The notes: generated by a model not told the origin, from the letters alone. A DNA stretch of 64,000 nt from Syntrophales bacterium (GCA_963662405.2 CAXXKT010000001.1:896001-960000), one strand, 5' to 3'. Numbered from the stretch's first letter, positions 1-64,000 are shown. Numbers and translations are program-made.

Positions 1-710
1 ATCGCCTGCGACATCCGCATGCCCCCCACCATGTACGGCGATATGACCCGGTCAGCCCCCGCCTTGATCAACCTGCGTTCCGAGGCGTTATCCTCGAACC
101 GGGACAAGACAAAGACATCAGGATTCAGCTCTTTGGCGGTCAGGACAACATAGAGATTGTCGGCGTCCGTCGGAAGCGCGCATACCACCCCTTTGGCCCG
201 CTGGATTCCGGCCCTCAGGAGGGTGTTGTCATCGGTCGCGCTTCCGTTGACATACACAAAGCCGTCTTCCTCGATCCTCTCTACCACCTTCGGCCGATTG
301 TCCACGACGACAAAGTCAACTGCTTCATGGGCCAACTCCCGACAGACAAACCCGCCGATTTTTCCGTAACCGCATACGATATAATGGTCGTGCATATTCC
401 GTATCCGCTTTTCCAATTTACCCCTCCCCAATATCCGCTGCAATCGACCCTCCATGAAGGTCTCCATGACCACGGCAAAGGTATATGCCATCGTTCCCAC
501 ACCGAACACGATCAGAAAAATCGCAAAGGACTTTCCCGCCGGCGTGACGGGATAGAAATCACCGAAACCGACCGTGCCGAGGGTGACGATCGTCGCGTAG
601 AATGAATCTCCCCAAGACCATCCTTCAAGAAGGTGGTATCCCGCCATTCCCGAAATGATCGTTAAGATGAGGAACGAGAACGCAATCTTGAGTTTCAGCG
701 TCGATAGCAC
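1..710 (-). CDS. Potassium channel with TrkA-N (RCK) domain, runs off window start
   Basis: Manual translation from GTG at 710: MLSTLKLKIAFSFLIL...WGDSFYATIVTLGTVGFGDFYP (K+ filter TVGFG); near the window edge, RCK-type RRLIKAGADRVISPYMVGGMRM. Not in the ORF track because it has no stop in the window. Confidence 0.9.
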   Translation of the reverse strand, partial: MLSTLKLKIAFSFLILTIISGMAGYHLLEGWSWGDSFYATIVTLGTVGFGDFYPVTPAGKSFAIFLIVFGVGTMAYTFAVVMETFMEGRLQRILGRGKLEKRIRNMHDHYIVCGYGKIGGFVCRELAHEAVDFVVVDNRPKVVERIEEDGFVYVNGSATDDNTLLRAGIQRAKGVVCALPTDADNLYVVLTAKELNPDVFVLSRFEDNASERRLIKAGADRVISPYMVGGMRMSQA

Positions 711-756
711 GGGGGGCCCTCCCCTTCAGCCAATGATACCCGGTGGTAGACTCAGA

Positions 757-2379
757 CTAATCGCCTTGAGAGGCCTCAATGCCTATCAACTCGACAACCA
801 GCTCACTCGCCTCCTCATCAGGCATGGTGAAGACCAGCATGAAGGGGATCACTTCATCCGGTTTGATAGCTGCGTTGCGATAATCTCGCCCATAAGGATG
901 GGAGAGTTCTTTTTTGATTTCGTCGTTGGTCATGCCCTTCAATTCATCATCGGTGAGGATCGTTCCGCAGCTGGCCTCTTCTTTGGCAATCACAGCTCCG
1001 GTTGAATCCAGAATTTTACCCTGGACGCGTATGCTGGAAACCGGAACGGTGTTGGTATTCACGGCCGAACCTTCAACAACCATGATGGTCTGGTTGGTCC
1101 ACCCCTTGACGAACCGCTCCGCCACGTCTTTAAGAATGACCGTCAATTCGAGGGGTGTGCCCTGGGCGGCGTTTTGCTTTTCCGACTTCGACGTGCCGGG
1201 TGAAACGGCGGGGAGGACATCTTTTGCCTTTTCTGCACTTTCTTTGCCCAAGAGCTGTTCTATCGGTGCAAAAAGCCTCTTCGAAACCGACTCCCGCGCC
1301 TCAGGGAACACCCAGAGATATGCGCACGCCAACAGCAGGGCGATCAGTATAAAAATCAGCCCTATCTTTCTGACAAGGTGCCATCCCCTTCCGTGCCCTG
1401 TTTCCTTCGCGGTCCTCTCGTTGTACAGATCGTCGCCTACATCACCGAAGGTCCATGGTTCTTGTACCCGTTCTCCTCGGTCGGTTTTCTCACCGTCTGT
1501 TTCTTCACTATACTCTTCTTCTGAGCCTTCTTCCCATGGAAGATCGTGCTCGGCGGCACCTGTTTGGTCTTCGTCTCCGACAGGGTCTTTATCCTCCAAC
1601 GAATCGTACGCTTCTCGGTCAACCCCCAGCCTTTCACCGGTGTCTCGGGAGTCATGCCCTTCAATATCCTCGACCTCTCGGCAGGCATCTTCCCAGCTGG
1701 GCCCTTGTTCCAGACCCTTCGTTTCGATTTCGCCAAGGATATCATCTGACTCGCTACTTTTTTCGATTGCGATGCCTTCATCGGTCTCCTGGAAGGCCTC
1801 GTCCCAGCCGGGTTCCTGCGCGTCTGTCCCGACCGCGGGTTCTTTCGCCTCTGCATCCCCACCGGTCTCCCCGAAGGCATCGTCCCAGCCAGGTTCCTGC
1901 GCGTCTGTCCCGACCGCGGGTTCTTTCGCCTCTGCATCCCCACCGGTCTCCCCGAAGGCATCATCCCAGCCAGGCTCCTGCGCGTCTGTCCCGACCGCGG
2001 GTTCTTTCGCCTCTGCGTCCCCACCGGTCTCCCCGAAGGCATCATCCCAGCCAGGCTCCTGCGCGTCTGTCCCGACCGCGGGTTCTTTCGCCTCTGCATC
2101 CCCACCGGTCTCCCCGAAGGCGTCGTCCCATGAGGGCTCCTGATCGGCTTCTTCGCGGGCCTCTGTCGTAGCGGGGATGTCGCTTCTTTCTCCCGTTACC
2201 TCGTCCGGGGGTTCCTCTTCCTGTCCCATCAGATCCATCAGCGACGAGATTTCCATTGACGGATTTTTCTGAAAGAAGACCGTTTCGCAGTTGCGGCACC
2301 TAACCCATATCCCCTTGCCGGTTATTTTCTCCTTATTAAACCGGTATCTCGTCCCGCATTTTCTACATTGAATAATCAC
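757..2379 (-). CDS. Zinc-ribbon (MJ0042-type) / DUF3426 membrane protein with long acidic linker
   Basis: N-terminal CRKC...VRCRNC, Asp/Glu-rich linker, one TM (IGLIFILIALLLACAYLWVF), C-terminal beta-rich domain ending IPFMLVF. Confidence 0.8.
   Translation of the reverse strand: MIIQCRKCGTRYRFNKEKITGKGIWVRCRNCETVFFQKNPSMEISSLMDLMGQEEEPPDEVTGERSDIPATTEAREEADQEPSWDDAFGETGGDAEAKEPAVGTDAQEPGWDDAFGETGGDAEAKEPAVGTDAQEPGWDDAFGETGGDAEAKEPAVGTDAQEPGWDDAFGETGGDAEAKEPAVGTDAQEPGWDEAFQETDEGIAIEKSSESDDILGEIETKGLEQGPSWEDACREVEDIEGHDSRDTGERLGVDREAYDSLEDKDPVGDEDQTGAAEHDLPWEEGSEEEYSEETDGEKTDRGERVQEPWTFGDVGDDLYNERTAKETGHGRGWHLVRKIGLIFILIALLLACAYLWVFPEARESVSKRLFAPIEQLLGKESAEKAKDVLPAVSPGTSKSEKQNAAQGTPLELTVILKDVAERFVKGWTNQTIMVVEGSAVNTNTVPVSSIRVQGKILDSTGAVIAKEEASCGTILTDDELKGMTNDEIKKELSHPYGRDYRNAAIKPDEVIPFMLVFTMPDEEASELVVELIGIEASQGD
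1792..2131. repeat. Intragenic 81-bp tandem repeat, about 4.2 copies (27-aa unit EPGWDDAFGETGGDAEAKEPAVGTDAQ)
   Basis: (g/a)tccca motif recurs at 1801, 1882, 1963, 2044 and 2125 (period 81); units nearly identical. Confidence 0.95.
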
Positions 2380-2902
2380 CGTTTCCCTCCTTGATCACGT
2401 AAATGTCCGGCGAACACCTGAACTTTTCATCGAAATCAAGCCCGTATCCGACAAGGAACCCCTCATCCAATGCAAACCCCACATAGTCAACGACAAGCGT
2501 CCGTTCCCTTCTTTCTTTTTTGTCTATCAGGGTACATATCTGTACAGAGGCTGGATTTCGTCCCTTCAGTCGCTCTTGCAGAAACGCCATTGACTCTCCG
2601 GTATCGATGATATCTTCCACAATCACCACGGCCTTTCCGGCTATATCCGTTTCTAGGTCCTTTGACACGGTTATTTTCCCTGAACTGACCGTTCCGGAGC
2701 CATAGCTTGCCAACCGTACAAAATCGACCGTGTGCGGGATCTTCAGACACCTCGCCAAGTCCGCCAGGAAGATAAAGGCGCCCTTGAGCACGCCGACCAG
2801 CACGACATCCTTCCCCGCGAGGTCGCGGGAGATTCTCTCGGCCAGTTCTTGCACCCGTCCGGTAATTACCTCTCTTGAATACAGGAGCTTTTTCTCTTCC
2901 AC
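2363..2902 (-). CDS. hpt: Hypoxanthine phosphoribosyltransferase
   Basis: VLKGAFIFLADL, LASYGSGT, PRPP motif VVIVEDIIDTGES, FLVGYGLD. Confidence 0.95.
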   Translation of the reverse strand: MEEKKLLYSREVITGRVQELAERISRDLAGKDVVLVGVLKGAFIFLADLARCLKIPHTVDFVRLASYGSGTVSSGKITVSKDLETDIAGKAVVIVEDIIDTGESMAFLQERLKGRNPASVQICTLIDKKERRERTLVVDYVGFALDEGFLVGYGLDFDEKFRCSPDIYVIKEGNGDYSM

Positions 2903-2945
2903 AATATCCCCTTCTTGTTCAATAAAGATATGATATACACCCTTC

Positions 2946-3773
2946 TCAGAGAGTTTCCCCTGTGTAACAGGCGATAAATGCCTCGATCTTGTCCTGAATA
3001 ATCTCTTCCCCTCTTCTGAGTTCCTCGAGGGTCTCGAACCGTGAGGTGAGACTCAGAAATATCTTGTCGAATCTCGATCGTGCGCAGCCGAGGGCATCAT
3101 AATCAATGTGACTGATCATGTACTGTGAGCCGTCAAAGTAATATTTCCCGAAGCGGTTCGCGTCCGGGGACCGGAAAGGCCAGGAGATTTTCAATGAAAA
3201 AAAGTCGAGGGCGATTGCTTTGAGTGTACCCCGTATCCGCTCCGGGCGCACCGCCTCGTAGATCCCTTCACCGATAAAGCGGAAATACTCTTTGACCAGA
3301 TCGATATCGGTAATGCACAGGCCATACAGGTACCAGTCGTCAATAATCCTGATCAGGGCCTGCTTCTCCTCGCGGGAGATAAAGTGATAGCTGGGGCAGA
3401 AATGCCCATCACACAACTCCACTCCGTAGAATGACACGTCACGCATGTCCACCCCGCTGTTTTGAAGAGGATGGAGGAGACATCCCACCCTCCTCTCATC
3501 ATCATCGAGAAATCCCAGGTATTCACAGCAGTATATCACCTCGTAGAGCCGCTCACTCGGTTCCCCCCCTTTGACCCTATCCGAAAATCGTTTGAGATCG
3601 GCAGGAGAACCGACCATTTCGTGAAACAGCCTCGTCCGTTCCCTCAGTTTCGCGGTCAGTGCTTCCCGCGAACTGTCGGCATAGTTATAAAGGCCGCAAC
3701 AGGCTCCACAAGATTTATCGGTATCCGGCTGACAGAGGTGTATGAGGTCTTCTCCCTTCATAAAACGATCCAT
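2946..3773 (-). CDS. Hypothetical Cys-rich protein, possible Fe-S/Zn binding
   Basis: 275-aa ORF with SCGACCG, CCEYLGF, GCLLHP, CDGHFCP. Confidence 0.7.
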   Translation of the reverse strand: MDRFMKGEDLIHLCQPDTDKSCGACCGLYNYADSSREALTAKLRERTRLFHEMVGSPADLKRFSDRVKGGEPSERLYEVIYCCEYLGFLDDDERRVGCLLHPLQNSGVDMRDVSFYGVELCDGHFCPSYHFISREEKQALIRIIDDWYLYGLCITDIDLVKEYFRFIGEGIYEAVRPERIRGTLKAIALDFFSLKISWPFRSPDANRFGKYYFDGSQYMISHIDYDALGCARSRFDKIFLSLTSRFETLEELRRGEEIIQDKIEAFIACYTGETL

Positions 3774-3973
3774 GCTATCCTTCCCGATCGATTTTCTTTA
3801 TATAGTCAAGCAGCCTCAAAAGGCAAGGATATTATGGTTGTAATCAGGAGCAAAACAGTATAGGTAGACTCGGTAGAAGGATCTTTACGAGATTCGAACG
3901 AGGAATGATACTGCCCTCTACACGCGAATCTCCTCTGGGTATTTCAAAACGAAACGGTAACAGGAAGGTCACC

Positions 3974-5425
3974 ATGGATACAGGTAATCACCACATACGG
4001 GTTCGATTTGCCCCCAGTCCGACAGGATACCTCCATGTCGGCGGGCTGAGAACGGCTCTGTTCAACTATCTTTTTGCACGCAAAGGGGGAGGGAAATTTA
4101 TTCTCCGTATTGAAGATACGGACCAGAAACGGTCCATTCCCGATGCCCTCGAAAATCTTATCTCCACGCTGACGCGAGCCGGGCTCCAACACGACGAAGG
4201 GCCCGATGTAGGGGGAGAATACGGACCGTACATCCAGTCACAACGAGTTGAAATCTATCAGGAACATATCCGGAAACTCCTGGATGCCGGGCATGCCTAC
4301 TACTGTTTCTGCGACGAGGAACGCCTGGAAAAACTCAGAGACGAACAGCGGAAGAGAAAGCGGCCGCCCATGTACGACGGTCGATGCAGGAACCTATCGA
4401 AAGAAGATGTCGCCGACAAACTCGCACGGGGGGTGCCCTTTGTCATCCGCCTGCGTTATCCCCAGGAGGGAAAGACCGTTTTCGACGATATCGTACGCAA
4501 CCGGGTCGCAATCGATAACTCCCAGGTCGATGATCAAGTCCTGATCAAGTCCGATGGTTTTCCCACCTACCATTTTGCGAGCGTCGTGGACGATCACCTG
4601 ATGAAGATTAGCCACGTCATACGCGGTGAGGAATGGCTCTCCAGCGTGCCGAAGCACATCTTTCTGTACAAAGCCTTCGGGTGGGAGGTCCCCGTTTTTG
4701 TGCATCTCCCCCTGCTTCTCAATACCGACCGGAGCAAGCTGAGCAAACGCCAGGGTGATGTCTCCGTCGAGAGTTACCTCGAAAAGGGGTATCTTACCGA
4801 GGCGCTGCTCAACTTTATCGCCCTTCTCGGTTGGCATTCGGCGGATGACCGGGAGATTTACTCCCTACAAGAGCTGGAAGAGGTCTTTTCCCTGGAGAGA
4901 ATAAACAAAGCCGGGGCCGTTTTCGATATGGAGAAGCTCAACTGGATGGGGGGATACTACATCCGGCACCTCGACGTTCCCTATATCGCCGACCAGGCGA
5001 GACGTTTCTTCGAAGAGGCCGGAATCGATATCAGCGATACCGAAAAGTATCTGAAGGTCATCGCCACCGCCCGCGATTATGTCTCCTGCCTTTCGATGAT
5101 CGTGGAACATGCCCGCATGTTCTACGATACGCTGACCGTCTCGGAAGAGGACAAGGAACTCCTCGAAAAGGAAGATTCGCAACGTATCATCGCATACTGG
5201 GTCGAGGCGCTCGGTCGAAGGGAGAAATGGACGCCGGATGATGTGTCGGCCCTTGTCAAGAAGGCCATCGGCGAGCTGGGCGTCAAGGGAAAGGGCTTCT
5301 ATTTCCCTCTCCGTCTCGCTCTTTTCGGAAACTGTCATGGGCCCGACATCCCAACACTGATTGATATCCTCGGGAGGGAGGAGTCCGTCGAGCGGCTGAC
5401 CCGGGCCATGCAACTCGAGCGGTAG
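3974..5425 (+). CDS. gltX: Glutamate--tRNA ligase
   Basis: RVRFAPSPTGYLHVGG (HIGH-like), LRIEDTD, HVIRGEEW, KLSKR (KMSKS-like); ATG 3974 chosen as start. Confidence 0.96.
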   Translation: MDTGNHHIRVRFAPSPTGYLHVGGLRTALFNYLFARKGGGKFILRIEDTDQKRSIPDALENLISTLTRAGLQHDEGPDVGGEYGPYIQSQRVEIYQEHIRKLLDAGHAYYCFCDEERLEKLRDEQRKRKRPPMYDGRCRNLSKEDVADKLARGVPFVIRLRYPQEGKTVFDDIVRNRVAIDNSQVDDQVLIKSDGFPTYHFASVVDDHLMKISHVIRGEEWLSSVPKHIFLYKAFGWEVPVFVHLPLLLNTDRSKLSKRQGDVSVESYLEKGYLTEALLNFIALLGWHSADDREIYSLQELEEVFSLERINKAGAVFDMEKLNWMGGYYIRHLDVPYIADQARRFFEEAGIDISDTEKYLKVIATARDYVSCLSMIVEHARMFYDTLTVSEEDKELLEKEDSQRIIAYWVEALGRREKWTPDDVSALVKKAIGELGVKGKGFYFPLRLALFGNCHGPDIPTLIDILGREESVERLTRAMQLER

Positions 5426-5704
5426 GAGACCCTTATCTACTCTACCCCTCTCCGGTCTTTCCTTGCCAGGCGGCATAGATTGCAAGGGCGATGATGCCAG
5501 CTCTCGTAGATATGCCGATCCTTTCCATGGCCATGATCCCATAGGACACATCACCGCCCCCGATGGGCATGGGGATGATGAGGAGGGTACGCGCTCATGG
5601 CCTGTTCCTCTGTCTCGCCTCGGGCGGCAGCCTCCCAAAGGTTTCCTGTATGATTCCCGTGCCATGGCATAATGGATTGACTGCTCATCTCACGGAGAGA
5701 AGAG

Positions 5705-5746
5705 AAAAATGGAGGCGGCGGATCATCGGTTGAACGATGGTCCGCC
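5705..5746 (-). terminator. Probable intrinsic terminator after gdhA
   Basis: Stem ggcggatcatcg (5717-5728) / cgatggtccgcc (5735-5746), followed by a T-run on the minus strand. Confidence 0.6.
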
Positions 5747-5767
5747 GGCCTTCCACAATCACACGAG

Positions 5768-7117
5768 CTATACGATACCCTGGGCCATCATCGCCTCTGC
5801 CACTTTTGTGAAACCGGCGATGTTCGCGCCGTTGACGTAATTGCCGGGCGTGCCATACTCATTTGCGGCCTCGACGGAGGCGGTGTGGATACTCTTCATG
5901 ATCCGTTTCAGATAATCATCAACCTCCTCGCGGGTCCAACTCAGACGCATGCTGTTTTGTGTCATCTCAAGACCGGAGACGGAAACACCGCCGGCATTCG
6001 CGGCCTTTCCGGGCGCGTAGAGGATCCCGGCGTCGATGAAGGCCTCCACCCCTTCCGGGACGGTCGGCATGTTTGCACCCTCACTGACAAACTGGATCCC
6101 ATTGGCGACGAGATTCTTCGCGTCCTTCGCGTTGATCTCGTTCTGGGTCGCGGAGGGAAATGCGCCGTCCGCCTTATGATTCCAGAGGGGATTGTAATCG
6201 AGCGAGGGATCGATCGGGGTATAAACGGCATCGGGATACTTATCGGCATATTCCTTGATGCGGCCGCGCTTGAAATTCTTGAGATCCATGACGAAATCCA
6301 GTTTGCCGCGATCGATGCCTTCTTCATCATAGATGTATCCCGAGGAATCGGAAAGGGTTATCGCCTTGCCTCCCAGGTCAAGGATCTTTTCCACCGCATA
6401 CTGGGCCACATTCCCGGAGCCGGACACGAGACAGCTCTTCCCTTCGAGTGTCTCGCCGCGGGTGGCAAGCATCTCCGCGGCAAAGTAGACCGCCCCGTAT
6501 CCCGTCGCCTCGGGACGGATCAGGCTGCCGCCCCAGGTCAGTCCCTTCCCGGTCAAGACACCGGTAAACTCATTACGCAGTTTCTTGTACATGCCGAAGA
6601 GGAACCCGATCTCCCTTCCTCCGACGCCGATATCCCCGGCGGGGACGTCCGTGTGGGGGCCGATGTACCTGAATATCTCGGACATGAAGCTGTGGCAAAA
6701 ACGCATGACCTCCGTATCCGACTTCCCCTTGGGATCAAAGTTGGAACCCCCCTTCGCCCCGCCCATCGGGAGGGTTGTCAGGGCGTTCTTGAATACCTGC
6801 TCAAACCCCAGAAACTTGAGGATGCTCAGGTTGACCGACGGATGAAACCGGAAGCCGCCCTTGTAGGGCCCGATTGCGCTGCTCATCTGAATACGATAGC
6901 CCCTGTTGATCTGGACCTCGCCGCGGTCGTCCACCCAGGGCACGCGGAACAAGATGACACGCTCAGGCTCAACCATCCGCTCAAGAATCTTTGCCTTGCG
7001 GTATTCAGGATGCTTGTCCAAGACCGGTGCCACCGACTCGGCCACCTCCGAAACAGCCTGAAGAAACTCCGCTTCCCCAGGGTTACACTCTTCACACATC
7101 TTCATAAAATCCAACAT
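5768..7117 (-). CDS. gdhA: NADP-specific glutamate dehydrogenase
   Basis: GPYKGGFRFHP, LPMGGAKGG, DVPAGDIGVG, RPEATGYG, GSGNVA, PGKAANAGGV. Confidence 0.96.
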   Translation of the reverse strand: MLDFMKMCEECNPGEAEFLQAVSEVAESVAPVLDKHPEYRKAKILERMVEPERVILFRVPWVDDRGEVQINRGYRIQMSSAIGPYKGGFRFHPSVNLSILKFLGFEQVFKNALTTLPMGGAKGGSNFDPKGKSDTEVMRFCHSFMSEIFRYIGPHTDVPAGDIGVGGREIGFLFGMYKKLRNEFTGVLTGKGLTWGGSLIRPEATGYGAVYFAAEMLATRGETLEGKSCLVSGSGNVAQYAVEKILDLGGKAITLSDSSGYIYDEEGIDRGKLDFVMDLKNFKRGRIKEYADKYPDAVYTPIDPSLDYNPLWNHKADGAFPSATQNEINAKDAKNLVANGIQFVSEGANMPTVPEGVEAFIDAGILYAPGKAANAGGVSVSGLEMTQNSMRLSWTREEVDDYLKRIMKSIHTASVEAANEYGTPGNYVNGANIAGFTKVAEAMMAQGIV

Positions 7118-8111
7118 TGCTGCGCTCTCCCTTCATTTGTTTTTATATATTTTATTCTGCATTGTGGCGTGAGAAGGAATTATCCTCTCCCCGTCATACG
7201 ACTGCAAGCCGCCTCTAACGAAGCAGCCGCATACTTGCAGTACAATACCCCGAGCCACCATACAGCCCACGCCAAATGGCGGTACGTTTCACCAGAGTAA
7301 TGAATGCCATCGCTCACGTAAGGTCGGTTACAGGGGCAAATCAAGAAGCGTACCATTTGAACGGGAACCACTTTTTAGTAAATACTACATTTGTGTTAAA
7401 ATGCAACTAAAAAGAGCTCCGATCAGACAGATCGTCAAGCGAAACTTACACCTGCGCAGATTTCTCCCTTCCCAGAAGCGAACAGTCCGTCATCCCCTTT
7501 TGACCATTGATTATACCGTCCACCAAGGCACCCCACAGATCCGGCACCCTCTCTCAAAGGAAGCCGTCGTATCGAGTACGCAGTAGTTACTTCCCTCGAG
7601 GTGTATGATTATGAGATGGGGGTAATGAACGTTACGTCTTGGTAGAGGCAAAGAACGTAAGCGCAAAAAATACCGGAGCCATCACAGGGAGGGCCTCCCC
7701 CCCATGAATGCGATGGCGGCAGAGATTTCTTTGGTGCAAAGAGGAAATATCGCCTTGAGATATCGAGTTCAAGAAGTGGATTACCCCGTCCACAGAGGGG
7801 TATCCGAAAGGCTTAAATGAGGGGAATGGCATCCCCTGCCCTTGTTTCACATTCATCGCCATCCACAGGACACGCTATTTCATAAATGAAGACATCGATT
7901 CACCTGAAATTGTGTCCTCATACGATTTTGTCGTCAACATCGGGAGAGAATGCTTCTTGCACGCTAGCGGAGGGAAGACCCCATCGCTTGAGATAGTCCG
8001 TACTGATCCGAAAAGGCATATCGACTCCGCGCAAGAGGTGATCACAGCACCTCCAAAAGACCAGACGCTAAACACGTCTTCGCCATGCCTTAACCACCAT
8101 GATCTGATTTT

Positions 8112-9161
8112 TTAGGAAAATTTGTTTTTCAGCGCGTTTGTCGTCTGCTCCGCTTCGGACACCGTCCGTTCTATCAGTTCCTTGACGGTGGGCAGATCCT
8201 GAATCCCGCCGACGTTCTGTCCCACAAACAGGACTCCCTGCTTCATGTCACCTTCGTAGATGGCTTTCATGGATCTCACGGCGCCGACGGCCTGCCGAGC
8301 CTGTGTCCACAAGGAGGCGCCGTCTTCACCGGCCAGCATAGTTTTAAACCCCATGGAGAAGAAGGCCGGATAGGACATATTCAAGACCTTTCGGATCTTC
8401 ATGGCCGCTTGGAAGCGTTCCAAGAGCCCGAACCGATTTTTTTGTACGTCTTCAGCTCCTTTGCTTTTCAAAACACGGCTCCACATGCCGTCGAAAACCG
8501 TGTCATAGAAGGTATCCTGCTCCGTCGCAGCCAGACACAGCTGCTTGAAGTTCTCATGAAGGACACACTCTTTCGTCAACATGAAGCGGGTGCCCATGGA
8601 AACCCCTTCCGCCCCAAGGGCCAAAGCGGCAGCCAAGCCCGGACCGTTATAGATGCCACCGGCGGCAATGACGGGAACCTTAATGGTACTGGCGGCAACG
8701 GGAACGAGAACCATGGAGGTTGCCTTGTCCCCGTGGGCGGCCGCTTCGTGACCTGTCACAACGACGGCATCACATCCCAGCTGGGCCGCCTTGGCGGCAT
8801 GCTTGGCCAGGGCGGTTGTCCCGAGGACCTTACCTCCGTAGGCATGAACTTGATCGATAAACCAGGGCTTGCCCAGAGTATAGTTGAGAATAGGCACCTT
8901 CTCCTCCACGGCCACTTTGATTTTCTCCTGAGAACCGGGACGGAGAATCACGTTTACACCAAAGGGTTTATCCGTCAGTCGTCGGATCTCCCGTATATTT
9001 TCCCGCATCTCATCGGGGGTACACCGGGCGGTGGCAAATACCCCCAATCCACCGGCATTGCTGACCGCCGCGACCAATTGGGTATCCGTAATCCAGTTCA
9101 TTCCTGCTAGCATGATAGGGTATTCAATGTCGAACAGTTCCGTCATTCGTGTTTTTAACAT
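8112..9161 (-). CDS. Nitronate monooxygenase / FabK-like flavoprotein
   Basis: LVAAVSNAGGLG, GHEAAAHG, PVIAAGGI, ALGAEGVSMGTRF. Confidence 0.88.
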   Translation of the reverse strand: MLKTRMTELFDIEYPIMLAGMNWITDTQLVAAVSNAGGLGVFATARCTPDEMRENIREIRRLTDKPFGVNVILRPGSQEKIKVAVEEKVPILNYTLGKPWFIDQVHAYGGKVLGTTALAKHAAKAAQLGCDAVVVTGHEAAAHGDKATSMVLVPVAASTIKVPVIAAGGIYNGPGLAAALALGAEGVSMGTRFMLTKECVLHENFKQLCLAATEQDTFYDTVFDGMWSRVLKSKGAEDVQKNRFGLLERFQAAMKIRKVLNMSYPAFFSMGFKTMLAGEDGASLWTQARQAVGAVRSMKAIYEGDMKQGVLFVGQNVGGIQDLPTVKELIERTVSEAEQTTNALKNKFS

Positions 9162-9257
9162 CTTTTTCTTCTTCTCCTCACTCCTTCAATTTTATTTGCA
9201 CATCCGGATGAATTCCACTGTTTTGAGGGTCAGCATGAGCACCGCCATGGACAGATG

Positions 9258-10115
9258 CTACTTGAAAGAACGCTCCTTCCACCAAGGAAAGAAGGGGGGC
9301 ATATCAGTGCTCAGCTTCTCGGGGAATTGAGGCGGCCGCTTCTCCATAAAGGATGTTACGCCCTCCTGGGCATCCGGAGATTTGCCGGTATAATACATGC
9401 CCAGAGAATCCACCTTGTGGGCCTGCATGGGGTGATCCTCCCCCAGCATACGCCACATCATTTGGCGAATGAGTGCAACTGAAACGGCAGATGTGTTGTC
9501 GGCGATTTCCCGGGCTACTTGATTCGCAACGGTTAACAGATCTTCCGATGTGTGAACGCTCCGAATCAGACCGCCTTTCAGGGCCTCATCCGCTGAGAAA
9601 ACCCGTCCTGAAAATGTCCATTCCAGGGCCTGGTTGATGCCGACGATGCGGGGTAAAAACCAGCTCGAGCAGGCTTCAGATAAGATCCCGCGGCGGGCAA
9701 AAACAAAACCGAAACGGGCATTGTCTGAAGAGATACGGATATCCATGGGCAATGTCATTGTTGCCCCGACGCCTACCGCCGGGCCGTTGATGGCGGCAAT
9801 GACCGGTTTGAGGCATTCGAAGATGCGCAGCGTCACGAGACCGCCCCCGTCACGATGTGCCGCAGCGCCGGCATGATCCTCCCGCGATGTAAAATCGAAG
9901 GTACTGCCGGCGGGGGCAAGATCGGAGCCGGCACAGAAGGCCCGTCCGGCACCGGTAATAATGACGACCCGAACGTCGTCATCCGCATCCGCCCTGCCAA
10001 AAGCGTCGATGAGTTCATTTCTCATGGTTGTTGTGAAGGCATTGAGCCGGTCGGGGCGATTGAGGGTAATGGTCAAGATTTGATCCTGGACGTCGTAAAG
10101 CAACTGTTCATACAT
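9258..10115 (-). CDS. Enoyl-CoA hydratase/isomerase (crotonase)
   Basis: ITLNRPDRLNAF, GAGRAFCAGSD, KPVIAAINGPAVGVG. Confidence 0.92.
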   Translation of the reverse strand: MYEQLLYDVQDQILTITLNRPDRLNAFTTTMRNELIDAFGRADADDDVRVVIITGAGRAFCAGSDLAPAGSTFDFTSREDHAGAAAHRDGGGLVTLRIFECLKPVIAAINGPAVGVGATMTLPMDIRISSDNARFGFVFARRGILSEACSSWFLPRIVGINQALEWTFSGRVFSADEALKGGLIRSVHTSEDLLTVANQVAREIADNTSAVSVALIRQMMWRMLGEDHPMQAHKVDSLGMYYTGKSPDAQEGVTSFMEKRPPQFPEKLSTDMPPFFPWWKERSFK

Positions 10116-10329
10116 TTTTTTACACTCCTTGAAAATGGGTTAAGAAATAGAGATCAATCGAACAAACAGTATCACTACATAGGGAAAAAGGTCGCTGCCG
10201 GACTCATGGATAGGCAGCTCATCCAAGCATTGTTACAGAGGTAAAATAACAAAGAGGTCACCGATGAAATAGGCGGATACAATCATCGTAACACGTTGAA
10301 ATTCGATAGTGGTAGGGTATGAATGCACG

Positions 10330-10700
10330 AAACCATACGATGCTCCCCGCTTCTTGCAATGCGTAAAAAACGTATGCACCATACGTCATACATCACAGAA
10401 AAAACGGTCTCGCTCCTGTCGCAAAGGGATTAATGGGGGCAAACCACCGGAACCGTTTCCAGAAGGACGTGCCGGAAGAGTTCGTCTCCATTGATCACTC
10501 AAAGATTTCCAAGAATCTAAGCTGTTTGTTTAAAATCAAAGAGCAGCACGTTGTGGCCGTCCGTGATGATTACCTCAGACGAGCTTACGGGGAAATCAAA
10601 CATCCATACACGGTCGCACAGACCACGGACGAACGGAGAGATTGAAGCCTTCAGACGCGTATTGAAACGGGAAACCTTCTTCCCATATTCCTTCTCATTT
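10330..10700 (+). mobile_element. Degenerate IS481-like DDE transposase remnant
   Basis: Fragments in two frames: RFQKDVPEEFVSIDHSK...VAVRDDYLRRAYGEI and HTRSHRPRTNGEIEAFRRVLKRE; these resemble the IS481 motifs PGELxHID / DDxSRxAYAE and TRPYxPQTNGKxERF. Boundaries approximate. Confidence 0.65.
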
Positions 10701-11065
10701 GTTCCTTACTATCTTTTCAATCAGTCCTCGGTCATTGCCTGCAAGACAGCACCACGGTTATTACCCGCATCTCTCAACCTTGGAGCGAATCCCTTTTCGT
10801 CCCCTTGGCAATGATGGATTTCTGATATAGGAGCTTGATATATATTGCAAGAGAAAAAGAGGTCCCTCGGGAGCTATAGTCTACAGGAGCAGACAGGGCG
10901 TGATGTCTTGCTTGTGTGATACCCCGTCCTTTTCTGACGGGACGATTCCCCCTTTTTTGCTTTTTTGCACCGGGATCACCACACCCTCCGCCGTTCAAAC
11001 GAAGGGTACCCATCCTCCTTTTTGTCAAAGGGGAACGGGAACGTTCCTCCGGGTTTCCGCCGATC

Positions 11066-11572
11066 TTACAGCCCCTCTTCCTTGTACTTCAGGGCGGCGG
11101 CCCAGTATCCCTCGATGTCCTCCTTGAGTCGGTGGATCTGCTCGTCGGTCACCTCCCCCCGGATGGTGGCGGGAGTGCCGACGACAAAAGAGCGCGGGGG
11201 AATGATCGTGTCCGGCGTGACGAGGCAGCCCGCCCCGATGATGCACGAATCGCCGATCACGGCCCGGTCGAGGACGGTGGCGCCACTTCCGATGAGGACG
11301 TTGTTTCCGATCTTCCCGCAGTGAACAACGGCGCCGTGCCCCACGATGATATAGTCGCCCATGACAAGGGGGGTGCCGCAGTGGACCACGCAGTTGTCTT
11401 CGAGGTGGACGTACTTGCCGATCGTCACCGGGGCGTAGTCGCCCCGGATGACCGCCCCCGGCCAGACGGATGAGTGACCGCCGATCTCGACGTTTCCCAC
11501 GACGTACGCGGCCTCACTGATAAAGGCCGGTTCTCCTATCCGCGGCGCCTTTCCCCCGAAGATCCTGATCAT
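11066..11572 (-). CDS. Gamma carbonic anhydrase family protein (YrdA/CaiE-like)
   Basis: Hexapeptide repeats, WPGAVIRGD, three His ligands (VVHC, VGHGAVVH). Confidence 0.92.
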   Translation of the reverse strand: MIRIFGGKAPRIGEPAFISEAAYVVGNVEIGGHSSVWPGAVIRGDYAPVTIGKYVHLEDNCVVHCGTPLVMGDYIIVGHGAVVHCGKIGNNVLIGSGATVLDRAVIGDSCIIGAGCLVTPDTIIPPRSFVVGTPATIRGEVTDEQIHRLKEDIEGYWAAALKYKEEGL

Positions 11573-11611
11573 ATTGTTTTCCTTTGGTTATTGTCTGAAC
11601 AGTACCGGGGG

Positions 11612-12607
11612 TCAGGCCGGGACGAAATCGGCGGCCCGGGCCTCCACCAGCCGCATGGCCTCCGTGGGACAGGTGACGGTGCACACGCCGCAGCCCAGAC
11701 ACTTTTCCTCGTCTACTATTGCCAGGTCGTCATCATCAATGGTGATGGCGTCGAAGAAACACCGGTCGACACAGGCCTCACAGCCCGTGCACAGATCGTG
11801 GTCAACGACGGCCTTGAAGCGGCTGGGGGCGACCCATTTCTTCGGCCCGTTCATAACTGACCAGTTCAGGCAACAGTCCCGGCAGCAGTTGCAGATGACG
11901 TGCCCCACTACCTGACGGTTGTCGGCGACATGCACGAGTCCCTCTTCCTCGCACATCTTCAGGATGTCGACGGCCTCTTTCTTTGACAGGGGCCTCCCCG
12001 TCCCCCGTTCTATGTTGTACTCAGCGGCACGATCCACCTGCATGCAGACCTCCAGCGGTTTTCCGCAGGCACCGTCGATGACGCGGCAGGAGCAGTTGGT
12101 AACGCTCAGGATCTTTGCATCCTCAATAATTTTGATCACATCATCATAGGCGAGTATCTGCGATTCCGGTTCGACACTCTCGTTGACCGGTATCACCCGC
12201 ATGATGGAGCCGGGAAGCATCTCCATGATCTTTCCACCGTATTCCGGCCATTCCGTCTTCATGTACTCTTTCCAGAGTTCCAGGATGTCCTTCGATATGC
12301 CGGGGGTCAGAGAGGTGGAGTCGTGCATCTGCGGGACGCTCTTCACGCGATAGTATTTGATCTCCTCACCCTTCGTCGATTTGAAAATGAGTCCCCGCTG
12401 GAAGAGCGAATCCATCATGGTGGCGATCGTGTCAGGTGAAAGACCCGTCTTGCCGGCAAGCTCCCCCACCGTCGCCGGCGGCGCCGCCGCGAGGAGGACC
12501 TTCGCCTCATCGCCGTTGACGAGCGCTTCGAATATTCGGGGCATCAGGGGAGAATTCCCCGCACCAATCCCTTCGGCCAATTGCCTGCACAGTTCCCTAT
12601 ACGCCAT
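11612..12607 (-). CDS. Cys-rich protein with N-terminal wHTH-like region and C-terminal 2x[4Fe-4S] ferredoxin (paralog 1)
   Basis: NCSCR, CGKPLEVC, GLVH, ICNCCRDCC, CTGCEACVDRC, CLGCGVCTVTCP. Confidence 0.88.
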   Translation of the reverse strand: MAYRELCRQLAEGIGAGNSPLMPRIFEALVNGDEAKVLLAAAPPATVGELAGKTGLSPDTIATMMDSLFQRGLIFKSTKGEEIKYYRVKSVPQMHDSTSLTPGISKDILELWKEYMKTEWPEYGGKIMEMLPGSIMRVIPVNESVEPESQILAYDDVIKIIEDAKILSVTNCSCRVIDGACGKPLEVCMQVDRAAEYNIERGTGRPLSKKEAVDILKMCEEEGLVHVADNRQVVGHVICNCCRDCCLNWSVMNGPKKWVAPSRFKAVVDHDLCTGCEACVDRCFFDAITIDDDDLAIVDEEKCLGCGVCTVTCPTEAMRLVEARAADFVPA

Positions 12608-12825
12608 TTATGTTCCCCCCTTCATGGTCTGATACAACGAGTATCGAAAAAAACGAGAGGCATGTCAAGGGTAATAGGTTGAAAGAAGGCCGGATCGCAC
12701 CGGTTGACCCCACACACAACAAGTAAAATCTTGAAATATTCCCTCCATGATATAGGATAACTATCGAGTGAAGCACCTGCCGGCTATCCGGCGGCAGGCC
12801 GAAAAGAAAAAGGGTCAGAGATCAC

Positions 12826-13176
12826 ATGCACGAGCTTCCCATTACCGAGAGTATCCTGCGAGTCGTCCTGAGACACGCAGAGAGTCAGAACGTCCGCAGG
12901 GTGGTAACCATCCGCCTGCAGATCGGCAGGCTCAGCGATCTGGAAGACGAATGGATTCAGCGGTATTTCGATTACCTGAGCAAGGGGACCATCGCCGAAG
13001 GGGCACGGCTGGAGATCGAGCGGACACCTATTGTGATACAGTGCGGCTCCTGCGGCACCTCCTACGAGACGGAGACGGGGCGGGCGGATGCCCTGATCTG
13101 CCCCGACTGCGGGGAGAGGGGCGGCACCCTCCTCTCCGGGAGAGAATACCATATCAAGGAGATGGAGGTACAATAA
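12826..13176 (+). CDS. hypA: Nickel metallochaperone HypA
   Basis: N-terminal MHE Ni site; CGSC and CPDC Zn pairs; SGRE near the C-terminus. Confidence 0.95.
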   Translation: MHELPITESILRVVLRHAESQNVRRVVTIRLQIGRLSDLEDEWIQRYFDYLSKGTIAEGARLEIERTPIVIQCGSCGTSYETETGRADALICPDCGERGGTLLSGREYHIKEMEVQ

Positions 13177-13865
13177 TGGGGGATGAGATACGGCTCATTG
13201 AGGTGAAGGAGGAGATCCTCTCCGATAACATCAGACTGGCCGACGAGGTCAGGGAGAACTTCCGGGAAAAGAAGACGATGCTCCTCAATCTCATGTCTTC
13301 ACCGGGGTCGGGGAAAACAAGTCTCATTCTCCGCACGATCGAGGGACTGAAGGATGCGGTGCGGCTGGGCGTTATCGAGGCGGATATCGATTCCACGGTC
13401 GATGCGGAGAAGGTCGCCGCCGTGGGTGTACCCGCCATCCAGCTCAGGACGGGGGGATTCTGTCACCTCGATGCGGCCATGGTCACCAAGGGAATCGAAG
13501 CCATGGAGGCGGAGGCACTCGACCTGATCATCATCGAAAATGTGGGGAACCTGGTCTGTCCCGCCGAATTCGACACGGGGGCCCACAAAAACGTGATGAT
13601 CCTGAGTGTCCCCGAGGGGGACGACAAGCCCCTCAAGTACCCCCTGATGTTTTCCATATGCGACCTCCTCCTGGTCAATAAAATCGATTACCTTGCAGTG
13701 AGCGACTTCGACATGGCCGCCCTGCGAAAGCGGGTGACGGCCCTGAATCCCCGGATCACCATCCTGGAGGTATCCTGCACGACCGGGGCGGGTATCGAGG
13801 AATGGATTGACTGGCTGAAGGGTGAGGTGAAGACGTTCGCCGGGATCACCGCTGGAGCACCGTGA
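13176..13865 (+). CDS. hypB: Nickel-insertion GTPase HypB
   Basis: TAATG coupling to hypA; SSPGSGKT, GFCHLDA, ENVGNLVCPAEF, EGDDKPLKYP, NKID. Confidence 0.95.
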   Translation: MGDEIRLIEVKEEILSDNIRLADEVRENFREKKTMLLNLMSSPGSGKTSLILRTIEGLKDAVRLGVIEADIDSTVDAEKVAAVGVPAIQLRTGGFCHLDAAMVTKGIEAMEAEALDLIIIENVGNLVCPAEFDTGAHKNVMILSVPEGDDKPLKYPLMFSICDLLLVNKIDYLAVSDFDMAALRKRVTALNPRITILEVSCTTGAGIEEWIDWLKGEVKTFAGITAGAP

Positions 13866-14928
13866 GGAAGGATTCGAGCTTTCCCTTCTCTTCGGCCATC
13901 TTCATTGTCAGCTCCTGGGCGGTGGCAAAGACCTCCGGGGGCTCTTCCCGTTTCACCAGTTCGATGGCATCGACGGGACAGGCCGAGACACACAGGCCGC
14001 ACCCGATACACCGTTCGGGGATCAGGACCGCCACGTCGTCGAGAATCTCGATCGCTTTCATGGGACAGCGCTCATCGGCACAGATCCCGCACCCCGTGCA
14101 CCCGTCGGTATCGATTTGTGCCTCATAGGTGCTGGTGGCGAAGGCGTGGGGGTTATTCTGCTCGGTCCTGCCGCGCAGGATTGAACAGCAACAGGGGCAG
14201 CAGTTGCAGATAAGATTCGCCCTGTCCGCACTGTTGTTGCTGGTATGGACAAGCCCCGCCTCTTCGCAGAGATCGAGGACCCGCATCGCTTCTTCCTTGC
14301 TGATTTCCCGGGAAAATCCCCGTTCCACGAGGAAGCGGCCCATGTCGCCGAAGGACAGGCAGACCTCCAGGGGGGCATCGCACCTTTTGAGACTGACCCG
14401 GCAGGCGCAGTTGGTGAGCGCCCGGTAGTCCGTTTCTCCGATCAGGCGCGCGACCTCTTCATAGGGGTGGACATGTGTCTTGGAAGTAAGGGCTTTTTCG
14501 ACGGGGATGACCCGCATCGCGGGGGAAGGGTTGCCGCTGAATGCCTCTCCCAGGGCCTCCCGGTGATACTCCTCCCAGAGACTCCCCAGCTTCTCCTGCA
14601 TCGGACCGGTCTCACCCCGCATGAAGGGAAACTCAAAGAGCCCCGGTATGGTCGGCAGGAGACCGTATGCACGCATCCCTTTTTTATCACGGGAGAAGAT
14701 GACACCGCGATCGCACAAGGTCTCGAGCATATCCCTTACCGTATCGGCGGGGAGATCCGCCGCTTCCGCTATCATTTCAGCTGTCTTGGGCCTGAAGCTC
14801 ATGCGGACTGCCACGGACGCCTCTTCGGGGGTGTAGAGGATTTTCAGTATCTCGTCAAAGGTTCCCGTTTGGGGGGCTCCCGATGGGTGTGTGTCAAGAA
14901 TTTGCCTGAGTTCCTCATAGACGTTCAT
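13846..14928 (-). CDS. Cys-rich wHTH / 2x[4Fe-4S] protein (paralog 2)
   Basis: NCACR, CDAPLEVC, GLVH, ICNCCPCCC, CTGCGIC, CIGCGLCVSACP; 20-bp convergent overlap with hypB. Confidence 0.88.
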   Translation of the reverse strand: MNVYEELRQILDTHPSGAPQTGTFDEILKILYTPEEASVAVRMSFRPKTAEMIAEAADLPADTVRDMLETLCDRGVIFSRDKKGMRAYGLLPTIPGLFEFPFMRGETGPMQEKLGSLWEEYHREALGEAFSGNPSPAMRVIPVEKALTSKTHVHPYEEVARLIGETDYRALTNCACRVSLKRCDAPLEVCLSFGDMGRFLVERGFSREISKEEAMRVLDLCEEAGLVHTSNNSADRANLICNCCPCCCSILRGRTEQNNPHAFATSTYEAQIDTDGCTGCGICADERCPMKAIEILDDVAVLIPERCIGCGLCVSACPVDAIELVKREEPPEVFATAQELTMKMAEEKGKLESFLTVLQR

Positions 14929-14967
14929 TGCGTGACTCCTGTCGGAAAGACTTGTAGTGCCGAACCG

Positions 14968-15864
14968 TTACGCCAGGCAGTAGATACTATCCTCCTGCCG
15001 GATGGTCCCCCGGTCCTCAAGGCGCCGGAGGTGCTTGTCCATCATTATCCGTTCGCTCAGTTCCAATTCCCAGGCTCCGCCGGAGACGCTCCGCCCCCCG
15101 TATATGATCCCTTCTGCGGTGATCTCGTCCAGGTTCTTGGGCCCTGACGCCAGGAGGGCCAGCAACCGCTCCTCTCTGGTGTAGATGACGTCCAGGTACC
15201 GTTGAATATGTATCGGGTCGGCTTCGATGACCCCCTCTCTCCCGTGGGCCACCAGATATGTGTCCACATCAATTGCCGCCACCCGCTGCAGTGATGCGAT
15301 CGTGTCATCGATGCTGGACCCTTTATCGCCGTAGTAGGGACCGAATTTCACCAGATCCAGATCCGCCAGATAGATGACCCGCTCTTCGGGAAAGTGAAAT
15401 GAGAGGTGCCCCGGGCTGTGACCGGGGGTGTGCAGGACCCGGGCTCGGGTCTGCCCGAAGATGAGGAGATCCCCATCGTCCAGCAACCGGTCCGGTTCCC
15501 GGGGTTGATACCGAACGACCTCGGCAAAAAATGCGCCCCAGGCTGCCTGAGTTTTTTCGTCGACACACCCGGATTCATAAAACTGATCGTAGAAGGCTTC
15601 GATATCTCTGAACCCGGCCGCTTCGAGCCTGGGGACCCAGAGATCGGCGTCCGGAAAACGGGAATTGAGGAGGAAGTGGTCCTCGTGACAATGGCTGTTG
15701 ATGATGACCTGGATCGGACGCTGCCGGTGAATTGTCAGGAGTTTCTTCTCATCGCTCGCCGGATCGATAACGGCCCGGATCTCATCGTCGATAAAAACGG
15801 AATGACAGGTGGGATACTTTCCCCCACGGATGAACCGGATCTTGCCTGCCTCAAAATCAAACAT
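14968..15864 (-). CDS. MBL-fold metallo-hydrolase
   Basis: SHCHEDH, TPGHSPGH, VAHG; start placed at ATG 15864 after GGAG. Confidence 0.88.
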   Translation of the reverse strand: MFDFEAGKIRFIRGGKYPTCHSVFIDDEIRAVIDPASDEKKLLTIHRQRPIQVIINSHCHEDHFLLNSRFPDADLWVPRLEAAGFRDIEAFYDQFYESGCVDEKTQAAWGAFFAEVVRYQPREPDRLLDDGDLLIFGQTRARVLHTPGHSPGHLSFHFPEERVIYLADLDLVKFGPYYGDKGSSIDDTIASLQRVAAIDVDTYLVAHGREGVIEADPIHIQRYLDVIYTREERLLALLASGPKNLDEITAEGIIYGGRSVSGGAWELELSERIMMDKHLRRLEDRGTIRQEDSIYCLA

Positions 15865-16014
15865 CGTGTGCTCCATCTTCCCCGACAGAGAGTACGGATG
15901 GCTGCCTCCCCGTATCGGTAAACCATCAAGAGGGTTTTGGTTTTGATAATGAGATATAGGACGGACACCTTTGTCTGTCAACGGAATAATGACCGCACAC
16001 GACGTGTGGAAACG

Positions 16015-17100
16015 CTACTTGAATTCGGAGAAGTCGATCCCCCGCATGCGACCCCGTTCCTCAAACCAGTCATCCTCCGTGAGGGGGGGCGTCACGATTT
16101 CGTCCGGGGTCCGGCGGACCAGGCGAACGGCATCCACGGGGCAGGTGCTGATACACAGGCCGCAGCCGATACACCGCTCCGGCACGATTGTATACCTATT
16201 GTGCTCTTCGACGATGGCGTCCACCTGGCACCGTTCCTCGGCGCACAGGCCGCAGGCGGTGCACGCTTCACTATTAATCTCGGCGTAATAATGGGAGTTG
16301 ATGACGAGGGAAGCCGGAATGCCCAGTTCGGTGATGGAGCGCAGGATACCGCAGCAGCACTTGCAACAGTTGCAGATGTAGATCTGGCCCACCTGGACGT
16401 TCATCGTGAGGTGAACGAGGGCCGCCTCTTCCGCGTTTTTCAAGAGATCGTACGCCTCTTCCTTTGAGATGACCCGACCGGTGGGAGAATCGTCGAACAC
16501 GCCGGGGACGGGAGCGATCGCGAGACAAACCTCGGTCGGCCTGTCGCAGGGATACCCCAGAAGCCCCCGCTCCTTCTTGCAGATACATTCGCTGACACGG
16601 AACGATTGGTTGGCGTCGATAAGCGACGAGACCTTCTCATAGGGGAGGGCCTCCTGATGGGCGGGGATGGTCTCTTCCACGGCGAGGGTCTGCATGAGCT
16701 GCGGCTTCTGCGCGGTGAATTGCCGGGAATAGGCGGGATGATATGCCTCGCTCAGTTCGGCGAGTTCCCGGTCGAGGCGACCCAATTGAAACTCGTAGAT
16801 CCCGAAGACCCAGGGGAGCATCCGGAAAAACCGGGTGCCCCCCAGATCGAGCATGAAGACCTGCCCCTTCTCCGCCATGGTGGCCAGCATCTCTTCCAAC
16901 CCTTCCACCGGAAGAGCTGTCCGCTCGGCGATCTGCGCGGCGGTCTCGAAGGTCAGACGGAGCCGGCAGAAGAGATCGGCCTCTTCGGGGGTAAAGATCT
17001 TTTTCAGGATCCGGATCTCGACGCCGCTCTCCGTTGCCGGGAATCCGTTGGGGAGGGTATCCAGGACCTCCGCCAGCCTGTGGTAGAATTCGTCATGCAC
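16015..17100 (-). CDS. Cys-rich wHTH / 2x[4Fe-4S] protein (paralog 3)
   Basis: ECICK, CDRPTEVC, ALVH, ICNCCKCCC, CTACGLC, CIGCGLCISTCP. Confidence 0.88.
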   Translation of the reverse strand: MHDEFYHRLAEVLDTLPNGFPATESGVEIRILKKIFTPEEADLFCRLRLTFETAAQIAERTALPVEGLEEMLATMAEKGQVFMLDLGGTRFFRMLPWVFGIYEFQLGRLDRELAELSEAYHPAYSRQFTAQKPQLMQTLAVEETIPAHQEALPYEKVSSLIDANQSFRVSECICKKERGLLGYPCDRPTEVCLAIAPVPGVFDDSPTGRVISKEEAYDLLKNAEEAALVHLTMNVQVGQIYICNCCKCCCGILRSITELGIPASLVINSHYYAEINSEACTACGLCAEERCQVDAIVEEHNRYTIVPERCIGCGLCISTCPVDAVRLVRRTPDEIVTPPLTEDDWFEERGRMRGIDFSEFK

Positions 17101-17111
17101 GAGATCGTCCT

Positions 17112-18716
17112 TTACCCCAGTTTCCGCAGATTTCTGCGCAGTGTCTTTCCGAGGGCGCTCTTGGGAAGCTCGTCCATGAACTGGATCGCCTTCGGCCTCT
17201 TGTAGGTGGGGAGGTGCTCCCGGCAGAAACCCATGATGTCTTCCTCGCAGACCGCGCCGGGGGTCTTGAGGGTGACGAATGCCTTGACCACCTCGCCGTA
17301 CACGGGATCGGGGATACCGACCACCCCTGCCTCCAGGACCTCCGGGTGCATATGGAGGATATTTTCTATCTCCTTCGGGTAGATGTTCTCTCCCCCCCGG
17401 ATGATGAGGTCCTTCTTCCGGTCCGTGACGTAGAGGTAGTCGTCTTCGTCCATGTACCCCACATCGCCGGTATGGAGCCAGCCGTCCCGCAGCGCCTCGG
17501 CCGTCTCCTTCGGCTTGTTCCAGTACCCCTTCATGACACCGGGGCCCTTGATGACGATCTCGCCGATCTCTCCCCGGGGGACTTGCCGGTCGTCTTCATC
17601 GAATATCCTGATCGTGTTGCACTTCTGGTAACACTTGCCGATGGAGCCGTACTTGGGTGGGCGCCTCCCGGCCACGTTACCACAGTTGACGGTCGTCGCC
17701 TCGCTGAGGCCGTACCCCTCCCAGATATCGATCCCGTACCGCTCCTGCCACTGGCGGGCTACCTCCATCGGCATGGGGGCCGAGCCGCAGATACAGGTCT
17801 GCAGGGAGCTCAGGTCGTATTGAGCGGCGGCGGGGTGGTTCAGGAGCTGGATATACATGGTCGGGACACCGCGAAAATCCGTGACCCTGAATTGTTCGAT
17901 GCAGCGCATCGCCTCTTCGGCGTCCCATCGGTCGATAACAACAAGCTTCCCCCCCGTCAAAAACTCGAGACTCAGGGCGAAGACCCCGTAGCCGTGGAAG
18001 AGGGGAAGGGTGATGAGGGAGACACGGTCCCGGCTAACGCCGTACACCGCCATCTCCCGATCCCCGATCTTCCCCCGCCGTGCGTCTTCCTCCAGGACCG
18101 CTCCCCGCGCCGTGACCCCCCACGCATCGAGGAGGACCTGGTCGTAGTACCCCGTCACATGGGTGTACCAGTTGTAGTGTGTCAGCATCACCCCCTTGGG
18201 GTTCCCCGTGGTGCCGGCGGTGTAGATCATCACGGCCGTGTCGTCGTTGTCCGTGTCCTCCGGGGCCAGCGCGTCCGACTGTCCCTCCAGGATGGCGTCA
18301 AAGGAGAGGGCGTCTTCGGGAATTGCCTCCCCGGTCAGGATGATGTGCCGCAGCGCTTCCGCCCCTGCCCGGGCCTGATTGATGGTATCGATGTAGTCGG
18401 CGGTGCTGATGAGGGCGACCAGACCTGCGTCCTTGTACAGATAGGCAAGGTCACTTACGCGGAGCGACGGGTTGATGGGAACTATGATCGCCCCGATCTT
18501 GAAGGTGGCGAAGAACGCCTGCAACAGTTGCGGGCAATTGAGCATCTGAACACCGACCCGGTCTTCCCTCTTGACCCCCAGATCCTTCAGGGCATTCCCC
18601 AGCCTGTTCGCGATCCGGTTCATCTCGACGTTTGTGTGCCACCGCCCTCCGAACCAGACAAAATCATATTCACCAAACCTGGTGATGTTGTCGTCAGCCA
18701 GTCTCCCGATATTCAT
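17112..18716 (-). CDS. AMP-forming acyl-CoA ligase (long-chain fatty acid--CoA ligase family)
   Basis: YTAGTTGNPKG, EGYGLSE, WLHTGD, DRKKDLIIRGGENIYP, PKSALGK. Confidence 0.93.
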   Translation of the reverse strand: MNIGRLADDNITRFGEYDFVWFGGRWHTNVEMNRIANRLGNALKDLGVKREDRVGVQMLNCPQLLQAFFATFKIGAIIVPINPSLRVSDLAYLYKDAGLVALISTADYIDTINQARAGAEALRHIILTGEAIPEDALSFDAILEGQSDALAPEDTDNDDTAVMIYTAGTTGNPKGVMLTHYNWYTHVTGYYDQVLLDAWGVTARGAVLEEDARRGKIGDREMAVYGVSRDRVSLITLPLFHGYGVFALSLEFLTGGKLVVIDRWDAEEAMRCIEQFRVTDFRGVPTMYIQLLNHPAAAQYDLSSLQTCICGSAPMPMEVARQWQERYGIDIWEGYGLSEATTVNCGNVAGRRPPKYGSIGKCYQKCNTIRIFDEDDRQVPRGEIGEIVIKGPGVMKGYWNKPKETAEALRDGWLHTGDVGYMDEDDYLYVTDRKKDLIIRGGENIYPKEIENILHMHPEVLEAGVVGIPDPVYGEVVKAFVTLKTPGAVCEEDIMGFCREHLPTYKRPKAIQFMDELPKSALGKTLRRNLRKLG

Positions 18717-18889
18717 TATCGTGTTTCCTTCCTCGTTCTGTAAAATCCATGGTGAATACCGCTACCCGTCACACGGGATATATGCTTTTCACATCGTCTC
18801 CACACCCGTGCACCCACTCATGGATGAACCAGGATATCGTCCCGGGAATCTAACCCCGAGCATATAACGGGAGAACCACGTTGCGTTCC

Positions 18890-19100
18890 TCGGGACACTT
18901 TCACCGTCGGTCCGGTTGAGAAGGGCGTTCTGGAAAGGCGGGAGCAAAAGAAACCGATGATATCCGAGAGACAGAAGCACCTCATCACCAAAGCAGGGGT
19001 CAAAGAGGAGATCAGGAATCGGGGCCGAGGTCTCGCGCCGGATAGCGATATCCGCCCCCCTGTGACATCGCCCTTATCACCCTGGTCAATTCATCCGGTT
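18890..19100 (+). pseudogene. Decayed partial copy of the downstream GPP34-like gene
   Basis: 18921-18954 matches 19728-19761 at 33/34 nt, and similarity continues to about 19100; no intact full-length ORF. Confidence 0.8.
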
Positions 19101-19406
19101 GAATTTTTCGATCAGGTCCAGAGCGGATTGCGGGACGTCCCCCATCGTCACCTCTTCCTTTCAGTTCAATCCGGCAGCGATGCCCGTGAGAAGCTTCATA
19201 GATCAGTCGCAAACAATCATAATACAATCGGTATGATTTGGCAATTGCATTGTGCCCCGGCGATGTGGTGTGAAACGGGCACGGGGTGGAAAAGCCGAAC
19301 GGTCAAGAGGTACATGAGGAGGATGGAATATGGAGAACACCTTTGATTTTTTCAAATATAATTGTTTTGTCATATCTGTTTCTGATATGGTGGCCGCCGT
19401 GAGGTG

Positions 19407-20054
19407 ATGATGCTGACATTTGCCGAGGAATTGCTATTATTGGCTCTGGATGATGAAACGGGGAGCTTCCATATATCGTCGACCGCAAACTTTCGTCTTG
19501 CCCTGGCCGGGTCAATCCTCATGGAACTGGCGTTCATGGACAGAATCGACACCGATCTGAAAAAACTGGTGGTGGTAGATGGGACTTCCACCGGTACCCC
19601 CATCTTCGATAAGGCCCTTGCAATGCTCAAAGAGTCCCCCCACCCGCGATCCACGGCCCACTGGGTGGACACGATCAGCCAGGAATTCAGCGATCTCCGT
19701 GAACTCTTCATCGGCAGTCTGGTGAAAAAGGGCGTTCTGGAAAGGAGGGAGCAAAAGAAACTGGGGATATTCAAGAAGCAGAGATATTTCATCACCGAAT
19801 CCGGGGTCAAAACGGAGATCCGGGAAAGGGTCCGGCATCTTGTACTGAATGGCGATATCCCCGACCCCCGCGACATTGTCCTCATCACTCTGGTCAAGTC
19901 ATCCGATCTGATCGATCACATCTTCGCAAAGGAAGAAAGGGAAACGGCTGAGAAGCGCGTGTATCATCTCTCCCAGATGGACCTGATCGGACAGGCCGTC
20001 ACCAAGGCGATTATCAGGGATATCATTTCGCCCGGCGCGTACATGTCATATTAA
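19407..20054 (+). CDS. GPP34 / GOLPH3-Vps74 family protein
   Basis: LTFAEELLLLALDDETG, LAGSILMELA, LVKKGVL...KLGIF...RY, PDPRDIVLITLV. Confidence 0.85.
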   Translation: MMLTFAEELLLLALDDETGSFHISSTANFRLALAGSILMELAFMDRIDTDLKKLVVVDGTSTGTPIFDKALAMLKESPHPRSTAHWVDTISQEFSDLRELFIGSLVKKGVLERREQKKLGIFKKQRYFITESGVKTEIRERVRHLVLNGDIPDPRDIVLITLVKSSDLIDHIFAKEERETAEKRVYHLSQMDLIGQAVTKAIIRDIISPGAYMSY

Positions 20055-20215
20055 ACCAGATACACCGCCCGATTTAAGTAAAACCGGGCTCTCAACTCTT
20101 AACCATTCTGTGTCTTATGAATCGTCGAGGTATCCTTTCTTTCTTCTCGCCTCATCGGACGGACGGCTCGAATAGCGCGATCTCTGGAGCGGGTAGATTC
20201 TCCTGAACCCTGGAG

Positions 20216-20443
20216 TCAGGGGAAATCGATCAGAGGCTGTTCCGTTGCCTCCGGGGGGAGTCCGGCAGAGGGAACGGTGACCAGGATGTACTGGTATATC
20301 GGATCGGCGATCAGCGCCTTCCCCAGGGTATGTAGTACGGTCATTCCAACCTGCATGCTGGATGCTCCCCCCTTCCGTTCATATCGAAGCTCCATCGGCA
20401 CTTCGGCCATTGCTATATTAAAGTTAGGGAACAATATCGCCAA
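20216..20443 (-). pseudogene. Possible C-terminal remnant of a family-2 glycosyltransferase
   Basis: AEVPMELRYERKGGASSMQVG resembles the EVPxxxxxRxxGxSKM tail of polyprenol-phosphate mannose synthases; no N-terminal DXD domain. Confidence 0.35.
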
Positions 20444-20447
20444 GGGG

Positions 20448-23400
20448 TTACGTGCGGTCGCCTCTGGATCTTTCCCCGATATGGAGCAGATCCTCGAGGA
20501 TGAGATAGATGCTCGGGATAAGGAGCAGCGTGATGACCGTGGCGAAGAGCACCCCGAACCCGAGACTGACCGCCATGGGGATCAGAAATTTTGCCTGGAG
20601 GCTCTTCTCCAGGATGATGGGGGTCAACCCGGCGAAGGTGGTGAGGGAGGTGAGGATAATGGCCCTGAACCGCAGAACTCCCGCCTGTATGACCGCGTCC
20701 TGTGCCGTGGCGCCGTTGCGCCGCAGCGTGTTTGTCAGGTGGATCAGGACCAGCGAGTCATTGACGACGACCCCTGCCAGCCCGACGATCCCGAAGAGAC
20801 TGATAAAGGTAATGTCGAGCCCCATGATGAGATGTCCAACGACGGCCCCGACCATACCGAAGGGGATCGCCATCATCACCACAAACGGCTGGGAAAACGA
20901 CCGGAAGGGAACGGCCAGGAGGGCGTAGATGCAGAAGAGGGCAAAGACAAAACCCAGTTCGACATCGGCCAGTGATTCCTTCTGCTCCTTCCCCTCCCCC
21001 TCCATGGAATACCGGAGACCGGGATAGCGAGAGGCGAGGCGCGGGAGAAACTCCCGTTCGAGGGTTCGCCGCACGTCATTGGCGTTGCTGATCGTCTCAT
21101 CCACGTCGGCGTAGACCTTGATCACGCGCCGTCTCTGGGCATGTTCGATGGAAACGTACCCCTGCTCCATGGTCACATCGGCCAGCAGGGTGAGGGGTAC
21201 CGCGGATCCGTCGGCGGTCCGGATCCTCATCTCTTCGACGTTTCCGGGGGACGTGCGCTCCCGTTCAGGGTACCGTACCAGGACCTTGATCTCGTCCTGG
21301 TCCCGCTGCATACGCAGGGCTTCGGCGCCGTAAAAGGCATGCCGTACCTGCGTGGCGATATCGTTGAGGGTGAGCCCCAGGCTTCGGGCGGTCGGTTTCA
21401 GCGAGAGCTGCATCTCCTGTTTCCCCGGCAGGAAGCTGTCACTGATATCGTAAACGCCGGGATAGCTCTTCAGTTCGTTCTTCAGTTCCTCGGTCGCGGT
21501 CAGGAGCGTTGCCTGTTCGTCGATTGAAAGGTGCACTTCGATCGATTTCCCGGCACTCTGGAGGACACTCTTGAAGGTGATGGATTCGATCCCCGGGATC
21601 GTCCCCGCATTTTGGCGCCAGAGTGCCGCGAGCCGGGCCGTGCTCGTCTTCCGTTTCTCCCCTTCCAGCACCTGTATCCAGATATGGGCGAGGTGCCCTC
21701 CCGTATCGCCCAGACCGCCGCGTTCATCCATCTGCGCGCCGATCAGGGTAAAGCTGTGTTCGAAGAGGGGGTCCTGTCCGGGATGTTCCCGATCCGCGTC
21801 CGCAAGGGTGGTGCGGGCGGTCTCCACCAGATACCCGGCCACATCGGTGGTCTCTTCCGGAAGGGTGCCCGTGGGGAGGGAAAAGAGGCACTCCAGCATG
21901 TCCCCTTCAACCTTCGGGAAAAACACGAATTCGACAATACCCCCCCGGACAATCCCGATGGTGACGAAGAGCAGGGCAATGCCCAGGGCAACCGTGGCAT
22001 ACCGCCACCTCGTACAAAAGATGACCGCCCTCCGGTATGGACCGTTGATGAACGCCTTCAGACGGCGCGCCATCCACTTCTGTTCCAGCTTTTCGGCATC
22101 CCGGCTGCGCTTCTCGCCATGCCCGATCCCCGCAAGATGGGACGGCAGGACGAGGAGCGACTCAACCAGCGACCCGAAGAGGACGACCATGATCACGATC
22201 GGTACGCCGCGCATCATCTTTCCCATCATCCCGGTTGCGATCAGGAGGGGCGCGAAGGCCGCCATCGTGGTAAGAACGGAGAAGATGACCGGATGGCCGA
22301 CCTCGAAGGCGCCGGTGGTTGCCGCCTCCAGAGGGAGGAGCCCTTCCTCCTGTTTCCGGAATATGTTCTCCCCGACGATAATGGCATCGTCGACCACGAT
22401 CCCCAGGACCATGATGAAGGCGAAGAGGGATATCATGTTGATGGTCACATCCAGTGTGGGGAGCGCGGCAAGACCGGCGAGGAACGATATGGGGATCCCG
22501 AGGGTCACCCAGAACGAGAGCCTGAGGGTGAGGAAGGTCCCGAGTATCAGGATCACCAGGACAAGACCGATTGCCATGTTCCTGAGCAGGAGCTGGAGAC
22601 GGCTGTGCAGGATCTTGGACATGTCGGCAAAGGTGGCGATCCCCACTCCGGCGGGGAGGGTGGGCTCGATATCGCCAATGAATCGCTTGACCTTCTGGGC
22701 GACGTCGAGGGCGTTCTGATCCGCCACACGGAACACCTGGATCATGGCCGATGGTTTCCCCTGGAATCGGGCAAAGATATCGACATCCTCAAAACCGTCG
22801 GAAAGGATCGCAATCTGATCGAGGGTCACGACGCTGCCGTCGGCACGGGTAATGACGGCGATATCGGCGAATTCATCGGCGTAGTATCGTTTTCCCGTGG
22901 TCCGGATCAGGACCTCGCCCCCCTTCGCCTTGACACTCCCCGCCGGAAGGTCGAGACTGGTCCGTCTCACCAAGTCGGCGACCTGTCCGAGTGTCAGGCC
23001 GTACCGGCGCAGTGTCTCTTCGGAGATCTCGATATGGACCTCCGCGTCAAGCACCCCCACGACCTCGGCCGAGGTGACACCGGGGAGGTTGGTGATGTCA
23101 TCCTTGATCTTCTCAGCGAGAAATTTGAGCGTCGTATCCGGGACATCTCCGTAGAGGACGACATGGATTACCTCAATCCGCTGGACGATCTCCCGAATGA
23201 TCGGTTCTTCCGCTTCATCGGGGAAGGTAACGATGCGATCCACCTCCGCCTTGACCTCATCGAGGAGTTCCTGCACGTCCCACCCCTTGATGACCTCGAC
23301 GATCACGACACTGACCCCTTCATAGGACGTGGAGTCGATCCGCTTGATCCCGGACAGACCGGCCACCTGTTCCTCGATCCGGCGGGTAACGGCCTCTTCC

Positions 23401-23579
23401 ACCTCTGAAGGGGAGGCACCCGGATATTCGGTGGTGATGGATATCTTATCGAGAGATGTCTCGGGAAACACCTCGATCTTGATGGAAAAAAGTGTGAAGA
23501 TCCCGGCCAGAACCAGGAACATCATAAGCAGGTTTGCCGCAACGTAGTTTTCGGCAAACCAGGCGATGGCTTTCCTCAT
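20448..23579 (-). CDS. RND efflux transporter permease (AcrB superfamily)
   Basis: 1043 aa; GIVVDDAIIVGENI, GVVVNDSLVL, RFRAIILTSLTT; two large periplasmic loops. Confidence 0.95.
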   Translation of the reverse strand: MRKAIAWFAENYVAANLLMMFLVLAGIFTLFSIKIEVFPETSLDKISITTEYPGASPSEVEEAVTRRIEEQVAGLSGIKRIDSTSYEGVSVVIVEVIKGWDVQELLDEVKAEVDRIVTFPDEAEEPIIREIVQRIEVIHVVLYGDVPDTTLKFLAEKIKDDITNLPGVTSAEVVGVLDAEVHIEISEETLRRYGLTLGQVADLVRRTSLDLPAGSVKAKGGEVLIRTTGKRYYADEFADIAVITRADGSVVTLDQIAILSDGFEDVDIFARFQGKPSAMIQVFRVADQNALDVAQKVKRFIGDIEPTLPAGVGIATFADMSKILHSRLQLLLRNMAIGLVLVILILGTFLTLRLSFWVTLGIPISFLAGLAALPTLDVTINMISLFAFIMVLGIVVDDAIIVGENIFRKQEEGLLPLEAATTGAFEVGHPVIFSVLTTMAAFAPLLIATGMMGKMMRGVPIVIMVVLFGSLVESLLVLPSHLAGIGHGEKRSRDAEKLEQKWMARRLKAFINGPYRRAVIFCTRWRYATVALGIALLFVTIGIVRGGIVEFVFFPKVEGDMLECLFSLPTGTLPEETTDVAGYLVETARTTLADADREHPGQDPLFEHSFTLIGAQMDERGGLGDTGGHLAHIWIQVLEGEKRKTSTARLAALWRQNAGTIPGIESITFKSVLQSAGKSIEVHLSIDEQATLLTATEELKNELKSYPGVYDISDSFLPGKQEMQLSLKPTARSLGLTLNDIATQVRHAFYGAEALRMQRDQDEIKVLVRYPERERTSPGNVEEMRIRTADGSAVPLTLLADVTMEQGYVSIEHAQRRRVIKVYADVDETISNANDVRRTLEREFLPRLASRYPGLRYSMEGEGKEQKESLADVELGFVFALFCIYALLAVPFRSFSQPFVVMMAIPFGMVGAVVGHLIMGLDITFISLFGIVGLAGVVVNDSLVLIHLTNTLRRNGATAQDAVIQAGVLRFRAIILTSLTTFAGLTPIILEKSLQAKFLIPMAVSLGFGVLFATVITLLLIPSIYLILEDLLHIGERSRGDRT

Positions 23580-24811
23580 TTTCCGCCGCCCTCCATTGCC
23601 GCACGAACGGTCATCCCGTCCGCCGGCGCCCTGAGGGACGAAAAGACGACCTTCTCGCCATTTTCAAGTCCGGCCTCGATAACGATCTCTTCCCCCTGAT
23701 ACCGCGCGACGGTGACCGGCCGAAAATGGAGGATCCCCTCTTCATCAACGACCCAGACGATGTCCCCCTGACGGAGGGCCGCCCGGGGAATCACGGCGGC
23801 GGCGGGCAGGGTCCGTCCCGTGATATCGACCGTGACGAAGAGGCCGACCGCGAGGGGAGGCCTGGTGGCGTACGGTCTGTCAACCCTGACAACAACCGTC
23901 ACCATCCGTGTTTTCTCATCCACCGTTCCCGCCGCACGGACCACCGCGCCCGCGAAGGTCAGGGGATGTCCGGCGATTTCGGCATGGACGACGGCCGCTG
24001 ACCCGGGCGCGCCTCCCGGGGAAAAGCCGGGAACGTCGAACCAGAAAAGGTCTTTGTCCTCCAGAGGCAGGGCTATCTCCACCGTCTCCGTGGAAAAGAG
24101 CGTCGCCAGGGTCTGTCCCGGTGTCACATACTGCCCCGCGTCGACATGCTTTTTGCTGACCCGGCCGTCGAAGGGGGCCTTCAGGACCGTCCGCTCTCGG
24201 TTCAGGAGAGCCCGTTTCAGTTCGGCCCGGCCGGCATCAAGCCGCGCCCGTGCCGCTTCCAATTGCGGTTTCTTGGCCACCAGCGGGGGTGGCTCTTCAA
24301 CGGCGCGAGACGCATCCGAGAAATGACTCCGCCACTCCTCCCGTGCCACCAACGCCTCCTCCCGGACCAGTGTCAGGTTGCTTTCCGCATCCTCCACCTG
24401 GGCCCGTGTCAGGGTTACGGCCAGATCATAGTCGACGGGATCGATCACGAGGAGTTCCTGTCCCGTGGTAAAGGCACCGCCATCGACCAGCGCGGCGGAG
24501 GTATGAATAATCTTCCCGCTGACCTGCGGAACGAGGCTGATCTCCTTTTGGGGTCTCACCGTTCCTTCACCCCTGATCGTGATGATCCGCGGCTCGCGTG
24601 AGATCTCCATGACACGAACCATGGGGGCCGGCGTCGTGGTCTCGACCTTCTCGATACGAGATTTGCCTGCCGTGAGCGCCCCCATGACGATAACCCCCGT
24701 CACGACAAGTATGATACTGAGGACAATATGAAGAAGGCGTTTTCCTTTCCGGTCCATATTCACTCCGCTGGTCGACTGGATATGGTCTGTCGATCGTCCG
24801 TTTTCTTTCAT
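23576..24811 (-). CDS. RND periplasmic adaptor (membrane fusion protein)
   Basis: N-terminal TM, PQVSGKII, LKAPFDGRV, VIPRAAL; ATGA overlaps at both ends; alternative start 24757. Confidence 0.92.
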   Translation of the reverse strand: MKENGRSTDHIQSTSGVNMDRKGKRLLHIVLSIILVVTGVIVMGALTAGKSRIEKVETTTPAPMVRVMEISREPRIITIRGEGTVRPQKEISLVPQVSGKIIHTSAALVDGGAFTTGQELLVIDPVDYDLAVTLTRAQVEDAESNLTLVREEALVAREEWRSHFSDASRAVEEPPPLVAKKPQLEAARARLDAGRAELKRALLNRERTVLKAPFDGRVSKKHVDAGQYVTPGQTLATLFSTETVEIALPLEDKDLFWFDVPGFSPGGAPGSAAVVHAEIAGHPLTFAGAVVRAAGTVDEKTRMVTVVVRVDRPYATRPPLAVGLFVTVDITGRTLPAAAVIPRAALRQGDIVWVVDEEGILHFRPVTVARYQGEEIVIEAGLENGEKVVFSSLRAPADGMTVRAAMEGGGK

Positions 24812-26265
24812 TCTGTATTCCCCGTCTCGGGTCTCCCCGGGTTGCCCCATCCCCCCCCTAGTGCGCGGTGGAGGGAGACCCGGTTGGTGAGGATGGCCAG
24901 TTCCACCTGGACGATGGTGTCTTCCGCCTGAAAGCGGGCCTGCTGGGCGTCAAGCACGGCAAGGTAGTCGACCAGTCCCCGTTCATAGCGACTCTCCGCC
25001 ACCCGTTGCGTCTCCCGCGCCTCGGTGAGAAACGTCATCATCCGATCCCGTTGTTCCATCAGCTCCTTTCGCGCCAGGAGGGCACTCTCGACTTCGGAAA
25101 AAGCGTTCAGGACGACCTTGGTATACTCGGCCATCCCCTGCCGGAACTGCGCCTCGGTGGCACGCTGGGCGGCTTTGAGTTTTCCCGCATTGAAGAGGGG
25201 ATGCAGTATCCCGAAGGAGATATTCCACACCTTGCTCCCCGGCGTAACGAGATCATCGAGTTCACTGCTCGAATAGCCGAAACTTCCCGTCAGTGTTATT
25301 GCAGGGAACCGGCTCGCCTGGGCGACGCCGATCTTGGCGTTCAGCGCCCGCAGTTGTGCCTCTGCCGCCCTGATGTCGGGGCGACGCAGGAGGAGTTGAG
25401 AGGGCAGGCCGGGTGGGACGGGGGCGGGGAGCGAAAAATAGTCATCCGGTTGCTCCCGTGGCGGTCTCGTCTCCGGATATCGCCCCGAAAGGACACCCAA
25501 CTGCTGCTGGTTAACACCGAGTTCCTGCCGGAGCGGGGGGAGAGACGCCTCCGCCTGGGCCAGGGCGCGCCGCGCCTGTCTCAGGTCGAGGATGGAGACC
25601 AGACCTCCTTCATAGCGTCGCTCTATCACCGAGAGGTTTCGACGGTAGCTCTCTATGCTCATCCGGGCGATCTGAATCCTCCGCTCCAACGATTCAATCC
25701 GGAAATAGATCCCGATGGCCTCTGCAATAATACCCTGGGTAATGGTTCGGGCATTTTCTTCCGTCTGCAGGAGGGTTGCCAGGGCGGCCTCTTCGGCCCG
25801 GGCCAGCCGTCCCCAGAGGTCGATCTCGAATGACGCCGGGAGGGAAAGGACATAGGAGTTCGCTATGACGGATTCGGGCAGGGGAAAGGGGTATGTACCC
25901 GCATCGGCCCCGGTCAGGGTGCGACTTCGCCCTGCTGATCCCTGAAGAGAGATTCTGGGATATCGATCCGCCCGGGACTGCACAAAATAGGAACGGATCT
26001 CCGAGATCGCAGCCAGGGCCTTCGCGATCTCCGGATTCCCCGCTCTGATCCCTTCCACCAACTGACGCAATGCGGGATCGTTGAATGCCGTCCACCATCG
26101 GTCGGTATCTTCGTGTGCCCCGGTTTCCGTCAAGATATGCTGATAGGTGTCCCGGGTCCGGGACGCCATGTCGGGCTCCTGAAAGTCGGGACCCATCTTT
26201 ACGCATCCCGCGAGCACCAGTGCGGAAAAGAAAATCGCGAACGGAGAAAAACGCAGGCCTTTCAC
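24808..26265 (-). CDS. Outer-membrane efflux lipoprotein (NodT/OprM family)
   Basis: Lipobox LAGC, FEIDLWGRL, LPSQLLLRRPDIRAAE, LHRALGGGW. Confidence 0.94.
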   Translation of the reverse strand: MKGLRFSPFAIFFSALVLAGCVKMGPDFQEPDMASRTRDTYQHILTETGAHEDTDRWWTAFNDPALRQLVEGIRAGNPEIAKALAAISEIRSYFVQSRADRYPRISLQGSAGRSRTLTGADAGTYPFPLPESVIANSYVLSLPASFEIDLWGRLARAEEAALATLLQTEENARTITQGIIAEAIGIYFRIESLERRIQIARMSIESYRRNLSVIERRYEGGLVSILDLRQARRALAQAEASLPPLRQELGVNQQQLGVLSGRYPETRPPREQPDDYFSLPAPVPPGLPSQLLLRRPDIRAAEAQLRALNAKIGVAQASRFPAITLTGSFGYSSSELDDLVTPGSKVWNISFGILHPLFNAGKLKAAQRATEAQFRQGMAEYTKVVLNAFSEVESALLARKELMEQRDRMMTFLTEARETQRVAESRYERGLVDYLAVLDAQQARFQAEDTIVQVELAILTNRVSLHRALGGGWGNPGRPETGNTE

Positions 26266-26520
26266 TGTTCAACCTCCTTCAACGGCAGGCCGGAGATGCA
26301 GAAAGTGACGATTTGAAATGGATAACCACCGTTCACGAAACACCTGCAGATAGAGGGATTGTTTGGTGCCGAAATGATAATTAACGGCGGCGATATTACA
26401 ATCAGCGGCGGTCGTAATCTCACGGACGCTCACCGCATCATACCCTTTTTGGGCGAACAGCTTCTCGGCGATCTTCAGCAGATGATCACGGGTTGTGCTG
26501 TCTTTACTCTTCGGCATCAT
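26262..26520 (-). pseudogene. TetR/CecR-type repressor with an internal frameshifting deletion
   Basis: Intact HTH (AEKLFAQKGYDAVSVREI...NIAAVNYHFGTKQSLY); after about 26315 another frame reads QIVTFCISGLPLKEVEQ* and overlaps the next start as GTGA. Confidence 0.8.
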
Positions 26521-26549
26521 ACGATGTCGCCCCCATAAAAACATCTGTA

Positions 26550-26572
26550 TCAAACAAACGTTTGAACGTCAA
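26550..26572 (-). promoter_or_regulatory. Putative TetR operator next to a -35 box
   Basis: Palindrome TCAAAC-N4-GTTTGA at 26550-26565, directly downstream of TTGACG (minus strand, 26572-26567). Confidence 0.65.
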
Positions 26573-26596
26573 CATGCTTCACTGAGGATATGCGCA

Positions 26597-26624
26597 CCCG
26601 GCTGTTCCCTCAGGAACAGCCGGG
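26597..26624. terminator. Perfect 12-bp hairpin downstream of the acyl-CoA ligase beta gene
   Basis: cccggctgttcc-ctca-ggaacagccggg; no clear U-tract. Confidence 0.5.
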
Positions 26625-26672
26625 CGATATGCGGAGAGTGGATAGACCTACCTATGTGTCACAGTGAATTCA

Positions 26673-27347
26673 TTACGAATTATTCAATACCACCAAGGCG
26701 TCCACGGCGATGGGCTGGTCCCCGGAGATGATAACGGGGTTGATGTCTATCTCAGCGATCTCGTCGTGTTCATTCCCGAGGTTGCCGATGCCGACCAGCG
26801 CCTTGACGAGGGCCTCCCGGTCAACGGCGGGACTCCCGCGGAATTCATCAAGGAGCTTCTTGGTCTTGATCTCTTCGATCATCTCCCGGGCGTCGATCTC
26901 CGTAATGGGGGCCACCCTGAAACTGACATCATTCAAGACTTCCGTGAATATACCGCCCAGACCGAACATGACGCAGGGGCCGAATTGGGGATCACGGGTG
27001 AGACCGATGACAAATTCGCGCTGTCCCTTGACCATCTCCTGCACCAGGACACCATCGAGTTCCAGACCGGTGGCCATGATCTCGTCATATGCCCGTGCCA
27101 CATCATCGCTGCCGCTCAGTCCCAGCTTGACCATCCCCATCTCCGTCTTGTGGGTTAACGTACTGGAACACCCCTTCAGGACAACGGGAAACCCGATCTC
27201 TTCGGCCAGCCTGACGGCCTCGTCTCGGGATGTTGCAAGCCCTTCCTTCGTAATCGTTACCCCGGCCGATGCAACAACACGTTTCGAATCATACTCGGAA
27301 AGGGCCTTCTGTTTGTTTTCAATTGCCTTCTGCAGTATTTCTTTCAT
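26673..27347 (-). CDS. ADP-forming acyl-CoA synthetase beta subunit (ATP-grasp)
   Basis: LSEYDSK, GFPVVLK, HKTE, VLVQEMV, DPQFGP, EIDINP, AVDALV. Confidence 0.9.
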   Translation of the reverse strand: MKEILQKAIENKQKALSEYDSKRVVASAGVTITKEGLATSRDEAVRLAEEIGFPVVLKGCSSTLTHKTEMGMVKLGLSGSDDVARAYDEIMATGLELDGVLVQEMVKGQREFVIGLTRDPQFGPCVMFGLGGIFTEVLNDVSFRVAPITEIDAREMIEEIKTKKLLDEFRGSPAVDREALVKALVGIGNLGNEHDEIAEIDINPVIISGDQPIAVDALVVLNNS

Positions 27348-27415
27348 TATGTCCTCTCTCCCTTTTACACGTCGGTGGCACTACCCGGCGCCACGTCATC
27401 GTGTTTGATGGTATC

Positions 27416-29311
27416 TTATTTTCCCAGGCCTAATTCTTTCGCCGCCTCTTCAATCCCGCCCAGAACCGTTTCATCTTCGATCGTGGAGGGAACCACGTAC
27501 TCTTCCCCATTGGCTATCTTGCGCATGGTCGCCCGCAGGATCTTCCCCGAACGGGTCTTGGGGAGGGCCGTGACGATGGCGCACTGCTTGAAACAGGCAA
27601 CGGCCCCGATATCCGCCCGCACCATCTGCACCAGTTCCTTGACGATCTCCGCCGGATCGCGGTCAACCCCCGCCTTCAGGACGGCGAACCCGACGGGCAC
27701 CTGACCCTTGAGCTGCTCGTTCGCCCCGAGGACGGCGCATTCCGCCACATCCTGGTGCTTCGCCACCACTTCTTCCATGGCGCCGGTGGAGAGTCGGTGT
27801 CCCGCGACATTGATCACGTCATCGATCCGTCCCATGATGAAGAGATAGCCATCTTCATCAACATGCCCCCCGTCTCCGGTCACATAGAATCCCGGAAGCT
27901 CGTTCATATACTCAAGAAATCGTTTGTCGTCGTTCCACAGCGTCGGGAGACACCCAGGGGGAAGGGGAAGTTTGATGGCGATGATGCCGTCCTCACCGGC
28001 GGGGAGTTCGTTCCCCTCGGAATCCACGATCTGGACGTTGTAGCCGGGGACGGCCTTCGTGGGCGATCCCGCCTTGACGGGAAAGGGTTCGATCCCCATG
28101 CAGTTGGCGGCGATGCCCCATCCCGTTTCCGTCTGCCACCAGTGGTCGATAACCGGTATCTTCAGGATAGCAACGGCCCAGTGGTAGGTGTCCGGATCGA
28201 GACGTTCACCGGCCAGAAAGAGATAACGCAGAGGGCCGATATCGTAATTCTTCAGGTACGTAGCGTCCGGATCTTCCTTCTTGATGGCGCGAAAGGCCGT
28301 GGGGGCCGTAAAGAGGACAGAGACGCCGTGCTCAGAGATAACCCGCCAGAATGCCCCGGGATCAGGGGTTCCGACCGGCTTCCCTTCGTAAACGATGGTC
28401 GTACAGCCCGCCAGAAGGGGGGCGTAGACGATGTACGAATGGCCGACCACCCACCCCACATCGGATGCCGCCCAGAAGACCTCACCGGGCTGGATACCGT
28501 ACAGATATCGCATCGACCATTTCAGGGCAACGGCATGGCCGCCGTTGTCGCGCACAACTCCCTTCGGCCTGCCGGTCGTCCCGGAGGTGTAGAGGATATA
28601 CAGGGGATCGGTCGCCTTCACCGCGACGCAATCCGCCGGCTCTGTTGTCCTCATCAGGGTTTCCCAGTCAAAATCCCGTCCCTGTACAAGAGACGCCTCG
28701 ACCTGGGGACGTTGGTATATGACACATTTTTCCGGCTTGTGAGCGGATATCTCAATGGCCTCATCCAGGAGCGGTTTGTAGGGAATAACCTTCTTTCCCT
28801 CAACCCCGCAGGAGGCGGAGACGACCACCTTCGGCTTCGCGTCTTCGATACGGATCGCCAGTTCGTTGGGCGCGAAACCGCCGAAGACCACGGAATGGAC
28901 GGCGCCGATTCGCGCGCAAGCGAGCATGGCAACCGGGGCCTCCGGGATCATCGGCATATAGATGACAACCGTGTCGCCCTTGGAAACCCCCAGGTTTCTA
29001 AGGGCACCTGCAAATTTTGAGACTTTCTCGAGCAACTCGGCGTAGGTTATTTTCCTTACGGTACCAGTGACCGGACTGTCATAGATGATGGCCGTCTGAT
29101 CACCCCGGCCGGTCTCCACGTGATAATCCACCGCGTTGTAGCAGGTGTTCAGCTCCCCTCCGACAAACCACCGATAAAAGGGTTTGTTCGTGTCGTCCAG
29201 GACCGCGTCCCACTTCTTCCCCCACTGCAGCGCCTCGGCAGCCTCCCCCCAGAAAGTCGCGGGGTGGTTGATGGAGCGCTCATATATCTCAGGATATGCA
29301 GCTACCATCAA
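27416..29311 (-). CDS. prpE: Propionate--CoA ligase
   Basis: WFVGGELNTCYNAVD, YTSGTTGRPKGVVRDNGG, DHWWQTETG, LPKTRSGKILR. Confidence 0.9.
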   Translation of the reverse strand: MMVAAYPEIYERSINHPATFWGEAAEALQWGKKWDAVLDDTNKPFYRWFVGGELNTCYNAVDYHVETGRGDQTAIIYDSPVTGTVRKITYAELLEKVSKFAGALRNLGVSKGDTVVIYMPMIPEAPVAMLACARIGAVHSVVFGGFAPNELAIRIEDAKPKVVVSASCGVEGKKVIPYKPLLDEAIEISAHKPEKCVIYQRPQVEASLVQGRDFDWETLMRTTEPADCVAVKATDPLYILYTSGTTGRPKGVVRDNGGHAVALKWSMRYLYGIQPGEVFWAASDVGWVVGHSYIVYAPLLAGCTTIVYEGKPVGTPDPGAFWRVISEHGVSVLFTAPTAFRAIKKEDPDATYLKNYDIGPLRYLFLAGERLDPDTYHWAVAILKIPVIDHWWQTETGWGIAANCMGIEPFPVKAGSPTKAVPGYNVQIVDSEGNELPAGEDGIIAIKLPLPPGCLPTLWNDDKRFLEYMNELPGFYVTGDGGHVDEDGYLFIMGRIDDVINVAGHRLSTGAMEEVVAKHQDVAECAVLGANEQLKGQVPVGFAVLKAGVDRDPAEIVKELVQMVRADIGAVACFKQCAIVTALPKTRSGKILRATMRKIANGEEYVVPSTIEDETVLGGIEEAAKELGLGK

Positions 29312-29647
29312 ATTGCTTCCTCCTTATTACAACGCCTTTCCCCCGAGTTGTAATCAATATCCGTGTATGATCTCAAGTTAATCTGCCGCGTGGTCGACAG
29401 CCTCCGGCTCCCCCCGAATACCGGTTGATATGCATGGCACCTTGGCCGGGGTACAGGCAAGAGAAACGACCAACCCGGACCAGGTCATCTTCGCATTGCA
29501 ACCCCGCCGTCTCGATTTTATATCGTGCTTCCCACCCTTATTCAAGAAGTTTTCCGTCTTTGCAGCTGTGGCAATGATTCGTTCCGGCACGCCGAGGAAC
29601 ACGGGGCGCTCACACTTTTTCAAATGGAGAAGCGCTGTTGTTACCGT

Positions 29648-30187
29648 TCAGCAATGGGGAGCAGAAGAAGCATCCGTCTTTTTCCTGCGTTCAAGTTCGG
29701 CGGCATAGCGATCGCGCAACAGTTGCAAGAACGAGAGGATGGTTGAATAAATGAAACGACCGTCCTCGCTCCCTTCCTGCTCCGCCATCGGCTTCGCCTG
29801 CTCAAAGTCTTCGATCTGCTCGTCAAGGGAGATGATCTGCTGTTCGAACTGATGGAGGATGTTTTCCTGATCAAGGAATCGGAAAAAGAACAGCTTGGTC
29901 AGGAAGTCAAAATCATAATCGACGGGATCCGGAGGTGCAGTGAGACTTTGCGTGAACGCCTTTTTCCCCGCCTCGGTAATGGTATACATATGTTTGTTTG
30001 GTTTGCCGGTCTGGAAAACCACCTCTTTGCGAACCAGATCGGCCATCTCAAGTTTCCGCAGTGCGGGATAAATCTGGTTCAGGCTCAGGTTGTAAGCGAT
30101 CATCATCTTACCGGTTATATTCTTGATACGGTAACCGGTTTTCGGCCCTGACATCAAAAAACCGAGTATCATCATATCTGTTTCCAT
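29648..30187 (-). CDS. PadR family transcriptional regulator
   Basis: ILGFLMSGPKTGY, QIYPALRKLE, KPNKHMYTITEAGK. Confidence 0.9.
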   Translation of the reverse strand: METDMMILGFLMSGPKTGYRIKNITGKMMIAYNLSLNQIYPALRKLEMADLVRKEVVFQTGKPNKHMYTITEAGKKAFTQSLTAPPDPVDYDFDFLTKLFFFRFLDQENILHQFEQQIISLDEQIEDFEQAKPMAEQEGSEDGRFIYSTILSFLQLLRDRYAAELERRKKTDASSAPHC

Positions 30188-30232
30188 CAATTCCCCTCCC
30201 ACGATATCGTTAGTGAAACCAATTCTCAGCAA

Positions 30233-30275
30233 TATACTGTTTGTGAAAAGTATAAGACCGGCGCCTCTCTGTCAA
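30233..30275 (-). promoter_or_regulatory. Sigma70-like promoter overlapped by a palindromic putative PadR operator
   Basis: Minus strand TTGACA (30275-30270)-17 nt-TACTTT; palindrome TATACT-N10-AGTATA at 30233-30254. Confidence 0.45.
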
Positions 30276-30365
30276 GGCAAATGTGCCCCTGTGACGCATG
30301 GTTATGTCTCCCCGGGCAAGGCGATATTCCCGGGGAGGAAGGGAATTCATTAAAGATGAGTCTTA

Positions 30366-31757
30366 CTATTTCAATAGCTGCGGAACGTCCAGCGGGACAT
30401 CGACGGGTGTTACCACTCTGTCAACAATTTCCCTGGTTCCGGACAGGTTGAGTTTGCCGAAGAGGAAAACAAACTTCTCTTCCAGTTCCGCCCCTATCGC
30501 CTCCAGTACGGTGGGCGGGAGGTCCCACATATCCTTCTTGAAGCGGCCGAACCCCTTCTTTCTGGTCTTGTAGATGAACTGCTCCTCGGAATCTTTTTCC
30601 TTCTTCTCACCCCGCAGATCGGTTTTGATGTACGTGTATATACGTTCTTTCAGGTCCGCAGGGAACGGTCCACTGTCATAGATAATATTCTGGAATCCCG
30701 TCGCCAGATGCACCTCCGACGTCCCCGTCTCCGGGAAACGGTGAAACGCCTCGTCGGGAAGGGTCGATGCCCCGTGTTGCACGGCCCCCGACAGGCCGTA
30801 CCTGGATTTTGCGACCCGGGAGATGTCCTCCAGGGTGCCGAAATCCAGTTTGACCTCGGCGATCGAACCGTCAGGGAGCGGGACACCCCCGTGGGTTGTC
30901 CCCGTCTGGATGCTGATCTTGCTGATCCCCTTCAGCCCGTCTCCTTTCTTTTTCAATTCGACGAGATAATTGTCCATAAAGACATTAAATTCTTCCACGG
31001 TGGTGTTTTTATCGCCGATCTCGCCGATCTCACCCCCGATCGAGACCGTGACTCCGTCCGGTTCTATCTCACGTATCAGGGCGGTTATATCTGCTGTGAC
31101 GGTATAATTCCGTTCCTGCTGTTCCCTGATGGAGGGCCAGCTGAGATCGGCCAGCGTGGAGGCATCGACGTCGATATTGTAAAATCCCGCACCGATTGCT
31201 TCCCGCACCAGCGACGTGACTGACTCATGCTCCGCAGCGGGATCCACGGCATACTTCTTCGCATTGAGCTGGAAGTGGTCACCCTGCAGAAAGAGAGGTC
31301 CCCTGTATCCCGTCTTTATCGCGGCGGCGGTTATAACGGCGGTGTACTCCGCAGGGCGTTGCTCGGTGTACCCGATCTCCGAACGGGCGATCTCAAAGAT
31401 GACGGGTCCGACACCTGCCTTTATGGCCGCCCGGAACACCGCCTGGGCACTGTGATAGGTGATCCCGCGCAGGTTGATCGCCGGTACGGTGAATCCCGAT
31501 ACGCTCCCGCTCCCCATTGCCTCGTACAGGGACTGGATCGATGAGGCCACGCAGCCCCTCTGTACGCCGGCCCTTCGGATCAACCACCGTGAGGCTGTCT
31601 TGACTTCCTCGTCGGGGCTGAAGACGGCGGTGTACACCAGATCATCGATCAGCGTCTCCCGCAGGCGTTGTTCATCGGATAAACTGATATCCCCTGTGTC
31701 GATTGCCAACACGCCGGAGATACCCTGTTTGAGTTGGTCTATTGTCTCGTATATCAT
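30366..31757 (-). CDS. Class II fructose-bisphosphate aldolase family protein
   Basis: FTVPAIN, LQGDH, IDVDAS, GGEIGEIG, GTTHGG, QHGAS; directly downstream of fbp. Confidence 0.85.
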   Translation of the reverse strand: MIYETIDQLKQGISGVLAIDTGDISLSDEQRLRETLIDDLVYTAVFSPDEEVKTASRWLIRRAGVQRGCVASSIQSLYEAMGSGSVSGFTVPAINLRGITYHSAQAVFRAAIKAGVGPVIFEIARSEIGYTEQRPAEYTAVITAAAIKTGYRGPLFLQGDHFQLNAKKYAVDPAAEHESVTSLVREAIGAGFYNIDVDASTLADLSWPSIREQQERNYTVTADITALIREIEPDGVTVSIGGEIGEIGDKNTTVEEFNVFMDNYLVELKKKGDGLKGISKISIQTGTTHGGVPLPDGSIAEVKLDFGTLEDISRVAKSRYGLSGAVQHGASTLPDEAFHRFPETGTSEVHLATGFQNIIYDSGPFPADLKERIYTYIKTDLRGEKKEKDSEEQFIYKTRKKGFGRFKKDMWDLPPTVLEAIGAELEEKFVFLFGKLNLSGTREIVDRVVTPVDVPLDVPQLLK

Positions 31758-31804
31758 AACAGATCCCCCTGTATGTTTAGAATGGGCCGTGGAGCGACCA
31801 TCGA

Positions 31805-32752
31805 TCAATCCCCGAGGAATTCCTTTGCCCGTTCCACCTCATGTCTGCTTCCTATATAGATGGGGCAGCGCTGATCGAGTGCCTTCGGTTTCAGCGAAAG
31901 GATGCGCTGCCTCCCGTCCGTCGCCATCCCCCCCGCCTGTTCGACAAGAAATCCCATGGGCTGAAGTTCGAAGATGAGGCGGAGTTTTCCGTCCGGCGCC
32001 CCCTTCAGCGCCGGATAAGAGAAGATTCCTCCCCGTTTTATCAGGAGCTGGTTGATATCGGAGATAAAGGCTCCGCTGTACCGCACCTTGTACCCCTCGT
32101 CTTCAAGTTCCTGGATGTAGGCACGGTGTTCGGGAGTCCAATCTCTCCTGAGCCCGCCGGCACCCAGTATGTTCCCCCGCTCTTTAAACGTAATATTCTC
32201 ACCGGAAAGGACATATTCCCCCTCCTTGTTGAGGACGAATTCATGGGTCCCGTTCCCTGCCGAGTATATCATCGTGATCAGGGGTCCATAGATGATCGCC
32301 ATCGCGGCCACGAGGCTCTTATTCCCTTCTTCCAGGATAGAGGGGGCCCTGTGGATACCGATGATGGTCCCGATCGCGAGGTTGGTTTCCACCAGAGAAG
32401 ACCCGTCCAGGGGATCCGCGGTTACGATAAATTTTTCCTCTCCCTTTCCCACCGGGATGATTGAATCCCTCTCTTCGGACGCGTAGTGGCTGACAAAACC
32501 CGAGAATGTGAGCTGCTGTTTGATAATCTCATCGGAACTCATGTCCAGGGCGAGTTGATCTTCCCCGTAGATATTCTTTTCGCCGGCCAGCTTCCGGTTT
32601 GATTCCTGTATCTTGGAGTAGATGTATTTCCCCGTAACGGCTGTCTGCCAGATCAGCCTCCGCAGATCCTGATCGATACCGGCCATCCACATGTGCCGTC
32701 TCAGATCGATGAAGTGTTTGGTCGCATCAGATATATTGTCCATAGTCATCAC
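31805..32752 (-). CDS. fbp: Class 1 fructose-1,6-bisphosphatase
   Basis: NIYGEDQLALD, ASEE, DPLDGSS, RYSG, GKLRLIFE, EQAGG. Confidence 0.93.
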   Translation of the reverse strand: MMTMDNISDATKHFIDLRRHMWMAGIDQDLRRLIWQTAVTGKYIYSKIQESNRKLAGEKNIYGEDQLALDMSSDEIIKQQLTFSGFVSHYASEERDSIIPVGKGEEKFIVTADPLDGSSLVETNLAIGTIIGIHRAPSILEEGNKSLVAAMAIIYGPLITMIYSAGNGTHEFVLNKEGEYVLSGENITFKERGNILGAGGLRRDWTPEHRAYIQELEDEGYKVRYSGAFISDINQLLIKRGGIFSYPALKGAPDGKLRLIFELQPMGFLVEQAGGMATDGRQRILSLKPKALDQRCPIYIGSRHEVERAKEFLGD

Positions 32753-32800
32753 CTCTGCTCTGCGTATAATAATTTTCTAACAAGGAAGCGTACGTTGTTC

Positions 32801-33604
32801 CTATTCCCCTTTGAAATTGGGTGTGCGTTTCTCCGCAAAGGCCGTCATTGCCTCGGCACAATCTTTTGAGGTGAGGAGGATCATATTCTTATGGATCGCG
32901 AATGATATCCCCTCCCGGATTGTTGCCGTCCGGCTGTAGTTGAGGACCTCCTTGGCATTCTGAACCGCCAGGGGGGCGCTTTCCTTCATTTCCTCGGCCA
33001 GTTTGCTCGCCCCGGCCATCAAGGCCTCCTGATCCGGATAAATATCGATTACCAGCCCCATTCGCTCGACCTCCCCGGCCGAGAAGAATCGTCCCGTATA
33101 GGCCATCTGCCGCGTGAAGGCCTGACCGATGAGATAGGGGAGTCGTTGGAGCACGCCCATATCGGCAACGATACCGATCCGCGCCTCGCGGAGGGTGAAA
33201 GACGCATCCTCGGTACAGAGACGCAGATCGCACGCACAGATGATATCGAGGCCGGCACCGACGCACATCCCGTGGACGGCGGCGATCACCGGTTTCTTGC
33301 ACTCTTCGATAACGTGACAGCAGTCGAAGAGGGCGCGGTCATCGATGGGGATGTTGAGCATGTTCTTCGGTTTTCCGATCAGCCCCCGCGACATGGCGTC
33401 CTTAAGATCGAGCCCCGCGCAGAAGATCCGGGCGTTACTCTTCAGGATGATGACCCAGACATCCTGCATCGTGCTCAATTCGGTAAACACATCGACAATC
33501 TCCTGTGCGAAATCTATGCTGAGGGCGTTGAGGCTCTTCGTCCTGTTCAGTGCCACCGTTGCGACGTGATCCTCTATCGTTACTTCTATCCACTGATAAT
33601 CCAT
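32801..33604 (-). CDS. Enoyl-CoA hydratase/isomerase (dienoyl-CoA isomerase-like)
   Basis: FCAGLDL, KPVIAAVHGMCVGAGLD, ADMGVLQRLP. Confidence 0.9.
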   Translation of the reverse strand: MDYQWIEVTIEDHVATVALNRTKSLNALSIDFAQEIVDVFTELSTMQDVWVIILKSNARIFCAGLDLKDAMSRGLIGKPKNMLNIPIDDRALFDCCHVIEECKKPVIAAVHGMCVGAGLDIICACDLRLCTEDASFTLREARIGIVADMGVLQRLPYLIGQAFTRQMAYTGRFFSAGEVERMGLVIDIYPDQEALMAGASKLAEEMKESAPLAVQNAKEVLNYSRTATIREGISFAIHKNMILLTSKDCAEAMTAFAEKRTPNFKGE

Positions 33605-33776
33605 AATCACCAGTCCCTCCCATTCATATTTATCGTGCTGGGAGAGCATTACCACCAAAGAGAAAAAAATACAATCGGAAGAGGGAAAGGGCTCTTCCGG
33701 CTGGTCCAAAAGGATCAATCGCGACTGGAGAAAATCCACAGGGGTGTGATAGGGTAGCGATGAAGGAGGGTTGGTG

Positions 33777-34577
33777 ATGGATAGAGCGAATATCGACTAT
33801 GGGATCCTCGACCGACCCGAAATTCTGCACCTCCTCTTCTATCCCCGCCGGGATGAGAGTCCTGCCCCGACCGGAGGCAATGTTCACGACCTGCAGATCC
33901 CCGTGGAGGAGGGAGTGTCTATCGGCGCCCGGTTCCACGAGGCAACCGCCGCCGCCCCCACGATCCTCTTTTTCCACGGGAACGGAGAGATCGTTGCCGA
34001 TTACGACGATCTCGGCCCCCTCTATGCCCACACGGGAATCAACTTTCTCCCCGTCGATTACCGGGGATACGGACGCTCCACCGGGACCCCCACGGTGACG
34101 GCGATGATGCGCGACTGCCACACCATCTTTGCCTCTGTCCGGGACTGGCTCGCCGGAGGGGGGTACACGGGACCCCTGATCGTCATGGGGCGTTCACTGG
34201 GGAGCGCCTCAGCCCTCGAGATCGCTGCTTACTATCAAGACCGGATCGCAGGGCTCATTATCGAGAGCGGGTTCGCCTACCTGATGCCGCTCCTCCGGTT
34301 GATCGGCGTCTCCCCCCTCAGGATGGGGATTACCGAGGAAGACGGCTGCCGGAATATCGAGAAGATCAAGACCGTTACCCGGCCCACGCTGATCATCCAC
34401 GCCCAGTCCGACCAGATTATCCCCCTGAGCGATGGCGAGGCCCTTTACGGAGCCGCGGCGGCCGATGACAGACGCATTCTTGTCATTCCCGGAGCCGATC
34501 ACAATACGATATTTATCCGGGGTTTTACGGAATATATGGCGGCGATTGGAGACTTCCTCACACGGATATCCAGATGA
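33777..34577 (+). CDS. Alpha/beta hydrolase
   Basis: FFHGNGE, DYRGYGRS, nucleophile GRSLG, D (SDQII), H (ADHN). Confidence 0.92.
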   Translation: MDRANIDYGILDRPEILHLLFYPRRDESPAPTGGNVHDLQIPVEEGVSIGARFHEATAAAPTILFFHGNGEIVADYDDLGPLYAHTGINFLPVDYRGYGRSTGTPTVTAMMRDCHTIFASVRDWLAGGGYTGPLIVMGRSLGSASALEIAAYYQDRIAGLIIESGFAYLMPLLRLIGVSPLRMGITEEDGCRNIEKIKTVTRPTLIIHAQSDQIIPLSDGEALYGAAAADDRRILVIPGADHNTIFIRGFTEYMAAIGDFLTRISR

Positions 34578-35606
34578 TCACCCCTCCGAAGCATGGAACC
34601 CGATCTCCCGGGCGAAAGAAAACTGCCGCTGCCAGGGGACGTGCGGGTGGGTCCGGGTGATGATTTCCCCACCCAGGTGCCGGAGTGATGCCTGATCAAC
34701 GGTCACCGGGTGGTATCCGCCGATGAACCCATGATCGGGGGCAATGGTCTCGGCCTTCCCCGGGAGGCAGTCGCAGTCGGCGGTTATCTTGACAAGGGCG
34801 TTGATGAGGATCGTTTTTTCCGCGATACGCCGCCACACCGCCGCCGCGGTCTCCACCAGCTTTTCCTGAAAGATGCTCGAATCTCCCGAAAAGAAAATCT
34901 GCAGCGCCATCACGGGGCACAGACCGATACACTGCGCGCAGCCGATACACCGCTCCAGGTCGTACGTGGGGAGCACATCGCCCGAGATCTGCGCGGCGCC
35001 GGTGGGGCAGACATCGGCACAGACACGGCAGCGGGTACACCGTTCTTCAATGAGAGATGGGTAGGCGTCCGCGTGCATCCGCTGCTTCTGGGCCCGCGAC
35101 GCGAATCCCATGGAGAGGTTTTTGATTGCCCCGCCGAATCCAGCGCCCAGATGTCCCTTGAAGTGCGAGAAGATGACAAATCCAGTCGCCTTCTCTATGA
35201 TCGATCCCGTCTGCACCGTGGGAAAGTGTCGAAAGGCGCAGGGGATATCCACCGCCTCGTTTCCGTCGAGGCCGTCCCCGATCACGACCTCACAGCCGAG
35301 GTACTCCTCCGTATAGCCATGCCCCGCTGCCGTCTCGAGAGAATCTTTCCCGTCACGGCGTCCTCCGGAATAGAGGACCGTCGTGTCGAAAACAAAGGGG
35401 CGCACCCCCCTGTCCCGGAGCCATCCGGCAATCGCGCGCGCGTATACCGGCGGCAGGTAGCTGTCATTTCCCCGTTCCCCCCAGTGGAGCTTTATCCCGA
35501 CCGAATCCCCCGTGTGAAAAGGATGGTGCATCTGCGCGAGGAGCCTCTGCAGGGCCTCAACGGCCCCTCGTTCACCCCCCGCAGTTTCGGAAAAGAGAAT
35601 ATTCAT
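34578..35606 (-). CDS. DUF362 domain protein with 2x[4Fe-4S] ferredoxin insert
   Basis: IKLHWGE, SHFKGH, GGAIKNLSMG, CTRCRVCADVCP, CIGCAQCIGLCP, DCDC. Confidence 0.88.
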   Translation of the reverse strand: MNILFSETAGGERGAVEALQRLLAQMHHPFHTGDSVGIKLHWGERGNDSYLPPVYARAIAGWLRDRGVRPFVFDTTVLYSGGRRDGKDSLETAAGHGYTEEYLGCEVVIGDGLDGNEAVDIPCAFRHFPTVQTGSIIEKATGFVIFSHFKGHLGAGFGGAIKNLSMGFASRAQKQRMHADAYPSLIEERCTRCRVCADVCPTGAAQISGDVLPTYDLERCIGCAQCIGLCPVMALQIFFSGDSSIFQEKLVETAAAVWRRIAEKTILINALVKITADCDCLPGKAETIAPDHGFIGGYHPVTVDQASLRHLGGEIITRTHPHVPWQRQFSFAREIGFHASEG

Positions 35607-35777
35607 AGGGTGATAGTCCTACAACTGCACCCGGAAAAAAACGCAAAAGATCATGAGCCATATCTCCCCTTCTCTTGTCGATAATGGCGTTGATGTTTTC
35701 CACCCCTTCTGGTACAGTACCGATGAAGTATAACCACCCAAGAATATTTGACATACGGGGCATTGTCGGGTGTGGGA

Positions 35778-37475
35778 ATGGACAGGGCAGCGTTGAATTC
35801 ATACAACGGACTTCCGGGAAAAGTTGAGATCCCGGGGCTGACCACCGAGACACGGGGATTTTACGATCTCAGGGACAATCTCGCCAAGGATCTTGCCGTC
35901 CTGCGGTACAAGGAGCAACAGCCCCTCGCCTGGGTGGTGTTCGTCGGGGGAACGGGAACGGGCAAATCGACACTCTTCAACGCGCTGTGCGGCGCTCAGA
36001 TCAGCAGGGTCGGGGTGGAACGGCCCACAACGGATATCCCGGTCGTATACATCCACACCACCCATGTGCCGGATGAATCCTTTCCCCTGTCGGACGTGCC
36101 GATACAATCAGAACAAGCCGAAACCCGCAACCACGGCACAGGGATACCCCTGGTCGTCTCCCCCCACGACCGGCATGATATCGCCCATCTCGCGCTGGTC
36201 GACACCCCCGACCTCGACAGTCTCGATCTTGCGAATCGCCGGATGACCGAAGATCTGTATCGCCTGGCCGATCTGGTCGTCTTCGTGACCAGCCAGGAAA
36301 AATACGCGGACGAGATCCCCTCACGGATACTCGACCGTGTGACACGGGAGGGGAAACCGTATCTCTTCCTCTTCAATAAGGCCGATCCCGACACCACGCG
36401 GGAAGAGGTTATCGCCTTCTTCCGGAAGCGGGGAATGGCACTCGAAGACAACCGGGTGGGACTCATACCCTATACCACTACGCTCTCCCCGCAATGTCTT
36501 GCCGAAGAGCCATCATTCGCCCGATTCACCGACCGCCTCCGGGAGATCGTCCGGGAAGAAAACTGCCGTGGTTTCCTCGCGGGTCAGAGAAAGCTCCGGG
36601 TCGCGCAGATCACCAGCTCCCTCGCATCTTTCCTTGACCTCCTGAAACGGGAGAAGACCGCCGGAGACCGATGGCTCCACCGGCTCGACGCCCTCTTTGA
36701 AGAACAGGAACGCGCCCTCTTCCAACAGTTCGAAACCCATTTCAAACGGGATAATCAGGGGCATATCCAGCAGGAGATCGGCAAGATCTACAGTCGCTAT
36801 GATATCCTCTCGAAGCCGCGACACTACATCAAACAGATCGTCCTCGCCCCCCTGACCCTCCTCGGGATTCGTGACCGGGACGGGGACCACATGCATAAAA
36901 AAGATCTGGAAGAGATACGGAAACAGACGGATATTACACCGATCCTTTCTGCAATCAGCGCGGCAAACCGCCGTGTCCTTGAAGATCTGCACCCGGAAGA
37001 TCAGGGGTCTCCCTTCTCCTCGGCTCTTCAACAGGATACCCTCGTCCTCTCCGACGGAGAGGTTCGGGATCACATCGAACGGCTGCAGGAGGACCTGATG
37101 GCATGGATTGAACGGAAATTCCGTGACCTCGCCAAAGGAATCCCCAAATATAAAGAGGTGGGGATCTATTCCACCGCTATCATGTGGGGGGGATTGATCC
37201 TCTCCTTCGAGATCGTTATCGGCGGCGGTATCGGTGTTATCGAGGCGGCACTGGATTCGTTTCTGGCGCCCCTGGTGACGAAAGGGTCGGTCAGTCTTTT
37301 CGCGTACCACGAGATCCAGGGTATCGCCCGTCAGTTGGACGCGAAGTACCGCGAGGGGGTTCAGTCGATCCTTACGGAGCAGAAGACGCGGTACATGTCC
37401 TGTATGGGACCCTTTCTGATACGGGAGGACATGATCACGGCATTGGAAGACCTGAAGGCGGAGCTGGAGCAATAG
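35778..37475 (+). CDS. Dynamin-like / TRAFAC GTPase 1
   Basis: G1 GGTGTGKS, RPTT, DTPD, TSQEKYAD, G4 NKAD; helical region; Gly-rich hydrophobic segment near the C-terminus. Confidence 0.8.
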   Translation: MDRAALNSYNGLPGKVEIPGLTTETRGFYDLRDNLAKDLAVLRYKEQQPLAWVVFVGGTGTGKSTLFNALCGAQISRVGVERPTTDIPVVYIHTTHVPDESFPLSDVPIQSEQAETRNHGTGIPLVVSPHDRHDIAHLALVDTPDLDSLDLANRRMTEDLYRLADLVVFVTSQEKYADEIPSRILDRVTREGKPYLFLFNKADPDTTREEVIAFFRKRGMALEDNRVGLIPYTTTLSPQCLAEEPSFARFTDRLREIVREENCRGFLAGQRKLRVAQITSSLASFLDLLKREKTAGDRWLHRLDALFEEQERALFQQFETHFKRDNQGHIQQEIGKIYSRYDILSKPRHYIKQIVLAPLTLLGIRDRDGDHMHKKDLEEIRKQTDITPILSAISAANRRVLEDLHPEDQGSPFSSALQQDTLVLSDGEVRDHIERLQEDLMAWIERKFRDLAKGIPKYKEVGIYSTAIMWGGLILSFEIVIGGGIGVIEAALDSFLAPLVTKGSVSLFAYHEIQGIARQLDAKYREGVQSILTEQKTRYMSCMGPFLIREDMITALEDLKAELEQ

Positions 37476-37478
37476 AAA

Positions 37479-39203
37479 ATGATCGATTTCACTACACGCC
37501 TGCGCGACAGCATCCGGGAGGCACAAAGCATCGCCCGAAAGGCCGACCTCGTGACCCTTTCACAGGACGAGCGGGAGCGAGCCATCCGGGAGGCACAGGA
37601 CCTCCTCGAAAAGCTCGATGCCGCGGCGCAGCGGTACCTGGTAGTCGGCCTGCTGGGGGGGACCGGCGTCGGCAAGTCAACCCTGATGAACGCCCTTGCC
37701 GGGGCCTCGATCTCGTCCGCCAGCCACCGCAGGCCGCACACCGACGCGATCCTGCTCTACCGCCACGGAGATACCCCCCTCCCCTTCCTTCCCGCCCCCG
37801 AGACCGCCTGGGAGGAATTCAGTCATACCGAAGATGCCCTGCGGGAGATCATCCTGTGTGACCTCCCCGACTATGACAGCCTCCTCGCGGAGCACCGGCG
37901 GCAGGTCCTCGGATTTATGGAGCATATCGATATCCTGGTATGGCTGACCTCGCCCGAAAAATATGCCGACGGCAGTTTCTACCAATTTCTCTCCCTGATA
38001 CCGAAATCCCGACATAATTTCTATTTCGCCGTCAACAAGGCCGACCTCCTCTTCGACGGCACGGGCACGGAGGAAGGATATGAGAAGCTGCGGCGGGTCC
38101 ACGCGGACTTCCAGGGACACCTGCGGAGGGTCGATATCGTCACCCCGACCATCTATCTCCTCTCCGCGGCGGAGGCCTGTACTGAATCGGTCCTCTCCCC
38201 CTGGAATCAGTTTCCCGTCCTTCGGCAGGAGATCTTTCGTCAGAGGGACGAGAAAGAGATACAGAGCATCAAGACCGCAAATCTGGACCAGGAATACACC
38301 CGCTACCTCATGCTCTTTGCAGACGAACTGGCACACCTCGAGGCAATGCATGACATCCTGACCGGGACGATAGGACGGATCGAAGGGGGAATCTCCGAAG
38401 ATCAGGCATTTATTGAGGAAGCGGTCCATGCCGCCATGGACGGGAGCGTCCGGGGTGAGATCCGGTCGCAGATAGAGGACATCACCGTTCTGGCCGGGCC
38501 CGGCTACGGCGTTGCGGCATTCCTGCAGCACTGGAAATACCGGGGACAGGGCCGGGACAAAGAAAGGGAATACACGACATTCGGTCTTGCCGTGGAACGA
38601 ACGGTTCGGGTACTGCAGCGGCGGATTGAACATATCACGAACAGCATCATCAGTGGGATCATGAGACGAGGGGCGCACCGAGCGATGATCGGAGAGGTTG
38701 AGAAGGTGCTCAGGCAGAAACAGAACATGGAAACGATCCCGGAATCGCTTGGGCGCACGGTGAGCGACCGGATTGATTCCGCGCACCGGGATCGGCATCC
38801 CCTGTTTCGCACAAGCCAGTATGCCGTCTACTTCTTCCTTCTGATGGCACTCATTGCCGCCCTTGCCGGGGAAGAGGCATGGCAGGGCCTTTACGCAAAC
38901 CCGGCACCGGCTTCGCTTATGAATTTCGTCTTTACCGCCTTCTACAACCTCTTCAGCCCCGGCGGTCTGGCAGCGCTGGGAAGCTACGCCCTCATCAATC
39001 TCTTTTTCGGCCTCTGGTTTTACCGCCGGTACCGCGCCCTTACCGAAAGAAAAACGGACGAGATCCTCAACTCCGTTGTCAAGGACGTGGGGAGCCTGTG
39101 GCACAAGGTGGTTGACAGATTCATCACCGCGCTGAAGGAACACGACCGTACCCTGGGGGTTACGGCACGTTCCCTGAAAACACTGAAACACGATGACAGA
39201 TAA
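37479..39203 (+). CDS. Dynamin-like / TRAFAC GTPase 2 with C-terminal TM helices
   Basis: G1 GGTGVGKS, RPHT, DLPD, TSPEKYAD, NKAD; hydrophobic YAVYFFLLMALIAAL and ALINLFFGLWFY. Confidence 0.8.
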   Translation: MIDFTTRLRDSIREAQSIARKADLVTLSQDERERAIREAQDLLEKLDAAAQRYLVVGLLGGTGVGKSTLMNALAGASISSASHRRPHTDAILLYRHGDTPLPFLPAPETAWEEFSHTEDALREIILCDLPDYDSLLAEHRRQVLGFMEHIDILVWLTSPEKYADGSFYQFLSLIPKSRHNFYFAVNKADLLFDGTGTEEGYEKLRRVHADFQGHLRRVDIVTPTIYLLSAAEACTESVLSPWNQFPVLRQEIFRQRDEKEIQSIKTANLDQEYTRYLMLFADELAHLEAMHDILTGTIGRIEGGISEDQAFIEEAVHAAMDGSVRGEIRSQIEDITVLAGPGYGVAAFLQHWKYRGQGRDKEREYTTFGLAVERTVRVLQRRIEHITNSIISGIMRRGAHRAMIGEVEKVLRQKQNMETIPESLGRTVSDRIDSAHRDRHPLFRTSQYAVYFFLLMALIAALAGEEAWQGLYANPAPASLMNFVFTAFYNLFSPGGLAALGSYALINLFFGLWFYRRYRALTERKTDEILNSVVKDVGSLWHKVVDRFITALKEHDRTLGVTARSLKTLKHDDR

Positions 39204-39354
39204 GTGATCTTGGTTTGTCACAGACAAGAGGCACAATCTTCGAAAAACCCATGCCTGCGTAAATCAGCTATTGACATAACTCATCGAACATGCTTGAGTA
39301 AGTTATGGTATGGTAGGGGGGTTTACAAAAGGAGTGGAAAAGTGAGAAATCACG

Positions 39355-39400
39355 CACGAAGCCCCGTCTCTCATCATAAGAGGCGGGGCTTCGTGTTTAT
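39355..39400. terminator. Strong hairpin between convergent transcription units
   Basis: cacgaagccccgtctct-catcata-agaggcggggcttcgtg followed by tttat. Confidence 0.7.
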
Positions 39401-39440
39401 AGACTAATCTGCAGACATCACTTAAAATAAATCGGCTCTT

Positions 39441-39763
39441 CTATCGAGACGTCCGGTAGGACTCATCGACGATTGCGAGGAGATCGGGGGTGAGGCATCC
39501 CCGGACCTCGCGTCGAACGTTCTCGGGGACAACCCCGTAGAAGGCCTCTGCGATTCCGCCCTGTGATACAGGCCAGCGTATCGCTGTCTCCCCCCAGCGA
39601 TATGGCATTACGAACGGCATCCTCTCCCGACCGGACCAGAAAGACGGCAAGGGCCGTCGTCGGTGAACCGGCACCGGGGATCAAAGAGCGGGAACTCTTA
39701 GGTCTTAACAGGCCGGGCCTCATAGAGCGACCCGATGATATCACCGGCAATCGCTCCGATCAT
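39441..39763 (-). pseudogene. ADP-ribosylglycohydrolase (DraG/ARH family) pseudogene
   Basis: MIGAIAGDIIGSLYE; TAA at codon 22; FTDD; then joined almost directly to NAISLGGDSDTLACITG, a frameshift, and GIAEAFYG. Confidence 0.85.
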
Positions 39764-39913
39764 TGTTCATCCTTTTCGAAAAAACCTTATGAACAGCATC
39801 TCCTTTGCCGACAGCCGTTCGCCCCTCTCCCATCATCACGATATGGCCCATAGCAAAGAACCCGGCGGTGAGCGGTGTAGCGTAACCGACAGAGTATGGC
39901 AGTATCCTCTTGC

Positions 39914-40945
39914 TTACCCCGATATCTGTTCTCTTCTCCGCATCATCCACCACGCACAGGCTGAGATCAGGATCAAAAACAACAATGCTCCCTCCGTTGT
40001 GAGATCAGGAATAGTAGCCGGAAACACTACGGTTGGCTCAGGAGACACAGATTTACGAACTCTCACATCATCGAACCACCCCTTTGCCTCCTCACAATCG
40101 GTTACCCTGGCGACGATTTGCAGGGTAGCTGATCCACCGCTGACGGTAAACGTATCTGAGACAGCATTGCTCCAAGAAGTGTTGCACTTGCTGCAACCGG
40201 TATAGTGGCAGGTGTCGCTGCTGTATATGTTGACAGAGTCAGCATATGCCAAGTTTTCTCCCGCGGATCCACCGCTGCAATAGCCCCACTGTCCGCCCCA
40301 TCCTCTTTGAAAAAAGTCGAGCTTGTACGTCCCGTCAGCAAGGGCCAGGGTGCGAGAGGCTGTCGGTCTCACGCCATTGTACGTTGGGCCACCGCAACTG
40401 GACCGCCCATACAGAGACAAGCTGTACTGACCGGACACATGTTCGCTATGGTCTGCCGAAAACGCGCAAGATTCTCCAGGGATGTCTTGACTGTTACACG
40501 AGGTGTTCCAGTCGGCGATATCTCCGTCATCGAAATCATCGAAAAAATCAAATGTCGCGCTGCCATTACTCTGACTGACTGCCCCGGAATTGCCATACCA
40601 CATATACATAAGAGCTGTGCCGCTGAGGATTGACGGGATTTTTACCCAGATCGTACTGTCTCCCGAAGGGTTCCAGGTTTCTATCCAATAATCGTAGAAG
40701 ACTGTTTTCGTGCCGTCCGTGAATCTCAAATCCGAGCCATCCGGGTTTACTTCTGCATAGTCAAAGGTAGCGGGAGATAATGTTATCAAAATCTGATAGT
40801 TGGCAAGCGCATTTCCGTCGTTCACTATCTCTATCGGGCTTTCATGGAGCCAGGGAGGTGCCGCATAAGTTGAGGGCATTTTACAACAAAAAATAACCAT
40901 TACGATTGATAAAGCAATGAAGAAAAGTGATTTATAAAATCTCAT
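39914..40945 (-). CDS. Secreted DUF2341-domain protein with IPTL-CTERM-like C-terminal anchor
   Basis: Signal peptide; DGSDLRF...YWIETW...IWVKIP...YMWYGN...FDFFDDF; C-terminus TIPDLTTEG + TM + RRR. Confidence 0.8.
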   Translation of the reverse strand: MRFYKSLFFIALSIVMVIFCCKMPSTYAAPPWLHESPIEIVNDGNALANYQILITLSPATFDYAEVNPDGSDLRFTDGTKTVFYDYWIETWNPSGDSTIWVKIPSILSGTALMYMWYGNSGAVSQSNGSATFDFFDDFDDGDIADWNTSCNSQDIPGESCAFSADHSEHVSGQYSLSLYGRSSCGGPTYNGVRPTASRTLALADGTYKLDFFQRGWGGQWGYCSGGSAGENLAYADSVNIYSSDTCHYTGCSKCNTSWSNAVSDTFTVSGGSATLQIVARVTDCEEAKGWFDDVRVRKSVSPEPTVVFPATIPDLTTEGALLFLILISACAWWMMRRREQISG

Positions 40946-41129
40946 GCTGATTCTCCCCTTTCTTTTGCGATTCGTTTATCTTTGCCTTGATTCCCCTCTT
41001 TTCTTGTATATAAGAAGATTTTTAAAGGTGTGATGAATAGTATTCGCTCCCTTTATCTCCATCTCCTTTACTGCATCTCCTATAGTCTGCCCTCGTTCCC
41101 TGCCGTAAGACACGCTTCCGCCATATCGG

Positions 41130-41519
41130 TCAGCTCCTGTTCAGCACATAGAATGCGGCATTCAGATAGGTGGCGAAGAGGACCCACAGGAGATAGGGCA
41201 CCAGCAATATCGATGACATCCTGCTGGTGTGCCGGAAACACCACACTATCACTATCAGCGTGATGTCCAACACAAGGATATCAAGAAATGCCCACCCGGG
41301 GGCCTGCAGACCGAAAAAGATCCCGGTCCACGCAAAATTGGTGATGAGATGAATGACAATCAGGACATATATGCCATATCCCTGTTCGCGGCGATATGCC
41401 CGTAAAAAGAGGAACAGGGAGACCGCGATCATCACGTACAGGGTCGCCCAGACGGGAGTAAACACCCAATCGGGCGGGGTCAACACCGGTCGCTGTAACG
41501 TATCATACCACTCGTTCAT
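41130..41519 (-). CDS. tspO: TspO/MBR family tryptophan-rich sensory protein
   Basis: WYDTLQRP..TPPDWVFTPVW, NFAWTGIFF, PYLLWVLFATYLN. Confidence 0.92.
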   Translation of the reverse strand: MNEWYDTLQRPVLTPPDWVFTPVWATLYVMIAVSLFLFLRAYRREQGYGIYVLIVIHLITNFAWTGIFFGLQAPGWAFLDILVLDITLIVIVWCFRHTSRMSSILLVPYLLWVLFATYLNAAFYVLNRS

Positions 41520-41563
41520 TCATCACCCCCCTGTCTGATCAGGAGTTGATCCGAACACCCCGG

Positions 41564-42064
41564 TCAGGCAGTCGCTGAAAATCCTTCGTGAAAGACGACC
41601 GTCCCTTCCGGGATGGTGTCACCGAAAGGCAGGACCAGAAACACCTCCGGTGGAACACCTTCATGAATCAACTCCGGAAGATTACGAAAGCCGAACCGTT
41701 TATAATATCCAGGGTCACCCACCAGGGCACACCCCTTACCACCCAGGGACTTCAGCATGGAGAGCCCTTCCCGGACGAGAGCCTTCCCAATACCCTTCTT
41801 CTGATACGCCGGCAGCACAGAGAGAGGGCCACCACCATACCAACCATCACTGCCGTCGGAAATGGTAACCGGTGAGAAGGCGATGTGGCCCACCACCCGT
41901 CCATCAACCTCCGCGACAAGCGAAACCGTCAGCGCACCGGCGGTACGCAATGCCGTGATTATGAATTGCTCAGTCTGCTGGCTGACCGCAAGACCCCGGA
42001 AGGCGGCTATTGTAATGTCGGTGATTGCCTCAATATCAGAATCTTTTTCTCTTCGTATGATCAT
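41564..42064 (-). CDS. GNAT N-acetyltransferase (YhbS-like)
   Basis: VVGHIAFSPV, PLSVLPAYQKKGIGKAL, GDPGYYKRFGF. Confidence 0.92.
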   Translation of the reverse strand: MIIRREKDSDIEAITDITIAAFRGLAVSQQTEQFIITALRTAGALTVSLVAEVDGRVVGHIAFSPVTISDGSDGWYGGGPLSVLPAYQKKGIGKALVREGLSMLKSLGGKGCALVGDPGYYKRFGFRNLPELIHEGVPPEVFLVLPFGDTIPEGTVVFHEGFSATA

Positions 42065-42145
42065 CTCATCCCTTCTTCCGTTTTTTCAGCTCCCGGTTCG
42101 CTCAAGAACCGCTTCTTTCATCTGCATCTTCACGAGATCACCGTA

Positions 42146-42658
42146 TCATCTGTTTTTGAAATACTGCTCGATCTCCTGCCGGTGTGCGGCGACATACCGG
42201 CAGCTCGGCTCTTCGCCGCATGCCCGACACTTCGAATCATAGATTGAATTGATGGTCCCACACCGCGGGCAGGCATAGCGATCCCGGACCTTTTCGAGCC
42301 AGGGTTCATAACCGACCGTTCTGATCTGTTCCAGATCTCGCCACAGCTCGATCCGATGGGGCATTTCAGACTGGAACTGCCTCAGGGTATTACAGGGATA
42401 TTCCGCGCATTCGACGCAGAAATCGAGCCCTCGTTCAGCGGCGCAGGAGAACATGACACAGGTCCGGCAATAGGGGCCTCTCGTGGTCGACCGACATCCG
42501 TAACACCTGACTTCCTCCTCCGGAAGCCGGTAGTGTGCCGCGATCTTCTTGAGCCGTGCCGGATCTTCCTTCGTGGCGATGAACAACGAGCACGCCTCAC
42601 AGTACAGACCGCACACGGCGGCCATCGTCTTGTCAGAATTTTCAGTATCTTGGGTCAT
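42146..42658 (-). CDS. DUF3795-like Cys-rich protein
   Basis: CGLYCEAC, CYGC, CVECAEYPC, CPRCG, CRACG. Confidence 0.8.
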   Translation of the reverse strand: MTQDTENSDKTMAAVCGLYCEACSLFIATKEDPARLKKIAAHYRLPEEEVRCYGCRSTTRGPYCRTCVMFSCAAERGLDFCVECAEYPCNTLRQFQSEMPHRIELWRDLEQIRTVGYEPWLEKVRDRYACPRCGTINSIYDSKCRACGEEPSCRYVAAHRQEIEQYFKNR

Positions 42659-42730
42659 GATGGCATCCTTCACGTCTCTCTCAATCCTCTGTGCCTTGTG
42701 CTCCCCCACTCCTGATGTTTCCCTGTCCCC

Positions 42731-43750
42731 TTACTCTTTCGTACCCGTGATCACGGACCGGTCGGCCGCCACATCGGTCACTTCGATGCGGGTAAAACCC
42801 GCGGCGTCAAGGATATCCCCTATTTCCCTGGTCGAATAGCATCTCCCCTCCGTTGAATGCATCAGGAGGCAGGAATACTCGGCAACGGAAAGGGGACCGT
42901 CCTTGGATTCATTCAGGTGGGCATCGAAGACCGCTATTCGACCGCCGGGAGGCAGACTCTTAAAGGAATGTGCCGTTAACCGTTCCACGGAAGTCCAATC
43001 CCAGTCGTGAAAGGCGTTGGCAAAGAGATGCATATCATATCCACCGGGAATCGCTTCAAACATATTGCCGGCGATGACGGACACGCGGGACGACATGCCT
43101 TTCGCTTCGATCGCCCGTCTCGTGGCACGGTCCACGGGCGGGAGCTCAAGGACGGCGGCTTCAAGATCACGGTTCCGGCAGGCGATGGAACAGGCGTATA
43201 TCCCCGATCCGGCGGCGATATCCAGAAGAGCGGTGTACCGGTCGGTATCGAGTTTTTCGGCAAGCTGCCGGGCCAGAAAGGCGCCCCGGCTGTCCATGGC
43301 GGCGGTAAAGGAATCCGCAAACGTCTGATCCTCCATGCTTTTCATCCAGTCGCCACCCTCTTTCCCGCTCGACCAGCCGGCAGGCCTGCCGGTCTTCAGG
43401 ACCTCACGAAATTCCAGGCACTGCGGGCGATTCTTCAGAGAGCGATAGTACGGCACCAGGCTGTCGGGACTGTCAGTGACGAGATACATCGTCGACAGTT
43501 CGGTCAATCGATATGTGTTCTCGACCACTGCGATTAATCCCATGGCGACAAGGAGTGAAACCAGGACATCAGCCGGTCGCGCCTTGATCCCCAGTTCTTC
43601 ACGGATTTCATCGAACGTCTTGGGGCCGTTCTTCAAACACGTGAAGAAATCAAGGTATGCAATCGCGCACACCAGGAGATCAGCCGCATAGATCGAATCC
43701 CGATATCGGAGCAGGCGACTCGGGTCGGGTTGTGAAAACGCGTTTTTCAT
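42731..43750 (-). CDS. SAM-dependent O-methyltransferase with dimerisation domain
   Basis: LLDIAAGSG, AGNMF, NAFHDW, LPPGG. Confidence 0.88.
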   Translation of the reverse strand: MKNAFSQPDPSRLLRYRDSIYAADLLVCAIAYLDFFTCLKNGPKTFDEIREELGIKARPADVLVSLLVAMGLIAVVENTYRLTELSTMYLVTDSPDSLVPYYRSLKNRPQCLEFREVLKTGRPAGWSSGKEGGDWMKSMEDQTFADSFTAAMDSRGAFLARQLAEKLDTDRYTALLDIAAGSGIYACSIACRNRDLEAAVLELPPVDRATRRAIEAKGMSSRVSVIAGNMFEAIPGGYDMHLFANAFHDWDWTSVERLTAHSFKSLPPGGRIAVFDAHLNESKDGPLSVAEYSCLLMHSTEGRCYSTREIGDILDAAGFTRIEVTDVAADRSVITGTKE

Positions 43751-43808
43751 GTATCGGCTCCTCCAGCTCCCTCTTGGCGGGATTTATGGCCACCTCCCTT
43801 TTCCCTGA

Positions 43809-44324
43809 TCAGCGTGTGGCCGAACGAGCGCCCCTGCCTCCGGCAAGGAGAAGGAGCAGGAAACACAGGGTATAGAATACGGCAAATGATCGGTGCATCG
43901 GGATATTCCATGCAACAAAGAACTGCCTGACCGCTTCATCCGCCATCCCCGTGGCCACCGCCGTTTCGGCCCCGGCGAAACCGGAGGCAAAGAAGACGGA
44001 ACCCACCCAGAACGAGGACAGACCGGCGATCAAGGCGACGACCCGGTCCTTTTTCACCACGAAGCAGAAGATGGCCCAGATGGTTCCGGTTACGAGCGAG
44101 GCCCACAGGAACAGGTTATAGTGGACATTGGCGTGTGTCGCCTCTCTGAAAACAGAAAAGGTGTCGGCAAACACCTGGTAGTTTCCCGATTCGATCAGCC
44201 AGGTGAAATAGCGTCCCAGCATGACGCTGTGGGATACCAGAAACCCCGCCAGAATCCCCGTCAACAGCGTGATGATGAGCCACAAGATCCAGTGGATACG
44301 ACGAATGATTGTCCCCTCAGCCAT
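43809..44324 (-). CDS. Hypothetical membrane protein (about 4 TM)
   Basis: 171-aa ORF with four hydrophobic segments, co-oriented with neighbours. Confidence 0.7.
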   Translation of the reverse strand: MAEGTIIRRIHWILWLIITLLTGILAGFLVSHSVMLGRYFTWLIESGNYQVFADTFSVFREATHANVHYNLFLWASLVTGTIWAIFCFVVKKDRVVALIAGLSSFWVGSVFFASGFAGAETAVATGMADEAVRQFFVAWNIPMHRSFAVFYTLCFLLLLLAGGRGARSATR

Positions 44325-44371
44325 AGCACATCCCCCCGTTTTTTCTGCTGTATCCGCTCGGGAAGCGGTGT

Positions 44372-45208
44372 TCAGTACGTGAGCGTCAGGCCGACCCCCA
44401 CTTCCCGGAGATCGACCACCTGTGCCAGCGCCATTTTGGAGTTCAGATCCGTGCAGTGGCAGGCGTGGACCGATTCGGGGCGCAGAGATTTCATATACCT
44501 GACGGTCCCTTCCAACTGCTCCGGCGGAGGTTCCAGCAGATGGAACCCGCCAATGATGTCAACGATCCGCTCCTCATGACAGACCTCTTTCGCGTATTCG
44601 ACGATGTTGCAGATCCCCGCATGGGAACACCCCGTGATGATGACCAGACCGGCATCAGACCGGTAGACAAGCGCCGAATCATCCATGATGAAGTCGTCCC
44701 GTTCGCCTTCTTCATCCCGGATCGTTCCCATCGGCTTTTGGGCCTCGAAGGAATTATTCCTCTCAATCTCCCCCAGAAAGATCAGCCTTTCGGTCAGATT
44801 CACCGGCTTCCGGCTCAATTGGACATCGAAAAAGCCGGAAAGCTTCTCTTCCGAGAGGAGGGAGCCGATCTCAGGCAGGTTATCAAGCCTTCTGCTCGCC
44901 AGCGCCAGCGGGTGCGCGATCAGCCGCGGTCTTTTAACGGGAAGATCCTCAATCATCCCTTCCAGATAGAGCCGGACCAGCGGATCCAGCCCCCAGGTGT
45001 GGTCCAGATGGCCGTGGGACAGGACGACATCGTCCACATCCATGAGCTCAACGGACATCTTGCGGGCATTGGTGATGAATGCGTCGGAATACCCCACATC
45101 GAACAGGATCTTCCTGTCTCCATCCTCAATGAGGTACGATACCCCCGGCTCGGCAAGAAAATACCGGTCGATGAGGGCGTTGTTATCGACAAGCACGGTC
45201 AGTTGCAT
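44372..45208 (-). CDS. MBL-fold metallo-hydrolase
   Basis: ILFDVG, LSHGHLDHTWG, TGCSHAG, IGGFHL, CHCT. Confidence 0.9.
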   Translation of the reverse strand: MQLTVLVDNNALIDRYFLAEPGVSYLIEDGDRKILFDVGYSDAFITNARKMSVELMDVDDVVLSHGHLDHTWGLDPLVRLYLEGMIEDLPVKRPRLIAHPLALASRRLDNLPEIGSLLSEEKLSGFFDVQLSRKPVNLTERLIFLGEIERNNSFEAQKPMGTIRDEEGERDDFIMDDSALVYRSDAGLVIITGCSHAGICNIVEYAKEVCHEERIVDIIGGFHLLEPPPEQLEGTVRYMKSLRPESVHACHCTDLNSKMALAQVVDLREVGVGLTLTY

Positions 45209-45278
45209 TTCATCTTCCTCCCGAGAGACAGCATGTCTCACTTTACACCCCGCCGGTGGCGAAATCAACGGTGGCATT

Positions 45279-45302
45279 AATTGGGGACAGCGCCCATTTT
45301 TT
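45279..45302 (+). repeat. 24-bp inverted repeat, left copy (AATTGGGGACAGCGCCCATTTTTT)
   Basis: Exact reverse complement of 47909-47932. Confidence 0.92.
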
Positions 45303-45319
45303 AGGGGCAAACGCCACGA

Positions 45320-46054
45320 TTACACAGCAGTATCGGCTAATCGCCACTCAACAAACCTCCCAAATTCCCTCAGTATTCGTGTCGCAATCGGTGTCTCCGA
45401 AACCTCATTCAACAGGCGAGAGACATCCTGCCCAACGGACATAAGTTCCTTTCGTTGTTGCTGTATATACGATCGTACAATCTCGGCTCGGTACTCGGGG
45501 TGAAACTGCACCCCCCACGCACAGTCCCCCAGGCGGACGGCATGATTGGGATCATGAGCGGCGGCCGCCAGGCGTGTTGCTCTCTGTGGTATATTTACCA
45601 CACTCTGTGAGTGTGAGATATGAACCCGGAATGATTGCGGAAACGACTGAAAGAGGGGGTCGGTAGCACACGCGGGGAGCAGGTTCACATCGACTGTGCC
45701 GAAGTGCGGCCCCCGGGGGTGAAAATCGACCTGCCCCCCCGCGGCCCGGACCAGCAGTTGATGACCATAACAGATACCGAACAGAGGGGTGCCCACCGTG
45801 AGCAGACGCTTAAGCCACCCTTCCAGCGCGACACTCCAGGGGAACCTGTCCGTTACCATGGCGTGTGATCCCATCACGACCACCCCCGCGCACTCTTTTT
45901 CAGCGGGGAGGGAAACGCCCTGCAGGACATCAACAACACTCACGCCGACATCGAGAGGCCCGAGTGCCTCTCTCGTCCACCGGTCGAAATCGCCGAACTG
46001 CTTCTTTGTCGCGGGAAACGTGCTGCCGAGCTTGATAATATACAACTGTTTCAT
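45320..46054 (-). CDS. Class I glutamine amidotransferase
   Basis: PLFGICYGHQLL, WGVQFHPE (Cys-His-Glu triad). Confidence 0.92.
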   Translation of the reverse strand: MKQLYIIKLGSTFPATKKQFGDFDRWTREALGPLDVGVSVVDVLQGVSLPAEKECAGVVVMGSHAMVTDRFPWSVALEGWLKRLLTVGTPLFGICYGHQLLVRAAGGQVDFHPRGPHFGTVDVNLLPACATDPLFQSFPQSFRVHISHSQSVVNIPQRATRLAAAAHDPNHAVRLGDCAWGVQFHPEYRAEIVRSYIQQQRKELMSVGQDVSRLLNEVSETPIATRILREFGRFVEWRLADTAV

Positions 46055-46112
46055 GGCGTTCCGTCCCGACTACCAGTAACCGCCGACTCGTCCCTCACGT
46101 GGCCGTCTGTGC

Positions 46113-46592
46113 TCATGCCTGCGGGGATTGATGATCGGCAATGATCCGTTCGGCCATCGCTTCCCACCCGGGAGCATTCAAGGCATGGGGCTGCACCCGT
46201 TTCACCGCGGCGATGGCGGAAGCGGGTGATTCATCGCGGCTCATGGCCATATGATACGCTAGGAGCAGGCCGGTCCTGTCTCTCCCCCACGCGCAATGAA
46301 CGAGCACCTTCTTGCCGGTATCGAGATGCAGGCGCATGAACTCGTGTGCCTCCGGGAGCACCGATTCGCATATGACTTCGGTCTGATCGTTCGCGGGATA
46401 ATCATCGGGAATCGGGAACCAGCCAACGGCAATCCGATGCCCCTCCAACACCGCATGATCCGGCTCGGATTCCGTCAGGTTGACCACGGCGTCGAACCCC
46501 GCATGACGCAACTCCTCCAGGGACCACGGCGCGTAAGAGGGACCGGGCCTGCCCGCGAGACGATTCGGAATCAACCAGAAGACATGTTTCAT
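46113..46592 (-). CDS. Dual-specificity / tyrosine phosphatase family protein
   Basis: P-loop VHCAWGRDRTG (HCX5R), PIPDD. Confidence 0.9.
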   Translation of the reverse strand: MKHVFWLIPNRLAGRPGPSYAPWSLEELRHAGFDAVVNLTESEPDHAVLEGHRIAVGWFPIPDDYPANDQTEVICESVLPEAHEFMRLHLDTGKKVLVHCAWGRDRTGLLLAYHMAMSRDESPASAIAAVKRVQPHALNAPGWEAMAERIIADHQSPQA

Positions 46593-46687
46593 ACGTGTGA
46601 GCTATTGCCCCTTCACATAACCACGCCAGCCGCGTGGGGTTGGGATCAACCAGGAAACCGGTCCTCTTTTTTTCACGTACTGAGTCG

Positions 46688-47089
46688 TTACAGAATCTTT
46701 TTGCCGGCATCAGGCCCGGCTTCAACGATATACACACTCGTAATCTTACACACGATGGCCGACTTTGGATTAATCGTATCCATGATGCTGTGCATCCACT
46801 CGACATCCTGTTCAAATACCTCATCGTCGGTATGAATCGTCACATCACCCTTGATCTGGAAACCACCGGTCTTTTTGTTCCACCAACTCAGTGCTATCCG
46901 GGGATTTTCTTCCATATTCTTCAGTGTCTTACCAAAAAACTGGTCAGAGATGAGGAGCGTCTCGTCATCCAGGGACTTAACCGCACCGATAGGCACCACA
47001 TTCGGCGTACCATCTTTCGCCGCCGTCGCGAGAAACGCAAGTTGTACCGCTTTCAGACTCTCTTTAATATCCTCTGTAACTTTGACCAT
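46688..47089 (-). CDS. Pyridoxamine 5'-phosphate oxidase-like FMN-binding protein
   Basis: LATAAKDGTPNV, KTLKNMEENP, GFQIKG. Confidence 0.88.
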   Translation of the reverse strand: MVKVTEDIKESLKAVQLAFLATAAKDGTPNVVPIGAVKSLDDETLLISDQFFGKTLKNMEENPRIALSWWNKKTGGFQIKGDVTIHTDDEVFEQDVEWMHSIMDTINPKSAIVCKITSVYIVEAGPDAGKKIL

Positions 47090-47209
47090 ACAATCCTCCT
47101 CTTGGAAATAAAGGGGATATCACACTCATTTCTCTGATATTTCTGAAACAAATATGATGTCCCTGGATTTACAGATTTTAAGATGTTTAAAAAAAGACGC
47201 TATCCCAAT

Positions 47210-47734
47210 TCAGGACAATATGCAAATTTCTCCTTCACATGTGCCTTTTTCATACATGAGACAGCCGGTGATTGCCGGTTGCATCGCGTATCGGACATTC
47301 AGGAATTCGAGCCAGCATTCGATCCGGTACATCACGCCGCAATTGTATCCATCGATGACGCCGTTCTGTTTCATGCCCTTGTAAGCAAAGCACTGAAAGT
47401 CTTCCCATTTCCAGCGCAGGACATTTCCGGCGGACGGGGTAAGACGCAATTGTTTAAAAACCGAATGCGGCAGGGTCAGTTCCAGACCCGCGGCCATGAA
47501 TCGCGCGAGGTCATCGAATGTCTCGAAATGGTCCCCGGCGACTCCCAAGAGTTGTTTCATCCTGCCGATCTCAATCGGCGCCAGGGATCGTATGGCCTTT
47601 TTGTTTAATTCATTGGCCTTTTCTATGCCGAATTCACGGTACGTGTTAGAAAACCACATGCCGTCATGAGTCAGCCAGTCTTTTCCCAGCACATCCCTGA
47701 TCGCTGTTTTTTCGACTTTATCGAGTACGTTCAT
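47210..47734 (-). CDS. DUF6125-like hypothetical protein
   Basis: KDWLTHDGMWF, CFAY, YNCG, C-terminal GCLM...CEG. Confidence 0.65.
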   Translation of the reverse strand: MNVLDKVEKTAIRDVLGKDWLTHDGMWFSNTYREFGIEKANELNKKAIRSLAPIEIGRMKQLLGVAGDHFETFDDLARFMAAGLELTLPHSVFKQLRLTPSAGNVLRWKWEDFQCFAYKGMKQNGVIDGYNCGVMYRIECWLEFLNVRYAMQPAITGCLMYEKGTCEGEICILS

Positions 47735-47908
47735 TTGCTGATGCCTTTTATCGTTTGCGCGTAAAATCACCTCAAAAAAAACGTTGCGTAATTGTCAGAT
47801 TGACTTTGAGAAAGTATAGACCATAGGAAGAGGTTCCTATTCTTAGGCATAAATACGGGCAGTGTCGCTAGGCGTAATCCCCAATTACCCTTAATTTCCA
47901 ATATGTTG

Positions 47909-47932
47909 AAAAAATGGGCGCTGTCCCCAATT
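47909..47932 (-). repeat. 24-bp inverted repeat, right copy
   Basis: aaaaaatgggcgctgtccccaatt is the reverse complement of 45279-45302. Confidence 0.92.
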
Positions 47933-47949
47933 TCCGCTCCGCGGTCCGA

Positions 47950-48804
47950 TCAACCAAGCTCAAAGGTCGTCACACCGAAGAGCCGGTCCAGGGGCAGTTC
48001 GGGCTGTTCCCCTCGGTACATGCGGGCCGTCTCGAAGGAAACGGTCATATGGTGCCGCTCCGCCAGTTCGATTGCCGCCGCGTTTGGTTCGGGCGTGTCC
48101 AGGAACAGGGGAGAACCCGCGGGGACATTCGCCCGGAGGGACAGAAGCAACCGTTCCGCCAGTTCCGGACTGTCCGCGAACAACGGCCCTATTTTATATC
48201 CTTCGCGGCATCTGCGGACAACACCATAGCCTGTCAATGCACGATTGCGCAGGATGCCGAGCGCCGTATGTTCGTGCTGATTGATCCAGTTCTTCAGAAA
48301 CAGCCCGCGATCGTCGGGGAAAAACGGTTTGTCGTATTCGTCTGTTGTAATGAACGGGATCGTGGATAATGAGACAATCTCTTCATCCTCAGGGTGCGGC
48401 CCGCCGCCGGTCCCCTGATACCGGATATTGCGATACGCCACGGTAAACCCGGATTTCCGGTAGTTGTCCTGTTGGGCGACCACACTGTCGAGACCGATCG
48501 TGCGGTCCTGCAGAGAGGCGAGGCCGGCATTCCATATCCCCATACCGTACTCCCTGCCTCGATACGCCGGCTTGACGATGTAAAAGCCCAGAAAGCCGAA
48601 GGCTCTGCCGTATTTTACCGCCGAAATGGTCGCGACGGGTTCATCACCGAGGAGTCCGACGAAGAACCCGTTCGGATCGGCGGCGTGAAAGCAGTGGGCG
48701 TCGCACAATCCCGGGTTCCATCCCTCCGCCGCCGCCCAGTCGACAGCGATATCCACTTCCTGCCGCGTCATGACCCTGATGGTATAGTGGTTGTCCCGCG
48801 TCAT
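47950..48804 (-). CDS. Tandem-domain GNAT acetyltransferase (YitH-like)
   Basis: WAAAEGWNPG, GFYIVKPAYRG, KIGPLFAD, FETARMY. Confidence 0.88.
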   Translation of the reverse strand: MTRDNHYTIRVMTRQEVDIAVDWAAAEGWNPGLCDAHCFHAADPNGFFVGLLGDEPVATISAVKYGRAFGFLGFYIVKPAYRGREYGMGIWNAGLASLQDRTIGLDSVVAQQDNYRKSGFTVAYRNIRYQGTGGGPHPEDEEIVSLSTIPFITTDEYDKPFFPDDRGLFLKNWINQHEHTALGILRNRALTGYGVVRRCREGYKIGPLFADSPELAERLLLSLRANVPAGSPLFLDTPEPNAAAIELAERHHMTVSFETARMYRGEQPELPLDRLFGVTTFELG

Positions 48805-48808
48805 CGAA

Positions 48809-49750
48809 TTATTCCGCCTTGCCCGTTGCACTCTTATCCAGGATCACCTGCGCGGCGTAGTGCACCGGCCAGTCAATTTCTTTGTACCTGGCGGGATTTA
48901 CTTCTTTCCACTTGGGGTGTTTATTTTTCCCCAGATTATCCAGATTCTTACACACCAGACCGATAATGGTCCTGATATCCTGCACGTATCCCTTGAATCG
49001 TTCGGGCACATTCGTTTCTTCAGTGTAGTTGTATGATATCAGCACCGCGGTCGTTGCCTTTGTCCTGATATCACCTTCCTGCCACGGGTATGTGCCTTTT
49101 TCAATGATACTGTCGACATACACGCCTTCTAATTCGATCGGGACCAGTGTAATCTGTTCTGAAACATCCGCGCTCAAATCGGCAAGGACCGGGGCCGGCT
49201 TTCCGCAGGTATAGATAAAAGCATCGATATTTCCCGACCGTAACTGCCGCAAGGCTTCAGCTGGCGCATAGTTGTATTCCTGCCAGTCGAGCCCCAGTTT
49301 CTCCCGCATGACGGTTGCCGTGACCCAGCATCCGCTGTTCTGCTTGTCCATATTGACTCGTTTGCCACCCAAATCGCGGACATGATTGATATTCGAATCC
49401 TTTCTCGCTATCAGATGGATCTCCTCATCATATAACGGCAGAATCATCTTAATTTTTTCCCGTAATTGCTTGAATTTGAACGTTTCGTAATAGAGCAAGG
49501 CGTCATACTGGACAATGGCGAATTGGGTGTGTTTATCGTGGAGAACTTTTTCTATATTGCTCAATGAACCGCCCGGCGATACGTTGATATCCAGGACCCC
49601 CTGCGCGATATCGCGTATGTCCTGAGCGAACTTGATATAGGTGCCCGCCGTCGAACCACCCAGCAGGCCAATTTCCTGGGCATGGGATTGAACGAACAGA
49701 CAGAAACAACATCCAATAATGACCGCCACCTTCAACAGCGCCTTGCTCAT
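48809..49750 (-). CDS. TAXI-family TRAP solute-binding protein
   Basis: Signal peptide, GSTAGTY, GSLSNI, AIVQYD, LYDEEIHLIAR, DLGGKRV. Confidence 0.85.
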   Translation of the reverse strand: MSKALLKVAVIIGCCFCLFVQSHAQEIGLLGGSTAGTYIKFAQDIRDIAQGVLDINVSPGGSLSNIEKVLHDKHTQFAIVQYDALLYYETFKFKQLREKIKMILPLYDEEIHLIARKDSNINHVRDLGGKRVNMDKQNSGCWVTATVMREKLGLDWQEYNYAPAEALRQLRSGNIDAFIYTCGKPAPVLADLSADVSEQITLVPIELEGVYVDSIIEKGTYPWQEGDIRTKATTAVLISYNYTEETNVPERFKGYVQDIRTIIGLVCKNLDNLGKNKHPKWKEVNPARYKEIDWPVHYAAQVILDKSATGKAE

Positions 49751-50041
49751 GGACAGACTCCCCTCTTCGGTTTTAATATCATTCTGTTTCGACGATTTAT
49801 GATCCGTGAGCGACGTGCGGCCGGAGACCACGTCCGCAAAACACTGCCCGCTTGAGATGCATTCCCGAACCAGCACGTACCATTATTTTTCCGGCATCGC
49901 AACCGACATCATCATGGCCGATGCACGATGACCGTTCCGGTTCCCATCGGTTTTCAGATGGTACGCCCCCACGATACCAGTCACAGAAACAGGCTTCGTC
50001 CTCCCCGCCCCCCGGTGTCTTTTAGATGTTATCTGTCTTTT

Positions 50042-51415
50042 TTAAGGCGTTACAAACTCAGGATAGAGTTTTTGCGCGCATTCCGGGCACAGCCCGTGGC
50101 TGAATTGGGCATCCGAGTGTGTCACGATATACGATTCGATCTGGTTCCAGTAGCCCTTGTCGTCGCGAATCTTCTTACAGGAGGCACATATCGGAAGGAG
50201 GCCGCTCAATGTCTTGATTTCCGACAGGGCCTGTTGCAGTTCTGAAATAAGCGTTTCTCGCTCCTGCTCGACCCGCCTGCGCTCGCTGATGTCGCGCACG
50301 ATGGCCCAGAGACCGGAGGGGTTTCCTGCCTCATCCCGAAGGAGAGTTGTACGTAGCTCAACCGGGAAGATCGTGCCGTCTTTGCGCCGGTATTCCTTTT
50401 CGTATATATCCGAATACCCTTTTACAAGCACCTGGTTTCCCAAGATTTCTTCTTCAAAGGCGTGCCACTTTTCGGGTGTAATATCACGGAAATTCATCTC
50501 ATGCAGTTCTTCAGGGCGGTAACCGATCATGTTCACATAGGCATCATTGAACTCCGTGATCAAACCATCCAGTCCACAGCTGGCAAAGGCATCCCGCATG
50601 CTCTGATGAAGGAGACGATATTTTGCCTCGGAATTTCGGAGGGCTTCTTCCGCCTGTTTGCGTGTGGTGATATCGCTGTATACCCCCTCGATGCCAACAA
50701 TATTTCCTTCTGTGTCGCGGGCGAACTGGATGTTTGCCGAGACAATAACAGGGTTACCGTTGTCCCTGCGTTTGAGGATGACCTCGTATTGCGTTATTAT
50801 GCCGTCTTTCTGGAGAATTTCGAACTGCTTTTGTGCTTCGCCGGGATAATAATGAAACTCGTCGGCGATGTTCAACCCGATCATTTCTTCCACGGATGAA
50901 CAGCCGAGGATCCGCGCCGCGGAGGGAGAGGTAAAAATGAGGGTTCCGTCCAGATCAACCAGGAAAAGGGCATCCTGCATGTTATCGATAAGGCTTCGGT
51001 ACCGTTCTTCGCTGTGGCGCAGTGCCTCTTCTCCCTCATGCTGCTCGGTCACATCACGAATCGTGCAGATCATGCCGTTGAAACGGTCCCCGTGTAAGAC
51101 GGGAATGAGACTCCCCGATTGATAGGTCATTGCGCCTGCAGGGGTAACAACCGGAATGGCATTAAAAAAAACGGCGGTAAGGTTTTTTTTTGCCTGTAAG
51201 TAGTAGTTCTTAAACTCTCTCACGGTGCCTTCTGAAAAATCTCTCGGCACCTCAAGACCGATAATTTGTTCCCGCGGAATGCCCGCGATTCGTGCCATGG
51301 GGGTATTGACATAAATAATTCTGTCATCCTTGTCCATCACCAGGATCCCTTCCTCTATAGCATCGAATAGATATGTATAGAAATCCGGGTGACTCAGATT
51401 TTCGCCAAGTACCAT
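50042..51415 (-). CDS. Three-PAS sensor protein with C-terminal CxxC...CPxC domain
   Basis: Three PAS/PAC repeats ending RDVTE, SDITT, RDISE; tail LSGLLPICASCKKIRDDKGYWNQIESYI...SHGLCPEC. Confidence 0.85.
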   Translation of the reverse strand: MVLGENLSHPDFYTYLFDAIEEGILVMDKDDRIIYVNTPMARIAGIPREQIIGLEVPRDFSEGTVREFKNYYLQAKKNLTAVFFNAIPVVTPAGAMTYQSGSLIPVLHGDRFNGMICTIRDVTEQHEGEEALRHSEERYRSLIDNMQDALFLVDLDGTLIFTSPSAARILGCSSVEEMIGLNIADEFHYYPGEAQKQFEILQKDGIITQYEVILKRRDNGNPVIVSANIQFARDTEGNIVGIEGVYSDITTRKQAEEALRNSEAKYRLLHQSMRDAFASCGLDGLITEFNDAYVNMIGYRPEELHEMNFRDITPEKWHAFEEEILGNQVLVKGYSDIYEKEYRRKDGTIFPVELRTTLLRDEAGNPSGLWAIVRDISERRRVEQERETLISELQQALSEIKTLSGLLPICASCKKIRDDKGYWNQIESYIVTHSDAQFSHGLCPECAQKLYPEFVTP

Positions 51416-51632
51416 GATATCCTCCTCGCCAGGTATGGGGTATGACATACAACAATGACAGGTACCCCGTTCCAACAGGATACGATCAATCCGATGGTTC
51501 CGGAAACGCTCGGTTCCGACCACGAGTAATGCGCTTGTCCCTTGTGATTTTTCGCTGGAGAGAAAAACCGTTACTGAAAGAACGGCAGGTGACACTGACG
51601 GGCAACGTGGTGTTGTCCATCGTGCCGGTGAT

Positions 51633-51666
51633 GACCGGACGGACGGTCAACGCCGTCCATCCGGTC
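51633..51666. terminator. Hairpin downstream of mop
   Basis: gaccggacggacgg-tcaacg-ccgtccatccggtc. Confidence 0.5.
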
Positions 51667-51687
51667 GGTTGGGAGTCACGATGGTTG

Positions 51688-51900
51688 TCAGTCTTCCACC
51701 GCCACCATGACGTTTGTGGCCTTGATGACGGCGATAACGGACGAACCCGCCTTCAGACCCAGGTTATCGCTGGAGGTTTTGGTGATGATCGAGGTGATCT
51801 CGTCTCCTCCGGCAAGCTGGATGGTAATTTCGTTGTTGACGACGCCTTCTTTGACTGCTTTCACGGTTCCCTTCAGGGTGTTTCTCGCGCTGATCTTCAT
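51688..51900 (-). CDS. mop: Molbindin (Mop/TOBE molybdate-tungstate binding protein)
   Basis: MKISARN, ITSIIT, LGLKAG, AVIKATNV. Confidence 0.92.
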   Translation of the reverse strand: MKISARNTLKGTVKAVKEGVVNNEITIQLAGGDEITSIITKTSSDNLGLKAGSSVIAVIKATNVMVAVED

Positions 51901-51986
51901 GGCTCATCTCCTTTCCGATCATGCTTTGCGGGCGGATGACAGGCCCCCCGCACGGATTTGTGTTAAGTATAACATAGTCCATTTCT

Positions 51987-52682
51987 TCATGCCTCAATCA
52001 TTTCGAATGAAAATTCCGAAAGGGACCGCACCTTGAAGTCGGCCTCGTTGAACCGCAGATCGTCGTACTGGTCCGGCGCGGGGACGGCAACGACGGTCAT
52101 CTTCGCGGATTTCGCGGCGCGTACCCCCAGAAGTGAATCCTCAAAGACCAGGCAGGCAGCGGGATCGACGGCCAACTGCTCGGCCGTCCGCAGGTAGACC
52201 GCGGGGTCCGGTTTTCCCAGGGCATCCGCGTCTGCGGAGCAGAGGACCTGAAAGAAATCACGAATCGTCAGTTTGTCGACGACTGCCTCGATCAGGCCGA
52301 AGGGAGAAGATGAGGCAATGGCGAGTCGCAGCTGCGCCCCCCGCAGGTGCTCCAGGATCTCGCGCACTCCCCGCAGGGGCCTTCCCTCTTCCGAAACCAT
52401 CCGCTGCATGGCCGTGAGGACCTCTTCCTCGACCTGACGGGGGCTCTTCCCTGCCCACGAAAATTCCTTGTACCAGTGCGCGACGACCTCGTCGAGGCGC
52501 AGCCCCATCGTCCCGATGCACATCTCCCTGGTAAGATCGATCCCTACACTCCCGAATACCTCCCGTTCGGCCCGCCGCCAGAGGGGCTCGGAATCGATCA
52601 GGACACCATCCATATCAAAGATCGCCGCCTGAAAGGGAAACGTCGCGCGCGGAGACGGGTTGAACGGGGCGTTCATGCTCAT
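51987..52682 (-). CDS. HAD-superfamily sugar phosphatase (HxpB/YniC-like)
   Basis: FDMDGVLIDSEPLW, ASSS, GKPDPAVY, FEDS. Confidence 0.9.
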   Translation of the reverse strand: MSMNAPFNPSPRATFPFQAAIFDMDGVLIDSEPLWRRAEREVFGSVGIDLTREMCIGTMGLRLDEVVAHWYKEFSWAGKSPRQVEEEVLTAMQRMVSEEGRPLRGVREILEHLRGAQLRLAIASSSPFGLIEAVVDKLTIRDFFQVLCSADADALGKPDPAVYLRTAEQLAVDPAACLVFEDSLLGVRAAKSAKMTVVAVPAPDQYDDLRFNEADFKVRSLSEFSFEMIEA

Positions 52683-53452
52683 TTTTCTACCTGATGCAGT
52701 TCTTTGCTCCGGTCCTTCGAGAGATCGACCGCCTTGAATCCCTCCCCTTCCGTGGGGAGGACCATGAGAAACTCGTTGCAGCGGTCGACGGCGCAGGTAC
52801 CGGTACCGGTCTCGAGGGCGAGGATATGGCCGCCCCAGGTGCGGTCATCGCTGATGAAGTGGAGGTGATACCCGGGGACATTGATTCCCTTCACGTAGGC
52901 CGGACACCGGAACCCGACAATCGTCCCGGAAATGTGGTTCTTTTCAAAGATGCTCTGATTCCTGGTGATCTCGGCGAGGGGGGGATAGGGCTTGTCTTGG
53001 GCGGGGACGCTCCGCGTCTTCATGTACGTGAAGGTCCCGGTGACCTTGATCGCGTAAAAGAGATTCTTGTTCGCGATGGATGCGTCGATCTCCTGTGTTA
53101 TCTGATCGAAATCCATACCATTCTTGATATCGAAGGTGTGATCAGCCTCGAACCGGCAGACGGAGGCGAAGGGCGTGGTCACTGTCCCGGCCGGTGTGTA
53201 GACCTTCCCGTCCACCTTGACCTGATACACCGTGCCGTCGAATACCACCATCTCCCCCTCGAGGCGGTCGAAGGTCCCGATCCCGAAGTCTCCGTATTCC
53301 AGCAGTTTGCTGCAGGGCATCGCGCCGTCATACACCCCGGCGACCAGGGCGTCGATCGTCGACACCTGCATGACGGTGTCCTGGGCGGGGGCCTGAGCAC
53401 CGAAAAGTAAAAGAAAAAGACAGAGGATTCCAGCAATATACCTTTTCATCAT
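52679..53452 (-). CDS. budA: Alpha-acetolactate decarboxylase with signal peptide
   Basis: QVSTIDAL..GVYDG, GDFGIGTF..LEGE, RSVP, GYHLHF, GGH. Confidence 0.9.
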   Translation of the reverse strand: MMKRYIAGILCLFLLLFGAQAPAQDTVMQVSTIDALVAGVYDGAMPCSKLLEYGDFGIGTFDRLEGEMVVFDGTVYQVKVDGKVYTPAGTVTTPFASVCRFEADHTFDIKNGMDFDQITQEIDASIANKNLFYAIKVTGTFTYMKTRSVPAQDKPYPPLAEITRNQSIFEKNHISGTIVGFRCPAYVKGINVPGYHLHFISDDRTWGGHILALETGTGTCAVDRCNEFLMVLPTEGEGFKAVDLSKDRSKELHQVEK

Positions 53453-53578
53453 GCATCTCCTTATTTGAGTTATGTGCGGGCGTACTGTAGCATACTTCAC
53501 CCCGCGTCGTCATGGGTTACATGCACTTGCATTGTCTCCCTTATCGGCATTTTTATGAAATGATTGAATATTGTTTCT

Positions 53579-53944
53579 CTATCTTGTGCGATGCCGGACG
53601 AGCAGCCACCCATATGTCACCAGGTTGATCACAATCACGAAGGACCCCAAAATGAGTTGGATTTCCCTGGTCAGGGCCGATGGGTACAGGACCGGCAAGA
53701 GGTAGTGTTCTATGAAACCCCCGGCATACCCGGCCTGCCCGGCCGCCTGCCTGAACCGCTGTTCCAGCGGCGTGAGCGGGCAGATCCACCCCTGAAACTC
53801 GATGAGTGCCCCCCATAGGGCAGCGGGGATATGGAGGAATAGAACCCATCGCCATCGCCAGACCAGAAAACCGCCCAGCACCACGAAACAGATAAATCCG
53901 AGGTGGAGAAGCAGGACCACGTACGTGGCGATCCAGCACATCAT
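53579..53944 (-). CDS. DUF2784 family membrane protein
   Basis: HLGFI, LHIPA..WG, CPLTPLE, GFIEHYL. Confidence 0.88.
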   Translation of the reverse strand: MMCWIATYVVLLLHLGFICFVVLGGFLVWRWRWVLFLHIPAALWGALIEFQGWICPLTPLEQRFRQAAGQAGYAGGFIEHYLLPVLYPSALTREIQLILGSFVIVINLVTYGWLLVRHRTR

Positions 53945-53987
53945 CGTATCTTACCGTATTTCCTTTTAATTCACCAATAAACCGTTT

Positions 53988-54614
53988 TTAGCCCAGGGGG
54001 ATGACGGCAAAAATGACGGCGCTCCACAGGGAGTGCGAGATAATGACCGGCAGCAGGTTACGGAGACGCCAGTACATCGCCCCCCAGAAGGCACCGGCGA
54101 CGGCGGCGGCCCCGATCAGCATGAGATTGAAGGACCACAGGTGCACTCCGGCGTAGATCACGGTGGTCAGGACCCACCCTCTGCATCCCCCGAATCGTTC
54201 CATCAGGCTGCCCTGCACAAAGCCACGCCAGTACAGTTCCTCGCAGGGCCCGGTCACGAAGAGGAGCAGAAGGATGATAATCCACTGCGGGGTCCCCGCC
54301 CCCCTGCCGTAGACCCCCCCGATCTGACGCTCCGCAAAGGGGAAGAGGGTCGTCGAGATCTCCTTCCCCGCCCAGAAGATCAGGTACAGGACCACAGCGG
54401 AGACCAGACCGATCAGGAGCGTTTTCGTATCAAAACGGAGGCGATCCCCGGAGACCGGTCGTATCCACCAGGAAACGGCTGCCAGCGACGACGCGGAGAG
54501 GCTGATTTTGATCCAAAAGGTGCTGAATGACAGGGAAAAGGTGGCATACCAGAAGAGATTGGCCAGAAGAATCGTTACCAGTAACATGGTCCATGGGGGG
54601 CGTTTCCAGTCCAT
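53988..54614 (-). CDS. CPBP (CAAX/Abi) intramembrane glutamic endopeptidase
   Basis: EELYWRG, YAGVH, ISHSLW. Confidence 0.9.
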   Translation of the reverse strand: MDWKRPPWTMLLVTILLANLFWYATFSLSFSTFWIKISLSASSLAAVSWWIRPVSGDRLRFDTKTLLIGLVSAVVLYLIFWAGKEISTTLFPFAERQIGGVYGRGAGTPQWIIILLLLFVTGPCEELYWRGFVQGSLMERFGGCRGWVLTTVIYAGVHLWSFNLMLIGAAAVAGAFWGAMYWRLRNLLPVIISHSLWSAVIFAVIPLG

Positions 54615-54707
54615 AGCACTACCTAAAGGTTCGATGTTTCTATAAAAGACCCGCCAACAGCCGGGACGCTGTTACCAGTAACGTCTCCCGCGCCATCCCT
54701 CCCTTTC

Positions 54708-55595
54708 TCACGTCAATCTCCCGATCAAGAGTGAGATGAGAAGGAGGATACCGAATGCCGTATTGAGTTTTGCCGTCTGTGCGTCGGCGTCCTGAGGGGG
54801 ATTTTGTATCATTTTCCTGAGCAGACTGAAAAAGAGGGGAATCGACAGGAGCACCAGGAGAGACCACGGATTCAGGGGACCCGCAAAGGCCATCACCGCC
54901 ACCGACAGGTACGCAAAAGTAACCATACCGATGTAGACCCATATCCCCTTGCGCGTTCCCGTTATGGTCGACAGGGTGGCAATTCCCCTTCCCCGGTCAT
55001 CCGCGGTGTCCCGGAGGTTATTGGCGAAGAGGACCAGCGCGACCAGCACACCGAAGGGGACCGAGGCCCACAGGGCATCCAGACTCAGGGTTTGCCGCTG
55101 CACGAAGTACGCCCCCTCCACCATCAACGGTCCCCACATGAGAAAGACGGAAAATTCTCCTAATGCTATATATTTATATCTGAACGGAGGGGCCGTGTAA
55201 AAGATCCCGGCAAAGGCCCCAATCAGCGCCAGAACCAGGATGGTCCATCCTCTCGTGACCGCAAGGAAGAGACCGATCGATGCGGCAAGCGCGAAAAGAC
55301 ACACCGCCTCGATCATAACCTCGGTGAGGGTCAGGGCCCCCTCGGCGAGGGGGTGCGGTCGATATTGCGCGGTTGAGACCTCCACGGTGTCCACGCCGCT
55401 CAGTATGTCAAAGTAATCATTGACAAGATTTGCCGCACCGTGCATGAAGATCACACCAGAGACGGTGAGCAGATAGAGGCCCCATGAAAACCCGCCATCC
55501 ATGGCTGCCATCAGCGCGCCCACACTGATCGAGACGGCCGTCATCGTGAAAGACCACGGCCTGGCGGCCAGAAACCACTTTTTATACGTGTGCAT
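54708..55595 (-). CDS. menA: 1,4-dihydroxy-2-naphthoate prenyltransferase (UbiA family)
   Basis: AARPWS, ANLVNDYFD..SGVD, YTAPP..YKY.ALGE, ANNLRD...D. Confidence 0.88.
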   Translation of the reverse strand: MHTYKKWFLAARPWSFTMTAVSISVGALMAAMDGGFSWGLYLLTVSGVIFMHGAANLVNDYFDILSGVDTVEVSTAQYRPHPLAEGALTLTEVMIEAVCLFALAASIGLFLAVTRGWTILVLALIGAFAGIFYTAPPFRYKYIALGEFSVFLMWGPLMVEGAYFVQRQTLSLDALWASVPFGVLVALVLFANNLRDTADDRGRGIATLSTITGTRKGIWVYIGMVTFAYLSVAVMAFAGPLNPWSLLVLLSIPLFFSLLRKMIQNPPQDADAQTAKLNTAFGILLLISLLIGRLT

Positions 55596-55733
55596 GCCGT
55601 TTCGCTCCCCCCGTCCCGGCTGAACCACAAGACACCCTTCGATTGTGAGATTCATACCCGATCCGCATGCTCTATTCAAGTATTTTCAGGTCATTGTACG
55701 GCTTCGGCGGTGGGAAAGTCCCTCGTGATCGAT

Positions 55734-56081
55734 CTACATAATGCCGGGCGAAAAGACATCGTATATCACGAGGGTAGCGGTCACCGCGAATATGCGGTGA
55801 CGGGTACCCCGCGGGACGCGCACCACAACCCCTTGATACAGTTCTATATTTCCGGTACCGTCCACCCACATTGTCGCCGTACCGGAGAGGATACAGAGGA
55901 TATCTTCACTGTTTTCGTGGATATGTTCCGGCACCTCAACACCAACGGGGATCCGTACCGTAATGATGGACGGACTGTCCGGCCCGAACTGCGCCTGTGT
56001 TATCACCTTTTGAACGGAGAGATCCGGCACCGTCGGGTGGTCATCCCACGGCAGATCCTTCATATCGCAGTATATATCCAC
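55734..56081 (-). CDS. Cupin domain protein
   Basis: PEHIHENSED...G...VPRGTRH; AAGGAG upstream of GTG 56081; appears as the tail of ORF 55734..57374 only because of the upstream frameshift. Confidence 0.8.
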   Translation of the reverse strand: MDIYCDMKDLPWDDHPTVPDLSVQKVITQAQFGPDSPSIITVRIPVGVEVPEHIHENSEDILCILSGTATMWVDGTGNIELYQGVVVRVPRGTRHRIFAVTATLVIYDVFSPGIM

Positions 56082-56266
56082 TGGCAGACTCCTTTCTTTA
56101 TGGATGGACACCGCAAATAACCCACATATCTCATGCGCACCGGTCATCCGGCGGATGCTGTGGAACCTTTTTACTTCTTTAGCAGACGATCTGCGTTTGT
56201 TCAACCGGCAATAACACGTCGGGTGAAGGGAGTGAAGATACGCCCGACCACCTTCATAACCAATAG

Positions 56267-57374
56267 TTATTTCAATGTTTTTCTGAATCGTTTCGAGGCG
56301 AGAACGAGAAAACCGACCGCCAGCGTCAGCTGGGCCGCTGCCGCCGGCCACAGAATCTCGATTCCCACCCCTTTCATGACCACCCCCGCGCAGGATTTCC
56401 AGGTACCAGCGCATTGGATTGAACCAGGTGACATACTGCACCACCTGCGGCATGTTGTGGATGGGGAACATAAACCCGCTCAAGAGGACGCACGGCATGA
56501 TGATGAAAAAGGCGGTCAACAGGGCCTGCTGTTGCGTGTCGGCGCTGGCGCTTACCAGGAGGGCAAGCCCCAGATTGCCGCACAGGTAGATCCCCGTCAG
56601 GCCGTAGAGGAGAAGGATACTCCCGTGAATACGGACATCAAAGACCAGTACGGCCAGGATAAACATCAGGGTCATGGAGATATACCCGGTGATGACGTAC
56701 GGAATCGTCTTCCCCAGGATAAATTCCATCTTGCGGATCGGGGTCACCATCACCTGTTCGATGGTCCCGATCTCCTTTTCCTTGACGACACCGATGCTGG
56801 TGAGCATGAGGCTGAACACCAGGAGCATGACGGCGATAAGGGCCGGCACATAGTACAGGGGGCTCTCCTGATTGGGATTGAACCAGGCGCGGATCGCCAA
56901 CGCGAGCGGAGCGGTACCGGCCCGTTTCCCCTGCAACCGCTCGTTGAAACCGGCAATGATTCCATCGGCATAGCCGAGGATGATCGCGGTAGTATTGCTG
57001 TCCGTTCCGTCGACCATCAGTTGCACCGGCGCCGAACGGCCCGCCCGGATATCGCCGGCGAATCCGGCGGGAATCCGGAGTCCGGCCCGTACCGCTCCCC
57101 GGTCCAGGAGCCGGGTCATCTGATCCATCGATTCCACCTGGCGGATGATCTGGAAATAGCCCCCGCCGGTAAAGGCGCTGAGCAGTTCGCGGGAGACCGG
57201 GGTCCGGTCCCGATCGAGGACGGTCATGCGCACTCGTGTCACATCCGTGGTCAGGGCGAATGCCATCACCAGCATCTGCATCACCGGCAAACCAAAGACA
57301 ACCAGGCGCATGCGCCGGTCCCGCATCATCTGCAGAAATTCCTTGACGAGCATCCGTTTCAGTCGTGTCAGCAT
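56267..57374 (-). pseudogene. ABC-2 permease (YbhR-like) with +1 frameshift (real or sequencing error)
   Basis: KEKEIGTIEQVMVTP, LLSGFMFP; removing one base from the C5 run 56383-56387 restores LRGVVMKGVGIEILWP...RFRKTLK*. Confidence 0.8.
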
Positions 57375-57378
57375 ACCG

Positions 57379-58518
57379 TTACTCCAGACGCAGCTTCAAC
57401 CGTTTGTTGGCCGCCATGATCAGGACGGCGGCGTAGATGCACAGCAACAGCGCGTTCAGCCACAGGATCTCCAGACCGATCCCTTTCATGTAGATCCCCC
57501 GCATGATGGGGATGAAATACCGCGCCGGGACGATGTAGGTCAGGGCCTGGAGGAGGGGAGGCATGTTTTCGATGGCGAAGACGAACCCGCTGAGGATCAG
57601 GGTCGGGAGAAATCCGGCGACGATCGCGATCTGGTTGGCCAATACCTGTGATTTCAAGGTGATGCTCAGAGTCATCCCCAGGAAAAGCGCGCCGGTCAGA
57701 AAGAGGGCGGCCATGGCAAAGAGGAGGGCCGGGCTCCCCCGCAGGGGGACATGGAAGAGCCATTCCCCGAGGGCGACGGCGATGGCGACATCAATCATCC
57801 CGATTACAAAATACGGGATTACCTTCCCGAAGATGAGTTCGTGTCCTCGAATCGGCGTACTGATCAACTGCTCCATGGTCCCGGTTTCCCACTCCCGGGC
57901 GATAGTGACGCTGGTCAGCATGGCGGCGATCACCATCATGACGATCGCCACGATCCCGGGGAGGATCATGTTCTGGCTGCGCATGGCGGCGTTGTACCAG
58001 ACCCGGGGAACCAGCTCGACGGAACCCGCCCGGCGCTGCCCCTGGGGAGTGAACGCCAGAGCGGCGGCACGAATCTTTCTGTTATAGATCATCCCGATGC
58101 CCCGCGTGTAGGTCGCCGCCAGCCGGGAGGTGGTGGCGTCGCTGCCGTCCACAATGGCCTGGATGGTCACGGTCCGTCCGGCACGGATCTTTCCGGCAAA
58201 ATCCCCCGGTATCACCAGGGCGATCATCGCCTTTCCCGCGTCGATCTCTCGCTTCAGGGGGGCGTAGCCGTCATGGAACCCCTTGATGGAGAAGTAAGGT
58301 GAACCATCAAAGAGACTCAGGAGTTCCCGGCTTTCGGGGGTACGTGATTGGTCCCATATCACCGTGGGGACCTTCTTCAGGTCGAGCGTGAGCGCGTAGC
58401 CGAAGAGCAGGATCAGCACCAGGGGGATCGCGATCGCCAGGAAGAGACTGCGCCAGTCCCTGAGGACGTGGATGAATTCCGTGCGGGCCACGGCGGTCGT
58501 GCGGCGCAGGTTAATCAT
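57379..58518 (-). CDS. ABC-2 permease (YbhS-like)
   Basis: LLFGYAL, AREWETGTMEQLISTP, LSGFVFAIENMP. Confidence 0.92.
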   Translation of the reverse strand: MINLRRTTAVARTEFIHVLRDWRSLFLAIAIPLVLILLFGYALTLDLKKVPTVIWDQSRTPESRELLSLFDGSPYFSIKGFHDGYAPLKREIDAGKAMIALVIPGDFAGKIRAGRTVTIQAIVDGSDATTSRLAATYTRGIGMIYNRKIRAAALAFTPQGQRRAGSVELVPRVWYNAAMRSQNMILPGIVAIVMMVIAAMLTSVTIAREWETGTMEQLISTPIRGHELIFGKVIPYFVIGMIDVAIAVALGEWLFHVPLRGSPALLFAMAALFLTGALFLGMTLSITLKSQVLANQIAIVAGFLPTLILSGFVFAIENMPPLLQALTYIVPARYFIPIMRGIYMKGIGLEILWLNALLLCIYAAVLIMAANKRLKLRLE

Positions 58519-60443
58519 GGACCCCTCCCCGCTCCGCCCGATCAAAGGCCTCGATGACCGAGACGAAGACATCCTCCATGCCGGGGGTCACCGGCTCAAT
58601 GCGCTCCGCCGTTGCCTGCACGGCAGCCAACAGGTCCCGTATCTGCGCGGTCGCGGCGTCGGTGTCGGTACAGACGACATGGAGCCCCGCCCCGAAGAGG
58701 GACACATCGTGCACGGCCGGGAGAGAGGCAACCTTCTCAAGGATATCCTGCGGGTCGGCGCACCGTACATCCAGGATCCGGTCGCGTATGACCGTGGATT
58801 TCAGCTCCCGGGGGGAACCGAGGGCGATCATCTTGCCGTGGTAGATCAGGGCGACCCGGTCGCAGTACTCCGCCTCCTCCATATAGTGGGTGGTGACAAA
58901 GACCGTCACGCCGCGGTCGGCCATATGGTAGATCAGATCCCAGAAGCGACGGCGGCTGAGGGGATCGACCCCGCTGGTCGGCTCGTCAAGGAAGATAATC
59001 GGCGGTTCGTGGAGGATGGCGCAGGCCAGTGCCAGCCGCTGGCGCCACCCGCCGCTGAGTACCGCGGTGAGGCTGCGCCGCCGCTCCCCAAGACCGGCCA
59101 TCGTCACGGCCCAGTCCCTTCGTTCGGTCATTCGCTTTCCCTCGAGCCCGTAGATCCCCCCGTAGAAATCGATGTTCTCTTCGACGGTCAGGTCTTCGTA
59201 AAGGGAAAATTTCTGGCTCATGTAGCCGATATGCCGCTTGATCTGCTCGCTCTCCCGCCCGATATCGTAGCCGGCGACGGTCCCTTCCCCCGCACTGGGT
59301 CGCAACAGCCCGCACAGCATGCGGATCGTGGTGCTCTTTCCCGCCCCGTTGGGGCCCAGGAAACCGAATATCTCCCCCCGTGGTACCTGAAAACTCACCC
59401 GGTCCACGGCCACGAACCGGCCGAAACGACGGGTCAGGTCCTGCACCTCGACGGCGACACCGTCGGGAGGGGGAACGCCGGTCGGGCTCTCATCCGCGAT
59501 TATAAGGGGTGTTTCCCGGCCGAGGACACTGACGAAGACATCCTCCAGGGAAGGAGCCGCTTCGCGCATATCTCCGGCGGGGAGGTCGTGGTCGTCGAGG
59601 AGGCGCTTCACCATAGTGCGGGGTGGTCTCCACGTCGTCACAGACCACGTGTACCGTATCCCCGAAGACCGTCGTGCTGTCGGCGGGGAGGTGACGCGTC
59701 ACAATCCGGCTGATGGCCCGGGCCTGATCACTGCGAATACTCAGGATCCGTCCGCTCATGAGGCCCCGGATCTCTCCGGGGGAACCGGCGGCCAGAAGGC
59801 TACCCTCACTGATCAACCCCACCCGGTTGCACCGTTCGGCCTCGTCGAGATAGGCGGTGGTGACCAGAATCGCCACATCCTGCTGCAACAACTGATAGAG
59901 GATGCGCCAGAATTCCCTGCGACTCACGGGGTCTACGCCGTTGGTGGGTTCGTCGAGAAGCAGGACCTGCGGGGTGTGGATCAGGGCACAGATCAGCTGC
60001 AGTTTCTGCTTCATGCCCCCGGACAGATCCCCGGCCCGGCGACCGGTGAAGGGTGCCATCCGGCTGAACGCGAGGAGTTCTTTCATCCGTCCCGCACGGT
60101 CCCGGCGAGACACACCATACAGATCGGCGTAATAGTCTATGTTTTCCCGAACGGTCAGGTCCGGGTACAGGCCGAACCGCTGGCTCATATAGGCCAGTCG
60201 GTCCCTGCCATTCCCGGGATCGGTGATCAGATCGCACCCGGCCATACGGATTTCGCCCGCCGTCGGGGACATGATCCCCGCCAGCATCCGCAGGGTCGTG
60301 GTCTTCCCGGCACCGTCCGGCCCGACGAGGCCGAAGATTTCGCCCGGCCCGACGGATAGATCGAGGGAATCGACCGCCGTCAGGTCCCCAAATAGCCGGG
60401 TGAGGCCCCGGGCATGGATGACGGCCTCCGCCGGGATGGTCAT
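58511..60443 (-). pseudogene. Two-NBD ABC ATPase (YbhF-like) split by a +1 frameshift (real or sequencing error)
   Basis: NBD1 GPDGAGKT/LSGG/LLLDEP; NBD2 GPNGAGKS/LSGG/FLDEP; removing one base from the G4 run 59620-59623 joins DVETT to RTMVKR...PSLEDVF. Confidence 0.8.
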
Positions 60444-60447
60444 GGCG

Positions 60448-61482
60448 TTATTCCTCTCCTTCGATGATCGCGTCGGCGGGCATGCCGGGCTTCAGTCGAT
60501 GCGCCGGGTTTTCCAGGTCGATCTTGATCCGGTACATGAGTTTGATCCGTTCCTCAAAGGTCTGAACGGTCTTGGGGGTAAATTCCGCTTCACTGCTGAT
60601 AAAACTGATGCGGCCGAGGAAGCGTTCGTCCGGAAACGTGTCCGTGACGACAGCGACCTTCCGTCCCAGCCGCAGTCGGCCGAGATCGGTTTCGTTGACA
60701 TAGGCCCGCAGCCAGGGATGATCCATATCCCCGACGGTGACCACCGGCATGCCGGGTGAGAGATATGCGCCGACCTCGGCGGATTTATTGAGAACAATCC
60801 CGGCGATGGGGGACAGAAGTTCCATGTCCGCCAGTTGCTGACGGGCGAGGGCTAGACCCTGACTGGCGACGCCGACGCGCGCCCGGGCGGCGTCGATTGT
60901 TTCCCGACGAGGTCCCTCTTTCACCAGATCGAGCCGTTCACGGACACTGGCGACAAGGGCCTTTGCCTCGGCATCGGCGCCCTGGGCGGCCTTGTAGCGG
61001 GTTTCGTACAGCTCGAAATCCCGTTGGGATATTCCCCCAACCGTGAAGAGCTCGGAGAAACGCTCATAATCCGCTCTCGCCTGCCGGAGTTCGGCACGGA
61101 CCGTGCGGGCGGTCGCCTGCGCCCGCTCAAGCTCGGCCTGGACATTGGCAATTTCCTGGGGACGGCTCCCGGCTTCGAGCTCGGCGAGCATCGCCTCCAT
61201 CTGTGCCACCTCCGCGACTGCCCGGTCCACCACGCGTTCCTGATCGGCCCGATCGAGGCCTGCCACCAGTTCGCCCTTTCCCACGGCATCCCCCTCGTCA
61301 ACCAGCCGCTCGACCAGCCGCCCCGGGACCTTGAAAGAGAGCGGCACCTCGGTTACCTCGATATTGCCGGAGGTCATCAGGCGGCCCGGGTGAGGCGTCT
61401 CGCGAAAACCGAATGTATAGAAAGCCGCCCCCACGGCGGCAAACAGGAAAATGGTCAAGACAATACGCACCGGCTTTTTCAT
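60448..61482 (-). CDS. HlyD-family membrane fusion protein (YbhG-like)
   Basis: SGNIE, VDEGD, coiled coil, SPIAG, AEFTPKTVQT, LKPGMPAD. Confidence 0.92.
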   Translation of the reverse strand: MKKPVRIVLTIFLFAAVGAAFYTFGFRETPHPGRLMTSGNIEVTEVPLSFKVPGRLVERLVDEGDAVGKGELVAGLDRADQERVVDRAVAEVAQMEAMLAELEAGSRPQEIANVQAELERAQATARTVRAELRQARADYERFSELFTVGGISQRDFELYETRYKAAQGADAEAKALVASVRERLDLVKEGPRRETIDAARARVGVASQGLALARQQLADMELLSPIAGIVLNKSAEVGAYLSPGMPVVTVGDMDHPWLRAYVNETDLGRLRLGRKVAVVTDTFPDERFLGRISFISSEAEFTPKTVQTFEERIKLMYRIKIDLENPAHRLKPGMPADAIIEGEE

Positions 61483-61498
61483 ACAGCCTCCTTTCAAC

Positions 61499-62185
61499 CT
61501 AACGACTCTGTTCCGTTCGACCATCGCGTTCCGTGGCAGAGGGAACGATCGTCCGACGGATCATGGCGATCCCACCCAACGAAAAGCGAAAGATGTGTTC
61601 GGCCAGTTTCTCGATATGATCTTCCACCGGATTGTTTTCCGGCGCCATGCGGGCAATTACAGGCTGGGCGTAAACGTAGTGAAAACACTGGCTTACAATG
61701 CTCAAGGCGCAGGCCTGAGCGAGGCGGCGATCTGTTCCGGGTCCCAGCAGTTCCATGACGATCCCCACCAGTATCTCCTTGTGGGGCTTGATATGGTTTT
61801 CGAGGATTCCGTCGAGGGTCGGAGAGGGATCGGTCAACTCCTTGACCATCATCCGTGCCCGTCCATGATATCCCCCCCATCCCTCCGTGCTGAGGAGCCG
61901 CAAACACAGTGCTTTCACAAAGGCCCGCAGGCGCACCTCGGGGCTGTCGCCCGCCGTGGTCCCCATCTCGGACGGGAAACGATCAAAACCGAAGGTCAGG
62001 AGTTCCTCGATCACCGCGCTGTAGAGACCCTGCTTGCCGCGGAAATAATAGTTGACTGCAGCGATATTGGCTCCGGCCGCCTCGGCAATCTGGCGCACGG
62101 TGGCCGTTCTGAACCCCTTTTGCCCAAAGATATCCCCGGCTGCCTCAAGAATCCGCTCCCGGGTTCCCATTGCCTGTTCCGCCAC
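61499..62185 (-). CDS. TetR family regulator (CecR/YbiH-like)
   Basis: TRERILEAA..F.QKGF..ATVRQIA..AGANIAAVNYYF.GK..LY; C-terminal LAEHIFRFSLGGI. Confidence 0.92.
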   Translation of the reverse strand: MAEQAMGTRERILEAAGDIFGQKGFRTATVRQIAEAAGANIAAVNYYFRGKQGLYSAVIEELLTFGFDRFPSEMGTTAGDSPEVRLRAFVKALCLRLLSTEGWGGYHGRARMMVKELTDPSPTLDGILENHIKPHKEILVGIVMELLGPGTDRRLAQACALSIVSQCFHYVYAQPVIARMAPENNPVEDHIEKLAEHIFRFSLGGIAMIRRTIVPSATERDGRTEQSR

Positions 62186-62209
62186 GCGGCACCTCCCGAA
62201 TCGATAGGG

Positions 62210-62248
62210 TTAAAACGATTGATTAAAACGTTTGTTCGTCTTTGTCAA
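62210..62248 (-). promoter_or_regulatory. Promoter region with tandem putative TetR operators
   Basis: TTGACA (minus strand, 62248-62243); plus-strand repeats ttaaaacgattgat and ttaaaacgtttgtt. Confidence 0.6.
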
Positions 62249-62312
62249 GAAACTTCGCCTCTGTCTCTGGGCAGTCATCGGATTCTTCATGCGAATTCAG
62301 TCAAAGTAAGCG

Positions 62313-62354
62313 AAAAAAAACGAAAAGGGCCCCGAAATAATTCGCAGCCCTTTC
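62313..62354 (-). terminator. Intrinsic terminator after tRNA-Val
   Basis: Minus strand GAAAGGGC...GCCCTTTTC followed by T8. Confidence 0.75.
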
Positions 62355-62361
62355 ATTTTCA

Positions 62362-62436
62362 TGGTAGGCGGTACTGGATTTGAACCAGTGACTTCTACCG
62401 TGTGAAGGTAGCACTCTCCCACTGAGTTAACCGCCC
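62362..62436 (-). tRNA. tRNA-Val(CAC)
   Basis: GGGCGGTTAACTCAGTGGGAGAGTG-CTACC-TTCACAC-GGTAG-AAGTC-ACTGG-TTCAAAT-CCAGT-ACCGCCT-ACCA; cloverleaf with encoded CCA. Confidence 0.97.
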
Positions 62437-62616
62437 AAATGTGCCTCCGTAATATCCCAAAGAACGTTCTTTTTCAAGACAAAAATAGTGAAGCATGCCC
62501 ACAGGGGCCGTTTGAGAATTGCACCAATACGCAATTTCAGGTACACTTACCTTCACTGTCAGGGAAAGATGCACTATTGATTGCTTAATCCTATCGAGAG
62601 AAAGGAGGGTTTCAGC

Positions 62617-62910
62617 ATGAAGACCAGCATCATATTCACAGGGACAGGACCCATTCTTATCATGACGTCGTATGATTCATTCACCAATCCGGACTTCGTA
62701 GAAAAGCTGGCGGCCAAGGGAATCAAGAAGTTCATCGCTTCCGAACTGCCCATAGAAAAGGTCGAGGAAGTGTACGGCAAGCATTTCGATATCGTTATGG
62801 GTGACCTACACCAAGCAGACGACCTGCGGGTCCTTGACTACAATGGGCACAATATCTTCCGCAACTTTTCCTTCGCAGAAATGGGGGAACCCATTTACTA
62901 CGAACCGTAA
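62617..62910 (+). CDS. Small hypothetical protein
   Basis: 97 aa, strong RBS AAGGAGG, ordinary globular composition. Confidence 0.7.
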   Translation: MKTSIIFTGTGPILIMTSYDSFTNPDFVEKLAAKGIKKFIASELPIEKVEEVYGKHFDIVMGDLHQADDLRVLDYNGHNIFRNFSFAEMGEPIYYEP

Positions 62911-63058
62911 TGGAGACGAAAGTGACTTGTTCACCGTTCCGACCCGCGCCAGCGAGGGAAAGCTTCGCGTGTCCGTCGGCCTATCGTTCCACACGCAACG
63001 TGAGCGGTACACGAAAGGTCGGCGCAGCACGCGAAACCGTTCCTCATGAGGTATGTTC

Positions 63059-64000
63059 ATGATCATTGATTGGCCGGTCACCTATCGGAGTAGGCTTACC
63101 ACGGCGGAAGAGGCCCTGAAAAAAATCCCGAAGGGGGGACGGGTATTTACCGGTTCCGCCTGCGGGGAACCGCAGCTTCTGGTGCAGACACTGATCAATA
63201 TCGCGCCCGAATTGAGGGATACGGAGATTATTCACTTTCTCGATCTGGGGAATGCCCCCTATGCCGACGAGCGGTACAACGTCAATTTTCGCCATAATGC
63301 CCTCTTCATCGGGGCAAGCACACGGACGGCGATACAACAGGGCAGGGCAGACTACACGCCTATCTTCCTGTCCGAGATCCCGGCATTGATGCGCACGAAC
63401 CGTATTGAGATCGACGTTGCGCTCATTACCGTTTCACCCCCCGACAATAATGGCTATGTAAGCCTCGGGATCGCCGTTGATATTACCAAAACAGCTGCCG
63501 AAATGGCCCGGTATGTCATTGCGGAGGTCAATCCGCATATGCCCCGGACGCACGGAGACAGTTTTATCCATGTGAGTGATATTGATGCCTTCGTTGAAAA
63601 CGACACACCGCTCCTTGCATTCAGGGGCAAACCACTCGGTGACATCGCAAAAAACATCGGCGAAAATATCTCCGCACTCATTGAGGACGGTTCAACGATT
63701 CAGACGGGCATCGGGAGGATACCCAACGCCGTATTCTCCTATCTTACCAATAAAAAGGATCTGGGGGTCCACACGGAGGCCTTTACCGAGGACATCATCG
63801 ATCTCATCGAAAGCGGCGTGATTACGTGCCGGAAAAAGACCCTCCACCCGGGCAAGATTGTATCGAGTTTCTGTATGGGGACTCAGCACCTGTATGATTA
63901 TGTCCACGATAATCCTCTCTTTGCCTTTTACCCCGCGAGCTACGTCAACAGTCCGTACATCATCGCACAAAACAACAAGATGGTATCGATTAATGCCGCT
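63059..64000 (+). CDS. Acetyl-CoA hydrolase/transferase family protein, runs off window end
   Basis: Manual translation: TTAEEALKKI..G.RVFTGSACGEP, ADYTPIFLSEIP, VSLGIAVD, EVNPHMPRT.G, IQTGIG.IP, DLGVHTE. Confidence 0.9.
   Translation, partial: MIIDWPVTYRSRLTTAEEALKKIPKGGRVFTGSACGEPQLLVQTLINIAPELRDTEIIHFLDLGNAPYADERYNVNFRHNALFIGASTRTAIQQGRADYTPIFLSEIPALMRTNRIEIDVALITVSPPDNNGYVSLGIAVDITKTAAEMARYVIAEVNPHMPRTHGDSFIHVSDIDAFVENDTPLLAFRGKPLGDIAKNIGENISALIEDGSTIQTGIGRIPNAVFSYLTNKKDLGVHTEAFTEDIIDLIESGVITCRKKTLHPGKIVSSFCMGTQHLYDYVHDNPLFAFYPASYVNSPYIIAQNNKMVSINAA

Follow-up and report, generated by a model that had tools for sequence, protein, structure and literature searches.

A second hypA-hypB pair (hypA2-hypB2) lies among three genes for small Cys-rich Fe-S proteins (P1, P2 and P3) in a 64,000-nucleotide stretch of a Syntrophales bacterium genome (hereafter, the window). 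By homology and motif, these proteins represent IsrA in its stand-alone form, IsrA being a putative isoprene reductase ('clade 9'; Kronen et al. 2023, PMC10134865). The HypAB link for this stand-alone form is new here, and we regard a dedicated genetic link between hypA2-hypB2 and the Cys-rich family as highly probable. Because a second hypAB set adjoins three stand-alone IsrA-type copies, the small proteins are probably a putative nickel enzyme. The explanation that we consider best, with slightly better than even confidence, is a HypAB-matured Ni-Fe-S redox enzyme, a reductase whose substrate is left open.

Gene arrangement of the locus

The features of the region are collected in Table 1. 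A single base is common to the stop codon of hypA and the start codon of hypB (TAATG), bearing out the translational coupling proposed in an earlier note on this DNA, and the pair is indeed divergent to one paralog (P1) and convergent with another (P2). The MBL hydrolase gene is probably co-transcribed with P3 and P2. Scans for promoters and repeats yielded no operator and nothing beyond consensus-level sites. Positions 10000-19500 are covered by tiled contigs of run X1 with zero differing letters, one contig reaching across 12271-19500, although this agreement is not independent because X1 may be the source sample. The separate genome L005 has the same order, P1/hypA/hypB/P2/MBL/P3/ligase.

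Table 1. Features of window positions 11066-18716
Feature	Position	Strand	Remarks
gamma-carbonic-anhydrase-like hexapeptide protein	11066..11572	-	39 bp after P1
P1, stand-alone IsrA-type Cys-rich Fe-S protein	11612..12607	-	331 aa, divergent from hypA; wHTH-like N-terminus, nine-Cys core, 2x[4Fe-4S]
Divergent intergenic region P1/hypA	12608..12825	.	218 bp; one sigma-70-like site per strand (consensus matches only)
hypA2, nickel metallochaperone	12826..13176	+	MHE start, D38, two CxxC
hypB2, G-domain-only HypB GTPase	13176..13865	+	CH...C nickel residues, coupled to hypA
P2, Cys-rich Fe-S paralog	13846..14928	-	360 aa, 20-bp overlap with hypB
Metallo-beta-lactamase-fold (MBL) hydrolase	14968..15864	-
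P3, third stand-alone paralog	16015..17100	-	361 aa
Acyl-CoA ligase	17112..18716	-	11 bp upstream of P3

P1-P3 as stand-alone IsrA-type proteins

In Acetobacterium wieringae ISORED-2, the isr operon encodes IsrA, two HypA, HypB and a 350-aa '4Fe-4S ferredoxin', and so contains both the fusion and a stand-alone homologue (PMC10134865; data for strain Y are in PMC9765523). HypAB was proposed there to load nickel into the Cys6 site of IsrA, which according to the authors resembles the A-cluster; for the stand-alone form, the authors found no HypA or HypB association. The earlier note had called the system undescribed, a description that must be given up, as the same Cys-rich domain, fused in IsrA, was already put forward in 2023 as a HypAB-loaded nickel site (PMC10134865). 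In the papers found, there was no biochemical test of that nickel proposal; none of the papers found links the stand-alone form to HypAB or describes a purified or metal-analysed family member.

P1-P3 are 28-37% identical to one another and have in common, as first noted, the CxC, CxxPxEVC, LVH and CNCCxxCC motifs, a weak wHTH-type match and a 2x[4Fe-4S] end. The cysteines outside the ferredoxin domain, put at roughly eight in the note, are in fact nine invariant residues in P1-P3, with a tenth in P2 and P3 (in P2, residues 174, 176, 183, 190, 241, 243, 244, 246, 247 and 248). Six Cys are invariant in 36 diverse family cores, and in both their number and their CxC pattern they agree with the Cys6 site described for IsrA (PMC10134865). 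Of 147 diverse homologues, only 87 have the His of LVH, and we reject it as a conserved metal ligand.

Relation to IsrA was assessed against IsrA-type fusions, to whose N-terminus P1-P3 are 29-32% identical (P1, 32% over 194 aa; P2, 29% over 288 aa). A core profile matched an IsrA-architecture protein with probability 99.7 and E 3e-26. The fusion from locus L108 served as IsrA stand-in on account of its size (896 vs 901 aa), its domains and where its Cys residues lie (CxC cysteines 184/186 and 258/260 vs 180/182 and 254/256 in IsrA); against it, homology and motif identify in P1-P3 the N-terminal Cys-rich domain with two CxC and six Cys. At 331-361 aa and with no flavin domain, P1-P3 are not the full protein of about 900 aa with DPD-II 2x[4Fe-4S] and FAD/NAD(P)H domains, and no IsrA-type fusion was found in this genome. 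Their architecture fits the published description of the stand-alone isr '4Fe-4S ferredoxin' (VUZ27135.1 type; about 350 aa, the first 270 aligning to IsrA, with a C-terminal ferredoxin), for which one cluster is predicted, as against two motifs in P1-P3 (PMC10134865). In the IsrA alignment, an NfnB/GltD-type NAD(P)H-FAD module is seemingly inserted between the two halves of the ferredoxin domain.

The family is large, with 3,172 clusters at 50% identity and up to 35 diverged paralogs in one genome. Pfam recognised nothing but the ferredoxin end and, weakly, HTH models; NCBIfam gave no match to the P2 core at E 0.1 and scattered weak matches to the 36 cores. Sequence searches of the PDB with the core found only ferredoxins or spurious PPR repeats, and the ESM Atlas unnamed or Fer4 clusters, all under 0.9. 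The full model matched known folds through its ferredoxin domain only. For the isolated core (residues 92-270, pLDDT 87), Foldseek gave no match at E 0.001 and the best VIA hit over 48,161 chains was Z 3.1, to unrelated chains, which does not by itself prove a new fold; CODH/ACS was absent among the sequence and fold matches listed. A predicted complex of HypA2 with P2, each entered as an alignment, scored 0.01 with a mark of 0.32 and counts neither way.

A nickel-chaperone pair distinct from that of the hydrogenase

HypA2 and HypB2 exceed the TIGR00100 (91.6 vs 88.1 bits) and TIGR00073 (253.8 vs 121.2) cut-offs respectively, and carry the nickel-chaperone residues given in Table 1. The locus had been described as hydrogenase-free, which is right for the window but not for the genome, whose single hydrogenase and single HypD lie at C1:105332-109815, about 800 kb from the window pair. 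Since this [NiFe]-hydrogenase has its own complete hyp cluster (hypA-C-D-B-F-E), the window pair is a second one, and the possibility that it was the only HypAB copy in a genome with a [NiFe]-hydrogenase falls away. Identity to the hydrogenase counterparts is 38% for HypA2, which bears a clade-specific LSDLEDEWIQRYFDY helix, and 48% for HypB2. A genome search found no CODH/Hcp, ACS, urease or complex I/group-4-type large subunit, and LarA was ruled out as a client, as it has its own LarC.

HypB2 groups with IsrA-linked HypBs, apart from hydrogenase HypBs, a separation that the note had proposed to look for. The HypBs of the window and of IsrA-linked loci form one clade (support 0.976) in midpoint-rooted FastTree trees of subsamples (80 and 115 HypB sequences, taking one in 4 or one in 10 of the first 80 loci and every 3rd or 10th IsrA-type locus), built from HypBs of the two phyla and the metagenome set. 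Fourteen positions are common to HypB2 and IsrA-linked HypBs and absent from the hydrogenase HypBs of the class.

Linkage across genomes

A link between the family and hypAB that is independent of hydrogenase, the absence of which would by the note have refuted the idea, recurs across genomes. Of the 80 closest hypB loci, 64 have a family gene no more than 1.5 kb from hypA-hypB, in four geometries, and none has hypC/D/E/F or hydrogenase genes; the genomes and loci counted here and below include kin and are not independent, and p-values overstate. The P2 type is the paralog most often upstream of hypA-hypB in relatives, and at ten loci a second, divergent hypA directly follows a different family member. 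Around IsrA-type fusions, hypA or hypB adjoins in 70/80 loci and hypCDEF in 0/80.

Among 81 genomes of the class, a score gap divides HypB into 49 matches of at least 58% identity and 35 of at most 53%. HypD genes stand beside 32 of the 35 lower-identity HypBs vs within 8 kb of 2 of the 49 in the upper group (the HypB2 type). All 48 genomes with the HypB2 type carry the Cys-rich family, the 12 family-less genomes never have it, HypD is absent from 21 of the 48, and in only 7 of the 48 was an IsrA-type fusion found. Across the phylum, at least 8 of 50 genomes have hypB directly against a family gene vs 0.23 expected; five of the adjacent HypBs fall outside the group of at least 58% identity, and the tree puts three of these with HypBs of hydrogenase type. 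For a second phylum, each of the eight best HypBs comes from a family-positive genome (38/151), and seven are adjacent to a family gene.

Several observations run against the link. Most stand-alone copies are far from hypAB (in the second phylum, 2/31 loci are adjacent), and the family occurs in 58 of 121 phylum genomes, the HypB2 type in only 7. In 14 of the 81 class genomes, four of them 100% complete, a family member occurs with no HypB match, and most of these copies keep the Cys motifs. The HypB2 type lies near hypD-hypF in G013 and G063, and may also serve hydrogenase because it is the sole HypB found in five HypD-bearing genomes (G039, G048, G069, G116 and G177). At more distant HypB2-type loci, 16 of 27 have no family gene in the fetched stretch.

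One possible reading, which we consider unlikely, is that the family holds Fe-S (or Fe-S and Zn) only, the extra hypAB being a hydrogenase spare or nickel buffer placed there by inherited order or shared regulation. Full-Cys members in genomes with no HypB match, the five genomes with a sole HypB and the distant loci with the pair alone all fit it, and nine or ten Cys could hold two Fe-S clusters and no nickel. However, spare or buffer status accords poorly with the HypD-free genomes, with the second HypA paralog behind another subtype, with the lack of the HypB2 type in family-less genomes, and with a link that is seen again with several family subtypes, in four geometries, in HypB lineages that are unrelated and in a second phylum. 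Nickel in the family core, still putative, is a reading that we hold to be somewhat more probable than not.

Neighbouring genes

The note had inferred CoA-thioester chemistry from the neighbours, which comparison did not sustain: in the 80 closest hypB loci acyl-CoA ligase occurs 9 times, MBL hydrolase 3 times and gamma-CA never, and all three are rejected as functional partners for want of conservation. Eight of the nine ligases are only 25-33% identical, and this genome alone has 25 acyl-CoA ligase matches. The neighbours that do recur in these loci are a TetR regulator (38/80) and a His-rich DsbD_2/RcnA-like membrane protein (18/80), and no others. Beside family-less loci, no other known nickel enzyme was seen among 39 neighbours scanned (Pfam, E 1e-12; 104 listed).

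These counts bear on whether the stand-alone proteins take nickel from HypA2 merely as scaffolds, metal stores or electron partners for a flavoenzyme or other client, which we find improbable. The proteins have no flavin or NAD(P)H domain of their own, OYE-type flavoenzymes occur in 8/80 closest loci and in operon with IsrA-type genes at L108, L282 and L283, and the isr operon combines a fusion with a stand-alone homologue. Yet only those two neighbours recur, the 39 scanned show no common client, and up to 35 diverged paralogs per genome would better suit a substrate-diversified enzyme. Least likely is a role as transcription factors that sense metal or redox state (wHTH plus Cys sensor) and regulate hypA-hypB: the regulator-like divergence of P1, a geometry seen in 9/80, weak MarR/TrmB/HTH_24 matches, all below cut-off, and a helix-helix-wing pattern at residues 34-90 of the model would suit it, but the wHTH region carries almost no net charge (median +1, with -1 for the presumed recognition helix), wHTH-less forms lie directly upstream of hypA (L074, L031), the same N-terminus is fused into a flavoenzyme, and TetR is a separate regulator.

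Discussion

In HypAB chemistry, HypB binds Ni2+ and passes it to HypA with GTP hydrolysis. We propose that hypA2-hypB2 is retained to insert nickel into members of the IsrA-type Cys-rich family and not for hydrogenase: HypB2 would bind Ni2+ and hand it to HypA2 with GTP hydrolysis, and HypA2 would insert it into the Cys-rich core of P2 and probably, in trans, into P1, P3 and distant copies. The product would be a Ni-Fe-S site free of the Fe(CN)2CO ligand, and this would explain why HypCDEF are dispensable. The C-terminal 2x[4Fe-4S] domain may wire low-potential electrons to this site from ferredoxin or a partner flavoprotein. As IsrA looks in the alignment like the same protein with an inserted NAD(P)H-FAD module, the part that catalyses is probably the stand-alone protein. 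The likeliest chemistry would be one in which a conjugated diene or enoyl compound has a C=C bond reduced, suggested by analogy to IsrA and by OYE and AcuR-like neighbours; we offer C=C reduction tentatively.

Few classes of nickel enzyme are known. Taken at face value, the link would mean that another HypAB lineage matures a Ni-Fe-S site in a family that is widespread but has no name, and whose core matches no solved fold. A less probable reading is that these small proteins form the minimal catalytic unit of a new nickel-enzyme class: a large family (the 3,172 clusters above) with a core fold not among solved structures, a nine-Cys Ni-Fe-S site, a dedicated HypAB lineage and ferredoxin-level reduction of unactivated or conjugated C=C bonds. 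If true, fatty-acid-, alkane- and aromatic-degrading syntrophs would have an unrecognised electron sink in up to 35 copies, and IsrA would be one derived, NAD(P)H-wired member. The locus makes the nickel question directly testable, because a 40-kDa protein beside its own chaperones is simpler than a 100-kDa flavoenzyme with five clusters. HypA and HypB are routinely taken as hydrogenase markers; in Syntrophales genomes and transcriptomes hypA/hypB need not report hydrogenase, given that 21 of 48 HypB2-type genomes are without HypD.

Comparison with known systems

Like the HypA/HypB of hydrogenase maturation, the window pair has the HypA MHE and two CxxC and the HypB G-domain CH...C, and passes the NCBIfam cut-offs. 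It differs in its separate clade, its distinct HypA helix and its surroundings, as none of the 80 closest loci shows the hypCDEF and hydrogenase genes of a [NiFe]-hydrogenase maturation cluster. Helicobacter pylori, in which HypA/HypB are common to hydrogenase and urease, is a precedent for HypAB serving a non-hydrogenase nickel enzyme; there the pair is shared, whereas here it is duplicated and urease was not found in the genome. In the CODH C-cluster and ACS A-cluster, nickel is held by cysteines beside an Fe-S cluster, the chemistry proposed here, but neither enzyme was found in the genome and neither appears among the sequence and fold matches listed for the core. CODH/ACS are served by CooC/AcsF and are not known to depend on HypAB (AcsF is also cited in PMC10134865).

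The closest system is IsrA and its operon, with the same Cys-rich N-terminal domain with two CxC, and HypA and HypB without hypCDEF. The window differs in having three stand-alone proteins without the FAD/NAD(P)H module and no fusion, and its host carries, in addition, a hydrogenase served by a separate hyp set; an isoprene role here would be analogy only. HypAB association of the stand-alone form, of which PMC10134865 reports none, is the rule here.

Gene order and the host genome

Gene positions in the window bear out the eight-gene order described in the earlier note. The hypA gene, whose product has the MHE start, shares one base of its stop codon with the hypB start codon; hypB overlaps by 20 bp the convergent gene for P2, one of three stand-alone Cys-rich Fe-S paralogs (P1-P3), and hypA is separated by 218 bp from the divergent P1 gene. 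Both Hyp proteins pass the NCBIfam cut-offs and have intact nickel and zinc motifs. A conserved LSDLEDEWIQRYFDY helix in the window's HypA (HypA2) is echoed in a second HypA paralog and missing from the hydrogenase HypAs of the class, and is a candidate surface for client recognition.

The host genome (G000; 3.80 Mb, 100% complete) encodes a single [NiFe]-hydrogenase large subunit and a single HypD. The hydrogenase cluster has its own hypA and hypB, so the window's HypAB is not the sole copy in a hydrogenase-bearing genome, a case that the earlier note had held against its proposal; the window proteins, being only 38% (HypA) and 48% (HypB) identical to those copies, form a second pair, HypA2-HypB2. 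Searches of G000 found no CODH/Hcp, ACS, urease, complex I/group-4-type large subunit or fusion of the IsrA type (~900 aa with a FAD/NAD(P)H module); there are one LarA and one LarC. Family matches number six, namely P1-P3 and three further copies listed in the table. Orthologues of the fourth paralog are intact and adjoin hypA-hypB in five loci (L064, L070, L080, L082, L083). The fifth belongs to a large subtype that is never beside hyp genes here and occurs in genomes without a HypB match; we read it as a natural nickel-independent control.

Coordinates of features in the window, the host genome and the surveyed loci
Feature	Location	Strand	Remarks
Enoyl-CoA hydratase and NMO/FabK-family flavoenzyme	window 8112-10115	-	downstream of gamma-CA; NMO-like gene cluster seen again in 5/80 related hypB loci
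Short ORF	window 10551-10814	+	left edge of locus; weak IS481-family transposase match (NF033577, E 8e-4, 28 residues); probably an insertion-sequence remnant
GPP34/GOLPH3-family protein	window 19404-20054	+	just past ligase (PF05719, E 4e-51)
Hydrogenase cluster	G000 C1:103946-113906		small subunit, large subunit, cytochrome-like gene, protease, hypA, hypC, hypD, hypB, hypF, hypE; hypA at C1:108151-108495; all but large subunit and HypD assigned by inspecting translations
Family fragment	G000 C1:839109-839478		decayed partial P1 duplicate plus gamma-CA fragment (67% identity to window gamma-CA); ~600 bp from probable tRNA stretch, 1 kb from NMO-family gene
Fourth paralog, frameshifted	G000 C1:2467560-2468617	+	frameshift near 2467900 in assembly
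Fifth paralog, intact	G000 C3:118529-119884	+	divergent, C-terminal extension
Divergent shorter family member, no wHTH region	L013 5014-5775
Divergent shorter family member, no wHTH region	L065 2063-2935
Divergent shorter family member, no wHTH region	L075 9786-12049		tandem pair behind second hypA
Divergent shorter family member, no wHTH region	L077 1405-3549		tandem pair behind second hypA
Core plus GltD-type module fusion	L111 2770-5301 (G016)		844 aa; outside IsrA clade in family tree
Locus of stand-alone forms	L276 (G336:C8:8000-27999)		family gene, hypA, family gene, hypA, hypB, two more family genes

Linkage of the Cys-rich family to hypA-hypB

The locus is a real feature, and the genetic link between the family and HypAB is well supported. 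The best 80 of 374 genomic HypB2 relatives (72-85% identity; mostly Smithella, Syntrophaceae and unclassified Deltaproteobacteria) were scanned with the family profile and marker proteins. As the earlier note had anticipated, the linkage recurs across genomes apart from hydrogenase maturation: a family gene lies within 1.5 kb of hypA-hypB in 64 of the 80 loci, and hypC, hypD, hypE, hypF or a hydrogenase gene in none. Family genes are found upstream on the same strand (34), downstream on the opposite strand (22), downstream on the same strand (15) or divergent (9); in three loci the gene is reduced to a C-terminal remnant, and in L031 it was seen additionally with another profile. A second, divergent hypA occurs in 11 loci, directly behind another family subtype in ten. 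One of the tandem short members in L075 and L077 has its motif altered to CYCDDxxC. The acyl-CoA ligase, MBL hydrolase and gamma-CA that the same note took as pointers to the chemistry are not conserved partners, being present in only 9, 3 and 0 of the 80 loci. Other genes that recur at these loci code for a TetR regulator (38/80; best match AcuR, below cut-off), a membrane protein rich in His that gives weak DsbD_2 and RcnA-type matches (18/80) and an OYE flavoenzyme (8/80). The closest relative, L005, keeps the window gene order with this membrane protein between hypB and P2; a search of G000 for it gave no match.

Among 81 class genomes at least 90% complete, 69 encode the family in up to 35 copies (35 matches in the 3.0 Mb of G006). 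A score gap separates 49 HypB2-type matches in 48 genomes (at least 58% identity, at least 287 bits) from 35 other HypBs (at most 53%, at most 252 bits). Of the latter, 32 lie next to hypD by coordinates and the remaining three next to hypC and a hydrogenase or hypF gene, with no family gene nearby in 12 fetched examples; only 2 of the 49 HypB2-type matches lie within 8 kb of hypD. The family is present in all 48 genomes with the HypB2 type, and the type in none of the 12 family-less genomes (Fisher p 5e-6, overstated because kin are not independent). HypD is missing from 21 of the 48. Genomes with the HypB2 type have a median of 5.5 family copies, versus 1 in those without, and of the 43 genomes that carry at least three copies 40 have the type. 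IsrA-type fusions were found in at least seven of the 48 (six with up to 27 candidates scored per genome, one from a separate family search); among the candidates scored, the other 41 show stand-alone proteins as their sole family client.

At the level of the phylum, 58 of 121 genomes encode the family and seven the HypB2 type, all seven family-positive. Of 50 genomes having both hypB and the family (G000 excluded), eight or more have the two genes side by side, a lower bound as part of the loci were fetched; copy number and genome size predict 0.23. Five of these eight HypBs share 39-51% identity with HypB2, and the tree groups three of the five with hydrogenase-type HypBs, suggesting that recruitment happened more than once. 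Family matches reach 26, 24 and 21 in G117, G113 and G149. In a second phylum (that of G081, recorded as Bacillota) the family occurs in 38 of 151 genomes; the eight best HypBs (at least 56%) are all in family-positive genomes, and seven adjoin a family gene. We read L276 of this phylum as an isr-like arrangement made of stand-alone forms only. The separate HypB clade suggested earlier was recovered: in a midpoint-rooted, subsampled FastTree tree, HypB2, IsrA-linked and second-phylum HypBs form a clade of 54 (support 0.976). For one of these, hypF lies no more than 3 kb away; the remaining hydrogenase-adjacent HypBs all fall outside the clade.

Proposed mechanism and alternatives

Pfam names the C-terminal ferredoxin domain of P1-P3 (28-37% mutually identical), with otherwise sub-threshold HTH matches. 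A confident AlphaFold2 model of P2 (pLDDT 91, pTM 0.88) places a helical start, a winged-helix-like segment, a long helix, an alpha/beta core with the cysteines, the ferredoxin domain and two closing helices in that order. Nine non-ferredoxin cysteines are invariant in P1-P3 (P2 numbering 174, 176, 183, 190, 241, 243, 244, 247 and 248). Across 147 diverse homologues, 176, 183, 190, 241, 243 and 244 are each kept in all, 174 in 146, 248 in 145 and 247 in 133, with a tenth (246) in 122; the histidine of the LVH motif, previously proposed as a further ligand, is found in only 87. In a 36-sequence set taking in the most divergent forms, six remain invariant (174, 176, 190, 241, 243 and 248).

The Fe(CN)2CO unit is made by HypCDEF. 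HypB hands nickel to HypA in a GTP-dependent manner, and HypA delivers it (PMC10134865). We somewhat favor P1-P3-type proteins being HypAB-matured Ni-Fe-S redox enzymes. HypA2 would load nickel into a six-cysteine site of the core, the remaining three or four core cysteines would hold further metal, and electrons would come from the ferredoxin domain. One HypA2-HypB2 pair could serve several paralogs in trans, and the chemistry would be reductive, with a conjugated C=C bond as the likeliest target.

Viewed from the family side, the link is far weaker. Among the best-scoring 40 fetched family loci of the second phylum, a hyp gene lies within 6 kb in 9/9 fusions versus 2/31 stand-alone genes. 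In fourteen class genomes, four of them 100% complete, the family is present but a HypB search at E 1e-30 gave no match; most of their copies retain the Cys motifs, and they include the subtype of the fifth paralog, another subtype and orthologues of hyp-linked types. Among 27 more distant HypB2-type loci, the stretches fetched for 16 lack a family gene, and five genomes (G039, G048, G069, G116, G177) have HypD with the HypB2 type as the sole HypB found. Together, these results indicate that the HypA2-HypB2-type pair is not required by every family member and may not be exclusive to it. Three genomes of one taxonomic family (G087, G121, G152; loci L242, L243, L244) carry hypA-hypB pairs that may serve another, unrecognised nickel client; G087 and G121 have neither HypD nor a family match, and G152 is in neither match list. 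Of the alternative readings, a family with Fe-S only and an incidental hypAB is unlikely, a nickel-binding scaffold or electron partner slightly less probable still, and a transcription factor improbable.

Comparison with IsrA

For the fused form, loading of nickel into this domain by HypAB is already a published, though unproven, proposal. Kronen et al. suggest that a Cys6 'cluster V' of IsrA, the putative isoprene reductase of Acetobacterium wieringae, binds nickel, and they call for biochemical proof (PMC10134865). Jin et al. describe strain Y as reducing isoprene and butadiene, not ethene, propene or fumarate (PMC9765523). In their accessible text, two 2026 Pelotomaculum preprints report isoprene-induced hypA and hypB or restate IsrA homology, with no biochemistry. 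No publication in the literature searched extends the site to the stand-alone family. The stand-alone/HypAB link runs counter to the one published count: Kronen et al. found no HypA/HypB association for the stand-alone 350-aa protein. They note that this 'ferredoxin' of the isr operon aligns with the first 270 residues of IsrA (PMC10134865).

For the fusion our counts agree with the published ones: of 80 metagenome loci, 62 have hypB next to the fusion gene, 58 have hypA there, 70 have at least one of the two and none has hypCDEF, compared with 73% and 56% of 988 homologues (PMC10134865). Searching with the core profile at E 0.001 gave 3,172 cluster representatives (50% clustering). As a stand-in for IsrA (901 aa) we used the 896-aa protein of L108, encoded with hypB and hypA, which joins the family core to DPD-II cluster and pyridine nucleotide-disulphide oxidoreductase domains. 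Its CxC motifs (184/186 and 258/260) and ferredoxin motifs (293-303 and 835-845) correspond to 180/182 and 254/256, and to 289-300 and 848-877, in IsrA (PMC10134865). The L111 protein suggests a second, independent fusion. The family profile matches the L108 core with probability 99.7; P2 aligns with residues 34-319 at 29% identity, and its second ferredoxin motif with residues 820-855. These alignments lead us to read IsrA as the stand-alone protein whose ferredoxin domain is split into its two halves by an inserted NAD(P)H-FAD module.
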